Assembly: GCA_963767735.1 (NCBI GenBank)
Contig: CAVYES010000002.1
Location: 128,001-192,000 of the forward strand
Direction: 5' to 3'
Source: Candidatus Bathyarchaeota archaeon
Lineage (GTDB): Archaea > Thermoproteota > Bathyarchaeia > Bathyarchaeales > Bathycorpusculaceae
Length of the DNA: 64,000 nucleotides
A program made the translations under genes and the position numbers. Of the stretch, positions 1-64,000 are shown piece after piece. The notes under the pieces are model-generated. The model had not been told where the DNA came from, did no database searches, and saw only the letters and a program-made list of their open reading frames with translations. Within the stretch, counting starts at the first letter, position 1. Each line of letters begins with the position of its first letter.

Positions 1-1140
1 AAGTACGTTATACATGCGAAATTTGAAATTGAAGGTGTAGTTGAAAAACCTGATGTGATAGGCGCTGTTTTTGGTCAAACAGAAGGGCTTTTTGGACCTG
101 AACTTGACTTAAGAGAACTGCAGAAAACAGGCCGCATCGGCAGAATAGAAATAGAGTTGCATTCAAAAAATGATAAAACCACTGGTTTTATAACGATTCC
201 AACCAGCCTAGATCGGGTTTCAACAGCGCTGATTGCCGCAAGCATAGAGAGCATTAACCGTGTCGGTCCATGTTCAGCCAAAGTTTGCTTAGAAAAAATT
301 GAAGACATTCGGGAAGCACGCAGGAAAATAATCATCGATCGAGCAAAAGAAATCCTGCATAAATGGACTATTGAGTCGATGCCAAGCGTGGATGAAGTTT
401 ATAAAGAAATCTCTGAGACAATGAAAATCGGCAAAGTCGAAAAGTACGGTCCAGAAGACTTGCCCGCTGGTCCTGGATTAGACAGCGCAAAAGAAATCAT
501 CGTTGTTGAAGGACGCGCTGACATAATCAATCTGATGCGTTGCGGAATTTTCAACACCGTCGCTCTTGAAGGCGCCAAAGTTCCTGAGTCAATAAAGAAG
601 CTAACTAAAGAAAAAACAGCCACAGCCTTGCTGGATGGCGACCGAGGCGGCGATCTAATACTAAAAGAGTTACAACAGGTAACAAATGTCAAGTTTGTCG
701 GCCGCGCTCCAAGAGGCAAAGAAATCGAGGAATGCAACTGCAAAGAAATCGCCGAAGCCATAGAAAATAAGCTTCCAATAGCTGAAGCCTCTGGCAAACC
801 GCCTTCTAAAAAGCCTGAGCCGCCGCAGCGCATCAAAGTCGAAGTTCCAGAACCCGTCAGCAATGCAGCAAAAGCTTTGCTTGGCACCCTTGAAGCAGTC
901 TTGCTAAATGACAAGTTCGAGTTGATTGAGCGTTTGCCCGTAAGCCAATTAGCAGAAAAGCTCCAGCAAGTAACCGGCGTTGACACAGTGGTTTTCGATG
1001 GAATCATAACGCAGAGAATAGTTGATATCGCAGGCGATAAAAACATTAGACGCATAGTTGCTTCGAGAGTTTCAGAAGCGGTAAAGCCAGCCCTAAACGT
1101 TGAATTAGTAACATTCCAAGACGCAATCCCTCAAGCTTAA
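1..1140 (+). CDS. dnaG: Archaeal DnaG-like primase / exosome-associated TOPRIM protein (5' truncated by window edge)
   Basis: Frame open from base 1 (KYVIHAKFEIEGVVEKPDVIGAVFGQTEGL); LRELQKTGRIGRI; TOPRIM motifs VVEGRAD and LDGDRGG. Confidence 0.95.
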   Translation, partial: KYVIHAKFEIEGVVEKPDVIGAVFGQTEGLFGPELDLRELQKTGRIGRIEIELHSKNDKTTGFITIPTSLDRVSTALIAASIESINRVGPCSAKVCLEKIEDIREARRKIIIDRAKEILHKWTIESMPSVDEVYKEISETMKIGKVEKYGPEDLPAGPGLDSAKEIIVVEGRADIINLMRCGIFNTVALEGAKVPESIKKLTKEKTATALLDGDRGGDLILKELQQVTNVKFVGRAPRGKEIEECNCKEIAEAIENKLPIAEASGKPPSKKPEPPQRIKVEVPEPVSNAAKALLGTLEAVLLNDKFELIERLPVSQLAEKLQQVTGVDTVVFDGIITQRIVDIAGDKNIRRIVASRVSEAVKPALNVELVTFQDAIPQA

Positions 1141-3521
1141 AGATAATCGGTAAGGCTTCTGCTTTCTTCACTTTCTTTCTTTTCACTTGTCAGTTCTTTT
1201 TCTGTTACACCGAAAAAGCCCAGTATTCTCGCCGCTGCAGGAACCACCTGATTACTCACATAGTAGTCAACGTCTACTTCATCGTACTTGGCAAAAATGT
1301 AGGGTTTCACACGGCTGTAAAATCGCCCTTTACCTGAAAGTATGACGAAGCCTACTTTGTCGCCGCCTGTTAGCCGCCAGCCCTTTTCTTTGAGCATTTT
1401 TGCCGCTTCCACATGCGGAGTCCTAATCGCGTACTGCTCCGGTGGTTTTGTCAGTGTTTTCCAAATTATTAGGTCGTGTAACGGAACTTTCCTCTGCCTT
1501 AATTCTGCTATTACAGTGCGCACGTAGTCAACTGCCTTCACAGGGGACTGCTGTTTCAAAATTATTTCTAGCACGTGTTCCTGCACTTTTTTAGCGACTT
1601 CCGCCCAATCTCCACGCATCACTTCTAACCCAACTATGTCTAATGTGCCGTCAAGCCTAAGTCCAGCATACCGTTTTTTGGCTTCAGTAAAGAAGATGCG
1701 TTTATAGACTTCGCTGATTTCCACTTCTAAGCCCAACTTCTCTTTAATTTCAGCTTTAAGCCCAAGAAGCTTCTTTTCGTCGTTGGTTAAGAAGAGACTG
1801 TCAGTGTCACCGTAAATGACCGCTAAGCTTTTGTCTTCGACTAATCGGGTAGCACTTAAAATGGTATGTCTGCCCCAAGCGGAAGCTGCTTCAGCTACTG
1901 GTTTAAGGTACCATCTTGCGCCGACCCAGCCAGCGTAGCCATAGGCAGCATTTGTTATGATTTTAACCGCTTTTTGCCTCGCATCCAAGATGCTGTATTC
2001 AACCGAGCTGTGGCTTAAAGTCTTCATCTCTAAGCGTATTTTCCCTCTTACTCCTATCAGGTAGGTTAATGCTTCCTTGTAGAATCCGGGCGGTGCTTTG
2101 CGGAATCGATGCTTAACTTCAGGGGCTTCGTAAACTCCAGCTGGCGGTACAGACTCATCAGGTGCAACGTAGGTGTCAGGCGAGAGGTTGTATCGTATCA
2201 TGATGTTAGGGTACATTGATTTGAAATCTAAAACAGCTATGTCACTGTGCAATCCAGGTTTTGGTTTAAGCACCAATCCCCCGGCGTAAGGCCGATAGGG
2301 CTGCTCTACCCGTCTGGGTATGAGTTCACTGAGTTTGCGTGTTTGCTTAATTAGAAACCACTCTACCCTAAAGCCTACTGCGGCGGTCATAACATGGTCC
2401 AGTGGCAAGCTAACTAGGCTTGAAAGTTGCATGGCGAAATCCAACAGCAACGCTGCTGAGCTTTGGATTTTGCGTGCGTTGTTTAGGCTGAATTCTTCAA
2501 GCGCTTTCCTCTTCTGTGGGTGTTCCCAATAATCGGCGAATTCAACATCCTCAATTTCGTTGCCCGATGCGATTTTCATTATCCCCAAATATTGGGCTAA
2601 GTTGGAAAGGGTCTTAACCTTAACTTCTGGAAAAACATCCATAAAATCGGCAAGGTCCACATTAGCCACGCCAGTAAACGAAACGTGACCATAAATGCTG
2701 GTATGCGGCTCCTTTCTCGCACGGTCAACATCAAACGTTCTTCCAAGCCTGCGGCTTCGCTTTATCAAGTAATCCCAGTCTCGGGTGTTAGCCCCGAAAC
2801 TAACGATTATATCAGGGTCACACTGGCAAATGTACTCAACGAACTGTTGAAGGATGGGCTTATCATTTTTGTCGTCGGCTGCCACAAACTGCTTTTCTTG
2901 GCCGTTGCTGGCAACAGCGGATATTATTACCACGGGATTTCTGTCTGGTTTAGGTGAGCCTTCCCGGCTGTAACTTATCATTGAGAAACTAAGCGTTTTT
3001 AGCTTCGGCTTGTCAAAGCGGTCGAGCTGTCTTGGAATAGAATTTGCCAAATAAACCTTGTCAACTCTTACACCTGACTTGTTTTCTTCCTCTGCCGCCT
3101 CCACTTCATGCCATGCACATGGGGCTAAATCATTGTCGATTAGGTACCGCATGGCGACGCGAATATCGTCTTCGAGGCAGTCTTTTACCCCTTCGAGCCC
3201 TCGAAGCTCTTTGGCAAGCCTCCCCATTTCGGTTGCGCCTTTACAGTAGACCTTTATTGCTTGCACGGGCTTGCCGAAGAACCTGCACTCAACGGCTTCC
3301 GCCTTCAATATTGATGAGGGATAAGCGTTCATGATTTCCGCTGCAATTTTCGGCGTGCTAAATCCTTCTTTGACCACAGCGTAAAAGTATGCAGTAACGT
3401 TTCTATTAATAATTAGCACTCGGTTTTCTTTTGCATCAATCCCCCAAAGCCACAACTCACACGAGTCACATGTTTTATCTATTTTGGGGTTAATGTCTAG
3501 GAGCCAAAAAGTAACTTTCAC
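1137..3521 (-). CDS. polB: Family B DNA polymerase (PolB3-like) with degenerate 3'-5' exonuclease motifs
   Basis: Polymerase motifs DFKSMYP, KIITNAAYGY, YGDTDSLF and KKRYAG intact; ExoI region reads SFSMISY instead of xFDIE. Confidence 0.95.
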   Translation of the reverse strand: MKVTFWLLDINPKIDKTCDSCELWLWGIDAKENRVLIINRNVTAYFYAVVKEGFSTPKIAAEIMNAYPSSILKAEAVECRFFGKPVQAIKVYCKGATEMGRLAKELRGLEGVKDCLEDDIRVAMRYLIDNDLAPCAWHEVEAAEEENKSGVRVDKVYLANSIPRQLDRFDKPKLKTLSFSMISYSREGSPKPDRNPVVIISAVASNGQEKQFVAADDKNDKPILQQFVEYICQCDPDIIVSFGANTRDWDYLIKRSRRLGRTFDVDRARKEPHTSIYGHVSFTGVANVDLADFMDVFPEVKVKTLSNLAQYLGIMKIASGNEIEDVEFADYWEHPQKRKALEEFSLNNARKIQSSAALLLDFAMQLSSLVSLPLDHVMTAAVGFRVEWFLIKQTRKLSELIPRRVEQPYRPYAGGLVLKPKPGLHSDIAVLDFKSMYPNIMIRYNLSPDTYVAPDESVPPAGVYEAPEVKHRFRKAPPGFYKEALTYLIGVRGKIRLEMKTLSHSSVEYSILDARQKAVKIITNAAYGYAGWVGARWYLKPVAEAASAWGRHTILSATRLVEDKSLAVIYGDTDSLFLTNDEKKLLGLKAEIKEKLGLEVEISEVYKRIFFTEAKKRYAGLRLDGTLDIVGLEVMRGDWAEVAKKVQEHVLEIILKQQSPVKAVDYVRTVIAELRQRKVPLHDLIIWKTLTKPPEQYAIRTPHVEAAKMLKEKGWRLTGGDKVGFVILSGKGRFYSRVKPYIFAKYDEVDVDYYVSNQVVPAAARILGFFGVTEKELTSEKKESEESRSLTDYL

Positions 3522-3529
3522 TGGAAATC

Positions 3530-3575
3530 GCCAATTAAAGCATAAGACAAATTTGCCTTTAAACCTTTAATTGGC
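3530..3575. promoter_or_regulatory. 11-bp perfect inverted repeat bracketing a TTTAAA box upstream of polB
   Basis: GCCAATTAAAG (3530-3540) and CTTTAATTGGC (3565-3575), 24-nt spacer containing TTTAAA. Confidence 0.4.
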
Positions 3576-3822
3576 AAACAGTTTTGATTCATCAGCGTAA
3601 AATCCCTTTTTTCTTTTGAGCTGTCTAACATGATTGATGCCGACCGGGTTAAGCGTCTGCATCTTTTTTCAGCTAAGATCACTGGACAAAAAGGGTGTGC
3701 CCATCAACGCTACTTTCAATTTTGCTAGAGAAATTCATTTGCTAAATTGATACCCCGTCCCGCCTTTCTTTCTGGAAGAGTTAGTTTTAAGTTTCTCGCT
3801 GTGACAGTATTTTTGATGTTTT

Positions 3823-4750
3823 ATGGGTTCTCAAGAAGTTCTAATCGAGGCGCAACAGTTAACAAAGAAATTTGACGATTTCACAGCGGTAGATCACATA
3901 GATTTTAAAGTGTACAGAGGCGAATGTGTAGGTTTCTTGGGACCCAACGGTGCAGGCAAAACCACCACTGTCCGCATGGTGTACTGTTTTCTGCCTCCAA
4001 CGTCTGGTGAATTAAAAGTTGCGGGATTCAGCGTCAACACACAATGTCAGGCAAATAAAAAACCTGGTTGGAGTGGCACCTCAAGAGGACAATTTAGACC
4101 CGGACTTCACCGTCATAAAAAACCTCACGGTCTACTGTCGCTATTTTGACATCCCAAAAGATGAAGCGATAAAAAGAGCAGATGAACAGCTAAAGTTTTT
4201 TCAACTTGAGGAAAAAAAGAATGCGCCTATAGATGCCCTGTCAGGAGGCATGAAGCGCCGCCTAATTTTTGCGAGGGCACTGATAAATCAGCCTCAAATT
4301 CTTCTTTTAGATGAACCTACCACGGGGTTGGATCCTCAAGCGCGGCATTTAGCTTGGGATGAAGTGCGTAATTTGAAGAAGAAGCAGGTTACCATCATTT
4401 TGACGACACATTATATGGATGAAGCCGCTGTTCTATGTGACAGAATACTAATTATTGATAGAGGAAAAATTATCGAGGAAGGCAGCCCAGCTGAACTGGT
4501 AAAGAAGCATGCGGGCGAAGAAGTTTTGGAACTTGATTATGATGAGAAGCTTCTGCCAACTTTAAAGGAGGCTTTTCCTGATGCTGAATTTGAAAGGTTA
4601 GGTGATCGGCTGCAAATTTTCACTGATAAGCCCCATGGGGTTTTTGAAGGCTTCCTAAAAGACCACCCGATGCAGAACGTAACTATCCGTACCGCTAACC
4701 TTGAAGATGTTTTCCTTAAACTAACTGGAAGAGGACTAAGAGAGGAATGA
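3823..4750 (+). CDS. ABC-2 exporter ATP-binding subunit (NodI/DrrA-like), split by a +1 frameshift near 4048
   Basis: Walker A GPNGAGKTT in ORF 3823-4149; LSGGM, LLLDEPT and TTH in ORF 4019-4750; removing one base joins them. Confidence 0.85.
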
Positions 4751-5574
4751 GCAGCCCTAACCTTCGCAAGTCACCGGCACGTTTCACCATGCCAAAATTA
4801 ACCTACAGAGTTTGGAAGGTTTGGCGACGAAACTTTGACGTATTCACAAAAACTATAAAGGTTAATTTTTTGCCGTCCCTTCTTGAGCCTATCTTGTACT
4901 TGTTGGCTTTTGGGTTTGGCCTAGGAGGTTTAATCCCAAGTGTTCAAGGCCAACCATACATCGACTTTTTAGCTCCTGCATTGGTAGCGATTGCAATTAT
5001 GAACGGCGCATTTTTTGAGTGCACGTTTGCCTCTTTCGTGCGGATGTACTTCCAAAAAACCTTTGACGCAATCGTAGCCACGCCTGTTAGTGTTGAAGAA
5101 GTAGTTGCGGGAGAACTTCTTTGGGGCGCAACTCGCTCCACAATAAACGCGACAATCGTGTTGGCTGTGATTGCAACTTTCGGCTTAATTAAGAGCCCCC
5201 TGTTTCTGCTGGTTGTGCCGCTCGCGTTCTTCGGCGGATTAATGTTTGGCTCTATCGCAATGTGTTTTACAGCTATAGCACCCAACATTGACTTTTTCAA
5301 TTTTCCCTCGTTTCTGTTTCTGACGCCAATGTTTTTTCTAAGCGGCACATTTTTCCCGTTGACATCTGTGCCACTTCAAATCGCAGCTATGGCTGTTTTG
5401 CCCTTAACCCACATAGTTAACTTAACTCGAGCAGTTGTCACAACTCATGTTACACCAATTCTAGGATTAAGCACAGGAATTCTACTGATCATTAGCATGG
5501 CATGGATAATAGCTGTTGGAATATTCTTCTTTATAGTCAGCATTAACCTTATGAAAAAGCGGTTAACAGCATAA
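4747..5574 (+). CDS. ABC-2 exporter permease (NodJ-like)
   Basis: About six TM helices, FLSGTFFP and PLTH motifs; ATGA overlap with the ATPase gene. Confidence 0.9.
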   Translation: MSSPNLRKSPARFTMPKLTYRVWKVWRRNFDVFTKTIKVNFLPSLLEPILYLLAFGFGLGGLIPSVQGQPYIDFLAPALVAIAIMNGAFFECTFASFVRMYFQKTFDAIVATPVSVEEVVAGELLWGATRSTINATIVLAVIATFGLIKSPLFLLVVPLAFFGGLMFGSIAMCFTAIAPNIDFFNFPSFLFLTPMFFLSGTFFPLTSVPLQIAAMAVLPLTHIVNLTRAVVTTHVTPILGLSTGILLIISMAWIIAVGIFFFIVSINLMKKRLTA

Positions 5575-5785
5575 CTCACGTTAAATGAGTTAGGAGCGTT
5601 TTAGTTTTTCTTTTTGTCGCTTTTTTTGGAGCAAATAGCAGGTATGCCTATGGTGAGCGAGTTTCTTAGTTAGGGCTTATTTTGGGCTGTTTTTTTGGTA
5701 TTGAGCTTAATTTGAGGTTTAGCTCGGGGCAGTGGAACATAGGCGCGTGCAATTAATGAAATTGCCCACTTTTTGTTTTGAAGAA

Positions 5786-6556
5786 TCATTTTTCAAAATC
5801 CATTTGGGGCAGATTGAATTGTCTTTCAATATCATGGGTAAACCCGGCGACGATGGTTACAAGAAGGACAAATGAGGCAAAGCCGAGAATGATCCAGTCA
5901 ATCATTTGAAGCTGGTTCAGGTTGCTTACGCCGGGCAAAAACCCATAAATTGCGATTTCAAGGGCAAGTAAAAACATAAACGAAGCTGCAATTAGAAACA
6001 ACAACCAAGTTTTGGCAATTGCCCTGCGAATGTCCACTGAGATATGTGCCTTCCACCATCTGAGAGGTTTGTTGATGCGGGTTGCAACAGCCCAAGTTAA
6101 AATGATAAAGGGTACTTGAGCGACGCCTCCGCCAACCAAAAAAAGGATTGTTCCGACAAGAAGAAAAATTGAGCTGCCTCTTTTAGCATCGATAAAACGG
6201 GCAGACCAAACAGCCAGTAGTAATCCGGCGATAATCACGAGGATGCCCGTTATTAAGAAGTTGGGAATTAACGTAAATGCTCCTTCACCACCGTTGGTCC
6301 ATCTGGTATAGCTGCTCCCTTTGCCAACGGCGTTTATTACGAAGCCGTTTGTTTTATGATTTCCCTGCAGGGCTTCAAAAGTTCCGTGGCTGAAACCTGA
6401 AATTCCTGTTAACACGCCCATTGTTGACGCTATTGCTTTTGTAGCGTTAACGTTGCTTCGCCCTTTTTTGCGGTTTACTTTTGAGGTCAAGATCATGGAA
6501 ATCATCGTTTCTCCACTATTTAACATTTGAATCTTCCACAGTTCCCGCACAGGCAT
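5786..6556 (-). CDS. Hypothetical integral membrane protein (true start probably downstream of ORF start)
   Basis: Multiple hydrophobic helices; HGTFEALQG and FTLIPNFLITG segments. Confidence 0.6.
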   Translation of the reverse strand: MPVRELWKIQMLNSGETMISMILTSKVNRKKGRSNVNATKAIASTMGVLTGISGFSHGTFEALQGNHKTNGFVINAVGKGSSYTRWTNGGEGAFTLIPNFLITGILVIIAGLLLAVWSARFIDAKRGSSIFLLVGTILFLVGGGVAQVPFIILTWAVATRINKPLRWWKAHISVDIRRAIAKTWLLFLIAASFMFLLALEIAIYGFLPGVSNLNQLQMIDWIILGFASFVLLVTIVAGFTHDIERQFNLPQMDFEK

Positions 6557-6575
6557 TCACAAAAACCAAAAAAAG

Positions 6576-7514
6576 CTAAAAATTACGTTTAATGTTAAGC
6601 TTAATGTCTTTAACTTCAGCAATGATAAGATAGGAAGCAGCTAACCCCCTCCATCTGCCCCACGACTCAGCGAGTCCCCGAGCCTCATCAGCGTTAATTG
6701 GTTTTCCACCGCAATAATACCTTGAAATAACCCGCCTGACGCCCAAATCATCAGCCGGCAGCGCATCCAGCTTTTGCATCCCCCTCAGCATAGTTAACTC
6801 AGCCGTCCAAACGCCAATCCCTCTAATTGCGTCAAGCTCAGAAATGATTTCCTCGGGGTTGCAGTTTTTTAGATGTTCAAGATCTAACTTGCCCTCTACT
6901 ATTAACTTGGCTGCTCCTTGGATGTACTGGGCTTTGCGCTGGCTTAATCCGCAGCTTTGAATTTCACTGATGCTTGTGTTCGCAATATTTTGATGGGTTG
7001 GATACGCGTAGAAGCTGTCGCCGTTTAGAAAGAGCGGTTCCCCAAACTTCTTGATTATCCTTTCCTCGAGGGCGTGTGCTACTTTGATGGAGATTTGTTG
7101 CTCAACAATTGAATCAATTAGGGCTTCGAAAACCGTTGGCGTAGTCGGGTTTTTAAGTCCATACAACAGTTGAGCTATTTGCTGCATTACATGGTCGTTT
7201 TTGAGGTCTCGGTAAAAAGAGCACAAATCGAAGTCCAAGTTGAAAATGAATTTGACTGTTTCTTCAGCTTTTTTCTTGTCCTGCACTGTGAGTGGATTGT
7301 TAGATTTCAACTCAACACTTATCTTCGGGTCCTCAACAGTTCCGAGGGAAGCCACTTTTAATTGGGCAAGTTTGTCATTGATGTAGACGACTTGGCTGAA
7401 TTGGCTGTTTGTGTAGTTTCGGATTTGTTTGTCGCCGCTGCAGGATATTTGAGCGGTTAAATCAAAGTTGAAAGGTGCTAAGGCTTGAACTGTAAAGGTT
7501 TCGGTGAACGTCAA
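6576..7514 (-). CDS. alkA: AlkA-like DNA-3-methyladenine glycosylase II (HhH-GPD)
   Basis: IVEQQIS, HhH motif LDAIRGIGVWTAE, catalytic LPADDLG. Confidence 0.88.
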   Translation of the reverse strand: MTFTETFTVQALAPFNFDLTAQISCSGDKQIRNYTNSQFSQVVYINDKLAQLKVASLGTVEDPKISVELKSNNPLTVQDKKKAEETVKFIFNLDFDLCSFYRDLKNDHVMQQIAQLLYGLKNPTTPTVFEALIDSIVEQQISIKVAHALEERIIKKFGEPLFLNGDSFYAYPTHQNIANTSISEIQSCGLSQRKAQYIQGAAKLIVEGKLDLEHLKNCNPEEIISELDAIRGIGVWTAELTMLRGMQKLDALPADDLGVRRVISRYYCGGKPINADEARGLAESWGRWRGLAASYLIIAEVKDIKLNIKRNF

Positions 7515-7608
7515 CTTGTTTCATCACTGAAGCGTTCTATTATTTCCGCTTGAATATTAAAGATTTTTAACTTTAAAGTGTGTTGTAAGCGAGTGTGGAT
7601 GGTTAATT

Positions 7609-8283
7609 ATGCGTTTAGTTGTGCGGATAGGCGGCTCTGTAGTCGCGTCACCTGTTAATACTGAATTAATGAGCAAATACGCTGACCTGATCAAAACTGT
7701 GCGGTCTCAAGGTCACGAGGTTGCCGTCGTGGTTGGGGGCGGAGCATTGGCAAGAGAATTTATTCTTATCGCGAAAGATTTGGGGTTGGATATGCAGGCG
7801 CAAGATGAAGTTGCCATTTCCGTTTCACGCCTGTATGCTCAACTTTTCCTCAAACGCCTCGGCGAAGCTGGCTGCAGTAAAGTGGCTATAACTCTTGATG
7901 ACGCTGCTCAATGCCTAAGTGAAGGGAAGATTGTTGTGATGGGCGGTTTGAAGCCTGGAATTACGACGGATGCGGTTGCCGCTTTGGTTGCTGAACGGGT
8001 GAACGCGGATTTGCTTGTTAAAGGCACCGATCAAGAGGGTGTTTATGATAAAGATCCAAGGAAGCATGCGGATGCGGTTAAGTTGGATCGTTTAGGTTTT
8101 GATGATTTGCCTAAGATTTTTGAGCATAGCGAGCATAAGGCTGGGATTCATCAGATTATTGATCCTGAAGCTGTCAAGGTTTTGAAGCGGAGTCGGTTGA
8201 AGTTGATTGTTGTTAACGGTTTTAAGCCAGAGAATATTTTGGCTGCGGTGAAAGGCGAAAACGTAGGCACACTGATAAGTTAA
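7609..8283 (+). CDS. pyrH: Uridylate kinase (archaeal type)
   Basis: RIGGS, VVGGG, PGITTDAVA, GVYDKDP, IIDP motifs. Confidence 0.93.
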   Translation: MRLVVRIGGSVVASPVNTELMSKYADLIKTVRSQGHEVAVVVGGGALAREFILIAKDLGLDMQAQDEVAISVSRLYAQLFLKRLGEAGCSKVAITLDDAAQCLSEGKIVVMGGLKPGITTDAVAALVAERVNADLLVKGTDQEGVYDKDPRKHADAVKLDRLGFDDLPKIFEHSEHKAGIHQIIDPEAVKVLKRSRLKLIVVNGFKPENILAAVKGENVGTLIS

Positions 8284-8445
8284 ATTCATTTTTTAGTTTT
8301 TACCTTAAACACGACGACGGGATGCTGGAGAGTTAAAAAGGCTCGATACTCAGTCAGCGATACTTATCGTATAGACAAAACTTGAAGGATTACCCATAAT
8401 AATATAGGGTAATGCCTACAATTTGGTAGTAAGTGCGTACTTTCT

Positions 8446-11400
8446 TTGGCGGATAGAAAAGGAATTATTGTGAGTAAAACTAAAAAAAAGCAAGAAAGCA
8501 GAAAAAACGAAGCTCGTAGCAGCCAAGTTAAACCGATTTTTCCGATTGCAGGTTTAGGTGCTTCTGCTGGCGGCTTGGAGGCTATCAAGAAACTTCTTGA
8601 AAGTTTACCTCAGGACACTGGCTTAGCTTTCGTTATTGTTCAGCATCTTGCCACAAACCAAGAAAGCATGCTGCCTGAAATTCTTGCGCGTTCCACCCAA
8701 ATGCCCGTTAATAAAATTGAGGATGGAATGGTAATTGAACCTAACCAAGTTTACGTGATTCCCGCTGGAAAAAACGTTACAGTAGAAAATGGTCATCTAA
8801 ACCTTGAACCAAAGGGAATTTCTCTAAAGCCCATTGATGAGTTTTTGTGTTCCTTGGCGTTAGAGCGGAAAACACATGCAATCGGCATTGTACTCTCAGG
8901 AACAGGTTCTGACGGAACTGAAGGGTTAAGAGCCGTTAAAGCTGAAGGCGGAATCACCTTCGTTCAAGATTTAAAATCCGCCCAATACCCTGACATGCCT
9001 AAAAGCGCCATAGCCGCGGAAGTCGTGGATTTCGTGCGCTCTCCAGAGCAGATTGCAGAAGAATTGTGCAGCATCGCTAAGCATCCAGAGATTACTCGCC
9101 AAAAAATTAATTTGGAAGAGCCTAAACCTCAAGAAGCTGAAAATAATCTGCAGACAATATTTACTTTGCTTCAAAGTTCATTCGGCGTCAATTTTGCCAA
9201 CTACAAAAAAACAACAATCGACCGACGAATTAGCCGTCGAATGATCTTAAACAAAATTGAAAACGTAAACAAATATGTTGCATATTTGCGGGGGCACCGC
9301 GAAGAGCAACAAGCATTGTTTAACGACATGCTGATAAGTGTAACCGACTTCTTCAGAGAACCAAACACGTTCTTGGCTCTGAAAGAAAAAGTCTTCCCAG
9401 ACCTCGTTGAGAAAAAACAGTCCAATCAAACTATAAGGGTGTGGATTCCAGGCTGTTCAACCGGCGAAGAAGTCTACTCAATAGCCATGGCACTTACAGA
9501 GTTCCTGGAAGAAAAAGGCTTGGCGTTTCCAATCTTAATTTTCGGAACCGACGTTAATGCAAAAAATATTGAGAAGGCCCGTCGAGGCATCTATCTTAAG
9601 TCCATTGAGAACGTTATCTCCCAAGATCGGTTGAAACGCTTCTTCACCGACTCAAACGGAAACTATCAGGTTGCCAAGCGGATTCGTGACAAATGCGTTT
9701 TCGCGAAACATGATATCATGCAAGACCCCCCTTTCTCTAACATGGACCTAATTGTCTGCCGCAATTTACTCATTTACCTTGAGCCTTCACCGCAAGAAAG
9801 AGTAATGGCTACCCTTAATTACGCGTTAAAACCTGAAGGGTATCTTGTTTTGGGCGAATCTGAAAGCGTCGGCAAATTTACGAGCTTGTTTGAACCGTTA
9901 ACAAAGAGAGGCGTAATTTTTAAGAAGAAAGGCGGTCAACCTAAAGCCGAATTGCCTATGCAAGCGCCCAATCCCTTTTCTAAGGAAATGGGCGCCTTGA
10001 ACTTGCCTAAAAAGGCTGATGCCCAAGCGTTGTTGAAAGATGAAGTTGACAAGCTACTATTAACACAGTTTGCCCCTGCAACATTATTAGTTAACGACAA
10101 TTCGGATATCCTTGCTGTACGCGGGCAAGTTAATCCTTACGTTTCAATAGAGCCCGGAACCCCAAGTTTCAACGTGGGCAAAATGGTGCGAAAAGATCTG
10201 CGGCCTACTGTTCAAACCGCATTATACAGAGCAAAAAAAGTTGGGAAAGATGTTAAGGAAATAGTGCACCTTGAACATGACGGAGGCCAGAAAACAGTTA
10301 GCCTTCATGTTAAACCCATAAAATTATCAAATTACGAAGAGCCCTTCTTCCTCATACTGTTTGAGGAAAAAGAAAAGGCCGCAGTTGAAGTGCAAACAAC
10401 GAAACCAACGTCTCCAAGGGACGTATTAGTGAAAGCTAAAGATCAACAAATAAGAGAGCTCAGCGAAGATTTAGAATCCACTAAGCAAACACTGCAAACC
10501 GTTATTGAGCAGCAAGAAGCAATAAATGAAGAGTTACGGTCAGCCAATGAAGAAATCCAGTCAAGCAATGAAGAGTTAATGAGCACAAACGAAGAGTTAG
10601 AGACCTCTAAGGAAGAGTTGCAGTCAGCCAATGAAGAATTAACAACGCTAAATGATGAACTTAAACAGCGAAATGGAATGCTCAAAGAATTGAACGAAGA
10701 CTTGGCTAACCTGATGAGCAATGTTGACACCGCTGTGGTCATTGTAGGCAGTGATTTTAAGATTAAACGTTTTACCGCTTCAGCTCAAGAACTTTTAAGG
10801 CTTATCCCAGAGGATGTAGGACATTCAATTTTAGGTATTCGCTTGGGCATTCCAACGGAAGAGTTGGAAAAGCCACTTTCATCGGTAATTGCCAAGAATG
10901 AGGTTGTTAGAGCAGAAATCAACGCTGGAAAAGACCGCTGGTATCAAATGCGTATCAGACCATTCATTACTGAAGAGAAGAAAATTGGCGGAGCAGTATT
11001 GTCCTTTGTAGATGTCAGCGAAATAAAGACTTTATCGCATCAAGTTAAGGAGCAAGCAGATAAGTTAGTTCAATCTGAAATTTTGGCGACAGTTGGTAAA
11101 ACCGCGGGCATGGTTGGGCATGACATCCGCAACCCGCTGCAAGCTATAACCAGCGATGTCTATTTGGCGAAGAACGAATTAGCTTCGATGCCTGAGAGCG
11201 ATGAGAAAAAGAATGCATTAGAGAGCCTGACAGAGATTGAAGAGAACACTGAGTACATCAACAAGATTGTTGCTGACCTCCAAGACTACGCAAGAATCCT
11301 AATGCCTCAGTTTACGAAAGTTAACGTTGAAAAAGTATTTCAAGAAGTATTGTCGTCTGTCACTATTCCTAAAGATGTTGCTGTATCTTATTCTATAGCA

Positions 11401-11745
11401 AATGACTTCCCAATTCTCACTCTAGATGCTTCCTATTTGAAGAGGATAATGACGAATTTAATTTCAAATGCTCTTCAAGCTATACCGAAGGAAGGAAAAC
11501 TTACAGTTGATGCCTTCTGCCAAAATGGTAGTGCAGTGATTAGCGTTGCAGACACTGGTGTAGGCATTTCTGATGAAGTCAAGGATAAGATTTTCACGCC
11601 TTTGTTCACTACTAAGTCTAAAGGGCAAGGTTTCGGTTTACCGGTAATCAAAAGATTAACGGAATCTATGGGTGGAACCGTAACTTTTGATAGCGAAAAA
11701 GGAAAAGGCGCAAAGTTCACCATCAAATTCCCCATTTCCCAATAA
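8446..11745 (+). CDS. CheB-CheR-coiled coil-PAS-histidine kinase fusion protein
   Basis: CheB GASAGG/VQH/LSGTGSDG; CheR VTDFFRE, PGCSTGEE, CRNLLIY; EELQSANEEL heptads; H-box HDIRNPL; N box NALQA, G boxes DTGVG and GQGFGL. Confidence 0.93.
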   Translation: MADRKGIIVSKTKKKQESRKNEARSSQVKPIFPIAGLGASAGGLEAIKKLLESLPQDTGLAFVIVQHLATNQESMLPEILARSTQMPVNKIEDGMVIEPNQVYVIPAGKNVTVENGHLNLEPKGISLKPIDEFLCSLALERKTHAIGIVLSGTGSDGTEGLRAVKAEGGITFVQDLKSAQYPDMPKSAIAAEVVDFVRSPEQIAEELCSIAKHPEITRQKINLEEPKPQEAENNLQTIFTLLQSSFGVNFANYKKTTIDRRISRRMILNKIENVNKYVAYLRGHREEQQALFNDMLISVTDFFREPNTFLALKEKVFPDLVEKKQSNQTIRVWIPGCSTGEEVYSIAMALTEFLEEKGLAFPILIFGTDVNAKNIEKARRGIYLKSIENVISQDRLKRFFTDSNGNYQVAKRIRDKCVFAKHDIMQDPPFSNMDLIVCRNLLIYLEPSPQERVMATLNYALKPEGYLVLGESESVGKFTSLFEPLTKRGVIFKKKGGQPKAELPMQAPNPFSKEMGALNLPKKADAQALLKDEVDKLLLTQFAPATLLVNDNSDILAVRGQVNPYVSIEPGTPSFNVGKMVRKDLRPTVQTALYRAKKVGKDVKEIVHLEHDGGQKTVSLHVKPIKLSNYEEPFFLILFEEKEKAAVEVQTTKPTSPRDVLVKAKDQQIRELSEDLESTKQTLQTVIEQQEAINEELRSANEEIQSSNEELMSTNEELETSKEELQSANEELTTLNDELKQRNGMLKELNEDLANLMSNVDTAVVIVGSDFKIKRFTASAQELLRLIPEDVGHSILGIRLGIPTEELEKPLSSVIAKNEVVRAEINAGKDRWYQMRIRPFITEEKKIGGAVLSFVDVSEIKTLSHQVKEQADKLVQSEILATVGKTAGMVGHDIRNPLQAITSDVYLAKNELASMPESDEKKNALESLTEIEENTEYINKIVADLQDYARILMPQFTKVNVEKVFQEVLSSVTIPKDVAVSYSIANDFPILTLDASYLKRIMTNLISNALQAIPKEGKLTVDAFCQNGSAVISVADTGVGISDEVKDKIFTPLFTTKSKGQGFGLPVIKRLTESMGGTVTFDSEKGKGAKFTIKFPISQ

Positions 11746-11933
11746 ACCGCTTCAGCGTACCTAAATTTTTTGACAACAAAACGTAATTCAGGACATCACA
11801 TCAACATAAACAACTCATGTCCCCGCGCAAGACCGAACCAAGCAAGAGACTGCTCAGAATTCCAAGCGTTCTTGATTGGAGATGTAGTTAACAAATAAAT
11901 ACATGCAAAACTTAACGAACGAAGGCACATGGA

Positions 11934-12632
11934 GTGAAAAGCTTGCCAACATTGGTTGAAGCGGTAAACCTTGCGAAAACTTACATGCTTGGAAAAGTCC
12001 CCGTGGAAGCACTCCGAGGAGTTAACCTCAAAGTTGAAGCTGGAGACTTCGTTTCCATTCTTGGGCCATCCGGAAGCGGCAAATCAACGATGCTGAACCT
12101 AATCGGCGCGTTAGACAAGCCAACCTCAGGCAAGCTTTTAATTGACGGCGTTGACATCTCAAAACTCAACGATAACCAACTGGCTGATTTGCGCAGGCGG
12201 ATCGGTTTTGTTTTCCAATTTTTCAATTTAATTCCACGATTAACCGCGAAAGACAACGTTGAATTGTCAATGGCTATTGCCGATATGAATAAGGCAGAGC
12301 GAAGAAAAAGAGCGGTGGAGCTTCTTGAAACTGTAGGCTTGAAAGAACGCGTAAACCATAAGCCTGCTGAACTGAGCGGTGGACAGCAGCAACGCGTCGC
12401 GATTGCACGCGCTTTGGCAAACAAACCTAGATTTCTTTTGCTGGATGAACCGACTGGAAACATTGACTCCAAAACGGCAAGCGAGGTTCTGGTTTTAATC
12501 AAGAAGTTGAATGTTGAAAGTAACGTCAGCATCATTATGGTTACTCATGATCAGCATTTAGCTCGTGAAGCGAAAAGAACTGTACAGATGTTTGATGGTC
12601 AAATAACATCCGAAGTGGCGAACCAACCATGA
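11934..12632 (+). CDS. ABC transporter ATP-binding protein (LolD/MacB-type)
   Basis: GPSGSGKST, FQFFNL, LSGGQQQR, LDEPTG, VTHD. Confidence 0.93.
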   Translation: MKSLPTLVEAVNLAKTYMLGKVPVEALRGVNLKVEAGDFVSILGPSGSGKSTMLNLIGALDKPTSGKLLIDGVDISKLNDNQLADLRRRIGFVFQFFNLIPRLTAKDNVELSMAIADMNKAERRKRAVELLETVGLKERVNHKPAELSGGQQQRVAIARALANKPRFLLLDEPTGNIDSKTASEVLVLIKKLNVESNVSIIMVTHDQHLAREAKRTVQMFDGQITSEVANQP

Positions 12633-13960
12633 GAACAGTGGATATTTTCGGTTACTCTTTCAGCTCAATTAAACTCCGCAAGCTCAGAGCAGCATTGACC
12701 ATTTTGGGCGTAGTCATAGGCATCGCCGCCATAGTAGCGTTGCTCTCCATCACCCAGGGTTTGCAGTCAACTATAACTACCCAACTTCAGAAAGGACTGT
12801 CAACCAACACGTTAATTGTCACTCCAGGACAAAATGCTTTATCGCAAGCCACCAGCACCGGAAGCGGTAAAGGCCTTGGCAGCCGTGGGGCAGGCGGAGG
12901 CGGCTTAGGTTTAGGCGGTTCAGGCGCAAGCAGTTCTGGCTTCAACCTGTACGTCAATTATACTCAAGTTATCGACGGTTTGTCGCCTGAGATAGCGGGC
13001 TCGTTTGCCGTGATAGAACGGGCGGGTTACGTTGACGCTGGCGGGGTCAATTCTTCAGTTACTATTTACGGTGTTGATTTTGCCCAGTACGCTCAGCAGT
13101 ACAGTAAAACTTTTGTGGCTGCGTCAGGAACCATCCCGTTGAACCCCTCCGACAACGAGACAGTTGTTGGAACACTCGTAAATAATCCTGGACAAAACGG
13201 CACACTCCTCTTCAGCGCAGGCAACGACATTGGCATCGTATGGACTAACGGTACAACGCTTCCAGTCGTAAACGAAACTTACACGGCGCAGGTTTCAGCA
13301 GTGCTTCAAAGAATCGGCGGCTTCGGCCTTGGCGGACCTTCAGATTCAGGCGTTTATATTCCGCTAAGTCAGGCTGAGAGCTTTTTTGGAACTGACCAAT
13401 GTAACATGATAATTGTTCAGCTGAAAAGCAGCGATAACGCGACGATTACAGATGTTTCTAAGGCTATTACCAATTATTTTGGCGGTCAAGTATCCGTTAT
13501 TTCGTCAACGGCGGTTTTAAGTTTGCTCTCAACCGTATTCGGAACCATACAATTGTTCCTAGGCGGCATAGCTGCTATCTCCCTGTTAGTGGCAGGCATC
13601 GCGATAATGAACATAATGATAGTGTCGTTGATTGAGCGCACACGTGAAATTGGCATACTGAAAGCGTTAGGGATGAAAAGCCGAACCGTACTAACCATCT
13701 TCCTAGGCGAATCAGTTATAATCGGGGTAATCGGCGCATTAGTCGGCATAGCATTAGGCTGGATATTAGCGAACATTGTTGCGAAGCTTTTAGCTTCAGG
13801 AACCTTCGGCGGAAACGGATTCGTGGTGACACCGCTTTTGACTCCGGAAGTGTTTGTGGGCGCTTTAGGTTTCGGTATAGGAGTCAGCGTAATCTTCGCG
13901 CTGTACCCGGCGTGGCGTGCCTCTAAGCTCAAACCCGTAGAAGCTTTAAGATACGAATAG
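12629..13960 (+). CDS. MacB/FtsX-family ABC permease
   Basis: N-terminal TM, large extracellular domain, IMNIM..S..ERTREIGILKALG, PAWRASKLKPVEALRYE. Confidence 0.92.
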   Translation: MRTVDIFGYSFSSIKLRKLRAALTILGVVIGIAAIVALLSITQGLQSTITTQLQKGLSTNTLIVTPGQNALSQATSTGSGKGLGSRGAGGGGLGLGGSGASSSGFNLYVNYTQVIDGLSPEIAGSFAVIERAGYVDAGGVNSSVTIYGVDFAQYAQQYSKTFVAASGTIPLNPSDNETVVGTLVNNPGQNGTLLFSAGNDIGIVWTNGTTLPVVNETYTAQVSAVLQRIGGFGLGGPSDSGVYIPLSQAESFFGTDQCNMIIVQLKSSDNATITDVSKAITNYFGGQVSVISSTAVLSLLSTVFGTIQLFLGGIAAISLLVAGIAIMNIMIVSLIERTREIGILKALGMKSRTVLTIFLGESVIIGVIGALVGIALGWILANIVAKLLASGTFGGNGFVVTPLLTPEVFVGALGFGIGVSVIFALYPAWRASKLKPVEALRYE

Positions 13961-13985
13961 CACATACAACTAACGAGGAGTTCCC

Positions 13986-14435
13986 ATGAAGCGGTTATAC
14001 CCTGATCAGCCAGTTGTAGGCGTTGGCGCAGTAATAGTCGATAACGGCAAGATTGGGCTTATAAAACGAGGCAACGAACCCAGCAGAGGAAAATGGACAA
14101 TTCCAGGCGGCTTAGTTGAGCTTGCTGAAAGCCCCGAGCAGGCGGTTGTCCGAGAAGCCAAAGAGGAAACTGGTCTCGACGTTGAAAACCCAGTTTTAGT
14201 TGACGTGGTCAGCAATGTTGATTTGGATGAAAACGGCAAAGTCAAATACCATTATGTCATCATCGAATATTTTGTGCATGTAAAAGCAGGAACAGCTCAA
14301 GCTTTAAGCGACGCCGCGGAGCTACGTTGGGTTCCCTTCAGAGAAGTCGAAGATTACGATTTAACAAGGTCATTTAGACTTTTCTTCACCAACAATAGGG
14401 AAAAACTAGAAAAAGCAAACTCGTATAAACCTTAA
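13986..14435 (+). CDS. NUDIX hydrolase (ADP-ribose pyrophosphatase/MutT-like)
   Basis: Nudix box GGLVELAESPEQAVVREAKEETGL. Confidence 0.92.
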   Translation: MKRLYPDQPVVGVGAVIVDNGKIGLIKRGNEPSRGKWTIPGGLVELAESPEQAVVREAKEETGLDVENPVLVDVVSNVDLDENGKVKYHYVIIEYFVHVKAGTAQALSDAAELRWVPFREVEDYDLTRSFRLFFTNNREKLEKANSYKP

Positions 14436-14556
14436 ATGGCATGAAGAGCCGCAAGTTTACTGCACAATCAACTTAAGACTTAAATTAGAAATCATTGATT
14501 AGTAGCCTAATTTTCAGGATACGTTCTTAAATAACTAGTAGAGAATAAAATATTGG

Positions 14557-15156
14557 TTGAATGAGGGAAAAATATTGACCGCAGACTATCTTTTCATAGT
14601 TAGGCATGGAGAAACCGAAGCTAACGAAAAAGGAATAGAGGCAGGCCCATTGGATTACCCCTTGACTAAGAGGGGCGTGAGAGGAGCGTTGTTCATCGCC
14701 AAGACCCTCTCGAAAGTAAAGATAAATGCCGTTTACAGCAGTCCAGTGTTTCGCGCCCACGAAACTGCAAAAATTCTGGCGCGCCCTCATAAGGTGAAGG
14801 TGAAAACTCTTGAGGAACTGACTGAAGCAAAAATCAAACCCGAATTCGTAGGCAAAAAGGGCCGACATCACATACTAACCACCCCTGAAGCCTTCACAGA
14901 GACAAACAATGATCTTCTAGAACGAACAAGTAAAGCCATCGAAATCATCAAAAAAGAAGCTGAAGGAAACGTGATTATGGTTTCCCACGGCGACGTGATA
15001 ACCGCTTTGCTTGAAGGTGTGGTCGAAAGAAAAGTCAGCACCGAGAAATACTACGTTCTCGACCCTTATCCCGCCGCACTAAGCATAGTTGAAATCAAAA
15101 ATAGACCGCAACTTATCCTATACAATTATCATCGTAAGATGTTCGCCGACTTCTAA
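14557..15156 (+). CDS. Histidine phosphatase family protein
   Basis: VRHGET, YSSP..RA.ETA, VSHG motifs. Confidence 0.9.
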   Translation: MNEGKILTADYLFIVRHGETEANEKGIEAGPLDYPLTKRGVRGALFIAKTLSKVKINAVYSSPVFRAHETAKILARPHKVKVKTLEELTEAKIKPEFVGKKGRHHILTTPEAFTETNNDLLERTSKAIEIIKKEAEGNVIMVSHGDVITALLEGVVERKVSTEKYYVLDPYPAALSIVEIKNRPQLILYNYHRKMFADF

Positions 15157-15195
15157 TTCTCGACTCTGATAGGTTTGCTGTAAAAAACAGTTAAA

Positions 15196-16581
15196 ATGGA
15201 GCAAACAACTTTAGTGAACATGGCTCAAGAAGTTCCTGACGATTTAAAGGATTTAATCGTGCGTTTTGTACGAATTTATAGCGGCGTCACTGATTTAGCG
15301 CTTGATCATTACCTGAATCCTAAACCGTGGTTTATGCCGCTGAACAGTATCTTGGCGAAAAGAGAAGCTGCCCACTATTTTTTGCTTGCCGCATCGCTTA
15401 GCGACAATAGGCTTACAGGAAACCCAAGAAACATCCGAATCCTGCTCTACCATCTTTACAGCAGACTCGGAGGCAAACTATACACCACAAAAATCCCAGT
15501 GGAATTCACAGGTGAAATTCGGAAATTTGAGCAGGACATAAAAAAGCTAGATCAACTGGGAGAAGCAAAGGATGAGATTCCAGAAATATTATCCTCAGTC
15601 AACCGATTCATAGAACAGAGAGCTCATGGCGACTTAATTGAATATACAACTATGCTGAGTCAAAAAGGAAACAAGCCCAAAGACTTTGTTGAGGAACTAA
15701 TGTATAAGGTAAAAAGAATGAATAAACACCATAAAGCAAAGTCTTGGCTGTATCTTCGTTGGATGACTCGAGGTCCACCTGACTTAGGGCTTTTCCCGTA
15801 TAACCCTAAAGATTTGATGGTGCCACTTAGCACGCCTAAATTCAGAGTTTACGCTTCTTTGGGTCTTAGTGATAACGAGAATTTACCTTTCCAATTAAAC
15901 GCCAAAAATAAACCGGAAAGCTGGTGGAACGGCACTGCAGAATTTGATGATGACGCAAACAGGTTAACTAGTTTTGCCCGCTCTCTTTTTCCCGATGATC
16001 CAGCCAAAGTAGATTTTCCCTTCTTTATCTTAGGTACCTGGCTCGAAAATTCTGACTTAACACCTGTTTCTTTAGAGAGGTCTCTGCGTTTTTTCATTCA
16101 GAAATATCAGGAATTGCTTCAGCCACTTATGCGATACTTAACTGTCGTTTCTCACTACAATAAAGCGGGCGAAGAATTTGAGCTTGGAGTGTTTACCGGG
16201 TTAGAAAAAAATGTTTATGATTTTTTAAAGAACAAACAAGTGACGTTTAACTACGAGTTTATGGAATTTCGCTTATCAAAAGAAAACCCAACAACAGACC
16301 GATCTCTAACCTACAAACCAGACTTTCTATTGCCGCAACTTACAGATAAAGGCAGAAAGATTTTGCTTGAACCCCACGGAGTCAAAAACAACCTCAAAGG
16401 ATTCCTATACAAGCTCTCAACATTCCGAAAACTCTACGGCGACTACTTCTGCCTCATCCTAGTTGTTCCAGACGATTTCATTGAGGCAATCGATAAGCTT
16501 GATCCGAAGCATTTGGCGTATGACTATATTTGGAAACAAAGCGAATACAAACGCAAATATGAAAAACTTCAAAATTCATAA
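15196..16581 (+). CDS. DUF2400/TIGR02757-like HhH domain fused to a C-terminal PD-(D/E)XK-type nuclease domain
   Basis: LYLRWMTR..PDLGL, VPLSTP.FRV..SLGL and FPDDPAKVDFPFFILG resemble DUF2400; C-terminal FNYE...YKPDFLL...ILLEPHG resembles a PD-(D/E)XK core. Confidence 0.7.
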   Translation: MEQTTLVNMAQEVPDDLKDLIVRFVRIYSGVTDLALDHYLNPKPWFMPLNSILAKREAAHYFLLAASLSDNRLTGNPRNIRILLYHLYSRLGGKLYTTKIPVEFTGEIRKFEQDIKKLDQLGEAKDEIPEILSSVNRFIEQRAHGDLIEYTTMLSQKGNKPKDFVEELMYKVKRMNKHHKAKSWLYLRWMTRGPPDLGLFPYNPKDLMVPLSTPKFRVYASLGLSDNENLPFQLNAKNKPESWWNGTAEFDDDANRLTSFARSLFPDDPAKVDFPFFILGTWLENSDLTPVSLERSLRFFIQKYQELLQPLMRYLTVVSHYNKAGEEFELGVFTGLEKNVYDFLKNKQVTFNYEFMEFRLSKENPTTDRSLTYKPDFLLPQLTDKGRKILLEPHGVKNNLKGFLYKLSTFRKLYGDYFCLILVVPDDFIEAIDKLDPKHLAYDYIWKQSEYKRKYEKLQNS

Positions 16582-16694
16582 AGATTTGCATTCTGCCGCG
16601 TGCTGAAAATTTTGTCTCCCACCTGCTGCACAATAACTGTGAAAAAGACCACAGTGTGCAAAGCCAAAGTGCCCAATGCATCTGTCCGCCTAAT

Positions 16695-18155
16695 TTAATT
16701 TATATCTTTAAAGAACAGCCGTGTCTCCCCCATTGTTTTGATGTCTAGGGCTCGGACGCGTGCTACAATAGGAAAGTCACTTACGACTTTGCCAAGTGTG
16801 AGGCAATGGTGGGGTGGCAGATCACGGGCGATCGAACGTACAGTTTCCGCATCCACGCGGGCAGCTCGGCTTACAACGTCTAAGTCGTGTTCGTTAGTGA
16901 AGTTGAAGAGAAAAATGTTGTCGGCTTGGCGATAAATCGTTTCTTGAATCGTGTCAGGCTGGTTCGTAATGAAGGTGGTGAATATGCCGAAGTGACGCAT
17001 ACGCGTTACGATGTCATCCCAGTAAGTCTCTCTTAGATAGAGATGAGCTTCTTCTGCGAAAAGAAATACTGCTTTCAGCTTCCAATTCGAGAGGGAATCA
17101 ACAAGTTTTCCAAGAGCGTATTCAACTACGATTTGTCGGTCGATGTTCGAGGTGTTTTTCAGGTTTATGACGATTGCGCCGCCTTGATCCTTGGCTTTCA
17201 AGATGCTTTCATCCAGCAATGTTGCTTCACCTGGAGCGTCGGTGAAGAAGCCTGAGTTAGCAAGGGAATGGAACCGTGAGGCTAACGCGTCGCGGACATG
17301 CTGGTTGCAGTTTAAATCGCGAATCGCCTCGCCTAGTTCCTGCATGTTCAATTTTCCTTTTTCCTTAAGCATCTTCCATATGCGACGGAACTCACGCGCT
17401 GAAGTCCCAGGCAAATGCAGTGCATTGACCAGTATGCCCATTACCGTGTTTAGGTGGAGCTGTTCGAGGGCTACTTTGAAGTTCTGCCCCGGAGTCAGGG
17501 TGTGAATTTTGTCGTAGTACATGTTTCTTTTGCCGTCATTACTCATGCCTAAGCTAGTGTATTCGCCGTTTAAGTCAAAAATGACGACAGTTGCCCTGTA
17601 ACCAACCAGGTTAACCATCAACAGCTTTGATAGATGGGATTTGCCGCAGCCTTTCTTGCCCGTTATGATATTTAACGTTCCATCTATTGCTGAAGCATCA
17701 ATCGTTAAAAGCGATGAGTCTTTGGTGCCGCCCAAAATTATGGGAAGTTTACCATCAACCTTTGCCAGTTTCATAAGCATGGGAATGGACAGTTTTTTGA
17801 TGGTTGATTGCGAACGGCTTGGAAGCCAACTGCTGCTTGGACTAAGCACTCCATTTTCCAACGTTGCCCTAATCTTGCAAATCAGCAAGCTAGCGTCTTG
17901 GATGTAAGTTATGTGGGGAGCGATTTCCATGGGGTCAATGTCTTCGCCCTGCAAGGGTTCGCCACCGTCCGGAAGAGTCCGCAAAAGCTCCTCAAGCACT
18001 CCGGGAACCGCTGCAAACTGAACATCGATGACCTGCGCAATCAAGGCTTTGGCGGCGTCTTGGTCTTCGACGAGTAGGTAGTCGCCTTTTTCAGCGCTCT
18101 CCGTTGGGAAACTGATGATTTGCAGCATGTTGCCTTCTTTTCTGTAGAGTTTCAT
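16695..18155 (-). CDS. herA: HerA-family ATPase/helicase
   Basis: N-terminal HAS-barrel-like region, Walker A GKKGCGKS, DLNGEY, Walker B FAEEAH, RMRHFG, ITNQP. Confidence 0.88.
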   Translation of the reverse strand: MKLYRKEGNMLQIISFPTESAEKGDYLLVEDQDAAKALIAQVIDVQFAAVPGVLEELLRTLPDGGEPLQGEDIDPMEIAPHITYIQDASLLICKIRATLENGVLSPSSSWLPSRSQSTIKKLSIPMLMKLAKVDGKLPIILGGTKDSSLLTIDASAIDGTLNIITGKKGCGKSHLSKLLMVNLVGYRATVVIFDLNGEYTSLGMSNDGKRNMYYDKIHTLTPGQNFKVALEQLHLNTVMGILVNALHLPGTSAREFRRIWKMLKEKGKLNMQELGEAIRDLNCNQHVRDALASRFHSLANSGFFTDAPGEATLLDESILKAKDQGGAIVINLKNTSNIDRQIVVEYALGKLVDSLSNWKLKAVFLFAEEAHLYLRETYWDDIVTRMRHFGIFTTFITNQPDTIQETIYRQADNIFLFNFTNEHDLDVVSRAARVDAETVRSIARDLPPHHCLTLGKVVSDFPIVARVRALDIKTMGETRLFFKDIN

Positions 18156-19231
18156 GCGTAGATTTCCCCCGAGCCGAACGGACCAAAAAGCAGCCGATGC
18201 ATGTCTGGGCGGTTTATCATTTGTATGCCGTGTTTGCGTGTGATGAAGTGTTTGATGGCTAAGACTTCGTTAGCGGTGAAGGTACAGAGGATATGTGATA
18301 ACCTCAAAGTTTCAGGGTAGCTTTGCTTGTAGAGATCGTTACCGATTAACTTCTGCAAAGCAGCCATTCTCTGCTCTGACGGGGTTTCTTTATCAATATC
18401 TAAACGAAACGCAAAATTTGCCTTGTTTAAACGCGCAACATAAACATCGCCCAGCAGCGTTATCGGCGGTTTAAAATGTACACCTGTGGTTTCAAGCAGG
18501 TAGGGCGGGTCATGGTTTGGCAGCTGCTCAGTTATCAGGATGCCGTTAGCTCTAAGAGTTGTTGCTTTTGAGAATGCAAGAACGGTGCTGTCGTTTCTTC
18601 TTGCATAACCCAGAATTTCCCTGAGGCGCTGAACAGGTGTATCGATTGTGCCAGAGATTAAGGAGCCGTCAAAGAGGATTACGCCATGGCTCACGGTTTT
18701 GGCAAGCATAGTTTGCAGCCACCTCTCCAATAAGCCGGCAAGTCGCATGGGCATCTGCATGATGTTTGGGGCGGCTTGGTGGCTGGCTCCATAGCTGGTG
18801 CTGAAATAAGCGTGTTCCAGCGTATTGTAGAGAGCGTTTTTGTTTTCCTCTGTTATGTGGAATATGAATGGCCCGAGGCGCGTGTACTTGTAGCTTTGGT
18901 TTTGGCGCCACGTGGTTGCTCCCCTGATGGCCACGATTATGCCGGTGCTTGTTTCGCCTATTTTTATGGTTGAGGTGTCTATGGCGGCGATTAGGGTTTC
19001 TTGGTGGTCTGGTTTTATGGGGATTGATTGTGGTTTTAGTTGTATGCTGGAGGGGTATTGTTCGGTTACGCTGAATTGTTGCAGGTTTTGGGGGTTTAGT
19101 TGGAAGGGTTGGTGCTGGACTTGTTTTAGGGAGTGGAGGCTTTGTTCTAGGAAGCGTTGTGGGAGTGTTGTGTCGATGGTTGGTTGTGGAAAGTTATATT
19201 TGTCAGTAATTGTATATTGTTCAATCACCAT
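18152..19231 (-). CDS. nurA: NurA-family 5'-3' nuclease
   Basis: AAIDTS, LFDGSL, AFSK, YPETLRLSH motifs; 4-nt overlap with herA. Confidence 0.85.
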   Translation of the reverse strand: MVIEQYTITDKYNFPQPTIDTTLPQRFLEQSLHSLKQVQHQPFQLNPQNLQQFSVTEQYPSSIQLKPQSIPIKPDHQETLIAAIDTSTIKIGETSTGIIVAIRGATTWRQNQSYKYTRLGPFIFHITEENKNALYNTLEHAYFSTSYGASHQAAPNIMQMPMRLAGLLERWLQTMLAKTVSHGVILFDGSLISGTIDTPVQRLREILGYARRNDSTVLAFSKATTLRANGILITEQLPNHDPPYLLETTGVHFKPPITLLGDVYVARLNKANFAFRLDIDKETPSEQRMAALQKLIGNDLYKQSYPETLRLSHILCTFTANEVLAIKHFITRKHGIQMINRPDMHRLLFGPFGSGEIYA

Positions 19232-19233
19232 GA

Positions 19234-19299
19234 TTCACCAATATTCAATATCTTATTGGTGAAATATTTAAATATTGTGCATGCGCATCTTGCACAATA
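19234..19299. promoter_or_regulatory. Divergent promoter with a palindromic TATA and two flanking inverted repeats
   Basis: TTCACCAATA-N10-TATTGGTGAA (19234-19263); AATATTTAAATATT palindrome (19263-19276); TATTGTGCA-N9-TGCACAATA (19273-19299). Confidence 0.6.
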
Positions 19300-19320
19300 C
19301 AATATGCAACAAGTGAGAAC

Positions 19321-19728
19321 TTGACAGAAAAACAGCAAAACCCACCAATACGCGTAAAAATGAAAATCGGCGACATAGAATTCGAAATCGAAGCTCAACC
19401 AGACCAAATCCAAACCGCCGTAGACAGAATACTCGCCACAGTCACCGAACGACTAAAAAACACAAACCTCGCCCAAGTAGCCGAACGCCCAGCCCCACCA
19501 CCCAGAGCAGAAACATGCAAAGGCATAATCCAAAAACTCTGGGAAGAAAACTGGTTCAGCGAACCAAAAGGCCTAGACGACGTTCACACTGAACTCGCTA
19601 GACGCGGATTCCACTACGACCGCACCGCCGTAGCACACGCACTAGTAGACCTAGTCAAAGACAACATACTCACACGCTTAGGCAAACCACGACGATACCA
19701 ATACGCACAAAAAAGACCCCCAATTTAA
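19321..19728 (+). CDS. Putative winged-HTH DNA-binding protein
   Basis: N-terminal KIGDIEFEIE beta segment; C-terminal LWEENWFSEPK..DV..EL..RG..Y......AL..LV....L.R.G..RRYQY wHTH pattern. Confidence 0.65.
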   Translation: MTEKQQNPPIRVKMKIGDIEFEIEAQPDQIQTAVDRILATVTERLKNTNLAQVAERPAPPPRAETCKGIIQKLWEENWFSEPKGLDDVHTELARRGFHYDRTAVAHALVDLVKDNILTRLGKPRRYQYAQKRPPI

Positions 19729-19790
19729 CATTTGCAAAAATCCCGAAGCAGTTGCCAAATTTTAAATAACAATTTTATATAATACAGTTT

Positions 19791-20282
19791 ATGCAAGTCA
19801 CTGATTTAGTGCGTTATAATCACGTTGTTCGTGGATTCTATCTGGATGCTATGGCAAAGTTGCCTTGGGCGGCGGTTGTTGAGCCTAAAGGGTTAAGTTT
19901 TGATTCGATACGTAATGTGTTTTTGCATTTGACGTTTGTTGAAGACAGGTGGATAAACTGCATCATCCCTGGCCATTCCGATGAGTGGGTTGACCTAAGC
20001 TTCGATGATTTCAAAGACATGGACTCATTAAAAAAATACGTGCAGCAAACCGAGATTAAAACTGAAAAGTACTTAGAGAAACTCTCAAACGAAGAATTGA
20101 ACAAACAAATCGTAATTCCCTGGGGAAACAAGCCAGACATGCGCATCAGCATCGAAACGGCTCTTTGCCAAATTGTCACGGAAGACCTGATTCATTATGG
20201 TGAATTATCGGCGCTTTTTTGGCAAATGGGCATCGAGGCACCATACCTTGGCTTTTGGCGCTACAAACATATGCATCCGTAG
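19791..20282 (+). CDS. DinB/YfiT-family protein
   Basis: SIRNVFLHL..VE..W and HYGELSALFWQMG. Confidence 0.8.
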   Translation: MQVTDLVRYNHVVRGFYLDAMAKLPWAAVVEPKGLSFDSIRNVFLHLTFVEDRWINCIIPGHSDEWVDLSFDDFKDMDSLKKYVQQTEIKTEKYLEKLSNEELNKQIVIPWGNKPDMRISIETALCQIVTEDLIHYGELSALFWQMGIEAPYLGFWRYKHMHP

Positions 20283-20358
20283 ATTAGCAAAGGTTTATAC
20301 TTTAATTTCTTTATTGTATTCTTGTTTTTTAGGTTTAATTTTGAGTGGAGGTGAAATT

Positions 20359-20799
20359 TTGGCTGATATTGTAGATACTGCGATGGGTTCAGACATGTTT
20401 AAGACGCTTGTAATGGCTGTAAAAACTGCTGGGCTGGTTGATGCGTTAAAGATGCCGGGTCCATTTACGGTTTTTGCGCCCACTGATGAAGCATTCGCTA
20501 AAGTACCTAAAGCTGACCTTGACATTCTTATGAAAGACACCATGAAGTTGAAGGATGTTTTGCTGTTCCATGTGGCTGAAGGAAAAATGATGGCTGCAGA
20601 TTTGGCTAAACACGAGTATCTTAAGGCGCTTCAGGGAGGAGAATTAAGGATAGACGCGAAAACTTGGCATTTGCACAGAAACATGAAAATTAACGGCGCA
20701 AACATCATCAAACCAGACATGGTCGTTGATAATGGAGTCATCCATGCCATAGACAAAGTGTTAATGCCCAAGATGGCAATGATGAATCCAAAAATGTAG
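20359..20799 (+). CDS. Fasciclin (FAS1) domain protein
   Basis: GPFTVFAPTDEAFAK and NGVIHAIDKVL; TTG start after GGAGGTGA ribosome-binding site. Confidence 0.92.
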   Translation: MADIVDTAMGSDMFKTLVMAVKTAGLVDALKMPGPFTVFAPTDEAFAKVPKADLDILMKDTMKLKDVLLFHVAEGKMMAADLAKHEYLKALQGGELRIDAKTWHLHRNMKINGANIIKPDMVVDNGVIHAIDKVLMPKMAMMNPKM

Positions 20800-20873
20800 A
20801 TAAAGCCTGTAATTTAATAGGAATCTCTATTTTTTTTAAAATTGACGCAAAAAAAGAAAGTGAAATTTGGGGC

Positions 20874-21053
20874 TTATTTGCTGGTTTTCGGGCTTGGTTT
20901 TGCGCTTGCTTTAGGCTTTGCCGTTGCTTTAACCGGTTTCATTGGTTCGCCACAACACATTATCTCTGTTGTTTCGCAACCGCATGGTTCTTCAACTAAG
21001 ATTACTAGCCCACAATCTTCACAGTGATATTTGTCGCCTTTTTTATTTGCCAA
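20874..21053 (-). CDS. 59-aa desulforedoxin-like Cys-rich metal-binding protein (absent from ORF track)
   Basis: Manual translation MANKKGDKYHCEDCGLVILVEEPCGCETTEIMCCGEPMKPVKATAKPKASAKPSPKTSK; YxCxxCG...CCGxPM pattern; AGGAAGTG upstream. Confidence 0.8.
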   Translation of the reverse strand: MANKKGDKYHCEDCGLVILVEEPCGCETTEIMCCGEPMKPVKATAKPKASAKPSPKTSK

Positions 21054-21162
21054 AAATTAACACTTCCTTAAAATTTCGCTATATTATAATGTAATGAACA
21101 TTCTAATAAAAATATCCAAATTAATTCGAAGCGTCAACGCATTTGATGCCGAGGAAAAGAAC

Positions 21163-21603
21163 CTAGGAGGTTAAGCAGTTTTTTTTAATTTGTTGTTCCA
21201 TCTTCCTTGCTACATGGTCAAGTTTCGCTCTTTCAACCTCTTTTAGGCTGTTGAAATTTGGCAGTTTCTGTCCTTCAAATCTGGGAACTACATGCACATG
21301 GATGTGAAAAATGTCTTGTCCAGCTGCCCTGCCGTTTTGCTGAATAATGGTGATGCCGTCGCTGTTTGTAACTTTTTTAACTGCTGTAGAAACTTGTTTA
21401 GTCACCTTGTAAATTTGGCTAAGCACCTCTTCGGGAATATCAAAAATATCGACGTAGTGCTCTTTTGGAATAATAAGGGTGTGCCCCTCGTTTAAAGGCC
21501 GTATATCCATGAAAGCCATCACCGTTTCATCCTCGTAAACGATGCTTGCCGTGGCTTGTTTTCTTACTATTTTGCAGAATATGCAGGATTCGTCAAAGCT
21601 CAA
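21163..21603 (-). CDS. HIT-family nucleotide hydrolase
   Basis: CIFCKI, GHTLIIPK, HIHVHVVPR histidine triad. Confidence 0.93.
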   Translation of the reverse strand: MSFDESCIFCKIVRKQATASIVYEDETVMAFMDIRPLNEGHTLIIPKEHYVDIFDIPEEVLSQIYKVTKQVSTAVKKVTNSDGITIIQQNGRAAGQDIFHIHVHVVPRFEGQKLPNFNSLKEVERAKLDHVARKMEQQIKKNCLTS

Positions 21604-21697
21604 ATCAAAGTCACCTTTGAAGGAATTAACATGTTTGCAATCAGTTTATATGTTAAGGCAACTTCATATTTATTTCACTGACCAGAGGGTTAAAAAA

Positions 21698-21985
21698 ATG
21701 ACTGAGTTAGAAGATAAAGTACGCGTAGAAGTAGGCAAAGTGCAAGACCCAGAAACAGGACAAACATTTGAAGAAATGCAGATGATCCAAAGCGTAAAAG
21801 AAACTGAGCCCGGCACAGTCACAGTAGAATTCGTCCCCACCAGCCCATTCTGCCCCATAGCCTTCAAACTCGCCGCAGACATCAAAACCGCAGCAAAATC
21901 AGTTCCAGGCATAAAAAAAGCGGTAGTTTACTGCCGCGGCCACGCGATGGAACAGCAAATCAACGAAATGACCAACAAACAATAA
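21698..21985 (+). CDS. DUF59/MIP18 Fe-S cluster assembly domain protein
   Basis: VQDPE and PTSPFCP motifs; ATG at 21698. Confidence 0.85.
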   Translation: MTELEDKVRVEVGKVQDPETGQTFEEMQMIQSVKETEPGTVTVEFVPTSPFCPIAFKLAADIKTAAKSVPGIKKAVVYCRGHAMEQQINEMTNKQ

Positions 21986-22044
21986 AGCTAATTTTCCACT
22001 GTTCTTTTTTCAATTCAAATTGAACAAGTAAAAAAAAATTGGGG

Positions 22045-22368
22045 TTATCTGATGAATCCGCAGTTTCTACTGTGCGATTCTTCGCCGTCTGTGGAATCGT
22101 TGTAGTCTCTAAAGCCTGTGTGTAGCTTTGCTCGAATTTCAACGCGTATTCTTGAAACATTTTTTGCATAACGTTTTATCATCATGAAAATGTTGTTGAA
22201 GTTCATTTGCCTGGCAATCGCCAAGAAAGCAACTATGCCCATTGACGCCAACAAAACGGTTAGTGGACTAACTGTAGCTGCCAACAAACCTACTGCGGCA
22301 ACTAAGGCAACATAAATTATGCTTCTTAACCTTCGCATACTTGTCACCAATAATTGTATAGGATACAA
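22045..22368 (-). CDS. Small hypothetical membrane protein
   Basis: Two hydrophobic helices followed by a basic tail. Confidence 0.4.
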   Translation of the reverse strand: MYPIQLLVTSMRRLRSIIYVALVAAVGLLAATVSPLTVLLASMGIVAFLAIARQMNFNNIFMMIKRYAKNVSRIRVEIRAKLHTGFRDYNDSTDGEESHSRNCGFIR

Positions 22369-22490
22369 GTTGCTTAAAGGCTTTTTTACGGATCAAAAAT
22401 CCCGCTTTCCCTCACGTTTAAAAAAAATAACCGAAAAACGGCTTACCCTAAGCTTTGCCATGAATTATGCGGTGTTTACGGGGCGACTTA

Positions 22491-23267
22491 CTACTTCATT
22501 TTGGTAAAAGCCCAGGTGCCTACCACGATCATTATGCCATCGAACAACGCGATAACTCCAATGTCAACCCACAAAGACTGAACCTGAAGAGGTGCCCATG
22601 AATTTCCCAGCATGACATGACGTAGTGCGTCGACACCGTAAGTTAACGGGTTCCACGCAGCCACATCGGTTAACCAAGCTGGAAGGCCTCCCCCTTTAAG
22701 CGGGAACAATGCGCCGCTTAGAAAGAACAGGGGCAGGTTAACGAACGTTTGGATTGCACCGAAGCCTTCAAGGTTACTCATGAAACTTGCAATCGTTAAT
22801 CCAATGCTTACTAAGCCAAAGGAGACAAGCATCAAAATGGGCAGCGCGTACAGAAGAGTAATTGGATTCAGTGGGATGCCTATAGTTAAGCCGATAACAA
22901 ACACTATTATGCCCTGCAAGAAAGCGTCTGTGCTGTCACCAACCATTTTTCCGAGAAAAATTGTAAATCTAGAAACTGGTGAAACAAGGATTTCTTTCAT
23001 GAAACCGAATTCTTTGTCCCAAATGACGTTTATACCCATGAACATGGCGGTGAAAAGAATAGTTTGACCAATTATTCCAGGAAGAAGAAACTGCCTAAAA
23101 TCCAGGTCCGCTGGCAACGATCCTATAAACCGCGTAGCAAAGGCAGCGGCGAAAATGATAAGCCACAGTATAGGCTGAACGAAACTGGTAACCAGCCGCG
23201 TCCTATCCCTGATGAACCGCTTGATTTCTCTAAGCCAGAGACTATAGAAGCCTCGGCGCTCGCTCAT
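22491..23267 (-). CDS. ABC-2 permease (DrrB-like)
   Basis: DKEFGFMKEILVSP, FLSGALFP, NPLTYGVDALR. Confidence 0.92.
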   Translation of the reverse strand: MSERRGFYSLWLREIKRFIRDRTRLVTSFVQPILWLIIFAAAFATRFIGSLPADLDFRQFLLPGIIGQTILFTAMFMGINVIWDKEFGFMKEILVSPVSRFTIFLGKMVGDSTDAFLQGIIVFVIGLTIGIPLNPITLLYALPILMLVSFGLVSIGLTIASFMSNLEGFGAIQTFVNLPLFFLSGALFPLKGGGLPAWLTDVAAWNPLTYGVDALRHVMLGNSWAPLQVQSLWVDIGVIALFDGIMIVVGTWAFTKMK

Positions 23268-24253
23268 CTTATTTGCCTCCTGCGGGCTGCGGCTATACCG
23301 TGCAGTTCTTTGGTTGTGTCTTCCCGAATATTTCTGCCAGTATAATGTAGAAAAACGTCTTCGAGGTTTGGTTCACGCAAAAGCACGGATTCTACATAGA
23401 TATTGTTTTGGGTTGCTAACTCCATGATTCTGGGCATCACGACTTTTCCATTGCGGACAGTTACTTCAAGCGCGCCGTCAACAATCTGTTTTTGGTTGAA
23501 GCCCAACGATTTAGTTACAAGCTCGGATAAAGCGTCAATGTTGTTTGCTCTGATAACCACAACGTCTCCTTCAAGCGTCTCCTTAAGCTTGGACGGCGAA
23601 TCTAAGATTACAATTTTGCCATAGTCCATGATGGCTATGCGATCTGAAAGCCTGTCCGCCTCGTCCATGTAATGAGTGGTTAAAACCACTGTTATGTCAT
23701 GTGACTTTTTTAAGTCGTGGATGTACTTCCAAATGTGGTCTCTTGTTTGCGGGTCCAATCCAACTGTGGGCTCATCTAAGAAAAGCACTTTGGGATAATG
23801 AATTAAACCGCGACCCAACTCGAGCCTACGCCGCATACCACCCGAGTACGTGCGCAGTAAACTATCTGCTCTATCTTCTAATTCAACAAGCTTAAGAATG
23901 CGGTCTACACGTTCTTTCTGTTCTGATGCTGGAACTCCATATAAGTTAGCGTGCATGTAGAGGTTTTCTCGACCAGTTAGCCTGTCGTCGATGCTTGGAT
24001 CTTGAAAAACGATGCCGATTGATTTGCGCACTTTGTTCGCTTCTTTAACAATGTCATAGCCGTTGACTGTTGCAGTCCCAGATGATGGCTTAAGAATCGT
24101 GCAAAGCATCGATATAACAGTGGTTTTTCCAGCACCGTTGGGTCCAAGTAACCCAAAAATTTCGCCTGGTTCAACTGTTATGTCTAATTTATCAACCGCC
24201 TTCAGTGAACCATAGGATTTTGTTAATTGATGAGTTTCAATGACATGAGTCAT
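23264..24253 (-). CDS. ABC-2 ATP-binding protein (DrrA-like)
   Basis: GPNGAGKTT, YSGGM, LDEPT, TTHY, NLEDVFL; likely start MTHVIE at 24253. Confidence 0.93.
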   Translation of the reverse strand: MTHVIETHQLTKSYGSLKAVDKLDITVEPGEIFGLLGPNGAGKTTVISMLCTILKPSSGTATVNGYDIVKEANKVRKSIGIVFQDPSIDDRLTGRENLYMHANLYGVPASEQKERVDRILKLVELEDRADSLLRTYSGGMRRRLELGRGLIHYPKVLFLDEPTVGLDPQTRDHIWKYIHDLKKSHDITVVLTTHYMDEADRLSDRIAIMDYGKIVILDSPSKLKETLEGDVVVIRANNIDALSELVTKSLGFNQKQIVDGALEVTVRNGKVVMPRIMELATQNNIYVESVLLREPNLEDVFLHYTGRNIREDTTKELHGIAAARRRQIR

Positions 24254-24412
24254 TTTTCGATTTCTCTTCCAGCAATTCAGATGCAAGGCAGATTTAAGGT
24301 TATTTGTGATTCTTCCCGTTTTTTTCTTTATTTTTTGACCGCCATCATCTGGGAGACGCTTACAATTGTGCAAGAGATTACGCATTAGCCTTAAATAGAG
24401 AGGCTTTTCTAT

Positions 24413-25210
24413 TTGCAGTTGGCGGCGCTGTTAAGCATGTACTCTCAATATGCGGTTGAGCTCAAAAATGTGACAAAACGCTACAACGAAATAGTGGCGG
24501 TAAAGAATTTTAATCTAACAATAAGTACAGGTGAAATTTTCGGGCTTTTGGGGCCCAACGGTTCTGGAAAATCAACTACACTTAAAATGCTGCTTGGTTT
24601 AGTTACACCTGATGAGGGAAGCGTTAACGTGCTGGGATTAGATGCGTTAAAGCAGCCTGTGGAGGTTAAGCGCCTCGTGGGGTACGTTCCTGAATCAGCT
24701 AACCTTTACGAGTTTCTAACTGGAATAGAATACTTGGATTTCATAGCAGACATCTACGGTGTCCCGACAGAAGAGAAGAAACAGCGGATAACCGAGTACC
24801 TTAAAGCGCTGCAGCTTGAAGGCAGAGAAGGCGACATGATAAACAGTTACTCGGACGGCATGAAAAAGAAAATTAGCCTTATCTCAGCGTTTATTCACAA
24901 GCCCAAGCTTCTGATTCTTGATGAGCCGCTAAACGCATTGGATCCTCGTTCCGCAAGAATAGTTAAGGAATTTCTATATGAACTAAAAAACCAGGGCGTA
25001 ACCACCATAATGTCAACCCATGTGCTTGAAATAGCCGAGGCGATTTGTGATCGAATTGGCATAATGTATCAAGGGCAACTTTTAGCATTGGGCAACATGG
25101 ATGAACTGAGAAAAACAGCCCGCATGCCAGGCTCAGATTTAGAGGATGTTTTCCTTAAGTTGACTGGTACTGAAGATTTGAGAGCTGTCGTTGAGGAACT
25201 AATGAAATGA
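24413..25210 (+). CDS. ABC-2 ATP-binding protein
   Basis: GPNGSGKST, YSDGM, LDEP, STH. Confidence 0.92.
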   Translation: MQLAALLSMYSQYAVELKNVTKRYNEIVAVKNFNLTISTGEIFGLLGPNGSGKSTTLKMLLGLVTPDEGSVNVLGLDALKQPVEVKRLVGYVPESANLYEFLTGIEYLDFIADIYGVPTEEKKQRITEYLKALQLEGREGDMINSYSDGMKKKISLISAFIHKPKLLILDEPLNALDPRSARIVKEFLYELKNQGVTTIMSTHVLEIAEAICDRIGIMYQGQLLALGNMDELRKTARMPGSDLEDVFLKLTGTEDLRAVVEELMK

Positions 25211-26883
25211 ACTGGAAAAACGTCCTCTACCTGCTTCAGGTTGAACGCAAATCTGGCAGGTTAATTAGGGGAATTAAAGCCACCCATTACAGGGAAAACA
25301 GTTTCATTGCCTATTGGCCCTATTGGGTAGCGGCAATTCTAGGCGTTATTGGCGGTCTGGGGGCGTCATTAATTGTGTCAGCAACTTATTCAAGCGGAGC
25401 AGTTAAAGGCTTACCGCCTTTGAATGTCACGGCACTTAGCTTTTTCTCTGTGTTACCGACTCTTGTTTTAGGTATCAGCATAGTGTTTACGTTTTTCCAG
25501 CAAATACAGTTAGCAGGAAAAGCTTCTAGCCAAGTGATGTATTGGCTGCCAGTAACTTGGGAAGAGCACACTTTGGCTTCAATATTGGCTAGCTTGTCAG
25601 GGTGGCCCGCTGCCGTTGTTGTGGGCTTAAGCTCTGGGCTGATTGCCTTTTCGGCTTTGAACGGACTAATTCTTCAAGCGCTACTGACAATTCTCATTCT
25701 GATTGCAGCCGCTTTCTTAGCTAGCTCGATAACAGAAATTGTAAGAGTTATACAAGTGCGTTTCACAGGCGCCGTCTACAAATCAAGCGGAAGAGCAGCC
25801 ATATGGTTGCGACTCGTAGGCTCGCTACTGATTATCGCAATATTCTACATCATCTATTTCTACGTGATCTCTGGAGCTAACACTATAATCACAGGCTTAT
25901 CTGCCGCGCAGAACAGAGCGTGGTATGTGCCTTTTGTTTGGCTGCCCCTGATACTGTCATACGTTACCAAAGGTTTGTTCTTGCAGAGTCTCCTGTTCGC
26001 TGCTTTATCCGCCGCCCTCATCGCTGGGCTGTATTACCTTGCCGTCGACCTCAACAAGCGCTTCGGACTTTACGAACCACCAGCAATAACGGTTCAAAAA
26101 AGCGGCTTTTATTCCCCAAAAACTGGAATTCTAGGTAAGCTCGGCTTCTCCACTGCTGAAGCAGCTTTAATTCGAAAGGATCTAAGGGCGTTTACTAGGC
26201 GCCGGGAGCTGTTAGGCACATACTTTATGCCTATTATCATAGTTATAATTTCAATTTTCTACTCATTGGGCATAAACAGTGGCTCATCCGGATCCTCAAC
26301 CATTTCAATTTGGTCTGGCGTCATTTTTCTGGTGCCTGCCAGCGGCATGGCTTCGCTGTTAGGGCAAGTTTTGATTGGCGAGGAAGGGCAAGTAATGTGG
26401 CGAATTTACGCCTCTCCAATTTCAGCCAAGAACTTGGTAAAAAGCAAGTTTTTCTTAACTATAATCTTTTCAGTCATTATTTTACTGATAACGGGGTTCA
26501 TAGGCATAGTAGTTTTCCATCCAAGCCTACGAAAGACGGTTATAGCCATGGTCGAAGCTCTCTTAATTGCAGTGGCGGTGGCGTCGGTTTCGCTGCAAAT
26601 CGGTTTTAGAGGCCCAGACTTTTCAGGAACAAGAAGAGCAAGAATGATTCGTCAGGAATGGTCACTGATAGGCACAGTTGCTTCCGCTCTTACAGGAGCA
26701 GCAGTTTTTGCACCAGTGTTTGCACAATACGGATTAGCCCTACTTTCCGGCACATCCGTCAGCACATTAAACTACACAATCGGCGTACTCATAAGCGCTG
26801 CAATTTCCATAGCAATCACCGCAATCTTCTATCAGGCAAACCTCGCCAGTGCACGAGAACTATTGAGAAAAGCCGAAGTTTAA
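25207..26883 (+). CDS. Large ABC-2-type permease
   Basis: About 13 TM helices, KDLRAFTR motif; ATGA overlap with the ATPase gene. Confidence 0.8.
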   Translation: MNWKNVLYLLQVERKSGRLIRGIKATHYRENSFIAYWPYWVAAILGVIGGLGASLIVSATYSSGAVKGLPPLNVTALSFFSVLPTLVLGISIVFTFFQQIQLAGKASSQVMYWLPVTWEEHTLASILASLSGWPAAVVVGLSSGLIAFSALNGLILQALLTILILIAAAFLASSITEIVRVIQVRFTGAVYKSSGRAAIWLRLVGSLLIIAIFYIIYFYVISGANTIITGLSAAQNRAWYVPFVWLPLILSYVTKGLFLQSLLFAALSAALIAGLYYLAVDLNKRFGLYEPPAITVQKSGFYSPKTGILGKLGFSTAEAALIRKDLRAFTRRRELLGTYFMPIIIVIISIFYSLGINSGSSGSSTISIWSGVIFLVPASGMASLLGQVLIGEEGQVMWRIYASPISAKNLVKSKFFLTIIFSVIILLITGFIGIVVFHPSLRKTVIAMVEALLIAVAVASVSLQIGFRGPDFSGTRRARMIRQEWSLIGTVASALTGAAVFAPVFAQYGLALLSGTSVSTLNYTIGVLISAAISIAITAIFYQANLASARELLRKAEV

Positions 26884-26939
26884 GCGCCCTGCATTCCCTC
26901 AAGTTCAAAAGAAAGATGAGAACCTTCCAAAGCGTTCGG

Positions 26940-27448
26940 ACAAAAGGAAAAGGTAAGCCTTGGCAGTTTGAAAATGCCTACGGGACTTCGTCTTTGCGAT
27001 CTATTCTGCACATTCAGGCTTTGATTGATGATTTTCAAGTTGACATGGCTAAAATCATGAAGATTTACACCAAGCCCATGCTTGTGCTCCAATGCGGCGT
27101 TTATGAAACACAACTGTTCTCATTGATTTTGCGTGGTGATTTTCCTGACAGCTCGATTATTCTAGATAAGATTCCTAAGATTAAATGGAGGCCGATTTGG
27201 GAGCCGCCTACAGACGTTAAAATGATCGTGTTATCGACCTCTAAAATAACATGATGACGGGCGACCTGGAAGCGCGTGCCGAACTTGGCATGCCGGAAAC
27301 CATTAAAGGCAACTTAAAGGCGCAGCCCACGCAACCGCAAGAACCTGTGCAGACTCAGCAGTCTTCCGCTGACCGTCTTAACATACTGCAAGAACCACAA
27401 ACCCAAAAGGCATGCGCTCAGAAAGTGGGAGGCAAGAATGAGCGATGA
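26940..27448 (+). pseudogene. Degraded, internally deleted phage portal protein fragment
   Basis: FENAYGTSSLRSIL..Q......D...IM..Y..PM joined directly to a C-terminal portal-like ETQLF..I...IPKIKWRP segment, then after a frameshift DL....GD.EARAELGMPE. Confidence 0.55.
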
Positions 27449-27510
27449 CGCTGGTTATCGTGTATCGTTAATAGAAAAGAAGAAAACGCGCAGCGCGCGT
27501 CTAATTGAAA

Positions 27511-28734
27511 TCAGGGGGAGTTAGCGTCGATTTTTTCGACTTTTTTCCTACCAATTGAAACGGCATATAAGGTCACAACTACCATTGCTGCAGCCATTAA
27601 AACGAGCGCTATACTGCTGAATTCAGGTACTGTTGGGGATGGGGAAGCAGTCACAGTTGAGGTTGCTGAGGGGGACGAAGTTGGAGTTGCAGTAGCAGAC
27701 GAACTAGATATTACTGAGACTGTGCTGTCGCCAGCATTAGTCACGAATATCTCGCCCTTGCCAGAATCATAAGCCACGCCAAAGGCACCTCCTCCCACAG
27801 TCACGGTTGAAACCACAGCATTGGTGCTGTCAGATATAACTGAGACCGTTCCGTCGACTGTGTTGGCTACGAAGATCTGGCCCGTGCTAGAGTCATAAGC
27901 TAAGTCTTCTGGAGTGTTTCCCACAGGCACGGTTGCAACCACCGCGTTGGTGGTGTCCGATATAACCGTGACATTGTTTACGCCAGCATGGGTTACGAAT
28001 ATTTCGCCTTTTCCAGAATCATAAGCTACACCAAAAGCAACGCCTGCTTGTGGGGGGAATTCCGTGGTTATATTTGCAACTACGGCATTGGTGCTGTCAG
28101 ATATAACATCGACCGCGTCATAACCTTGAATGGCCACGTATATATCGCCTGTGCCGGAATCATAAGCCACGCCCTGTGGCCAGTCATCAATTGTTCCTTC
28201 CGTCTGTACGGGTATGGTGGCAACCACAGTATTGGTGTTGTCCGATATGACCGACATGTCAGGGGGGGTGTCGCCCGTATTGGACACGAATATCTCACCT
28301 TTGCTGGGATCATAAGCTATGCCTCCGGGATCGGTTCCCACGGTTATGTTTGCAACCACCGTATTGGTGCTGTCTGATATAACCGAGACTGTGCCGAGTG
28401 TCGTTTGGGCGTTACCATTGGCTACGAATATCTCGCCTTTGACAGAATCATAAGCTAAAGCATAGGGGGCGTATCTCATGGGCACGGTTGCAATCACAGC
28501 GTTAGTCTTGTCAGATATAACCGAGACCGTGTCGGAGCCCGCATTAGTTACGAATACTTCGCCTTTGCCAGAATCATAAACTGCGCCATAATCATAAGGA
28601 TTATCAGTGCCTGCGGTACCCACTGGTATCGTGGCGATTACAGAGAGACCATAGACCGAATGGGCAATTGACAAAGCAAAAACTGCAATGAGTATTAAAC
28701 TTAAAAGTTTCCAAACTTTAGCTTTCATAAACAT
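27511..28734 (-). CDS. Secreted YVTN/YncE beta-propeller surface protein with PEF-CTERM-like anchor
   Basis: Signal peptide; seven repeats of AYDSGKGEIFVTN...TVSVISD.TN.VVATI; S/T/P linker; VPEF-TM-RKK tail. Confidence 0.9.
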   Translation of the reverse strand: MFMKAKVWKLLSLILIAVFALSIAHSVYGLSVIATIPVGTAGTDNPYDYGAVYDSGKGEVFVTNAGSDTVSVISDKTNAVIATVPMRYAPYALAYDSVKGEIFVANGNAQTTLGTVSVISDSTNTVVANITVGTDPGGIAYDPSKGEIFVSNTGDTPPDMSVISDNTNTVVATIPVQTEGTIDDWPQGVAYDSGTGDIYVAIQGYDAVDVISDSTNAVVANITTEFPPQAGVAFGVAYDSGKGEIFVTHAGVNNVTVISDTTNAVVATVPVGNTPEDLAYDSSTGQIFVANTVDGTVSVISDSTNAVVSTVTVGGGAFGVAYDSGKGEIFVTNAGDSTVSVISSSSATATPTSSPSATSTVTASPSPTVPEFSSIALVLMAAAMVVVTLYAVSIGRKKVEKIDANSP

Positions 28735-29100
28735 TCCTCAACTTTGAGTTCTAAATCAAGCATGTTTAACATAAATTGTCTATTCATGCATAATTCCCTT
28801 CATAAAAGGTCAAGTATTCTCTGATGAAGTTAAAAGCTTTTGCATGGTCTCTCTTGCATCATGTTTAACTAATTTGTGGCCCTGCTGAAGATTAGTTAAA
28901 AATAATTCGTCCTGAAAAAAACGATGATTTTGGCGGCAACACTTACGAGCTTGAGGATACCGATGATTTACTGGATATTTTCTCATACGGGGTATTTGTC
29001 GCAGAGGACACTTTCGCTTGTAACGTTCACCCGAATTGCGCATGTTACAGTGTTAAGCAATCAGATTATCAAAAAAGTTAGAGAAAAGCGGTAGCGTGTT

Positions 29101-29592
29101 CTATACTGTTTCTTTTGTAACGTTTGCTGTAGACGACTTTTCTTTTTGCCTCTCTTGGGAATTTTGGTTTAATGCGTATCCAACAGCGAGACCGGCAAGC
29201 CCAACGCAAAACGACATCCAAAAGATGGATAGTGTCCCTTGGATCACGAACGAGTAGAGAATATTCATGTTAGATCCAGCGGGAGTTATGAACAGATTCG
29301 CAAACGGCCCAAAACCAATAAAGTATCCTACTACACTCCCAAGCAGCAAGGAAATTAGTACAGCTTTGAGATTTGTAGCTATATCAGTTCTTTTCCCGAG
29401 CCAGTAGAAAGTGATGAAAAGAACCAATGGAACAACGGTTATAACTCCGTCAAGGAACTTGAGCCAATTTGTAAGAGCTTGGAAACCACTTGCGTTAGTG
29501 TGAACTTGCAAATACTGACTATAGCCGAATAGAAAACCAATGATCAGGGAGAAAACAAGAACTCCGCCAAATATCCTCCAGTTGAAATTCAT
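29101..29592 (-). CDS. Hypothetical 4-TM membrane protein
   Basis: Four hydrophobic helices; plausible RBS upstream. Confidence 0.65.
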   Translation of the reverse strand: MNFNWRIFGGVLVFSLIIGFLFGYSQYLQVHTNASGFQALTNWLKFLDGVITVVPLVLFITFYWLGKRTDIATNLKAVLISLLLGSVVGYFIGFGPFANLFITPAGSNMNILYSFVIQGTLSIFWMSFCVGLAGLAVGYALNQNSQERQKEKSSTANVTKETV

Positions 29593-29697
29593 GTCCTAAT
29601 CACCAACATTGCTTTCTGTTGAATTTCTTAATAAAATTTTGCTACTGTCACAAAGGCTGCGCTTATGGCTTAACCAAAACTATGAACTAACCCGAAT

Positions 29698-30362
29698 TTG
29701 GAGAAAACAAAAACTATGGAACTAGACTACGACGTAGACGTCAAGGCTAGTCTTGATGACCTAAGGAAAACAGGCATCATTGAAGGTCAAGCGATTGACT
29801 CTTCAGTTAATAAGAATCGTTGGCAGGTTCCGGACGAGGACTTGGATTATTTTGCTTATCACTTAAGGATGCACAGGTTCGGATTAATCACGGCGAAAAA
29901 GTTGGAACCATTAAGGGTTTAGTCACTAAGACTAAACGTTTGGGCGATTCTGTCTTTTTTGAAGCTGAAGTATCCGGCGACCCGTTGCTTTTGACGCAGA
30001 TTGAAAAGAACCATTTGCGCATGGTTAGCCCGAAAGTGGGTTCGGATAACATCGTTTGTAGTCTGTGCCAGGGTAAGATCAGGGATGCTAACATGGCAAT
30101 GGTTCACCTATGCGCGGGTGCCTGGGAGATTGTGCATAAACCTCGTTGTGTCGAGCTAAGCATCGTTGCGGAGGGAGCGTATGAAAATAATCTTTTTCAT
30201 TTGAAAGGGTTCGCGGCGGCTATGGACGAATCACAGCACAAAGCACTGATTGCTTCCATCTGCGAATGCACGGATAAGGCGAAGTGCCCTTGCGGAATTA
30301 AGTCGCTAAAGTCACAGGTACGGTCCGACCATCACGGACTTAACCAACAGAAAAAGATCTAA
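29698..30362 (+). pseudogene. Phage prohead (maturation) protease-like gene, frameshifted near 29855
   Basis: IIEG.AI.SS.NKN; RINHG (putative catalytic His); MVSP (putative Ser); CSLC..HLC insert; VELSIVAEGA; one missing base joins ORFs 29698 and 29820. Confidence 0.65.
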
Positions 30363-30422
30363 AATTTCAACCGTGACAACTTTTATCTAGCAGAGGCAAC
30401 ATTTGTTTTTTGGTGACGTTTT

Positions 30423-30863
30423 ATGAAAGATTTATCAATAAAGAGCCCGGCGTTTGAACACAATAAGCTTATTCCTAAAAAATACACTTGCGACGGACTA
30501 AGTATCAATCCCGCCCTAACTATCGAGGGCATTCCTGAGGAAGCGAAAACGCTTGTTCTAATAGTTGATGACCCTGATGCGCCAAGTGGCACGTTTGATC
30601 ACTGGGTTGTCTGGAACATTCCCGCCTCAACGGGTAAGATAGGTGAAAACTCAGTGCCGGGAATGGAAGGTATGAACGGGGCAAGACAAATGGGGTATTT
30701 TGGTCCCTGCCCAACGTCGGGCACGCATAGATATTTCTTTAAGGTTTACGCTTTGGACACAGAACTCGGTTTAGGAGTCGGCTCAAAAAAGAAAGATGTT
30801 GAAAAAGCCATACAAGGCCATATTCTTGCCAAGGGCGAATTAATCGGACTCTATAGTCGGTAA
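30423..30863 (+). CDS. YbhB/YbcL (PEBP, Raf-kinase-inhibitor-like) protein
   Basis: YTCDG, DDPDAP, DHWVVWNI, GPCP.SGTHRYFF. Confidence 0.92.
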   Translation: MKDLSIKSPAFEHNKLIPKKYTCDGLSINPALTIEGIPEEAKTLVLIVDDPDAPSGTFDHWVVWNIPASTGKIGENSVPGMEGMNGARQMGYFGPCPTSGTHRYFFKVYALDTELGLGVGSKKKDVEKAIQGHILAKGELIGLYSR

Positions 30864-30955
30864 ATTGCTTGGAAAAGTTTGAAGCAGTTGAAATGTAGGT
30901 TCAGGCTGTTGGTTTTTCTTTTTGTTCTATTAGCGATACCTATTCAAATGTTAGG

Positions 30956-32212
30956 TTGTTTAATGATTATTGTAGCAGTTGGTTGAGTCCTTTGAACCGC
31001 AAATTCGCTATATTGGCTGCAGTGTTGCTTATCGTGTTGATTTCTGCAGCGCTTTTTTTAACGGCTAACGTGGCTAGCAAGCAAACTTCAACTAGGCCAT
31101 TTTATGTAGGCGTCGAATTTGCATATGGCAATCAATTCAGTCAACTGAAAGCCTTAGTAGATCAGGTTAAGGATTACACGAATCTCTTTGTTATAGGCTC
31201 AGTTGGTTTAACATTCAACAGAACAGCTTTAGATGAATCCTGCGATTACATTTTTAACTCGGGATTAAATTTCATCGTTTTATTCACTTCTTTTACCATG
31301 TATAACGCTACGAACGGTTGGGTTGGTTATACCATTTTTGATTGGATTGTGGATGCAAGGCAAAAGTATGGTGACCAGTTCTTGGGTATTTACAGGTTTG
31401 ATGAGCCGGGGGGAAATCAACTGGACAAGGGCACGTCCATGCTTATCAATAACACCAGCACTTTTAGTTACCCTGATGACCCCACCGGTTACACTGAAGT
31501 AAGCGAAGGCTATGTTGGCAACTTAACAGCCATGTTGGACAATTATTTTATCCATACGAACTATACGACTAAAATATTCACTGCGGACTATGGGCTCTAC
31601 TGGTTTGATTACGATTCAGGGTATAACACTGTTTTGGCTGAGTTTGTGGGAAACCAAAGCAGGCAAAGCATTATCGCACTTGACAGAGGCGCCGCACAAT
31701 CTTTCAACAAGTCTTGGGGAGTTATAATTAATTGGAAGTATGACAAGGCACCTTACCTTGAGGACAGCGCGGAATTATATGCTGACCTATCGTTGGCTTA
31801 CACCGCTGGAGCCACTTATGCTATAGTTTTCAGCTATCCTAACCTCAACACGACTTCCACTTACGGCACGTTAACACTGAAAGATTTAGAAGCTTTACAA
31901 AACTTCTGGACCGCCATCCATACCCATCCAGGCAGTTTTCCTTCCAGCTCCGCCGAGGTGGCGTATGTTGTGCCTGCGGATTTCGGGTTTGGCTTTCGCA
32001 ACGTGAACGATACAATCTGGGGTTTATTCCCATCTTACAACTACGCGTCAACTCAAAAAATATGGGACGACACGCAAAACTTACTATCTATATACGGTGA
32101 CAAATTAAACATCATTTACGATGACCCCCAAACTATTGGAACAACCGTAGGGATCCAGCAGTGATTAAACAATTACACAAAAGTTTTTTACTGGAACCAA
32201 ACAATTGTATGA
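30956..32212 (+). CDS. Secreted/membrane-anchored hypothetical protein (possible glycoside-hydrolase-like barrel); stop at 32164 with in-frame continuation to 32212
   Basis: N-terminal TM; YRFDEPGG, TADYGLYWFDY, RGAA..NKSWG; frame continues LNNYTKVFYWNQTIV after TGA. Confidence 0.7.
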
Positions 32213-32373
32213 AACTCTCTAGTAAACGTGAAATTTTCATACTTGGCTTCCCCAAAAAAAGTTCGCTCTTGATCAAGCGGCGGGTAAACGAATTTGGGGC
32301 AACTTGCAATTCTGAATGGAAAATTTTAAAAGCTTCATTTTTACGTAAATAAGTTACTTGCGAATTTATTGGG

Positions 32374-33663
32374 ATGACTGAAATGAAAAGAATGATATGT
32401 GTGGTTCTTCTGGGGATTTTGTGTTTATCGATGTTTTCAGCTTTCACGTCAAATGTGAAGGCGCAGTCGACAGTGGACTGGTGGTCCACATTCCGTCATG
32501 ACCTAACGCACACGGGTGCCTCCACTTCGACGGCGCCATTTACAAATCAGGTCCTGTGGAATTACACGACGGGCAATACTATCGATTATTCTTCACCTGC
32601 CGTGATGAACGGGATAGTTTATGTTGGATCAACTGACGACTACGTTTACGCTTTGAACGCTGCAACCGGCGGATACATCTGGAGCTACAAAACCGGCAGT
32701 TCCGTAGATTCTTCCCCCACGGTTGTCAACGGCGTAGTCTACATAGGTTCAGAAGACCACAAGGTTTACGCTTTGAACGCCGCAACAGGCACCAAAGAAT
32801 GGAGCTACTCAACCGGCGACAAGGTGGAGTCTTCTCCCACGGTTGCTAACAGCGTAGTCTACATCGGCTCAGACGACAACAAAATGTACGCTTTAAACGC
32901 CGCAACAGGCACCAAAGAATGGAGCTACAGCACAGGCGGCTCCGTGGTTTCGTCTCCCGCAGTTGTCAACGGCGTAGTTTACTTTGGTTCAGAAGACGAC
33001 TACGTTTACGCTTTGAACGCTGCAACCGGCGTTAAGGAATGGAGTTATGAAACCGGCGATTACGTGGATTCCTCTCCCGCAGTTGTCAACAGCGTAGTCT
33101 ACATCGGTTCAGACGACTACAATGTTTATGCTTTGAGCGCTACAACTGGCACCGAAATGTGGGTGTTCGGCACAGGCGATCAGGTGGTTTCTTGTCCCGC
33201 CGTTGCTAATGGTGTGGTCTACATCGGCTCGGAAGACTACAACGTGTACGCTTTGAACGCAGTTTCAGGCAGCAAAATATGGAGTTACAGCACAGGTAGC
33301 CAAGTGGAGTCTTCTCCTGCGGTTGCTAACGGCGTGGTTTATGTTGGCTCAGACGACGACAACGTTTACGCACTGAACGCTACAACAGGCGCTACAGTAT
33401 GGACTTACGGGACCCTTAATCTTGTAGATTCTTCTCCCGCGGTTTCAAACGGCGTGGTCTATGTTGGCTCAAACGACGACGACCTTTACGCCTTTGGTGC
33501 AATTACGGTTCCTCAGCCATCCCCAATTGTGCCCTCTCCAACAATACCCGAGGTGCCTAACCAAATGCTAGGCTTATCATTAGTTGCAGTTATGGCATGT
33601 GCGTCATTTGCTGTAATTGTCATAAAAAGAAAGAGAATAAACGGTAAAATTCTGCAAGGATAG
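32374..33663 (+). CDS. PQQ/BamB-like 8-bladed beta-propeller surface protein with PEF-CTERM-like anchor
   Basis: Signal peptide; eight 40-aa repeats SSPAVVNGVVYIGS.D..VYALNAATG...WSY; IPEVP-TM-KRKR tail. Confidence 0.92.
   Translation: MTEMKRMICVVLLGILCLSMFSAFTSNVKAQSTVDWWSTFRHDLTHTGASTSTAPFTNQVLWNYTTGNTIDYSSPAVMNGIVYVGSTDDYVYALNAATGGYIWSYKTGSSVDSSPTVVNGVVYIGSEDHKVYALNAATGTKEWSYSTGDKVESSPTVANSVVYIGSDDNKMYALNAATGTKEWSYSTGGSVVSSPAVVNGVVYFGSEDDYVYALNAATGVKEWSYETGDYVDSSPAVVNSVVYIGSDDYNVYALSATTGTEMWVFGTGDQVVSCPAVANGVVYIGSEDYNVYALNAVSGSKIWSYSTGSQVESSPAVANGVVYVGSDDDNVYALNATTGATVWTYGTLNLVDSSPAVSNGVVYVGSNDDDLYAFGAITVPQPSPIVPSPTIPEVPNQMLGLSLVAVMACASFAVIVIKRKRINGKILQG
32580..33500 (+). repeat. Intragenic tandem repeat, 120-bp period, eight units
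   Basis: TACGCTTTGAACGC-like cores recur in units starting near 32641, 32761, 32881, 33001, 33121, 33241, 33361 and 33481. Confidence 0.9.
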
Positions 33664-33813
33664 CCACCCAGAAAATCATCAAAGCTCCCTCATTTGTGCT
33701 GCAAAAGACAAAAACAAAGTTTAGAAAAAGGCAGTTTAGATAAGCCTTAAGCGTAGGTACAACATTTAAGCAACAAGTCTACGTATTCACAGAGGTTAGG
33801 AGCGCTCGGGGTA

Positions 33814-36800
33814 TTGGAAGAGAAAGCAAGCAAGTCAAATCCTGAGACCATAGAAGGTTTGCCTTCGCTTGACGCGTCGGGAATAGCTGAGTTTATCCGT
33901 TTTGACTGTTGTCCCCGCTACTTCAAACTCCGATTTGACGATAAAGAAGAGAAAAAATGCAGGTGGCCTGAAGCATTCCACAAACCGCTCAGCCCTCTAC
34001 TGTATACTGCGGGTAAAACCTTAGAGTTCAAAACGGTAAAGGACCTTAAAACGAAAGCGGCCGACTACCAAGACTTCACCTGCTATGACCCAAAAAAGCA
34101 AACCGAAGGGTGGAAAAGCGCTTGGTCAGAATCGCTTCAAGCAATAAGAGGAATTATTGAAAGTGCACTTTCCGCTGACAGCAACACATTGTACAAGCCA
34201 GTTTTAATTTATCAAGCTCCTATGAAGGGGCATATCGGTTTATGGGAGATAAAAGGCATAGCTGACTTAATCAGCGTGTGGCCAAGCAAAAACGGCAAAG
34301 TTAAAATCCGCATTTTTGAAATAAAATCCTCTTGGAAAGAGCAGACCGCCCACCGAATACAAGTTGCAATCTACGTGCTTTTGCTAACCAAGTCCTTAGA
34401 AGGTCTTGCCGGCAAAATTGAATTTGAAGGCGGCGTGATTAACAAAGAATCAGATTTAAAGAAACTTGAGCCTCAAAGCCTTCCCTCTTTCAGGCTTGAG
34501 CCTTTAATCCAAGATGTTCAAAGGCTCCTCAGCGAAGACGGTGAACTTTACAGAATCCACCAAATTCTCCTTTCAGAAGTGCCGTATCAGTTGTCTTGGC
34601 GATGTGACAACTGCGGCTTTAACGAATGCTGCGTTGTACGCGCAATTGAAAAAGAGAGCGTGGCCCTGCTTAATTTAACTCGGGGAGAACAAAAAGCCCT
34701 AAAACAGCAGGGGATTTCACGTCTTGAGGATTTAGCAAAGCTGAAGGTAATGCCTAAACCAGAGGAGCAGCGCCCCTATAACTTTAAGGAAATTCCTGCT
34801 TTAGACCCCCAAAAAGTCCAGTTGCTGTCTGCTGACCCCGTTATCGGCGGTAAACTTGACAGGTTAATTCAAAGGGCTCAATTCATGTTAAGCGGAATAC
34901 GCCCAAACAGCCCATACGTAAACAAAGTCAGAGCGATGCCGTGGTTGACAGGCACGGGATATGGAACGTTGCCTGAAGATAGCCCCCAAAATGGCGCAGA
35001 TACGGCGCTTTCGTTTAGACCCGACGGCATGATCCGCGTTTACCTTCACGTTGAATGGGACTTTTTGCAGAATATCATATCCATGATCAGCGCTCGAGTA
35101 AGCTGCACCAGATACCGGGGGCAACCGATAAGTCTCTCAAAAATTGTTGCCGCTCTTCCAGAACTGCAGGAAGAATGCCGTATCCAAGAAAAAAATATGC
35201 TTGAGGTATTCTTTGCCGACCTCATTAAAGCCATCAACGCTATTGCAGTGGAGGTTGGAAGCCCCGATGAGGCGCCTATTCACCTTTACTTCTACACAAG
35301 GCAAGAGCGGGATCACCTTATGGATGCAGTACGACGGCACTCTCTTATGATGACCACTGCACTTGCCGTCCAGGACCTTTTAGGTTTAAGGCAAGCAATA
35401 GATCAACCCATGTTCTCAATTTTACAAGATGAAATTACTCTTCGAAAAGCCGTCGGGTACCCAAGCACAGGGCTTCTGCCCGTCGTTAAACAGTCAGGGT
35501 TCTTTGACACAAACCAATGGGTAGTTAAACGTAAAGACGGAACACTTCTTGACCTTCGACGGGTTTTCCGTGAGGGATTCTTCAACTTCGAAATGCTCTA
35601 CACTAGAAACCCAGACGGTTCAATGTCGTTTTTGCTCGGCTCCGATGATGCAAGACACTCAGAAGGCTATTATCCCGGGCGGGCACGTTTCGGCAACCAG
35701 ATTCCCATTGAATACTTGTGGGCTGCCAAAGGACGCCTTGACAGCAGCAAAGAAACGGATCAAAAGAAAATTATTATGGTGCAGAAACGCATGTGGTGCG
35801 ACTATCCACATAACACCCGAAGAATCAGCGATGAAGACATAACCATACTCGGAGAGCGGCTATGTTTAGCTCTTGAACATTTAGAGCGGTCACTGAACAT
35901 ACGCAATCGACGCTTAGGCAAAAAGCCAATAGCTATTCCAAAAATTGCCGAGTTCACATTGGGGCAAGCAACATTAGAGAGGAGCTGCCGAGAATTTTTG
36001 GATTTAGAGTATTTTGACAAACGCCAAGACCTGTATCAACATTACGCTTTGCTTCCCTGCCAGCGGGTATCTTCAGGGCGATCAGTGATTTTTGAGTGTT
36101 TAAGCGCGGAAGAATTCGATCGAGATTTCGTTGTTACTGGCAAGCTGATTTATGAGGGGCTTGGGTTGCCCAAGTCAGAATGTATTGTTAACGCTTGCCG
36201 TGTTAAGGGATCTGACGATTCAGGCTCTGGTGACTGGATGGTTGCCACCGAAATTCGAGTAAATGAGCAGGGCCAATTTGAGGAAGCTAAACTTAGATCG
36301 CCGTCGCAGGTGGAACAATCCGCTCGTGTTATCGTTGAAAAAGTTGATTTAAGGAAAATGGAGATAACCCTCAAAGTGGTCAGTTGGCCCAGCGGCAAAA
36401 GCAGGAGGTACAGCTCTTGGCATGATCTTCCAACCACCGACAAAACCAAAGCTGCCAACAGCAAGCATATGCAGCTCTTTGAGGTAGGTCGAAAATACAT
36501 TTTAGATGATTTAGCCGATGACATTATTTCAGAGCGGGCAGCCAAATGCCTCGACTACGCAGCCGATAACACACTTTACTGCCTATTATCGGGTTTTTTG
36601 GCAGGTGCAAATAAACCTCCACGATGTACTCCATTAGTCAAGGAGCATGCGAAAGCTTTCTTAGGCTGGGTTGTACACTCAAAGCTGCCGCCTAAGCCCG
36701 AACAGGCTCGCCTCATAAACCGCGTTTTTGACAATGAGCAAGTTGTTATGCTTCAAGGACCGCCAGGAACAGGTAAAACCGAGACGTTGCAGTTAGCAGT

Positions 36801-38172
36801 TCTTGCCCATATTGCCGCGCACAGAGCGGTCGGCAGATGCCGCGTGCTGATGGTTGCGCCAACACATAAAGCAATTCATGAATTTGTTACCAAGCTAGCT
36901 AAGACCTGGCGAACCTACCGCAAAGAAGGCGGAGATGACTTGGCCGATCTGAGAATTTATCGTGTTTTGAACAACGCGGTTAAAGCTGTTGACGGCGTCA
37001 AATACGTTAACTATAATGAAGATGACGAGGTAGTTGCCGAACTAAAAGATGCCTTGTCAAATCAAGACACGTTAGTTTCCAATTCAGCGAGTGCTTTTCC
37101 TCTGGTTTTATGTGTAACGCCGCCTGGCCTGTACGGTCTTATGAAGAAAATCGGCGGCAAGGAGCCATCTTGGGATGAGGGCTTTTTTGATTTACTGGTG
37201 GTCGACGAGGCAAGCATGATGCGGCTTCCCGAGTTGATTCTTTCAGGCGCATTCGTCAACAAGAACGCTCAGATCCTGGTTGCAGGAGACCATCGGCAGT
37301 TGCCGCCTATTCAATCGCATAATTGGGAAAAAGAGGATCGGCGAACCATTGAGGAGATGGCTTCGTTCTTATCTGCTATGGATTTCCTTCGTTTACTACG
37401 TCAAGAAGACCTGGGAATTGACCATGTTAAATCTCTGCATAAAGCTGATATCCCAACTGAGCGGCTGAGCGAAACTCATCGATGCCACCAAGTAGTTGCG
37501 CAGTTTCTGAAAGAATGGGTATACAACAAAGACGGCATTGATTTTCGTTCTGACCAAACACAGACTCTTCCTTCAGTGGCTTCTTCAACTGAGGGGTTGA
37601 AAGTTGTTTTGGAACCAGAGAATGTTTTTGTCCTCGTTATCCATGACGAGATGGAGAGTTTTCAGTCAAATTTAGTTGAGGCAAAGATTGTCGACGCATT
37701 AGTTCGTAGCGGTGTAAAGTCGGAAGGTGTGGGGGTAGTTACTCCGCATAATGCTCAAAGAGGCGTGGTCAAGAATTTGCTGCTTGACGGTTACGAAAAC
37801 GTGCGGGTTGATACAGTTGAGAGGTATCAAGGGGGAGAAGGCGATTTCATAATCATATCCTCCACTGTAAGCGACCCGGACTACGTGCGCACAGAAAGTG
37901 ACTTCTTGCTAAACTTAAACCGCATAAACGTCGCCATTTCCCGTATGAAAAAGAAACTTGTGATCGTTGCAAGCCGATCAATTTTCGAGTTTATGCCTCA
38001 AGACGCCAAAGACTACGATAAAGCCCTACTGTGGAGAGGCATAGCCCAAACTGTAGGTTTCACCGCAAACGCCAACCCAAAATGGAAGGGTTCCTTATCT
38101 GACTTTTTAGGAAAAACCGCTCCAAAAGTTGAGGTTGAAGTTTACGCTAAACCCAGCAACAACGAGGTTTAG
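33814..38172 (+). CDS. Cas4/RecB-like Fe-S nuclease fused to an SF1 (Dna2/Upf1-like) helicase, TM0106-type architecture
   Basis: FDCCPRY and CDNCGFNECC Cys cluster; GIADL...FEIKSS...HRIQ...Y nuclease; QGPPGTGKT, VVDEASM, GDHRQLPP, THRC, TPHNAQ, TVERYQGGE, NRINVAISR helicase motifs. Confidence 0.9.
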   Translation: MEEKASKSNPETIEGLPSLDASGIAEFIRFDCCPRYFKLRFDDKEEKKCRWPEAFHKPLSPLLYTAGKTLEFKTVKDLKTKAADYQDFTCYDPKKQTEGWKSAWSESLQAIRGIIESALSADSNTLYKPVLIYQAPMKGHIGLWEIKGIADLISVWPSKNGKVKIRIFEIKSSWKEQTAHRIQVAIYVLLLTKSLEGLAGKIEFEGGVINKESDLKKLEPQSLPSFRLEPLIQDVQRLLSEDGELYRIHQILLSEVPYQLSWRCDNCGFNECCVVRAIEKESVALLNLTRGEQKALKQQGISRLEDLAKLKVMPKPEEQRPYNFKEIPALDPQKVQLLSADPVIGGKLDRLIQRAQFMLSGIRPNSPYVNKVRAMPWLTGTGYGTLPEDSPQNGADTALSFRPDGMIRVYLHVEWDFLQNIISMISARVSCTRYRGQPISLSKIVAALPELQEECRIQEKNMLEVFFADLIKAINAIAVEVGSPDEAPIHLYFYTRQERDHLMDAVRRHSLMMTTALAVQDLLGLRQAIDQPMFSILQDEITLRKAVGYPSTGLLPVVKQSGFFDTNQWVVKRKDGTLLDLRRVFREGFFNFEMLYTRNPDGSMSFLLGSDDARHSEGYYPGRARFGNQIPIEYLWAAKGRLDSSKETDQKKIIMVQKRMWCDYPHNTRRISDEDITILGERLCLALEHLERSLNIRNRRLGKKPIAIPKIAEFTLGQATLERSCREFLDLEYFDKRQDLYQHYALLPCQRVSSGRSVIFECLSAEEFDRDFVVTGKLIYEGLGLPKSECIVNACRVKGSDDSGSGDWMVATEIRVNEQGQFEEAKLRSPSQVEQSARVIVEKVDLRKMEITLKVVSWPSGKSRRYSSWHDLPTTDKTKAANSKHMQLFEVGRKYILDDLADDIISERAAKCLDYAADNTLYCLLSGFLAGANKPPRCTPLVKEHAKAFLGWVVHSKLPPKPEQARLINRVFDNEQVVMLQGPPGTGKTETLQLAVLAHIAAHRAVGRCRVLMVAPTHKAIHEFVTKLAKTWRTYRKEGGDDLADLRIYRVLNNAVKAVDGVKYVNYNEDDEVVAELKDALSNQDTLVSNSASAFPLVLCVTPPGLYGLMKKIGGKEPSWDEGFFDLLVVDEASMMRLPELILSGAFVNKNAQILVAGDHRQLPPIQSHNWEKEDRRTIEEMASFLSAMDFLRLLRQEDLGIDHVKSLHKADIPTERLSETHRCHQVVAQFLKEWVYNKDGIDFRSDQTQTLPSVASSTEGLKVVLEPENVFVLVIHDEMESFQSNLVEAKIVDALVRSGVKSEGVGVVTPHNAQRGVVKNLLLDGYENVRVDTVERYQGGEGDFIIISSTVSDPDYVRTESDFLLNLNRINVAISRMKKKLVIVASRSIFEFMPQDAKDYDKALLWRGIAQTVGFTANANPKWKGSLSDFLGKTAPKVEVEVYAKPSNNEV

Positions 38173-38321
38173 ATACCTGCGATTAATCAGAAGATTTAAA
38201 CAAAATCGTTAAAATTTAGGAAACGGATAGTTCAGTAGCCTAAGAACGGCGGGTGCAGTTGACTGTACTGAGCATATTTTTTTAGCTATATTATCTCGCA
38301 GGGTTGATGCTCAGATATATT

Positions 38322-38549
38322 TTATGTTTCGATTAGTTGACGCTCAATTTCTGAGCCAGTTTCAACATAGAACTCCATTGGCGTTTGTGCACGGTTCAAG
38401 ACTTTAAACCTGCTTTCAAAAGCCGTGACTAAATCGTCTGCCAGCATCATTTGGAGCTCTTTGGACAATGGCTGCATTGCTTCACTAAGAAGAGCTAAGA
38501 TTTTATTTTCAAGTTCTTTTCTACTTTTTTCGTCTAAATCTTCTTTCAT
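38322..38549 (-). CDS. Small helical hypothetical protein, paralog of 51102-51281
   Basis: RKELE.K...L..EL...L.DD.VTAFE.R..VLNRA shared with 51102-51281; GAGAGGA RBS upstream. Confidence 0.75.
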   Translation of the reverse strand: MKEDLDEKSRKELENKILALLSEAMQPLSKELQMMLADDLVTAFESRFKVLNRAQTPMEFYVETGSEIERQLIET

Positions 38550-38674
38550 TTAGTTCCTCTCTAAAAATAATAGAAACAAAGTGGTTTAACTATTTTATTA
38601 CAGCAAAATATGAATTCAAAATCAGCTTTTTAAATTCAAATTGATCAGCTTTTCAGCAGGATAGTTTTCTTATA

Positions 38675-38940
38675 TTAATTTGTGCCGATGATGCATATTT
38701 GGACGCGGAAGTTTGTGAGGCCGACTTCCGTTGGGGGTACGGTGAGAGTTAAGGTCGCTGGTGTTGTTTGTCCGGGTTGGAGTATTGTGCCTTCTTGGTT
38801 CCACGTTATTGTTATTGTTCCGTTTGCGGTTGTGGGGCTCCAGTTAGACGTCGTCATGTTTAGAGTTAGCGCAACGCCGCTGCTGCTGTTTTTTGATGTA
38901 GATTGTTTGCGTGGTGGTTCCGCCGGCGGTTAGGATCCCC
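38675..38940 (-). pseudogene. 5'-truncated, frameshifted remnant of a secreted beta-sandwich/pilin-like protein
   Basis: GILTAGGTTTQTIYIK continues after an extra A as NSSSGVALTLNMTTSNWSP...ITWN.EG..L.PG....ATLTLTV; no start codon or signal peptide upstream. Confidence 0.5.
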
Positions 38941-39067
38941 CGCGCGCTGCTCTATCTCTAATTTTTGGTGTGGTTATCGTTTGTACAGAGTTGTTGTGTC
39001 GCAAATTTTTGTTCAGGCTGTTTTAGGTTGCTTTTTTGAAGCAGAGCCAAAATTGTTTGCAGGTTGC

Positions 39068-39112
39068 GTCAACAAAAGTCAAAGAAAGTCAATAGACGTC
39101 AAGAAAAGTCAA
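39068..39112. repeat. Five GTCAA motifs at exact 10-bp spacing
   Basis: GTCAA at 39068, 39078, 39088, 39098 and 39108 with A-rich spacers. Confidence 0.85.
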
Positions 39113-39392
39113 AAGCACGCTGATTTGTCCCTAAAATACCACGAACAAAGTCAGAAGCATATAAAACGTTGCATGCTACGCCTTGTACAGCATATTGTGC
39201 TTGATTCTGAACAGAGGCCGCAGAAAACATCGGCAGGCACGACAAAGAGTCTCTCCTACTTTCTTCAACACATCATATCGGGAAAAGGCAGCGCGCTTCT
39301 GCTTCGGCAAGTTTTTGCGTGACCCAACCTTCGGCTGCCGGTGTTCGGGTTAGTTTTTGGTATTCGTGCGTTATGGTTTGTTCTTGCTTATT

Positions 39393-40952
39393 CTATGTGA
39401 AGTTTATAGCTACCGTAGTGGTGGCGCCTGTGACTGCGATTTCTCCATTCGAATAGTCCCAACCACTGGAAGTTGGAGCACCGTTAATGTCTACTGATGA
39501 AGGTGACGCGTTAACGGAAAATGTTTGGCTTCCGCTTCCGCTAACCGCGTAGTTTATGCTGTTCGAGTCGTAGTTGTTTATCACTATATTTGCGCCCAGC
39601 GCAGTTACCGTAAAGGATGAAGTAGCGCCGTTCAGAGTCAAATTGTTAAAAGTAAGCGCGTCGCCGTTTTGGCTGAAACCATTCAGGGTAATTGACTTGG
39701 CGAAGCTTACACTGTGGTCGTTTGCTTCCAAAAAATTAGTGTTAGCCGTGACGCTGACGGTTGATGGTGAATAACGAGTAAGGTTCGCTGAAAAATTGAA
39801 CTGGTTTTTTGGGTCAGTTAAGTACTGCGGGATTCCATAAGTCTGATAGGTGTAAGCGTTTACAACTGGGTTTGCGGGGTTGCTCATGTTGAAAGTGTAA
39901 ATTCGCGCGGTCGCTGCACCCGTTTGTTTGTCTACTTCTTGTCGGTTGAAGAAGATTTCTTCTCTGTGCCCTACTCTTTTATTGTCTGCTAATCCAGTAC
40001 TAATGCTGTGACCATTTATAGTCATAAACACGTTGGGGTAATTATTTAGTAGGTTTTCAAAGTTGGTTGCCCACGCCTCGTCTGGAGGGTAAAAGGGCAA
40101 GCCATATTCGCCTGCTCCATTAAGAAAATTGTGTGTTGCTACGATCACGTTAACGTTTGGATTGCATTCAAGAAGAGTTTCCATCCAATCTAAGACGGTT
40201 GGATTAGCATCATATTCGATGTTAATAACCATAAAGTGGTAATTGTCATAACTAAATTTTACAGCTGTGTCTTTGCCATAGTTAATGTCACCCACCCAGT
40301 AAGGTTGCTGCCTCATAGCTGTGACGTTAAAAGCAGGGTAGTTTCCTCCTAGCCACCCTGAGTTCGGATTCCCTAAGCCGATTGTTCCGTTATTAAATTG
40401 GTCGTGGTTCCCAGCGTCCCAACAGTAAGGAACGCCATTGTTGTAGAGCGTCATCATGGCATTGTTGGCGAAGGTCCAATCAACCGTAGAAGAGGCATCC
40501 TGTACAATGTCACCCGTGTGAACAACCATCGTGGTATTCAAAGCGCCGCTATTATCCGCTATCCAACTAGTTAACCCATCAAATAAGGCCGGGTCAGAAT
40601 CACTCAAATATTGAGTATCCGTAATCTGAATCACGCTAAACCCATCAACCGAGCTCTCTAAATTTGCTGTCTCTTTTAGCGAAGGAAATTGGTTTTCCAT
40701 GCTTGCTATTGAAGCGTTCAAGCTTGAAATTGTAGAGTTCAATAAATCAATTTCTGATTTTTCTGATGCTATTTGTTTCTGAAGACTGGATAATGTTGAT
40801 ACGTAATTAGCCACCAAAACCCCCATGATAATTAATAGTGCGATGCAAAATGCTCCGATTTCCAAAGCAACTTTTCTGCTTACAACTTTTTTTCTGCTCA
40901 CAAGATTTCGCTGCCCTTCACATAGACCTTTACATTCAGATAACTTAGGCAT
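39393..40952 (-). CDS. Membrane-anchored calcineurin-like metallophosphoesterase with coiled-coil stalk
   Basis: TM plus coiled coil, then ITDTQ, HTGDIV, AGNHD, ATH and NGH motifs; beta-rich C-terminus. Confidence 0.85.
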   Translation of the reverse strand: MPKLSECKGLCEGQRNLVSRKKVVSRKVALEIGAFCIALLIIMGVLVANYVSTLSSLQKQIASEKSEIDLLNSTISSLNASIASMENQFPSLKETANLESSVDGFSVIQITDTQYLSDSDPALFDGLTSWIADNSGALNTTMVVHTGDIVQDASSTVDWTFANNAMMTLYNNGVPYCWDAGNHDQFNNGTIGLGNPNSGWLGGNYPAFNVTAMRQQPYWVGDINYGKDTAVKFSYDNYHFMVINIEYDANPTVLDWMETLLECNPNVNVIVATHNFLNGAGEYGLPFYPPDEAWATNFENLLNNYPNVFMTINGHSISTGLADNKRVGHREEIFFNRQEVDKQTGAATARIYTFNMSNPANPVVNAYTYQTYGIPQYLTDPKNQFNFSANLTRYSPSTVSVTANTNFLEANDHSVSFAKSITLNGFSQNGDALTFNNLTLNGATSSFTVTALGANIVINNYDSNSINYAVSGSGSQTFSVNASPSSVDINGAPTSSGWDYSNGEIAVTGATTTVAINFT

Positions 40953-41713
40953 CTAATTTCTTTTTAAATTTTTGCTGAAAGTGCATGCAGACCCGAAAGA
41001 ATTAACCAGAGCAGGTAGGCTCTTAGAAGGTAAAATCGAACTTTATTAATGTCATTTTTTACCTTCACGCACTCAAGATCCTCATCATCCGCTGTGTCTT
41101 CGGGGCCAGAGTCGTCATCGCCCACCCGAAACAGAAAACAACCTAAAAGCTTCTTAAGGTTTGTGACCTTTCGGCTTGAACAGGAGTTATTTTCGTTTTG
41201 CAGAGTACATAATGCGAAGTGCAATTCCTGCGGCAATTAGAATTGCAGGATACGCCGCATAAATAAAAACATTGAAAAAATCCAAATTCAAAACTTAAAG
41301 CAAAAATAACAGGTTTTCATGACTCAAGACCTAATGGTGCTTATTCACCGAACAGGTTACGTGTGAGGGCGCATCAACTAATTTAGAGCCCATAAAGAAA
41401 GATTTGTGAAGGACTGCTTAATATTTTGAGGTAAGCCTAACGCATATTGCACCGCCACAACGCGGGCATCTTTCGCTTTTTTCTCGGCTAATTTTACCGC
41501 AGTTCAAGCAGACATATTCTTCACCGAATCTTACACCGTATTGTTCCAAAATTGGCTTTTCTTGTTACGCTCATTTTGGATCCCTACCAAAAATAAATTT
41601 TGGATAAAACAGCGGCTTTTTGGAGGTTTTTGCCTTCAACCGCTTTATTTCAGCCTCTTTTTTGCTTAGACCAATGGCTTGCTAACGTGCCGTGGCTTAG
41701 CCTTTTTCGGTTA

Positions 41714-42280
41714 TCACAAGGGCACTTTGATTTTATCAATAAATCGATGCTGCAGCTTGGTAATTTTCGGGGCAATCACAGCTTGGCAATACGGCTCTCT
41801 TGGGTGTTTTTTATAGTAGTCTTTATGGTACGTTTCAGCATTGTAGAATACTTTGAGCGGCTCGACGCTGGTAACAATGGGTTTATCCCAAATATCCTCT
41901 TTGGTGAGTTCATCAATCAGTTTTTCAGCCGTGGCTTTCTGCTCTGCGCTATGGTAGAAAATCGCTGACCTGTATTGCGTTCCAACGTCTGCTCCTTGTC
42001 GATTCAACGATGTTGGATCATGTATTGTGAAGAATATTTCCAGGATTTCTTTGTAACTGATTACTTTTGGGTCAAAAAATATCTGTGCAGCCTCAGCATG
42101 TCCAGTTGTGCCAGTCGAAACTTGCTCATACGATGGGTTGGTTACTGTGCCGCCTGTGTAGCCCGGTTCGATTCGCTCTACGCCTTTTATTATGCTGTAG
42201 GCGGCTTCAGTGCACCAGAAGCAGCCAGCGGCAAGCGTTGCAACCTCCAAATTTTTGTTATCGCTAGGCTGTTGAGTCAT
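41714..42280 (-). CDS. msrA: Peptide methionine sulfoxide reductase A
   Basis: GCFWC, GYTGG, TTGHAE, RQGADVGTQYRS, AETYHKDY. Confidence 0.95.
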   Translation of the reverse strand: MTQQPSDNKNLEVATLAAGCFWCTEAAYSIIKGVERIEPGYTGGTVTNPSYEQVSTGTTGHAEAAQIFFDPKVISYKEILEIFFTIHDPTSLNRQGADVGTQYRSAIFYHSAEQKATAEKLIDELTKEDIWDKPIVTSVEPLKVFYNAETYHKDYYKKHPREPYCQAVIAPKITKLQHRFIDKIKVPL

Positions 42281-42436
42281 ACTTCATCTCCCTAAAAAAT
42301 AGGTCAATGCCTACTGTAACGCTCAATAGTTTTGAATTTAATTGTTTGTGGCTGTCATGACACAACAACTAGCTTTCAACTACTGATCCAATGAAGTTTC
42401 TTCACGGATTTCAAGCTCTTTATGAGCAGATCATAC

Positions 42437-42877
42437 TTAAGAGAGTGCTCCAGCCGCGTTGGGTGCGTTCTCGGGGACTTGTTGGCTGATATCCCAGTAC
42501 TCAACTATCTTGTCTCCACTGAAACGGAAAAGATGGACCTGCCTTAAGCCGCCTTCACTTGGTTTAGAGCTGGAGATTTGCGTGTGAACTGCCACTAAGT
42601 CGCCGTCGGCCAGAACCTGTCTGATGATGAGTTTAAAGTCGGCTGTCGACCCTTTTATGATTCCTTTCGCGGCTTGTTTTTGCACTGCAATCATCGCGTC
42701 AGTTAAAGCGTCCATTCCGCCAGCTGTGTATGGGTTGTGCGTCTTGCAATCAAGAGCAAAAAAACGCAATCCATCCTTTGGCTTTCCCGAACCTACTAAA
42801 CGGAGAAACTCAACGGCAATTTCCTTATGAGTTTTGACATCATCGTCTTTTGATTCTTCAAAACCTGTTAAACTCAC
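42437..42877 (-). CDS. SnoaL/NTF2-like protein
   Basis: THNP, ADGDLVAVH, LFRFSGDKIVEYWD. Confidence 0.85.
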   Translation of the reverse strand: MSLTGFEESKDDDVKTHKEIAVEFLRLVGSGKPKDGLRFFALDCKTHNPYTAGGMDALTDAMIAVQKQAAKGIIKGSTADFKLIIRQVLADGDLVAVHTQISSSKPSEGGLRQVHLFRFSGDKIVEYWDISQQVPENAPNAAGALS

Positions 42878-43135
42878 TTTTTCACCTAAAAAAATTAGAA
42901 CCTAAGAAAATTTAAATGTGCTGGTAAACCATTTTTCATCGAAGTAGCATCGTCTCTTTTGAGAGCCAAGAAGGTAAAGGAACAACTTTCATAGTACGCT
43001 TGCCCCCAGGAGCTAAACGGTAAATTAACCTACAAGTGAAGATAGATATTGCCAGTCCCAATGCTTGAAGCTGACAGGAAATACTAGCAAAGTGCAAGTA
43101 GCAAAGTTGGAAGCGAAGAGGGCGGAGGTGGAAAA

Positions 43136-43451
43136 ATGGATTGGATGATAAAGGGGAGACTTCTAGTGGGGTGGATGCTTCCTAATTGTGTTAGGTCTTG
43201 TTCTCTACTTTGTGAGAGGAATTGAAGCTACGCTCATCTTACCCGTCGTTGGAATAGTATTGCTCATTGTTGGAGTTATTTACAAGCCTCGCAAGAAGAC
43301 AGAAAACGTCACTAGCACAGTAAGTAGGGTTCCTCGACTGCTTGAATGTATGTCCATTAGGCTCAGCTTTTTTCTTTTTTTATTTTTTTTGTTGGAGCCA
43401 ATCAACGCGTTCAATGTTTGCAGAGGCTTAACGCATGACCGATGGAATTGA
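43136..43451 (+). pseudogene. Small membrane protein, frameshifted near 43180
   Basis: GGAGGTG RBS and ATG at 43136; removing one C joins it to ORF 43188 (LGLVLYFVRG...VGVIYKPRKK). Confidence 0.4.
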
Positions 43452-43649
43452 AAAAGCTCTAAAGAAAATTGGTTTTGAAGTGTCAAAGCTTGTGCATGCA
43501 TCGATAGCAATACTCTTAGGATTATTTGTGTGGACGCTCTCACAATTTTTATCATTTCTTGTGGAGCCTACTTCATAATTCAGGGAATACTGATATTCAT
43601 TGACTATTATGGATCTAAGAAGAAACTAACTGAGACGGATGTCACCTAG
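43435..43649 (+). pseudogene. Small DUF3096-like membrane protein, frameshifted near 43562
   Basis: MTDGIEKALKKIG...IAILLGLFVW..SQFLSFLV continues in another frame as GAYFIIQGILIFIDYY; span is 215 nt, one short of a whole number of codons. Confidence 0.45.
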
Positions 43650-43786
43650 TTCCTTGTTTTTTATTTGGCAAATGGCCCAGGATCAAATTAACCCTGCGAG
43701 AAAACTCGCTTGTCCCAGCTAACTGCTTGGGGATATTTGTATTGTGTATATAGTCATGGGGGTTTATTTTGGATAATTGGGCTATA

Positions 43787-44260
43787 TCATAACTTTCGCG
43801 AACCTATGTCTACAAACTCGCAAATCATTCCCAGAAGCGGCTCGGTGTCCATGTAGTTGAATACGTTGTCACCGATCTTGCCACTCATGAGCACGTCAAT
43901 TCCCATTTCCATGAACATGTCGAGAACCACTGTAGGGTCTTGAACAAGCGGTTGGACATGATGGAGACCCTCGCCCCTCCTCTCTATGAACTCCTTCCAG
44001 ATGCTCGGGCCCTCAAGGGGCTGAATCAGTTCCAGCTGAATATTACCACTCTGTGCAATTGCCGCCAGCATTGAGGCCTCAACGGGTTTCCCACGCAGGG
44101 TCACCTCCGTTAGGATCGGTGGCTCCATTCTAACGATCTGCCAAGGACCGATGCCCAATGTCGCCCAATAGTTGTCCACTGTCTTCTGCAGATCCTTCAC
44201 AACGATTCCTATCTGGATTATGTTGTCTATTTTTATTTTAGGTACAATAAAATTACTCAT
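43787..44260 (-). CDS. VOC/glyoxalase family (methylmalonyl-CoA epimerase-like) protein
   Basis: QIGIVVKDL, LGIGPW, LELIQP, GEGLHHV. Confidence 0.88.
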   Translation of the reverse strand: MSNFIVPKIKIDNIIQIGIVVKDLQKTVDNYWATLGIGPWQIVRMEPPILTEVTLRGKPVEASMLAAIAQSGNIQLELIQPLEGPSIWKEFIERRGEGLHHVQPLVQDPTVVLDMFMEMGIDVLMSGKIGDNVFNYMDTEPLLGMICEFVDIGSRKL

Positions 44261-44762
44261 AGTTTTTTGCCTCCCGCATCTTTTGGTGAGCGTTGCATAA
44301 ACGAGCTCTATAAAATGAAACCTCAGAATTCTATATATAACTTCTTGAGAGATTCAAATTGATTTTTGGCACTCAGACATAAAGCTCAACAGATAATCTT
44401 TTAAGAGTGACGTTATATCTTCTGCGCTGAAATTTAGACTAGTTATCGCTCAGGCTCCTTCGGTCTTCGCCCCATTCATCCAAATGTTGTGGAGTGCGGG
44501 TTGTTAGAATGACACATAAACGAGGCAGAAAACACCCTAAATCTAAAGAGTTTTGGTCTCAGTTCAAAGATTCTTGCGAATTTGTTCAAGAACAAGCTTT
44601 CCTTGATAGGGTTAACGGGGTCTGTTTGTCTGAATACAGTTGATGATTGGCAATTCACTTAGCTTAAAGTTTTGGGAAACCTGTCCTGAACAAACAGCGG
44701 AATCCATTTTACCGCCTAAAGTATTAGCTATTTAAGCGAGAATTCTAAGTGAGACCTCATTC

Positions 44763-45767
44763 ATGGAAAATGAAAAAACCCTTGGAGCGCTAAGCAAAAT
44801 TAAGGTTACTCCGCTGGCGGCTGAAAGCTTCGGCGTCCGCAGCATGTGCACATTAGTTGAAACGCCCGATTTAACGGTGCTTTTAGATGCTGGAATTTCG
44901 CTTTGCCCGTACCGCTTCAGCTTGCCGCCGCATCCCACTGAGTTTCAAACAATCGCCAGGTTACGCAAACGCATCGCGGAAGCCGCAGACAAGGCTGAGG
45001 TGGTTACGATTAGCCACTATCACTTTGACCATCACACGCCCTCATACGAGGACTGGGTAGTCAACTGGACCGAAGCAAACGAAACAGCACGGCAAATTTA
45101 CCAAGACAAAACAGTGCTCGTGAAGAATCCGAAAGAAAAAATCAACGCCAGCCAAAGACAACGCGCTTGGCTTTTCCAAAAAACAGGAGGCAAATACGCT
45201 AAAAAACTGGAAGCAGCCGACTGAAAAACATTCAGTTACGGGCAGACAAAGCTGAGTTTTTCTGAACCTGTCGCCCATGGCTCTGAAGATTCAATGCTGG
45301 GCTGGGTTGTAATGGCGGTTGTGGAGTACGGTGGAGAGCGGTTCATGTTTGCGCCTGACGTTCAAGGACCAATGTCTTCCCGCACGCTTGAGCTAATTTT
45401 GAAGGTAAAAACAACCGTGATTATGCTGGGTGGACCGCCGTTTTATCTGGGAGGCTTCCAAGTTGAGGCGGCTCAGCTGGAGCAGGGGCTGCGAAATCTT
45501 GAAATCGTAGTGCAGTCGGTGCCTTTGGTTATCGTTGAGCATCACGCATTGAGAGATGATTTATGGAAGCAAAAAATAAGCCAGGTTTACCAGCAAGCGT
45601 CCACGGTTGGGCATAGGGTTATGACGGCTGCAGAGTATGCGGGCAACGAAAACGTGTTCTTAGAATCCAAACGTAAACAGCTTTACCGAGACTTTCCCCC
45701 TTCACCAGAGTTTAAAGCGTGGATGAAGACATTAAACGACAAAAAAATCGCTAAACCCCCACTGTAA
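44763..45767 (+). pseudogene. UPF0282 metallo-beta-lactamase-fold hydrolase interrupted by an in-frame TGA at 45222-45224
   Basis: AAESFGVRS, SHYHFDH, HG...LGWV, PDVQGP, EHHALRD; both halves in the same frame (AAD-TGA-KTFSYG). Confidence 0.85.
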
Positions 45768-45848
45768 ACTGGCTGGAAAGCGGAAAATGAAATAAACAAG
45801 CAAACAAAAAATATCACCAAGTAAAATTCAGGTGAACGTTGAAGAGCC

Positions 45849-46532
45849 TTGTTAATCTTTAGTTTAGCCGCTTTTGTTGCTTCGTTTGCGCTTATTGTTT
45901 TGGCAGAGATGGGCGATAAAACCCAGTTTTTAGCCATGTCCTTTGCCACCCGATTCAACCCCTACAAGGTGCTTTTAGCAGTTTTCTTGGCAACATTGGC
46001 TAATTTTGCAATCACAGTAACCATAGGCCAACTTTTAACCACAATCGTGCCCATAGATGTAATTTTGCTGGTTGCTTCACTTTCATTCATCGGCTTTGGA
46101 CTCTGGACTCTGAGAGGTGAGAAACCGAAAAGTGAAGACGAAAAAGTTTCACGGTTTGGCCCGGTTGGAACGGTTTTTGTCGCGTTTTTTATCGGAGAGT
46201 TCGGAGATAAAACTCAGCTAACCACAATCAGTTTAGCAGCCCAATACCAAAACGCAGTAACCGTTCTCATAGGCGCAACCTTGGGCATGCTGGTGGCGGA
46301 CGGACTTGGAATTGCTGTGGGCGTTGCTTTAGGTAAACGTATTCCGCAGAGGACAATTAAGTGGGTTTCAGCAACCATATTTCTGATATTCGGGTTAGTT
46401 GGCGTCTATGAAGTTCTGTCATCTCGGATTGGTTTAGCTTACACAGCATTAACTTTAGTTTTGCTGGTTGTTTTCGCTGTTGCGGCAATTATTTTTATAA
46501 CTCGAAGAGAGATGGAGCGAAAAATTTGGTAG
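45849..46532 (+). CDS. GDT1/TMEM165 (UPF0016) Ca/Mn transporter
   Basis: Two ExGDKTQ motifs (EMGDKTQ, EFGDKTQ). Confidence 0.93.
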   Translation: MLIFSLAAFVASFALIVLAEMGDKTQFLAMSFATRFNPYKVLLAVFLATLANFAITVTIGQLLTTIVPIDVILLVASLSFIGFGLWTLRGEKPKSEDEKVSRFGPVGTVFVAFFIGEFGDKTQLTTISLAAQYQNAVTVLIGATLGMLVADGLGIAVGVALGKRIPQRTIKWVSATIFLIFGLVGVYEVLSSRIGLAYTALTLVLLVVFAVAAIIFITRREMERKIW

Positions 46533-46612
46533 CCAAAAAATGCAAAAGTGAACATGCATAATCTTGGTTGGTAAACTTTAAGGCTTAGTTCAATTAATTC
46601 TTTTTTGAGGTT

Positions 46613-46942
46613 TTGCGCTTGGATAAAAATCATGTAGTTATCGCTGAATTCAGTATAATGCCTGTTGGTCAAGCTGGAAGCAGTGTTAGTCGGTATGTTG
46701 CAGCCGCCGTTAACGTCTTTAAGAATGTTGACGGCTTAGACTTTGAAGTGACGCCCATGGGAACCATCCTTGCAGCAAAAGATCTTGACACGATATTTGA
46801 AGCGGTCCGCCGAGCCCATGAAGCCATCATCGAGATGGGAATCAAAAGAGTATCCTCCACGCTAAGGATAGATGACCGAAGAGATAAACCACGAACAATG
46901 GAAGATAAGGTAAAAACAGTCCAAAACTGCATGAAAAACTAA
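46613..46942 (+). CDS. MTH1187/UPF0045 thiamine-binding family protein
   Basis: SVSRYVA, TPMGT, RIDDRRDK. Confidence 0.88.
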   Translation: MRLDKNHVVIAEFSIMPVGQAGSSVSRYVAAAVNVFKNVDGLDFEVTPMGTILAAKDLDTIFEAVRRAHEAIIEMGIKRVSSTLRIDDRRDKPRTMEDKVKTVQNCMKN

Positions 46943-46973
46943 AGGTTAACCATGAAAAACGGAACATAAATTT

Positions 46974-47013
46974 TAAAAAATAAAAGTTCGGAAAAAATTC
47001 CGTTTTTTTAATT
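46974..47013. terminator. Putative bidirectional terminator between convergent genes
   Basis: A-run, CGGAA-AAAA-TTCCG hairpin (46989-47002), T7 run. Confidence 0.4.
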
Positions 47014-47550
47014 TTATGTGATTGCTAGTTTCTTTGTTTCTTTAGGTTCTTTTTTAGGTAAGATGATTTCGAGTACACCGTTGTTTAAGCTTGCTTTTGC
47101 GTCATCTGACTTTATCTTCTCCGGTAAATCGATTCTTCTGTAAAACTTTTGAGCCATTCTTTCACGTCGGACATAGTTTTTCTCTTTTTCTTCCTCAGAA
47201 ATGCTCTTTTTCGCGTGAATCAGCACTGATTCTTCGCCGACTTCAATGTTTACATCTTCCTTGCTAAAGCCCGGCAAATCCACGGTTACACAGAAATCTT
47301 TTCCTCGGTCCTCCACGTCAACAGAAGGCATCATCATCATTTGTTTGAGCATCATTGGATAGCCAGGTCTGCCACGCATCCACTGTCTCCATCTCGGCGG
47401 CATACCCCAGAAATCATCGATCCGTTCCCGCATCATGTCAAAGTCGCGTTGATAGGGAGTTATGCCTTCTTCGCCTTCCTTCCTTACCTGTCCAGCTTTC
47501 TTCTCTTTTCCTCCATAGTAATAGTACATTTTCTTTTTTTCTTCAGACAA
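47014..47550 (-). CDS. Small heat-shock protein (Hsp20)
   Basis: DLPGFSKEDV, FYRRIDLP, ASLNNGVLEIILPK. Confidence 0.93.
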   Translation of the reverse strand: MSEEKKKMYYYYGGKEKKAGQVRKEGEEGITPYQRDFDMMRERIDDFWGMPPRWRQWMRGRPGYPMMLKQMMMMPSVDVEDRGKDFCVTVDLPGFSKEDVNIEVGEESVLIHAKKSISEEEKEKNYVRRERMAQKFYRRIDLPEKIKSDDAKASLNNGVLEIILPKKEPKETKKLAIT

Positions 47551-47679
47551 AATTTTTTCACCTCACCTTAACCGAATTCTCACTTCAGTTATTAACATAT
47601 GTGGCTGTGTCAAGCTAGTATCATACCCTGAAGCCGTGGAGGTAAACAACCGGAAAAAAGGTTCTCTTCTGCATTGCCG

Positions 47680-48027
47680 TTAAGTGTTTTCTCGGTAGGT
47701 GTAGCCGCATCTGAGGCATCGGAAAAACTGGGTGGAAGATTCGTCTGATCCTCGGGTTTGTACTTGCCAAACGTTTGCTGTGTTGTTTCCGCATTGGGGG
47801 CAATCAACATGCAGTGTGGGCAATACGCTGAACTGCTCTTCTTTTCCAATGACGGCGACATGCTGTTTTGGGTTATGTTCAAAGATTCTGCCGCCGACTA
47901 TGACTTTGCTGTTTAATTCTTGTTTTTTAAATTGGCATTTGGTGCATGCCATCATAATTAGGGCTTGTTTTCCAGAATTTACTTTTTTAGGTACAAGTCG
48001 TGAACCGCACTCCGCGCAAAAATCCAT
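47680..48027 (-). CDS. tfs: Archaeal transcription elongation factor TFS
   Basis: Two Zn ribbons (FCAECG..CTKC; CPQCG..CLRCG) with QTRGSDE acidic hairpin. Confidence 0.92.
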   Translation of the reverse strand: MDFCAECGSRLVPKKVNSGKQALIMMACTKCQFKKQELNSKVIVGGRIFEHNPKQHVAVIGKEEQFSVLPTLHVDCPQCGNNTANVWQVQTRGSDESSTQFFRCLRCGYTYRENT

Positions 48028-48325
48028 AGGTATTATCTCCTTTTTAAAAAAATTTTGGCAGATGAAGAATTAACTTGGCGCAAGTGTAAAAGTCTTTGTT
48101 CGGAAGAGAGAGAGGGGGAACATACTTCGTTCGCTTGCGTTGCGTTAATTTTCATATACCAAACGCTTTGGATTTGCATCCTCACGTTTGTTACTCATCC
48201 CTAATACAGGTTCATCCATAAATAATGATGTGACTGTATCGACCCTACAACAACCGACAAGCTTGCTGGCTGTATCCAATTGTTAACATTCACCCGCGAC
48301 TCCCTGAAGCCTCGCCGTCCCTGAT

Positions 48326-49012
48326 TTAACTATGCTTTTTAGGTCTTCTAATGGGCATAAGAGCAGCTTTTGCAGCACCCTTCTTCGATGCCGACGTTCT
48401 AGGCTTTATCATAACTACGGCTTTCTTTAGGTCCAGCGGAGTAATTACGCGGAAAAAAGTTTTGAAATCTGGGTCCAACTGCTCAATCACCATCGTTGAC
48501 ATGTAACGAACCCCACGCAGCTTAGACACCATTGCATCCAAATCAAACTCGCTGCTTGCCAAAGCATCTTTAGCCGCCTCCAAAGCTACCTGCGTACTGT
48601 AAACAGCATGCAACGTCTCAACCTCACAATCAGGTGATCTGGCAACAACCGCAGACTTACCCTGAGCACAATCAAAAAGCAACGTAACTACATCTTGGGA
48701 GACAAATGGGGAGTCAAACGGCAAAACCAACGAGTATTTTCCCTCTGCCGCCTCAAACCCAGTCAAAGCCGCCCCTAAAATCCCCTTTGATTCATCAGCA
48801 TTACAAACAAACCTAACCTTCGGTGAAACGATCTTAGCGTATGAATCTGCCTGTTCTTTTGAAGCGGTGACCACAACTACTTCTGCACCTGTGTCTTTCA
48901 CAGCGTCAACAACATACTTCAACAATGGCTTACCGTCCAGCTTCAAAAGACCTTTGTCTTCCCCAAACTTACCAAACGAATCAACGGCTAAAATGATAAC
49001 TGATTTATCCAA
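48326..49012 (-). CDS. mobA: MobA-like NTP transferase (divergent N-terminal motif)
   Basis: IILA....KFGEDK.LL...GKPL, PFDSPF, LHAVY, FFRVITP.DL. Confidence 0.75.
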   Translation of the reverse strand: MDKSVIILAVDSFGKFGEDKGLLKLDGKPLLKYVVDAVKDTGAEVVVVTASKEQADSYAKIVSPKVRFVCNADESKGILGAALTGFEAAEGKYSLVLPFDSPFVSQDVVTLLFDCAQGKSAVVARSPDCEVETLHAVYSTQVALEAAKDALASSEFDLDAMVSKLRGVRYMSTMVIEQLDPDFKTFFRVITPLDLKKAVVMIKPRTSASKKGAAKAALMPIRRPKKHS

Positions 49013-49110
49013 ACAGCAACGTCTCCACCCATAAATTACAAGACAAGTTAAAAAACATGCAGAGCAACTATACTGTTAAGTTAAGTTGCCTGTAAAAATT
49101 TTGTCGTTTC

Positions 49111-49293
49111 TTAATAGGAAATTCCATGTTTTGCCAGGATTTCAAAAACGATTTTCGTGCTTTGTGCTTCTTGTCTTTGTTCCTGCAGGCATGCTCGGGC
49201 TTGTTCGAGCACTTGAGTTTTTTGAGAGTCACTTAGGTTAAGCCAGTTAATTTTTTGTGCCAGCGTATTTGTTCCCCGCCTCTCATATCGCAA
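49111..49293 (-). CDS. Possible small hypothetical protein
   Basis: 60-aa helical-looking ORF downstream of a palindromic site; no recognisable motif. Confidence 0.25.
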   Translation of the reverse strand: MRYERRGTNTLAQKINWLNLSDSQKTQVLEQARACLQEQRQEAQSTKIVFEILAKHGISY

Positions 49294-49367
49294 GCCTTTT
49301 TATAATGCAGTATTGTGGCTGTCGATATATATCGAAAATCGATATATTTCAGGAGACAAAAATAAGC

Positions 49368-49601
49368 TTAGGCGCCAGCTAAGACGCCGACTACCTTCAT
49401 CTTTTGCATGACGTCGTCGGCATGCGGCGCGATATCCATGTCTTCCGTCAGGTCTCGGCCTGCCTCATGTCCCATGTGGTCGCCATCACCCCACTGATCA
49501 GACACAGAAACATCATAAACCTTACCCTTGTACCCAACATACGCAGGCCTACCAGCCTTCCCATCAAAACCCCTTAACTCATCCACGGTGAATTTTTTCA
49601 T
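49368..49601 (-). CDS. Cytochrome b5-like heme/steroid-binding domain protein
   Basis: FTVDEL..FDG, GKVYDVS, W..G.H..H.AG.DLT, APH. Confidence 0.9.
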   Translation of the reverse strand: MKKFTVDELRGFDGKAGRPAYVGYKGKVYDVSVSDQWGDGDHMGHEAGRDLTEDMDIAPHADDVMQKMKVVGVLAGA

Positions 49602-49670
49602 GTTCTCCAAAATGCGCATACTCCTGAAGTATTTTTCGGTTGAAACCTAATTTTATAGCTTTCTTTTTGA

Positions 49671-50312
49671 TCACTTTTCGTTTAGTTCGGGTATTTGCTG
49701 TGTGAGCTTGACCCAGTTTTCGCCAGCATTCTGTTTTATAAGTGGTTTGACGTTGGCGAAAACCTGCGGCGGCATAAAAGTCATCCATCCCCGCGTAATT
49801 GTGAGTTGGTCGTTGAAGTCCAGGAGGGGAAAGAGCCATTTTGCCAGCGTGGGAAATTTTTCAGGCGGTACTTTTCTTGACATAACGCCAACGATGATGG
49901 CTTGTTCGTTCTGTGCTGTTCGCTCTCTAAGAATCGGGTACAGGTGGGCATCTTCTTTGTCGAGATGAATTCTCAGGTGTGCGTTTAGGGCTGCAGTTGC
50001 CCTAGCCGCTGCCAGTGGATCAGGCGCGTTGCGCATTGATTCCAATCCGCTAACCATGATGTCGAGCTCGTGGTGATCCATAAGGTAAGATTGCGCGACA
50101 AGAGGCGCCACCGCGTCAACCGCGGGAAAAACCGCAGCCTCCTCTCCACGAGCATGATAATCCAAAACCTCCCCCATAACATGAAACCGATCCAAAACAG
50201 GCGTTAAATCGCCGCCTCCACGGGCAATTTTAAAAGCTGAATCATCAATCTCAAAAACATCACGACGAAACGCATTATGCAACACCAGCACAATATCAAT
50301 CGGACCCGACAA
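49671..50312 (-). CDS. Hemerythrin-like domain protein
   Basis: HNAFR, HARGEE..VFP, DH, HLDKED..LYP. Confidence 0.88.
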   Translation of the reverse strand: MSGPIDIVLVLHNAFRRDVFEIDDSAFKIARGGGDLTPVLDRFHVMGEVLDYHARGEEAAVFPAVDAVAPLVAQSYLMDHHELDIMVSGLESMRNAPDPLAAARATAALNAHLRIHLDKEDAHLYPILRERTAQNEQAIIVGVMSRKVPPEKFPTLAKWLFPLLDFNDQLTITRGWMTFMPPQVFANVKPLIKQNAGENWVKLTQQIPELNEK

Positions 50313-51101
50313 AAAACCACAACCAAACCATCAAAACCACAATCATACTAATAACAATTTGCTGTCATAGCCACGCACATACAAAACTAAAAGATAGATT
50401 TTGCGATGGATATCTACGGTTGAATTCTAAGGGTCGGGTTAATTTTAGTTTAATATACCAAGTATTCTACTAGAGAATCAGGTCTTTGTGAATAGCGTCG
50501 TTGAAGTTCACTCGTAAAAGATTATGTTTGCATTTGCCGTCTTTGCAGCCATACAGCAGCAGGTTAGGATTGCTAAAGTTGGTTGTTAAAACTTCGTTTG
50601 TTGAATGCAGTTTTCCCAGTATTTAGAGCGGACTTGATTGTTTAAAACGTGCCCTCCAATAAGAGATACGCTCCAAGATTTCTCTTTAAAGGATTGAGTA
50701 ATCAACAACAACATCCAATAAAACGTTCAGTTGTGACGACCTTTGAAGCGTCGCCTTATATGGGATGAACGTTGAGCTTTAAATTAATTTGTGATTGCAA
50801 AACAGCAATAACACCATTTTCAAACAATATGCATATAGCAATCGATTGTATACAATAATTTATCTTATTCTCATTCATTAGTTTTTGTAATAGAAACTAC
50901 GCCTGAAAAAGGCAGACCTGAAAGCTAAACAATCCAGTTAAGATTTTAAAAAAAATTCGAGCTTAGAACGCAGGGTTTTGTGGAGGCGTTGGGAGTTTTG
51001 TTTTGAACTATTTATTTTGGATTCATAGGAGGCTTTCATAAGTTAGTTAAATAGCCTCAGATATCTGGTGCTGTATTGGTATGGTATCTGGAGGAAAGTT
51101 T

Positions 51102-51281
51102 ATGAAACAAATTGCAGAAAAAGATAGGAAAGAACTAGAAGCTAAGCTTGAGAATGTTTTCCAAGAAAAAATCAGTGAATTGCCGACAGAGTTGCGTGAA
51201 ATATTGCTAGATGACATGGTTACAGCCTTCGAAAACAGGTTAAATGTGTTAAACCGAGCAAACAGAAAAACAGATAATTGA
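51102..51281 (+). CDS. Small helical hypothetical protein, paralog of 38322-38549
   Basis: GGAGG RBS; LLDDMVTAFENRLNVLNRA motif. Confidence 0.75.
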   Translation: MKQIAEKDRKELEAKLENVFQEKISELPTELREILLDDMVTAFENRLNVLNRANRKTDN

Positions 51282-51368
51282 CGGCATGCATGGACGAAAT
51301 CAGTGATTAGTAATACATAAATGATTTATATTAAAAACGGGAATTTGATTAAAAAAGAGGAGTATAAA

Positions 51369-51662
51369 GTGCGTCGTTCAAAACTCGAAATGTATGTTGA
51401 CATCCTCGGCGTTCTGGCTCACAGAGGACCACTAAAACTAACACACGTTATGTACAAAGCCAACGTAAACTGCAGCGTCTTAAAAGAGTACCTTGACTTC
51501 CTCATAAAACAAGGCCTCGTCGAAGAACGCACCGCAGGAAAACAACGCGTAGTCTACGCCGTAACACAACGCGGCATAACAGTACTAAAATACTTCAAAG
51601 AACTAAAACAAGTCCTACCCATAGTCGAAGAAGCACGAAACCAAACCCCAATCCCCTACTAA
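51369..51662 (+). CDS. Winged-HTH transcriptional regulator (archaeal RRSKLE type)
   Basis: RRSKLEMYVDIL, THVMYKANVN, YL.FL...GL, Y.VT.RG. Confidence 0.88.
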   Translation: MRRSKLEMYVDILGVLAHRGPLKLTHVMYKANVNCSVLKEYLDFLIKQGLVEERTAGKQRVVYAVTQRGITVLKYFKELKQVLPIVEEARNQTPIPY

Positions 51663-51935
51663 ATCCAAACCCCCATTTTCATTAAACCAAAACATTTTAC
51701 ACAAACCACAAACATTCCCAACAACTAAATTTTCAACAAACAAAAAGATAAAAACTCAATTAAACATTCTACACAGACCACACGCTGCATAATACTCAAC
51801 CCAATTTATCAAAAATTGACGTTGACAAAATAATGTAGTTATTTGAAATAAATACTGCAGTTTCGCAAGTCTTAATAAATGAATTGTGGGATTAAACTGT
51901 CAACTGTATGTGTGCAGACATGTCTGGAGGGATTT

Positions 51936-52319
51936 GTGATTAAAGATGAGATGTTGGCTAAAAAGCCGATTACTGTGCTTGAGAAAATTGAGGAAAGTCT
52001 TGAGAGGCTGAATCAGAAGATGGAGGTAATTATTGAGATTCAGAAGAATGGCAATGACAGTCAAAGGTCAGCTATTACTTTGCCGGATGCTTCTTTGGAT
52101 GTTATGACGCTTCTTTCTATGCCCGATCACTTGCGGAAGACGGCTATGGCGATTTGCAGGTGTGACCGGGCAACTGCGGAAGAAATTGCTGGGCAGACAA
52201 GTCGAGCTAGAGCTGTTGAAAGTGCTTATCTTAATCAGCTTGTGATTATGGGTTATCTTAAGAAGACGCGGAAGGGAAGAAAAGCCTATTTTTACGTTGA
52301 TAGGGAGACGCAGGGTTGA
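51936..52319 (+). CDS. Coiled-coil plus winged-HTH DNA-binding protein
   Basis: N-terminal heptads; PDHLRKTA..ATAEEIA..T.RARAVES.YLNQL...G....RKGRK.YF; GGAGG RBS before GTG at 51936. Confidence 0.8.
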   Translation: MIKDEMLAKKPITVLEKIEESLERLNQKMEVIIEIQKNGNDSQRSAITLPDASLDVMTLLSMPDHLRKTAMAICRCDRATAEEIAGQTSRARAVESAYLNQLVIMGYLKKTRKGRKAYFYVDRETQG

Positions 52320-53111
52320 GTGCTATGAGCAAAATAATCGCTGTACATTCATATAAAGGCGGAACGGGAAAAACGCTTCTTTCAGTAAACTTAGCAGCTA
52401 CTTTTGCTAAAAACGGTAAGAACGTTTGCCTCTTTGATCTTGATTTCAGGGCGCCGAGCTTGTTCTCGATTTTGAAAGTTGAAAAGGTCGAATACTTTTT
52501 TAACGATTACTTAAACGACAGCTCTGACGCTAAACAGGTTCTTGTAGATTTAAGCAACAGGATTCCTGGAGGCGGCAAGTTATTCGCTGGCTTAGCGAAC
52601 CCTGCGACTGAAGCAATAAGGGACATGTCTGCAAAAGATAGAAAATGGGAAATGCGTGCGCTGGGCAGGCTGCTTGCACTTAAGAAAACACTACTTGAGG
52701 ATCAAAAGTTTGATTACTTGATTTTTGATACAAGCCCTGGGCTTCAATATTCCTCTATAAACGCCATCGTCGCCGCGGACTTCGTGGTTGTGGCAACAAC
52801 TGGTGACCGCTCGGATGTGGACGGAACGAAACGAATGCTGCAGGAGCTCTATAACTTGTTTGAGAAGAAAACGGGACTGGTGCTAAACAAAGTGCTTAGA
52901 TTCAACGGCCACTGCAACAGCTAAGAGAAACGAAATGAGCGAAAAAATAAAAACAGTTTATCATGTTCCAATGCTTGGGATCGTGCCTTGCTTCTGCGAA
53001 ATCCTACGAGCCGAAGGCAACTTGATATTTGTCCAAGACAAACCCGACCACCCCTTCACTAAGATACTTGCAGAAATGGCGAGAAAAATAGAAAACAACG
53101 AAGTAAACTAG
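52316..53111 (+). CDS. MinD/ParA-family ATPase, frameshifted near 52897
   Basis: Deviant Walker A KGGTGKT, DLD, FDTSPG, LNK; C-terminus ..LGIVPCFCEIL....P.HPF continues in another frame to TAG at 53111. Confidence 0.85.
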
Positions 53112-53229
53112 TCAATTTCTCCCTTCTTTCTTAGGTTCCGAAATTTATTCAAGATTGTTTGTTAATTGATTGTATGCTTTTCAAAATAAACTTAATTCTT
53201 AGTAAAGGAGGAAAAGGTTTATGGAAAAA

Positions 53230-53487
53230 TTAGGCTTTGCCAAACCACTTCTCAAACCATTCTTGGAATGTTGAGTGGCATTCTTTGCGCCAAGCCGCTT
53301 CTCCAGGGTCTTCCTTCATACAGCCAGCGAGCTCCAGCCGATGAGCGATTTCCTCTTTTGCTTCTTCCAGCAATGCTTCAACGTCATCAAGCATATCATT
53401 ACCGCCATCAGAATAATCTTTCACGGAAGCTTTCAAAAAAGCTCTTTTTTGCTTAATTAGTTGCTCAAGTTTACCTTCAGCCGTCAT
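53230..53487 (-). CDS. Hypothetical protein immediately downstream of tRNA-Gly
   Basis: 85-aa helical ORF ending WFEKWFG; no recognised motif. Confidence 0.5.
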   Translation of the reverse strand: MTAEGKLEQLIKQKRAFLKASVKDYSDGGNDMLDDVEALLEEAKEEIAHRLELAGCMKEDPGEAAWRKECHSTFQEWFEKWFGKA

Positions 53488-53622
53488 ATTTTATCATCAT
53501 CTTACTATTGGTTAAAGACTGCCATCTTTAAAATTGTGTCTGTTTTTAAGAGTTAGCGGTTTTTTCGGACAAAATTATTTGAACATTGAACATGAGCTGA
53601 ACGCTTGCTTTATGTGGAATTT

Positions 53623-53728
53623 TGGTGCGGTCGCCGAGATTTGAACCCGGGTCGTCAGCGTGGCAGGCTTACACACCATGAAACTGCTCGACGGTTTGAT
53701 GTCCTAGACCAAACTAGACTACGACCGC
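53623..53728 (-). tRNA. tRNA-Gly(GCC) with encoded CCA and a 28-nt intron at position 29/30 (53669-53696)
   Basis: Acceptor GCGGTCG/CGACCGC; T-arm CCGGG-TTCAAAT-CTCGG; spliced anticodon arm TCAGC-CTGCCAC-GCTGA; BHB motif at the junctions. Confidence 0.93.
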
Positions 53729-53929
53729 ATATACGTGGATTTTTGTGGTCTAGCGATCAGTGTCGATGGTAATGTCGGCTTTTGGTCGGCGCCAGAATTG
53801 ATAGTCGAGAATTGGCATTATTTTGCCTTTCGGTTAATTAGTAATGCCCAATAATGGTTGATGCTGTCTGGGCTGCTCTCCATCGACATGGCGCGGGTTG
53901 TCCAGCAACTATCCGATTTAGCCAAACAG

Positions 53930-54205
53930 TGAAAGCGGTGAACGGCAGGGGAATCCCGCTTGGGCTTTCAGAGGAGGAAGTCGCCTTCTACGACGTCTTA
54001 GCAGACAACGAAAGCGCAAAACAGATGCTATGCGACAAAGTCCTAAGGCAGATGGCACGCGAACTCGTCGATATGATACGAAACAACGTAACCATCGACT
54101 GGACAATCCGCGACAACGTCCAGGCACATCTGCGAGTCATGGTCAAAAAACTGCTTAAAAGATTCAAGTACCCGCCCGACAAACAGGCAAAAGCCACCCA
54201 AACAA
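53930..54205 (+). pseudogene. hsdR: C-terminal fragment of a type I restriction enzyme R subunit (DUF3387-like)
   Basis: LGLSEEEVAFYDVLA.N...ELV..IRNNVTIDW..R..V.A.LR..VK.LL....YPPD.Q..A. Confidence 0.8.
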
Positions 54206-54365
54206 TACCCTTGAATTGCGAAAGAAAATTCCCGATGCTCTTGACGTTGTAAGGCGATGTAGGCAAAAAATCTTGGATGGAGAAGTACCTATTGAAGATT
54301 TGATTATCTCTAAGCGAATGTCAAGAAATCCCTAGCGATACAATCAACATGTTAGCCAGGTTATT
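54204..54365 (+). pseudogene. Fragment resembling the PolB2 thumb region, with an internal TAG
   Basis: ELRKKIPDALDVVRRCRQKILDGEVPIEDLIISKRMSRNP*RYNQHVSQ, in frame with the downstream DUF72 fragment. Confidence 0.55.
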
Positions 54366-54683
54366 GTGGACGAGCCGTTGCTTCCGCCTGAGGTGCATTT
54401 GACAGCTGATTTTGCCTATTTCAGGTGGCATGGCAAAGGAGAAGACATTTGGTTTGATTACAGGTACAGTAAAAAAGAGTTGGAACCTTGGGTAAACAAA
54501 GTCGAAGAGACAGCCGGTAAAGTCAAGAAAGTTTACGGCTACTTCAACAACCATTATCACGGTTACGCTCCAGAAAACTGCCTACAACTTATTGAGCGTC
54601 TTGGACTTTTGTCTGAAGAGCAAAAGAAAAGTAAGGCAAGAAGTACTGTTAAACAAGCTCAGCTAGGCACCTTTTTCGGGTAA
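54366..54683 (+). pseudogene. C-terminal fragment of a DUF72 (YecE) protein
   Basis: TADFAYFRWHG, YRYS..EL..W, GYFNNHYHG.APEN. Confidence 0.8.
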
Positions 54684-54925
54684 GCGCGCTGGTTAGTCCA
54701 GATATTATGTATCTGAGTAGTTTGGGGAAAGCGTGGGCTAGTTAAGTAATGCAGACTTTGTTTTCCGAAAAGAGAGTAGCTTTCGAAGTTAGGGTATTAC
54801 CAGTCTGGGTGCCTCTGTATGTACTGTTGTTGTGTGGAACACTTGTGCACAAAACTGATTTACGCTGCTTGTTTATTAATATCGCATGAATTACTATTTA
54901 ATATAATTGAGTGTGAGGGTTAAAT

Positions 54926-55735
54926 TTGAGTGAATTGGCATATACAAATGAAATAGTCATCTCCGCAATAGTTCCAGTTTCAAAAGAAAATATTGCTCCA
55001 AGAAGAACAATAGTTTACCAGACCCTTATAGATCCCTCCGTAGCCAGAATTGCAGGTGAAAAAAACAAACACAAGTTATTCAACAAGTTCCTATTCAGGC
55101 TTAACAATCCATCAGAAATAGATTTTGTTTCAACAGAAAAATATTACGAACCATACTTAACAGTTAGTGGAAAATATTCAATTGATTATTACCGCAAGTG
55201 CAGTTACACAGTAAAAGTAGACAAAGACATTACAGAAGTCATTCTTTTCAACCACACATTCATACCTGGGGAAGGTTCGTATTCAACTAAAAGCGAACAT
55301 CGCGTCAAACTTGAAGGAGAAGAACGATTAATTAGAAACTCGGAGGCTTTCCTTTTCCTAAACGGAACCGGCGAAGAATCAAAGCTCAGTGAATTTCCTT
55401 CCGCCCCTTGCGAAAAAAATTCTCAAGAACTAGTTGAATCGTTTAAAATGCGCGAGATAGCGCCAAACATGGATGTGGAGGCTATCCGCAAAAGAATAGT
55501 ACAGCGCCCAACTGACATACAAAGAATTGTGAATGAATCGCTAGAAATTGATGAACGTTCCGTAATATACAGGCCAATATACAAGGTTACTTACAAGTGC
55601 CCCAGAATAGGCAAAGAAGTCTATTTGGAAGTTGACGGAATTACTTCAAAAATAATCCGACAAAAACAAAATATTCTATCAGCAGCATTAAGAGCTGTAG
55701 TGACGGATCTAAAAAAACTTTTTACCATTAAATAA
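54926..55735 (+). CDS. Hypothetical protein
   Basis: 269-aa intact ORF with KYYEPY..VSGKY.IDY and IYRPIY repeats-like motifs. Confidence 0.7.
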   Translation: MSELAYTNEIVISAIVPVSKENIAPRRTIVYQTLIDPSVARIAGEKNKHKLFNKFLFRLNNPSEIDFVSTEKYYEPYLTVSGKYSIDYYRKCSYTVKVDKDITEVILFNHTFIPGEGSYSTKSEHRVKLEGEERLIRNSEAFLFLNGTGEESKLSEFPSAPCEKNSQELVESFKMREIAPNMDVEAIRKRIVQRPTDIQRIVNESLEIDERSVIYRPIYKVTYKCPRIGKEVYLEVDGITSKIIRQKQNILSAALRAVVTDLKKLFTIK

Positions 55736-56216
55736 GTTGGATAAAAATATCAACATTGGTTCGTCAGTTAGTTCGTAAGCTGGTTGGTCTGGTCGGTGGA
55801 TTAAAATTTAATCTGTCGCCATAACATATCGCAGGGAAACGGTTATGCGGTTTCGGCTAAGGCTGTTGCGTATTTCATTGTTTATCCTTGTGTCTCCTCT
55901 GCCTCTGCTTGCGTGACCCAAACGAGCTATCTTCAGTTTTTGAGGTTGCCGCGGATTATCTGAGGATTGCTTTTTGGTTATGTCAATTATGCCCTATTGA
56001 TGCTGCTGAACTGAAGTGCATCTGTAGAGGAATCGGTGATTTTCCCCATTCTCTTATCAGTTGCCAACCAACGTTTACTGCTTGAGTTCCTTTTCGTCAG
56101 TGTAAAGCCATCTGCTAATGAATTTCGGCAAACTGCCAAAGTAGATCTTAGAGAGCTGAACATATTTCCAGAAGGCTGATAATGCTTGAAAAAGGTTTGA
56201 ACTGGAATAATGACAG

Positions 56217-56290
56217 TGCGGGAACCGGGATTTGAACCCGAGTCCTAGACTTGGCAAGCCTATGTACTAACCAAGCTGTACTATTCCCGC
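56217..56290 (-). tRNA. Second tRNA-Gly(GCC), intronless, CCA not encoded
   Basis: GCGGGAA/TTCCCGC acceptor with A73; D-arm GTAC/GTAC; anticodon arm TAGGC-TTGCCAA-GTCTA; T-arm TCGGG-TTCAAAT-CCCGG. Confidence 0.88.
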
Positions 56291-56644
56291 ATGTAGAGGT
56301 ATAACGCAACAGTCTAAACACTTCCTAATAAACTATAGTTCTGTTTTTGCGCCGGGATGAACCAAACTCGTTGTTATACCTATGCAGCCGGATGCTCGCT
56401 TGGCAATAAATCTGCTAATAGCGTTAATAACTTCAACAAGGCGCTTTGCCTTTCTCTTGGTATTGGATTTTTGGAAAATGTATCCTTGGAAATGATGGAG
56501 ATAAAAACTTGAAAGAGAGGGTGCACGAGAGGAAATTAAAATAAACCATTCGAATTAGCAACAAACTGGGTGCGAATACTTAGCTGGATAGGTAATTTAA
56601 TTATGATAACGCGCTATTGGAGAAGACCGAAAGGTGACTGTTTG

Positions 56645-57229
56645 ATGGCTACTTCCCTTGCTTATGGAAAAAAGGTTTGCAGTTTGGCATTGACCTTCAA
56701 TTCTCTTCTCACCATTGTTTCGGTGTTGGGCGTTTTGGAGGGCTTCTATTCGGCAAGGTATCACTTGGAAACCTTATCCGCCGTATCTTATTGACGGCTC
56801 CTTGTTTTGGTTTGCGGTTTTGGCTGCAATGTTCAACATTTATTTTGTCGTGAGGCTTGGCAGGGTGAAAACAGGAAGATTGTGGTTTCATCATTATGTT
56901 TGGGGTTTGCCCTGTTTGCCTTAGCGTGTGTCTTGCTTTTGTTGTTTGGCTCCATTTCTTTTTTTGGCATATTTGTTGGTAACGGATATAGCATTTTTGT
57001 TAATGCTGGGCGTTTCTTTGCTTTGGGTGGTTTAACTTTGTTTATAGACGATTTTGCTGATGTTTCGAAGAGATTGACGTTTGTTCTGAGGTTTGTTCGC
57101 TCGAAGGTTTATAGAATTCGCGGATCGATTCGCATTGTTCAAGGCGTTTTAGGTTTTATGTCCCTGTACATTTTTTTGTCCGTTATCTTCTCGACTTCAC
57201 TGAGGCAGGGAAGTAACTCAAATAGGTAA
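56645..57229 (+). pseudogene. Membrane protein split by at least two frameshifts
   Basis: Three overlapping ORFs assemble into MATSL..ALTFN / WKPY.PYL..G...TGRLWFHHYVWG / FAL...GRFF.LGGLTLFIDD. Confidence 0.6.
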
Positions 57230-57425
57230 TTTTGTTTTAGCTGTAACGTTGTTGGTGACGAGTATCTCTTCTCTGGAAAGTGTTTACAGAAAAACGGGGT
57301 TGCGTTCATCGTAGGCAAAAGTAATATTTTTGCTATAAAGGTGATTATTGTAGGTTTAAAAGTCTGTTGGGATGGAATCCCTGTGTTTCTTAGGGAAAGA
57401 GGGTTAAAATTTGAGGAAACATGAG

Positions 57426-58007
57426 TCACGGAATGTTGGGCGGCGAATAACTGCGCCAGTTATCTGGAGATTGGTATCGTACCATTGGAGTATTATCAAG
57501 GTCTTTTTCTATTGGTTTAGCAAGCTCCTTTAACGTTTCCAGAATTTCAACGTGGTGATTTTCGTCGTTTATTATGCTTTCAAAAATACTTCTAACGTTA
57601 TCTAAACTTATGTTGTAGCGCTCATTAATTTCTTTAGTCAGGTGTTTCATTGTTTGCATTTGCACAAGAATGTAGTATTCTTCACCAAGTTCGCTTTCCA
57701 AAGGTATTAGTTTTTCATATAACTCTGGGAGGGAGAGTTCGCCCACTTTTCTATTTTTTGCCTCGTCGAGATAATTGGTAACAGTTAACCATATTTGTCC
57801 GAGGTTCTCCGCGCAGTCTTTAGATTTCACCTCTGAATTTGCGATGCTGCTGCCAATGCCTTTGAGAAGTGTTGAATGTTTTAAGCTATCTTGAGCTATA
57901 CTCATCGAGATTTTGCGATGGGCGTATCAGTTCTCTCAGAAAGACTTCCGTACAAAAGAAATGCATTGTATTCCAGCATGCTCAAACATCCAATGTAAAC
58001 GGCCATT
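57426..58007 (-). pseudogene. Ferritin/rubrerythrin-like protein with a frameshift near 57907
   Basis: IAQDS.KH, LE..LGEEY, I.NDE..H motifs; N-terminal MAVYIGCLSMLEYNAFLLY lies in another frame. Confidence 0.65.
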
Positions 58008-58175
58008 GTTTTAGAATCATTCATTTTAGGGATTCTATCATTCCTCGATTTCGTTCACAGCTTACGTTTTATAAAGAACTTATGAATTTGTGATCAACGA
58101 AGATATTCATAATTAAATTTAAAAAAATCATCATATTGAGAAAAAACTCATGCACAGTTGAAAGGGTTTGGTAGT

Positions 58176-59198
58176 TTAAGCACTTGACCTTAACCAGCCT
58201 CTTCGTTTGAAAACCAGCGTAAGGGTCAATGCCACCGCAATCATTATTGCAAGCATAACGTAGAAGCCGTAAGGGTTGGTTGTTCCTGGGATAAATCCTG
58301 ATTTGAAGCTTGTTCCGTAAATTCCAGCTATCAAACTTAATGGAAGAAAAATGGCTGAAATTATCGTGAGAACTCTAATTACATTATTAGTTGTTACTGT
58401 TTGAGCATTGACCAAGATATCGCGGATGTTACTCATTTCTTCACGGTGTGCATCAACAACCTCCACCAACTGGATAGTTCGGTCATAGAGATCTCCGAAA
58501 CGGGGAAGATTAACCCCTTGCACCAGCGCAAATTCTCCCCTTGTTATCCTTCCCATAATCTCGCGAAGCGGACTCAAACTCTGCCTAAGAGACACCAGCC
58601 GCTCTCTTACCTTAACAAGTTCCACACCAAAACTGCTTCCTGCAAGCCTTGACCCTTGTCTGAAAAATCCCAAGGCTTCCAGATTCAACGCATTGATTTT
58701 TTCGAATACCGCATCTGAAACCGGGTAATATTCACTGGTGACCAAATCGAGAAAAATATATAACATAATGTCGGTTGAGGGAACAAGTGAAAGCGAGAAA
58801 TAGCCATGCGTGCCAATTTTTTTGTAAACCTCACAAGTCAAATCTGAATAACCCTTATGCAATGTTAGTATCCATCTTGAACAAACAAGCATCGCTAGGC
58901 GTTCCATTTTCCCTTCAGAAACAAAATTTTCCCGATTTGGAAAATTTAGAAGACAAAACATTCGGTCTTCATGCTCATCAATCCGAGAACGTACCCCTTC
59001 TTGAGTAAGCTCTTGAAGGTTGTGTTGATCTATGCTAAAATAATCCGCTATCTCTTTCATCTCAGAATCGGTTGGATCTTGGGCATCTACCCATAGAACT
59101 TCATTATTATTAATTTCGTCGGGCAAAACATCTAAATTTCCAGATTGCCATCGACCTTCTTCATGTTGCTTAAGCAAAGTAATGGTTAGCAGCCGCAT
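58176..59198 (-). CDS. corA: CorA/ZntB-family divalent cation transporter
   Basis: WVD..DPT, NNVIRVLTIIS.IFLP..LIAGIYG, two C-terminal TM helices; GMN motif reads GTS. Confidence 0.9.
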   Translation of the reverse strand: MRLLTITLLKQHEEGRWQSGNLDVLPDEINNNEVLWVDAQDPTDSEMKEIADYFSIDQHNLQELTQEGVRSRIDEHEDRMFCLLNFPNRENFVSEGKMERLAMLVCSRWILTLHKGYSDLTCEVYKKIGTHGYFSLSLVPSTDIMLYIFLDLVTSEYYPVSDAVFEKINALNLEALGFFRQGSRLAGSSFGVELVKVRERLVSLRQSLSPLREIMGRITRGEFALVQGVNLPRFGDLYDRTIQLVEVVDAHREEMSNIRDILVNAQTVTTNNVIRVLTIISAIFLPLSLIAGIYGTSFKSGFIPGTTNPYGFYVMLAIMIAVALTLTLVFKRRGWLRSSA

Positions 59199-59354
59199 TC
59201 ACCGAGAAACTAATGAGAATGCCTCCTTGTAAATCTAACCATCTCTTGTTGAGAAGAACAAATTCAACGGGCATTTTCAATGGCTCTTGCTAATTTGTTA
59301 AATGCCTATCAGAAGCTTTTTATTGTTAATCTTAAAGAACAGTTATGACCAGTT

Positions 59355-60359
59355 ATGTCAGAGATTATTAAAGTAGAGAATCTTGTTGAAGTTTACTCTG
59401 ACGGCACAAAAGCCGTTGATGACATCTCCTTCAGCATTAAGGAAGGAGAGTTCTTTGGTTTTCTAGGACCAAACGGCGCAGGAAAAAGTACAACAATCAA
59501 GATTCTGACAACGCTTCTTAGAAAGACATCTGGAACCGTTACCGTCGCAGGATATGACCTTGTGAAGCAAGCAGCCGATATCCGCAAGATCATCGGTGTT
59601 GAAAGCCAGGATACAACTGTTGATGGCGACTTGACTGGCAGGGAAAACATAGAGCTTCAAGGGCATTTTCACCAGATGAACCCAGACGACATCAAAAAAC
59701 GGGTACCCGAGCTTCTGGGCCTAGTAGGCCTTGAAGAAGCAGCCGACAGACGCGCCCGAAACTACTCCGGCGGCATGAAAAAACGCCTCGACCTCGCCAC
59801 TGCCCTAGTTCACAAACCCAAAATCCTATTTTTAGATGAACCGACAACAGGTTTAGATCCGCAATCGCGAGCGGCTATTTGGAGTTATCTGGAAAAATTA
59901 AACAAGGAAGAAGGCATAACCATTTTCTTAACGACCCAGTACCTAGAAGAAGCCGACAAACTATGCAAAAGACTCTCCATAATCGACACTGGAAAAATAG
60001 TTGCAAGCGGCTCCCCTGCTGAGCTTAAACGCGAAGTAGGTGCGGACTCTATTAGAATTTCGTTTGAAAACTGCCAGAGAGACAACGCTAAGGCCAAAGA
60101 GCTGTTAAAAACAATGACAGACGTCACCGAAATAATGGATTCAGAGGAATGCCTAACAGTTTACGCCAAGAACGCTGGTTTGCTAATAGCTGATATTGTG
60201 AGAGCATTAGACAGCAGCGACATTCGAATTGCCTCAGTAACGTTTTCCTCGCCTTCGCTGGATGATGTTTTCATGAAGCACACGGGCAAGCGAATAAGAG
60301 CAGAAGACTTTGTAAAAGCGCCAAGCGCCATGGCTGGAAGATTTGGTGGAAGGAGATAA
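59355..60359 (+). CDS. ABC-2 ATP-binding protein (DrrA-like)
   Basis: GPNGAGKST, YSGGM, LDEPT, TTQY, SLDDVF. Confidence 0.93.
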   Translation: MSEIIKVENLVEVYSDGTKAVDDISFSIKEGEFFGFLGPNGAGKSTTIKILTTLLRKTSGTVTVAGYDLVKQAADIRKIIGVESQDTTVDGDLTGRENIELQGHFHQMNPDDIKKRVPELLGLVGLEEAADRRARNYSGGMKKRLDLATALVHKPKILFLDEPTTGLDPQSRAAIWSYLEKLNKEEGITIFLTTQYLEEADKLCKRLSIIDTGKIVASGSPAELKREVGADSIRISFENCQRDNAKAKELLKTMTDVTEIMDSEECLTVYAKNAGLLIADIVRALDSSDIRIASVTFSSPSLDDVFMKHTGKRIRAEDFVKAPSAMAGRFGGRR

Positions 60360-60364
60360 CAAAA

Positions 60365-61138
60365 ATGACCTTACTTTCTGATACTAGTTACATATTCGTA
60401 AGATATATGAAAAAACTTGTTCGAACCCCCATCCTGCTTTTCTTTTCCCTCTTTCAACCTCTTCTATTCCTCTTGCTATTCACGCAGCTATTAGGAAGGC
60501 TTTCCAGTTTTCCAGGAGTACTTCCAACAGGAGTAACTTATCTGGAGTTTGCGGCTGCTGGAATCGTGATGCAAAACGCTTTTGGAAGCGCGCTGCAGTC
60601 AGGAAACTCAATAGTGGCTGACATCGATTCAGGGTTTTTGCAGAAAATGCTCGTGACACCACTGAGTCGTCCAGCAATTCTACTCGGCAGATTAAGCAGT
60701 GACGCCTTTAGGGTAGTTATCCAGACAGCCATAATTCTCGCGTTAGCATACGCTTTAGGTGCCCACGTAACCACGGGAGTTGTTGGAATTTTGCTTATCT
60801 TCTTCACTCTTGCGTTCTTTGGGCTTGCATGGTCAGGAATCTCTTTGGCGATAGGCATGAAGACGAGAAGTTCCGAGACGGTTTTCGCGATAGGAGGAGT
60901 AATCACTTTCCCGCTGCTGTTTCTTAGTCCAGCGCTGTTCCCCCTTAGTTTTCTCCCCAAATGGGTGCAAGATGTATCAATGTTTAACCCTGTAAGCTAT
61001 TGCGTTACCGCAACTCGAGCGCTAATGATCAACGGCTATCAATGGAGCACGATACTTCCTGCGTGGGGCGTAATCGGGCTGGTCGCCATTGTAACGTTAA
61101 GCGCCACACTCTACCAATTCAGAAAAGTAGTCAGCTAA
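60365..61138 (+). CDS. ABC-2 permease (DrrB-like)
   Basis: QP, DIDSGFL.KMLVTP, NPVSY; about six TM helices. Confidence 0.9.
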   Translation: MTLLSDTSYIFVRYMKKLVRTPILLFFSLFQPLLFLLLFTQLLGRLSSFPGVLPTGVTYLEFAAAGIVMQNAFGSALQSGNSIVADIDSGFLQKMLVTPLSRPAILLGRLSSDAFRVVIQTAIILALAYALGAHVTTGVVGILLIFFTLAFFGLAWSGISLAIGMKTRSSETVFAIGGVITFPLLFLSPALFPLSFLPKWVQDVSMFNPVSYCVTATRALMINGYQWSTILPAWGVIGLVAIVTLSATLYQFRKVVS

Positions 61139-61307
61139 AACCTAACGCATCACAGAGGAAACTGACGCATCCGCACAGCGGCGTGGCCAACCGCTCAATT
61201 TCACTTCATTGTTAGATTGTGAAGGGTCAAGCTGGGAGTAATTTGGATTTTTAAAAATATTGAATCGAAGTGTTAACTTGTGGCTGAATCAGTTACTTTT
61301 GAACCTA

Positions 61308-61526
61308 TGAGTTTAGAAGAGCTTAGACGGTTTTTTGAAGAAAATAAAGCCAAATATCATGAAATTTGGGTAATCATAACCAACAAGAAAGCTGCAAATC
61401 CTCAGCTTGTTTTCTTTTGATCAAGTTGTAAGAGAAGCAAGAAAGCAGGGGCTGATTGACAGCCGCATAAGAAATGTGGATGAGAAACGGTATATGGTCC
61501 GCTTGACGAAAAGAATTAAAGCCTAA
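61308..61526 (+). pseudogene. YdeI/OmdA-like N-terminal domain, frameshifted in a T-run near 61412
   Basis: EELRRFFEEN...EIWV..KK...VSFDQVV.EA...GLIDS......Y.VRLTKR after removing one T. Confidence 0.55.
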
Positions 61527-61613
61527 ATGCCTTTAAATCGAAGAGAAAATGTACTAAGTTTTTAAGTTCAACGCCCACATTAAAATAGCAAATAATAGGA
61601 AGATGACCACGAT

Positions 61614-62702
61614 TTGGACATAGAGAAGAAAATTGAGTTAATCTGTAGACCGCCAACGGAAGAAGTGGTTACGCCGGAGGATTTGCGCGCCCTTTTGGAA
61701 GTCGAGGAGCATCCTGTGGCTTATAATGGTTGGGAGCCTTCTGGTTTGGCGCATTTGGGAACAGGTGTTATTTGCGCTTACAAAATGAAAGATTTCGCGG
61801 AAGCAGGTTTGCATTTTAAAGCGTTTTTGGCAACGTGGCACGCGTGGTTAAACAACAAGTTAGGTGGCGATTTAACTCTTATTCGTAAAGCCGCTGACCT
61901 TTTTAGGCATTCGTGGCTTGCGCTAGGTGTGCCCGGCGATAAGGTTGAGTTCGTTTATTCTGATGAGCTCTACAGAGACATTGATTACTGGGCTAAAACG
62001 GTGATTATCGCTAAGAACTTGACGTTGGCGAGGACCACACGAACCCTTGAAATTGCTGGAAGAAAAGAAGGCGAAGCCCACTACGTCTCCGATTACCTCT
62101 ACACTCCCATGCAGGTTGCCGACATTTTCGAGATGAAAGTTAAGATATGCCAGTTAGGCATGGATCAAAGAAAAGCAAACATGGTGGCAAGGGAAATAGG
62201 AGAGAAAATCGGCTGTTGGAAACCCGTTTGCATCCATCACCATTTACTGCAGGGTTTGGAGAAGCCAAATGTTTGGCCGATTCCAGAGGGTCAAGAGAGG
62301 GAAGCGGTCGCATCAGCGAAGATGTCGAAGAGCAAGCCTCAAACATGCATATTCATCTACGACACACCAGAGGAAATCAAGCAGAAAATGTCGAAAGCTT
62401 TCTGTCCAGAAAAAACCGTCAAATTCAACCCGATAATAGACATTTGCAAATACATAGTTTTCCGCGAAAAATCAGCTTTCAGAATTGAGCGGCCAGCCAA
62501 ATTCGGGGGAAGCATCGAGTTCGGAAGCTTCCAAGAACTTGAATGCGCTTATTCAGAGGGCAAACTGCATCCTATGGACCTTAAAAACGGCGTTGCAGCC
62601 GAACTTGCAAACACATTAGAGCCTGTTAGACGATACTTCGCAAATAACAATGAAGCCAAAGACTGCTTGGAAACGTTGCGGCAAGCCAAGATAACAAGGT
62701 AA
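61614..62702 (+). CDS. tyrS: Tyrosyl-tRNA synthetase (archaeal)
   Basis: YNGWEPSG.AHLGT (HIGH-like), YTPMQVAD, GMDQRK, KMSKS, LHPMDLK. Confidence 0.96.
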   Translation: MDIEKKIELICRPPTEEVVTPEDLRALLEVEEHPVAYNGWEPSGLAHLGTGVICAYKMKDFAEAGLHFKAFLATWHAWLNNKLGGDLTLIRKAADLFRHSWLALGVPGDKVEFVYSDELYRDIDYWAKTVIIAKNLTLARTTRTLEIAGRKEGEAHYVSDYLYTPMQVADIFEMKVKICQLGMDQRKANMVAREIGEKIGCWKPVCIHHHLLQGLEKPNVWPIPEGQEREAVASAKMSKSKPQTCIFIYDTPEEIKQKMSKAFCPEKTVKFNPIIDICKYIVFREKSAFRIERPAKFGGSIEFGSFQELECAYSEGKLHPMDLKNGVAAELANTLEPVRRYFANNNEAKDCLETLRQAKITR

Positions 62703-62706
62703 AACC

Positions 62707-63117
62707 GTGTCCACAAAACTTAAAGAAAAAGAAGAAAAAATCCAGCAAATCATAACCAAGCTGGCAGAAGAGTCAGCGAAGGGCAAGCCGATAGTTGTTG
62801 AAGGCAAAAAAGACGAGCAGGCACTCCGCATTTTAGGAGTAAACGGCATAATTGTGACGGTGAAAACCGGCGGCAAATCCTTCCTTGACGTAACAACAGA
62901 AATAGAAACGCTTGGTACCCAAGAAGTCATTTTGCTCTTAGATTTTGACAGACGCGGCAAAGAAGGCACCCTACGCTTGCAACGCGACATGGAGCGGTCA
63001 AAAATCAAGATAAACGTTCAGTTTTGGCGTGAACTGCGAGCGTTGGCTGGACGAGAAATGCAATGCATTGAAAGCGTAACTTCCTACTTGAGTACGCTTC
63101 AGGAAAAAACCACGTAA
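62707..63117 (+). CDS. Small TOPRIM-domain protein
   Basis: IVVEGKKD..AL..LG and LLDFDRRG. Confidence 0.88.
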   Translation: MSTKLKEKEEKIQQIITKLAEESAKGKPIVVEGKKDEQALRILGVNGIIVTVKTGGKSFLDVTTEIETLGTQEVILLLDFDRRGKEGTLRLQRDMERSKIKINVQFWRELRALAGREMQCIESVTSYLSTLQEKTT

Positions 63118-63327
63118 CCACCCAATTTTGACAAAGAAATTCGTCAACAAAATTGATACCTACCCCGCTTCTTACGACTGAAACGACCAAGCAAAACCAT
63201 ACCCATTAGCGCTCTCAAGGCAAATTCAACGTGCAGTGCACCCGTCTTATAAGAATAAAACTTTCGTCTTTTCAGTTAGGGAACTGTTTTTATAAACCGC
63301 CCGGCTTTTAAGTATTGGCGAAATTTT

Positions 63328-63906
63328 ATGGTTACAAATCCTGTTTTAGAAGCGATTAAATCTAGGCGAGCAATTCGCAGTTACGAAGATAAAGCAGTTC
63401 CCGAGTCTGCAATCCAAAAAATCCTTGAAGCTGCAACCTATGCTCCTTCAGCCATTAACGTTCAACCTTGGAAATTCACAATAGTCACCAATAAAGATGA
63501 AATGAAACAAATCTCTGATGTGGCGAAACCCGCGTTGATTCGGATGTTGCCTGACGTAGGCGACGAAGGGTTAGTTGGCTTAAAAAAACAGCTGTCAAAT
63601 CCAAACTACAATATTTTCTACAATGCCCCGGTCTTGATTTTTGTTTCTGGAGCTAAATCTCCCTATGTAGTTTATGACTGCTCCATGGCAGCGCAAAACA
63701 TGATGCTAATCGCCTACACTCTGGGGATTGGAAGCTGCTGGATAGGCACCGCGGTTCCCGCTGCTAACTACCCAAAAATTAAACCGACCCTTGGCATACC
63801 AGAAGACCATGACGTCCACGCCGCAGTCATCTTCGGTTACCCGAAAGGCGGCTTTCCAAAAGCTCCACCTAAGCGTCCAGCCCAGATTCTCAAACGCATC
63901 GAATAG
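63328..63906 (+). CDS. Nitroreductase family protein
   Basis: IKSRRAIRSY, APSA.N.QPW.F, AAQNMML.A..LGIGSCWIG. Confidence 0.93.
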   Translation: MVTNPVLEAIKSRRAIRSYEDKAVPESAIQKILEAATYAPSAINVQPWKFTIVTNKDEMKQISDVAKPALIRMLPDVGDEGLVGLKKQLSNPNYNIFYNAPVLIFVSGAKSPYVVYDCSMAAQNMMLIAYTLGIGSCWIGTAVPAANYPKIKPTLGIPEDHDVHAAVIFGYPKGGFPKAPPKRPAQILKRIE

Positions 63907-63916
63907 AGGAAATCAG

Positions 63917-64000
63917 ATGGATGTCAAAGGAAAAGTTGCCATTGTTACGGGTGCGTCTCGTGGAATCGGATTAGCTACAGCCAAAATTCTATCCAGCAAA
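63917..64000 (+). CDS. Short-chain dehydrogenase/reductase (3' truncated by window edge)
   Basis: MDVKGKVAIVTGASRGIG Rossmann motif. Confidence 0.85.
   Translation, partial: MDVKGKVAIVTGASRGIGLATAKILSSK

Follow-up and report, generated by a model that had tools for sequence, protein, structure and literature searches.

One gene of the window (the whole analysed stretch, 64,000 nt of contig CAVYES010000002.1 from a Candidatus Bathyarchaeota archaeon) encodes a protein in which a DUF2400 domain, predicted to adopt the HhH-GPD glycosylase fold, is joined to a predicted PD-(D/E)XK nuclease domain, and in which Ser stands where HhH-GPD enzymes have their catalytic Asp. Judged from sequence comparisons and structure models, there is about an even chance that this product is, as a whole, a two-domain DNA endonuclease working as set out below. 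All motifs that the preliminary description of this DNA had quoted for a DUF2400-type N-terminus and a nuclease-type C-terminus are found in the translation: WLYLRWMTR (residues 184-192), DLGL (196-199), PLSTP (210-214) and DDPAKVDFPFFILG (267-280) on the N-terminal side, and FNYE (351-354), YKPDFLL (373-379) and ILLEPHG (389-395) on the nuclease side (Table 1). In the AF2 model of the protein (pLDDT 92.2, pTM 0.90), the first strand does not appear before residue 312. In most homologues the first residue is the one that aligns with Met9, and translation may therefore begin with the ATG at 15220. Metatranscriptome contigs from three runs (95-99% alike) lie over 15184-15392, 15454-15716 and 15886-16054; as the sampled-word shares are low (0.05-0.10), the source organisms are near relatives and carried-over DNA may contribute, they give only a weak hint of transcription of this region.

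Table 1. Features of the fusion gene and an AlkA-like gene in the window (positions are those of the window).
Feature	Positions	Strand	Remarks
Whole ORF, type A copy	15196..16581	+	461 aa plus stop, no internal stop
N-terminal all-helical DUF2400 / predicted HhH-GPD-fold domain	15223..16116	+	aa ~10-307
Lys182	15739..15741	+	On helix 2 of the helix-hairpin-helix; in the column of the EndoIII catalytic Lys or one away
PLSTP	15823..15837	+	aa 210-214; Ser212 at the catalytic-Asp position of HhH-GPD enzymes
DDPAKVDFPFFILG	15994..16035	+	aa 267-280; no other motif in the whole DUF2400 superfamily is as conserved
C-terminal alpha/beta domain, predicted PD-(D/E)XK nuclease, T7 endonuclease I relative	16129..16578	+	aa ~312-461
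Glu337	16204..16206	+	First of the acidic residues; aligned with Glu in 'GLE' of T7 endonuclease I; invariant in alignment A1
Pro375-Asp376-Phe377, 'PD' motif	16318..16326	+	From the T7 endonuclease I alignment; invariant in A1
Glu392-Pro393-His394-Gly395, '(D/E)XK' with His for Lys	16369..16380	+	On E-T-K-G of T7 endonuclease I; invariant in A1
AlkA-like glycosylase gene	6576-7514		

For the N-terminal domain, Pfam PF09674 (DUF2400) matches residues 109-229 at 34.8 bits (E 2.3e-8; cut-off 25), and scores 36.6 bits in the genome-level search with neighbouring same-frame stretches added. The earlier assignment to DUF2400 is upheld by this match, though the protein reaches 37.2 bits on the NCBIfam equivalog TIGR02757 and so misses its cut-off of 139.2. 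The best fold match of the model is Qng1 (7u07_B; VIA Z 17.3, 251 aligned, rmsd 3.6, residues 10-289). Archaeal Ogg enzymes match residues 16-282 at Z 14.4-15.3 (MjOgg, 3knt_D: Z 15.3, 195 aligned, rmsd 3.3), and further matches at Z 11.4-13.2 include NTHL1 (13.2), MutY (12.5), EndoIII and AGOG. By hhalign, a DUF2400 superfamily profile aligns with 15 EndoIII-like proteins over 180 columns (E 5.8e-8, probability 94.7%). The fold matches and the profile alignment agree on the two-lobe helical fold with a central helix-hairpin-helix that defines the HhH-GPD superfamily; they bear out the HhH-type N-terminus suggested before and support the prediction that the DUF2400 domain has a glycosylase fold. 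Pfam HhH-GPD (PF00730) gave no match to the protein up to E 0.1 (the three PF00730 genes of the genome sit elsewhere), and PDB sequence searches with the N-terminal domain, as a single protein or as profile A3, gave none up to E 10. DUF2400 proteins are usually stand-alone, as had been stated; the protein atlas holds only three Bathyarchaeota DUF2400 clusters. Our search of the literature on DUF2400 and TIGR02757 found no measured activity of any DUF2400 protein, and an uncharacterised family is now set firmly in the HhH-GPD glycosylase superfamily.

Ser212 falls on the D of I-x-V-D-T-H (VDTH) in the hhalign profile alignment and in two single-sequence alignments. The same site reads P[LV]DTH in 13 of the 13 bacterial DUF2400 ORFs examined (L043-L055), in agreement with the family motif PLDTH named in the preliminary description, and stand-alone relatives keep the Asp as P[LV]DTH or PLDxN. 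Among 168 proteins with a locatable motif, the position is occupied by D (36), T (118), S (10), N (3) or P (1), which puts the reported Ser in 10 of the 132 proteins without Asp, most of which have Thr. The adjoining His or Asn is also gone in the fused clade (PLTTP in place of PLDTH or PLDxN), and the window protein has neither the catalytic Asp of the HhH-GPD superfamily nor the P[LV]DTH of DUF2400. According to passages of PMC9881137, HhH glycosylases and Qng1 share only two invariant residues, one HhH Lys and this Asp, and catalysis depends critically on both. Lys182 is invariant in 28 of 28 sequences (alignment A1); hhalign sets the EndoIII Lys on column 181, adjoining K182 and beside a 12-column gap. 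Of the 'disarmed' domain proposed earlier, the replaced Asp stands throughout the fused clade, and the loss of excision is an inference, since K182 occupies the site of the HhH lysine or the one beside it and could leave some lyase or glycosylase chemistry. D268 never varies in alignment A3 (64 of 64 sequences), and together with P269 and D273 it is also invariant in alignment A5, which includes bacterial members; DDPAKVDFPFFILG, to which these three belong, is possibly part of the base pocket. As R188, W189, R192, D196, P210, D268, P269 and D273 are all invariant even against bacterial members, the N-terminal domain appears to be still under the constraints of its family.

The C-terminal domain was compared by sequence and by fold. 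Profile A2 (the domain with its stand-alone relatives, 16 sequences) found only T7 endonuclease I in the PDB (four distinct sequences, best 1m0d, E 8.5e-8), and profile A3 had the same outcome. E337, D376, E392 and H394 align with the T7 endonuclease I residues at GLE, PD and ETK, with His394 on Lys67; none of these four residues varies across the 28 sequences of A1, down to 45% identity. In 151 proteins with the C-terminal domain, the last motif reads EPH in 135, ETH in 2, and ESH, ECH and EAK in one each (11 not located), and the stand-alone relative P0227 has the canonical E-A-K. Fold matches have middling Z values: 9.3 for the Can2 nuclease domain (133 aligned), 8.8 for VC1899 and 8.0 for Bax1 with the whole model, and 8.7 for Can2, 8.5 for Bax1, 8.2 for VC1899 and 8.0 for PspGI with the domain folded alone, where PD-(D/E)XK-fold nucleases make up most of the 18 best rows. 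They share the restriction-endonuclease-like alpha/beta core by which the PD-(D/E)XK superfamily is recognised. T7 endonuclease I itself is absent from the 50 best fold matches of the C-terminal model; its chains are domain-swapped, so this absence is uninformative. On PF05367 (T7 endonuclease I), the window protein scores 15.9 bits and the best stand-alone relative (P0230) 24.3 bits, both below the cut-off of 29.1. The T7 alignment and the fold matches support the earlier claim of a PD-(D/E)XK core with His in the Lys position, and with it the prediction of a nuclease of the T7 endonuclease I lineage. The Lys-to-His replacement could reduce or change catalysis. Prediction of a homodimer from two copies of residues 305-461 (score 0.01, mark 0.42) gave no answer either way.

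The same fusion is found elsewhere. The whole gene is present at 42 loci of the genome collection, and most of 120 listed homologous proteins align with 97-100% of the query length and are 45-100% identical to it, which rules out an assembly chimera. The three objections that the preliminary description had raised against itself (no nuclease fold, no HhH/DUF2400 N-terminus, a chimera) all fail, and its observation stands. The fused proteins form one clade: the nuclease domain is found in 0 of 36 proteins that keep the Asp and in 115 of 132 that do not, the remaining 17 being short pieces of 75-360 aa. The fusion has a single origin, on a branch of DUF2400 that lost the Asp at the time when it gained the nuclease. 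As there is one clade, the tie between Asp loss and fusion amounts to one evolutionary event and carries no statistical correlation.

Two paralogs of this architecture occur in the genus. Type B (motifs PLTKEN, YTPDF and LEPHF) has matches in 114 of 120 genomes, and a type A-like sequence, the type of the window copy, is listed in 37 of the 120. Stops, splits or a mere remnant are seen in 13 of these 37 genomes (apparent type A stops could be sequencing errors where bins were assembled from long reads, as may be true of many), and type B is mostly intact in the genomes listed for type A. The window copy is an accessory paralog, dispensable and often broken elsewhere, perhaps of a different specificity than the genus-wide copy. 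Its patchy distribution is equally compatible with an accessory or defence role and with a redundant paralog in repair.

We propose that the HhH-GPD/DUF2400 module, having lost the catalytic Asp (Ser212; Thr in most relatives) and kept the rest of the signature, would bind DNA through its helix-hairpin-helix and hold an abasic site, or a flipped-out base (aberrant or modified) that it leaves unexcised, and that the metal-dependent PD-(D/E)XK domain (E337, D376, E392, H394) would then cleave the DNA backbone close to that site. On the alignments and models at hand, we see the case for a non-excising reader of bases or abasic sites that directs a nuclease as evenly balanced. There are counterpoints to this reader-nuclease reading: Qng1, the best N-terminal match, acts on a free nucleotide and not on DNA, and T7 endonuclease I recognises branched DNA and not lesions. 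In function, the family looks more like genome maintenance (by glycosylase-independent incision) than antiviral defence. The interpretation given in the preliminary description keeps both folds, the replaced Asp and the His at the Lys position; antiviral defence is its weaker half, in view of the lack of a PADLOC match, the housekeeping neighbours and the near-universal type B. If the proposed reading is true, this branch would serve either as an incision route that needs no glycosylase or as a new restriction reader. It occurs in Bathyarchaeia, abundant uncultured archaea about whose DNA repair little more than lists of genes is available. It would supply a glycosylase fold that is naturally 'reader only', along with a T7 endonuclease I active site in which His stands for Lys; if nicking were confined to a defined lesion or modified base, such an enzyme would also be of use for mapping.

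The gene neighbourhood bears mostly on the alternative of a modification-dependent (type IV-like) restriction enzyme, in which a dead glycosylase would read a modified viral base and a dimeric nuclease would make a double-strand break. The reader-plus-nuclease architecture fits that class, as do the accessory, often broken type A copy next to a mostly intact type B and a type A neighbourhood that differs even between homologues of 70-82% identity. Given the likeness to Qng1, which binds a 7-deazaguanine nucleotide, a 7-deazaguanine derivative is a candidate for the modified base; at 4 of the 42 type A loci a QueT transporter gene is 1-3 genes away, and a Mrr-type nuclease gene is near 4 loci. 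The four QueT loci are related, however, and the linkage may be plain synteny. PADLOC matched 0 families on the window protein, and no defence island was seen around the 42 type A or the 18 type B loci, where the neighbours differ from locus to locus and are for the most part housekeeping genes (hydrogenase subunits, response regulator, TFIIB). Neighbour clustering and Pfam annotation gave no conserved partner gene for type A (42 loci) or type B (18 loci), and no conserved methyltransferase or immunity partner was found. Type B, with the same catalytic make-up, is near-universal and lies beside SecY and ribosomal genes at 4 of 18 loci. On this evidence we consider restriction unlikely as the role of the protein. 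The genes that flank it in the window (Nudix, histidine phosphatase, HerA and NurA-like) were not found within ~6 kb of a homologue at any of the 42 loci; an AlkA-like glycosylase gene is within 1-4 genes of type A at 10 of the 42, and the neighbours of bacterial DUF2400 genes included no informative partner. It is a long shot that the two paralogs differ in role, with type A as a restriction enzyme on viral DNA with modified purines (a dead HhH-GPD reader with a His-variant T7-endonuclease-I-like cutter) and type B as a housekeeping enzyme of incision repair; 7-deazaguanine derivatives would be the lead there, because Qng1 is the nearest structural relative of the reader and QueT is sometimes adjacent.

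Other readings depart from the proposed reader-nuclease in what one of the two domains does. An active, self-contained base-excision module, in which Lys182 and another acid would keep glycosylase/AP-lyase chemistry and the nuclease would process the abasic site or a blocked end, could draw on the invariance of K182, which shares the EndoIII Lys column or adjoins it, and of D268 and D273. Some Asp mutants of hOGG1 retain partial activity, and PDB entry 1n3c, among the fold matches, presumably concerns that Asp residue. This reading is nonetheless improbable: the Asp is critical for catalysis, as stated in the parts of PMC9881137 cited above, and it is replaced in 132 of 132 readable members of the fused clade, with the adjoining His or Asn lost too. 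As for other repair genes, NucS is present as a separate gene in the same genome; AGOG (PF09171) had no match there or in control genomes, hence its absence is uninformative. A (HhH)2 unit serves as the DNA clamp in XPF/Mus81-type nucleases, and the N-terminal domain might likewise be only a clamp for a T7-endonuclease-I-like cutter specific for junctions, flaps or branches. The sole sequence relatives with solved structures are those of junction-resolving T7 endonuclease I, a family listed as 'HJC resolvase' in a section of PMC3424549. We find this quite improbable, as the genome already has an Hjc (51.8 bits, over its cut-off), the N-terminus is a complete 300-residue glycosylase fold with conserved pocket-side motifs and no minimal HhH pair, and the loss of the Asp in step with the fusion would be left without explanation. 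CARF domains gate the nuclease in Can2 and Card1, and it is conceivable, if very unlikely, that a Qng1-like pocket would bind a free nucleotide or nucleoside signal, without hydrolysis, and switch the nuclease on. The best N-terminal match is indeed a nucleotide-binding enzyme (Z 17.3), and by fold the C-terminal domain comes closest to nuclease domains (Can2, VC1899 and Cdn1; Z 7.5-9.3, middling values); by sequence, however, the nuclease relates to T7 endonuclease I and not to Can2, the ligand-enclosing beta-hairpins of Qng1 are absent, and no conserved signal-making enzyme was found nearby.

Reports of an HhH-GPD fold acting as a reader were not found in our search of the literature on HhH-GPD fusions with nuclease or restriction folds, and the main text of the 2012 PD-(D/E)XK survey (PMC3424549) does not contain the word 'glycosylase'. 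Compared with known systems, the window protein shares with stand-alone DUF2400/TIGR02757 proteins a PF09674 match above the cut-off and the signature WxYxRWMxR..PDL and DPxxxDxPxF, whereas those proteins have ~215-350 aa and P[LV]DTH or PLDxN, and it has PLSTP and an extra nuclease domain of 150 residues. With the HhH-GPD glycosylases (EndoIII/Nth, Ogg2, hOGG1, AGOG, MutY) it has the two-lobe helical fold in common (Z 10-15); unlike them it has Ser (Thr in most relatives) for Asp and a nuclease fusion, and lacks the Fe-S cluster motif and a PF00730 match. Qng1 (DUF2419), the queuosine-5'-phosphate N-glycosylase, has a similar spacing from the Lys to the Asp position (32, K199-D231, as compared to 30 here, K182-S212), at 11-12% identity and with no acidic equivalent of its Asp231 in the window protein. 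It is a single-domain enzyme on a free nucleotide, whereas the window protein has two domains. Beta-hairpin insertions set Qng1 apart from DNA glycosylases (according to excerpts of PMC9881137), and as the N-terminal model has no beta strands, such insertions are absent here.

T7 endonuclease I (PF05367; PDB 1m0d, 2pfj, 3cae, 1fzr) aligns at the active-site Glu, Pro-Asp and Glu, with His in place of Lys67; it is a stand-alone junction resolvase, while its relative here is fused to a DUF2400 domain. In S. pombe Mag2, the catalytic Asp is presumably replaced as well. Mag2 is described in parts of PMC4433238 as a non-catalytic glycosylase paralog with DNA-binding capacity and a possible protective role at AP sites, and the window protein would share with it a glycosylase fold that no longer excises and still binds DNA or AP sites. 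Mag2 differs in having no nuclease domain, in belonging to the AlkA/Mag subfamily and in being eukaryotic. A parallel in logic is offered by enzymes in which a base- or lesion-recognition module is coupled to a phosphodiesterase. The type IV enzymes of SRA or EVE type and the lesion-specific archaeal EndoMS/NucS, EndoV and EndoQ are built in this way, and the window protein would follow the same logic with a reader-only HhH-GPD domain fused to a nuclease, which is a conserved, unstudied design.

The open reading frame of the window protein runs uninterrupted over 461 codons, and all motifs quoted in the preliminary description are found in its translation where they had been placed. Translation may in fact begin at the ATG at 15220, since the residue aligned with Met9 is the start in most homologues (A1, the alignment of 28 close homologues). 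The GC content of the gene (0.39–0.43) shows a small dip relative to the convergent downstream genes (0.45–0.51) and the upstream ABC transporter (0.47–0.48).

The Pfam DUF2400 family matches residues 109–229 with 34.8 bits (above the cut-off of 25), and the equivalog level of TIGR02757 is not reached (37.2 vs 139.2 bits). A confident AlphaFold2 model built on A3, a full-length alignment of 64 sequences (pLDDT 92.2, pTM 0.90), is all-helical up to about residue 307 and is followed by an alpha/beta domain. In the PDB, Foldseek ranks 7u07_B first for this model (E 8.3e-4), a chain of the queuine-salvage enzyme Qng1/DUF2419. When Foldseek's top 997 chains were re-aligned with VIA-align, Qng1 had a Z of 17.3 (251 residues aligned, rmsd 3.6, model residues 10–289), followed by MjOgg (two entries), SsOgg and Tm1821 (14.4–15.3), NTHL1 (13.2), MutY (12.5), EndoIII, AGOG and thymine glycosylase (11.4–11.9) and OGG1 (10–11). 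These HhH-GPD fold matches, together with the Pfam score, bear out the DUF2400-like N-terminus that had been proposed. The assignment holds at the sequence level too, as profile A5 (28 sequences of the DUF2400 superfamily, including eight bacterial ones) aligns by hhalign with A4 (15 EndoIII-like proteins from the same genome and its relatives) over 180 columns with a probability of 94.7% and an E-value of 5.8e-8.

In this alignment the P-L-D-x-N/H column of the family falls on the Asp of the EndoIII motif I-x-V-D-T-H, and two single-sequence comparisons give the same pairing weakly (E about 0.012). According to an excerpt of PMC9881137, Qng1 and the HhH glycosylases share just two invariant residues, this Asp and one Lys of the HhH motif, and both are critical for catalysis. 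The change from PLDTH to PLSTP, already pointed out in the preliminary description, stands: P[LV]DTH is found in 13 of 13 bacterial DUF2400 ORFs and PLSTP in the window protein. The rest of the DUF2400 family signature is retained, with R188, W189, R192, D196, P210, D268, P269 and D273 showing no variation in A5. K182 is invariant in A1; hhalign places the EndoIII Lys on column 181 adjoining a 12-column gap, so K182 lies at or next to the EndoIII Lys position. Among 239 gathered proteins, the motif at the Asp position was located in 168, and the C-terminal nuclease domain was scored with an HMM derived from the nuclease profile A2 (E ≤ 1e-3). None of the 36 proteins with Asp carries the nuclease domain; it is found in 115 of the 132 proteins with another residue (Thr 118, Ser 10, Asn 3 and Pro 1), the other 17 being short pieces (75–360 aa).

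For the C-terminal domain, the single sequence matches T7 endonuclease I weakly (Pfam 15.9 bits, phmmer E 0.28), as it does a PHROG annotated as 'endonuclease' (E 0.0011). The A2 profile (16 sequences: the domain and stand-alone relatives from a library of 1.84 billion proteins) retrieves four distinct PDB sequences, all of them T7 endonuclease I (E 8.5e-8 to 4.9e-7), and the full-length profile A3 retrieves the identical four. In the A2 alignment, the 'GLE' Glu, 'PD' and 'E-T-K-G' of the T7 enzyme lie opposite E337, P375-D376 and E392-P393-H394-G395, respectively, and all of these target residues are invariant in A1. Among domain-bearing proteins the last motif is EPH in 135, ETH in two, and ESH, ECH and EAK in one each (not located in 11); the one protein with the canonical Lys, P0227 ('IEAKG'), supports the putative equivalence of His and Lys. 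In the whole model, VIA-align places the nuclease domain closest to Can2 (Z 9.3), VC1899 (8.8) and Bax1 (8.0). Folded alone (pLDDT 89.0) and compared with 48,161 representative chains, it finds Can2 (8.7), Bax1 (8.5), VC1899 (8.2) and PspGI (8.0), the top 18 rows being mostly PD-(D/E)XK-fold nucleases. As these Z values are middling, the family assignment is carried by the profile result; both agree with the PD-(D/E)XK core with His in the Lys position that had been read from the sequence.

The target search gave 172 homologous proteins (E ≤ 0.001). Among the 120 that are listed, most show 97–100% coverage and 45–100% identity, and their source names, where given, are Bathyarchaeia. The one-genome-per-species scan gave 55 loci, of which 42 contain the whole gene (38–82% identity) and 13 are bacterial stand-alone DUF2400. 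By title, 39 of the 42 are Bathyarchaeota/Bathyarchaeia, so the same fusion does occur elsewhere in archaea; one is an 'uncultured archaeon' and two have bacterial bin names. The latter, L021 and L023 (full-length, 60–64% identity), are filed as Acidoferrum and Sulfotelmatobacter bins and are probably archaeal contigs that were mis-binned. An assembly chimera is ruled out by the 42 loci.

A maximum likelihood tree computed from N-terminal domains only (69 rows, by quick search, rooted on the bacterial group) unites all 43 fused proteins in one clade (SH-aLRT 99) nested within stand-alone, Asp-retaining proteins. The fusion is genuine and old and arose once, and the loss of Asp and the gain of the nuclease are thus tied by one event rather than being a repeated correlation. 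The DUF2400 family has been joined to other modules too: two relatives in the representative library that keep the Asp region (P0158 and P0160) have an N-terminal DUF6884 (E 6.6e-6 and 3.3e-7).

The same genome carries, at G000:C4:559010-560146, a second copy (type B) with the motifs PLTKEN, YTPDF and LEPHF; in the tree, type A (the window's copy and close homologues) and type B are separate clades (support 99 each). Across the genus, 114 of 120 genomes have a match, including 73 of 73 high-quality genomes. Type B-like matches (33–42% identity) cover nearly all of them, with stops in few. Type A-like copies (at least 55% identity), counted among the matches listed (20 further matches lie outside that list), occur in at least 37 genomes: 24 copies, the window's among them, are intact over their full length, four have one internal stop, eight are split or truncated and one is a remnant. 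Part of these stops may be assembly errors; type B is intact in several of the 37 genomes. Outside the genus, 32 of 301 genomes in the class sample match (near-full-length in families f1 and f19), as do 22 of 401 in the phylum sample (near-full-length in f1 only).

Features of the window and of two further loci (L001, a type A locus; L057, the type B locus of the window's genome, G000)
Feature	Location	Strand	Details
AlkA-like HhH-GPD glycosylase gene	6576-7514	-	312 aa; PF00730, 63 bits
Nudix hydrolase	13986-14435	+	PF00293, E 8e-21; upstream of target
Histidine phosphatase	14557-15156	+	PF00300, E 9.8e-32; directly upstream of target
Target ORF	15196-16581	+	
HerA-type ATPase	16695-18155	-	PF01935, E 7.7e-15; convergent on target
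NurA-like gene	18152-19231	-	PF09376, E 0.0015 (weak, below cut-off)
QueT queuosine-precursor transporter	L001 1820-2329	-	PF06177, E 2.5e-30
Type B paralog	L057 1495-2745 (G000:C4:559004-560254)	+	416 aa; 36% identical to target

None of the target's neighbors in the window accompanies a homologue in the 42 loci. This includes the Nudix and histidine phosphatase arrangement (the latter ends 40 nt before the target) and the HerA/NurA-like pair, which overlaps by 4 nt and has no Mre11 or Rad50 alongside. In PADLOC, the HerA-type ATPase matches mad8 best (E 9.1e-17) and several anti-phage HerA models as well, and the pair could be a repair or a defence pair. Recurrent type A neighbors are housekeeping genes (hydrogenase subunits, response regulator, TFIIB, methyltransferase and aCPSF-like genes). 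Other neighbors are possibly meaningful: an AlkA-like gene within 1–4 genes in 10 of 42 loci (GIGVWTA in the window's copy, with Trp at the Lys position), which may reflect plain synteny or a functional link; QueT within 1–3 genes in four (L001, L003, L004 and L018), intriguing because the best structural match of the reader domain is a queuosine-nucleotide enzyme; and an ATP-cone/Mrr protein in four. Type B adjoins SecY and L15 in four of its 18 loci, and in eight is followed by a same-strand ORF of 122–125 aa with HEFYHH (HExxH-like; no Pfam match), with a Prok-JAB gene (PF14464) close by on the opposite strand in seven of these eight. The presence of a JAB domain and a small metalloprotease-like protein next to a DNA-binding pseudo-enzyme may be worth attention. 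The genome also has its own Hjc and NucS, as well as three HhH-GPD genes of the ordinary kind.

This anatomy is consistent with a cutter coupled to a non-excising reader. The HhH-GPD-fold domain would bind DNA and accept a flipped nucleotide; lacking Asp, it should hold the nucleotide rather than excise it, by analogy with Mag2, described in an excerpt of PMC4433238 as a non-catalytic glycosylase paralog that does so. The T7-endonuclease-I-like domain would be the predicted cutter, and its retained metal ligands and invariant His speak for activity. We consider the chances of such a reader-directed endonuclease about even; a BER module that is still active appears improbable, and a structure-specific nuclease quite improbable.

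Modification-dependent restriction would suit the patchy, decaying type A copy, but type B is near-universal, no defence context was found and PADLOC has no model matching the target protein; we regard it as rather unlikely. For the family as a whole, the near-universal type B and the missing defence context suggest a role in genome maintenance; the distribution of type A would also be compatible with defence, or with a redundant specificity, for that copy. A ligand-gated nuclease seems highly improbable.

No description of DUF2400 function or of a DUF2400-nuclease fusion was found in open-access full text. Reader-nuclease fusions and pseudo-glycosylases are already known separately; what is new is the combination of an Asp-less HhH-GPD domain with a His-variant T7-endonuclease-I-like nuclease in a conserved clade in Bathyarchaeia.
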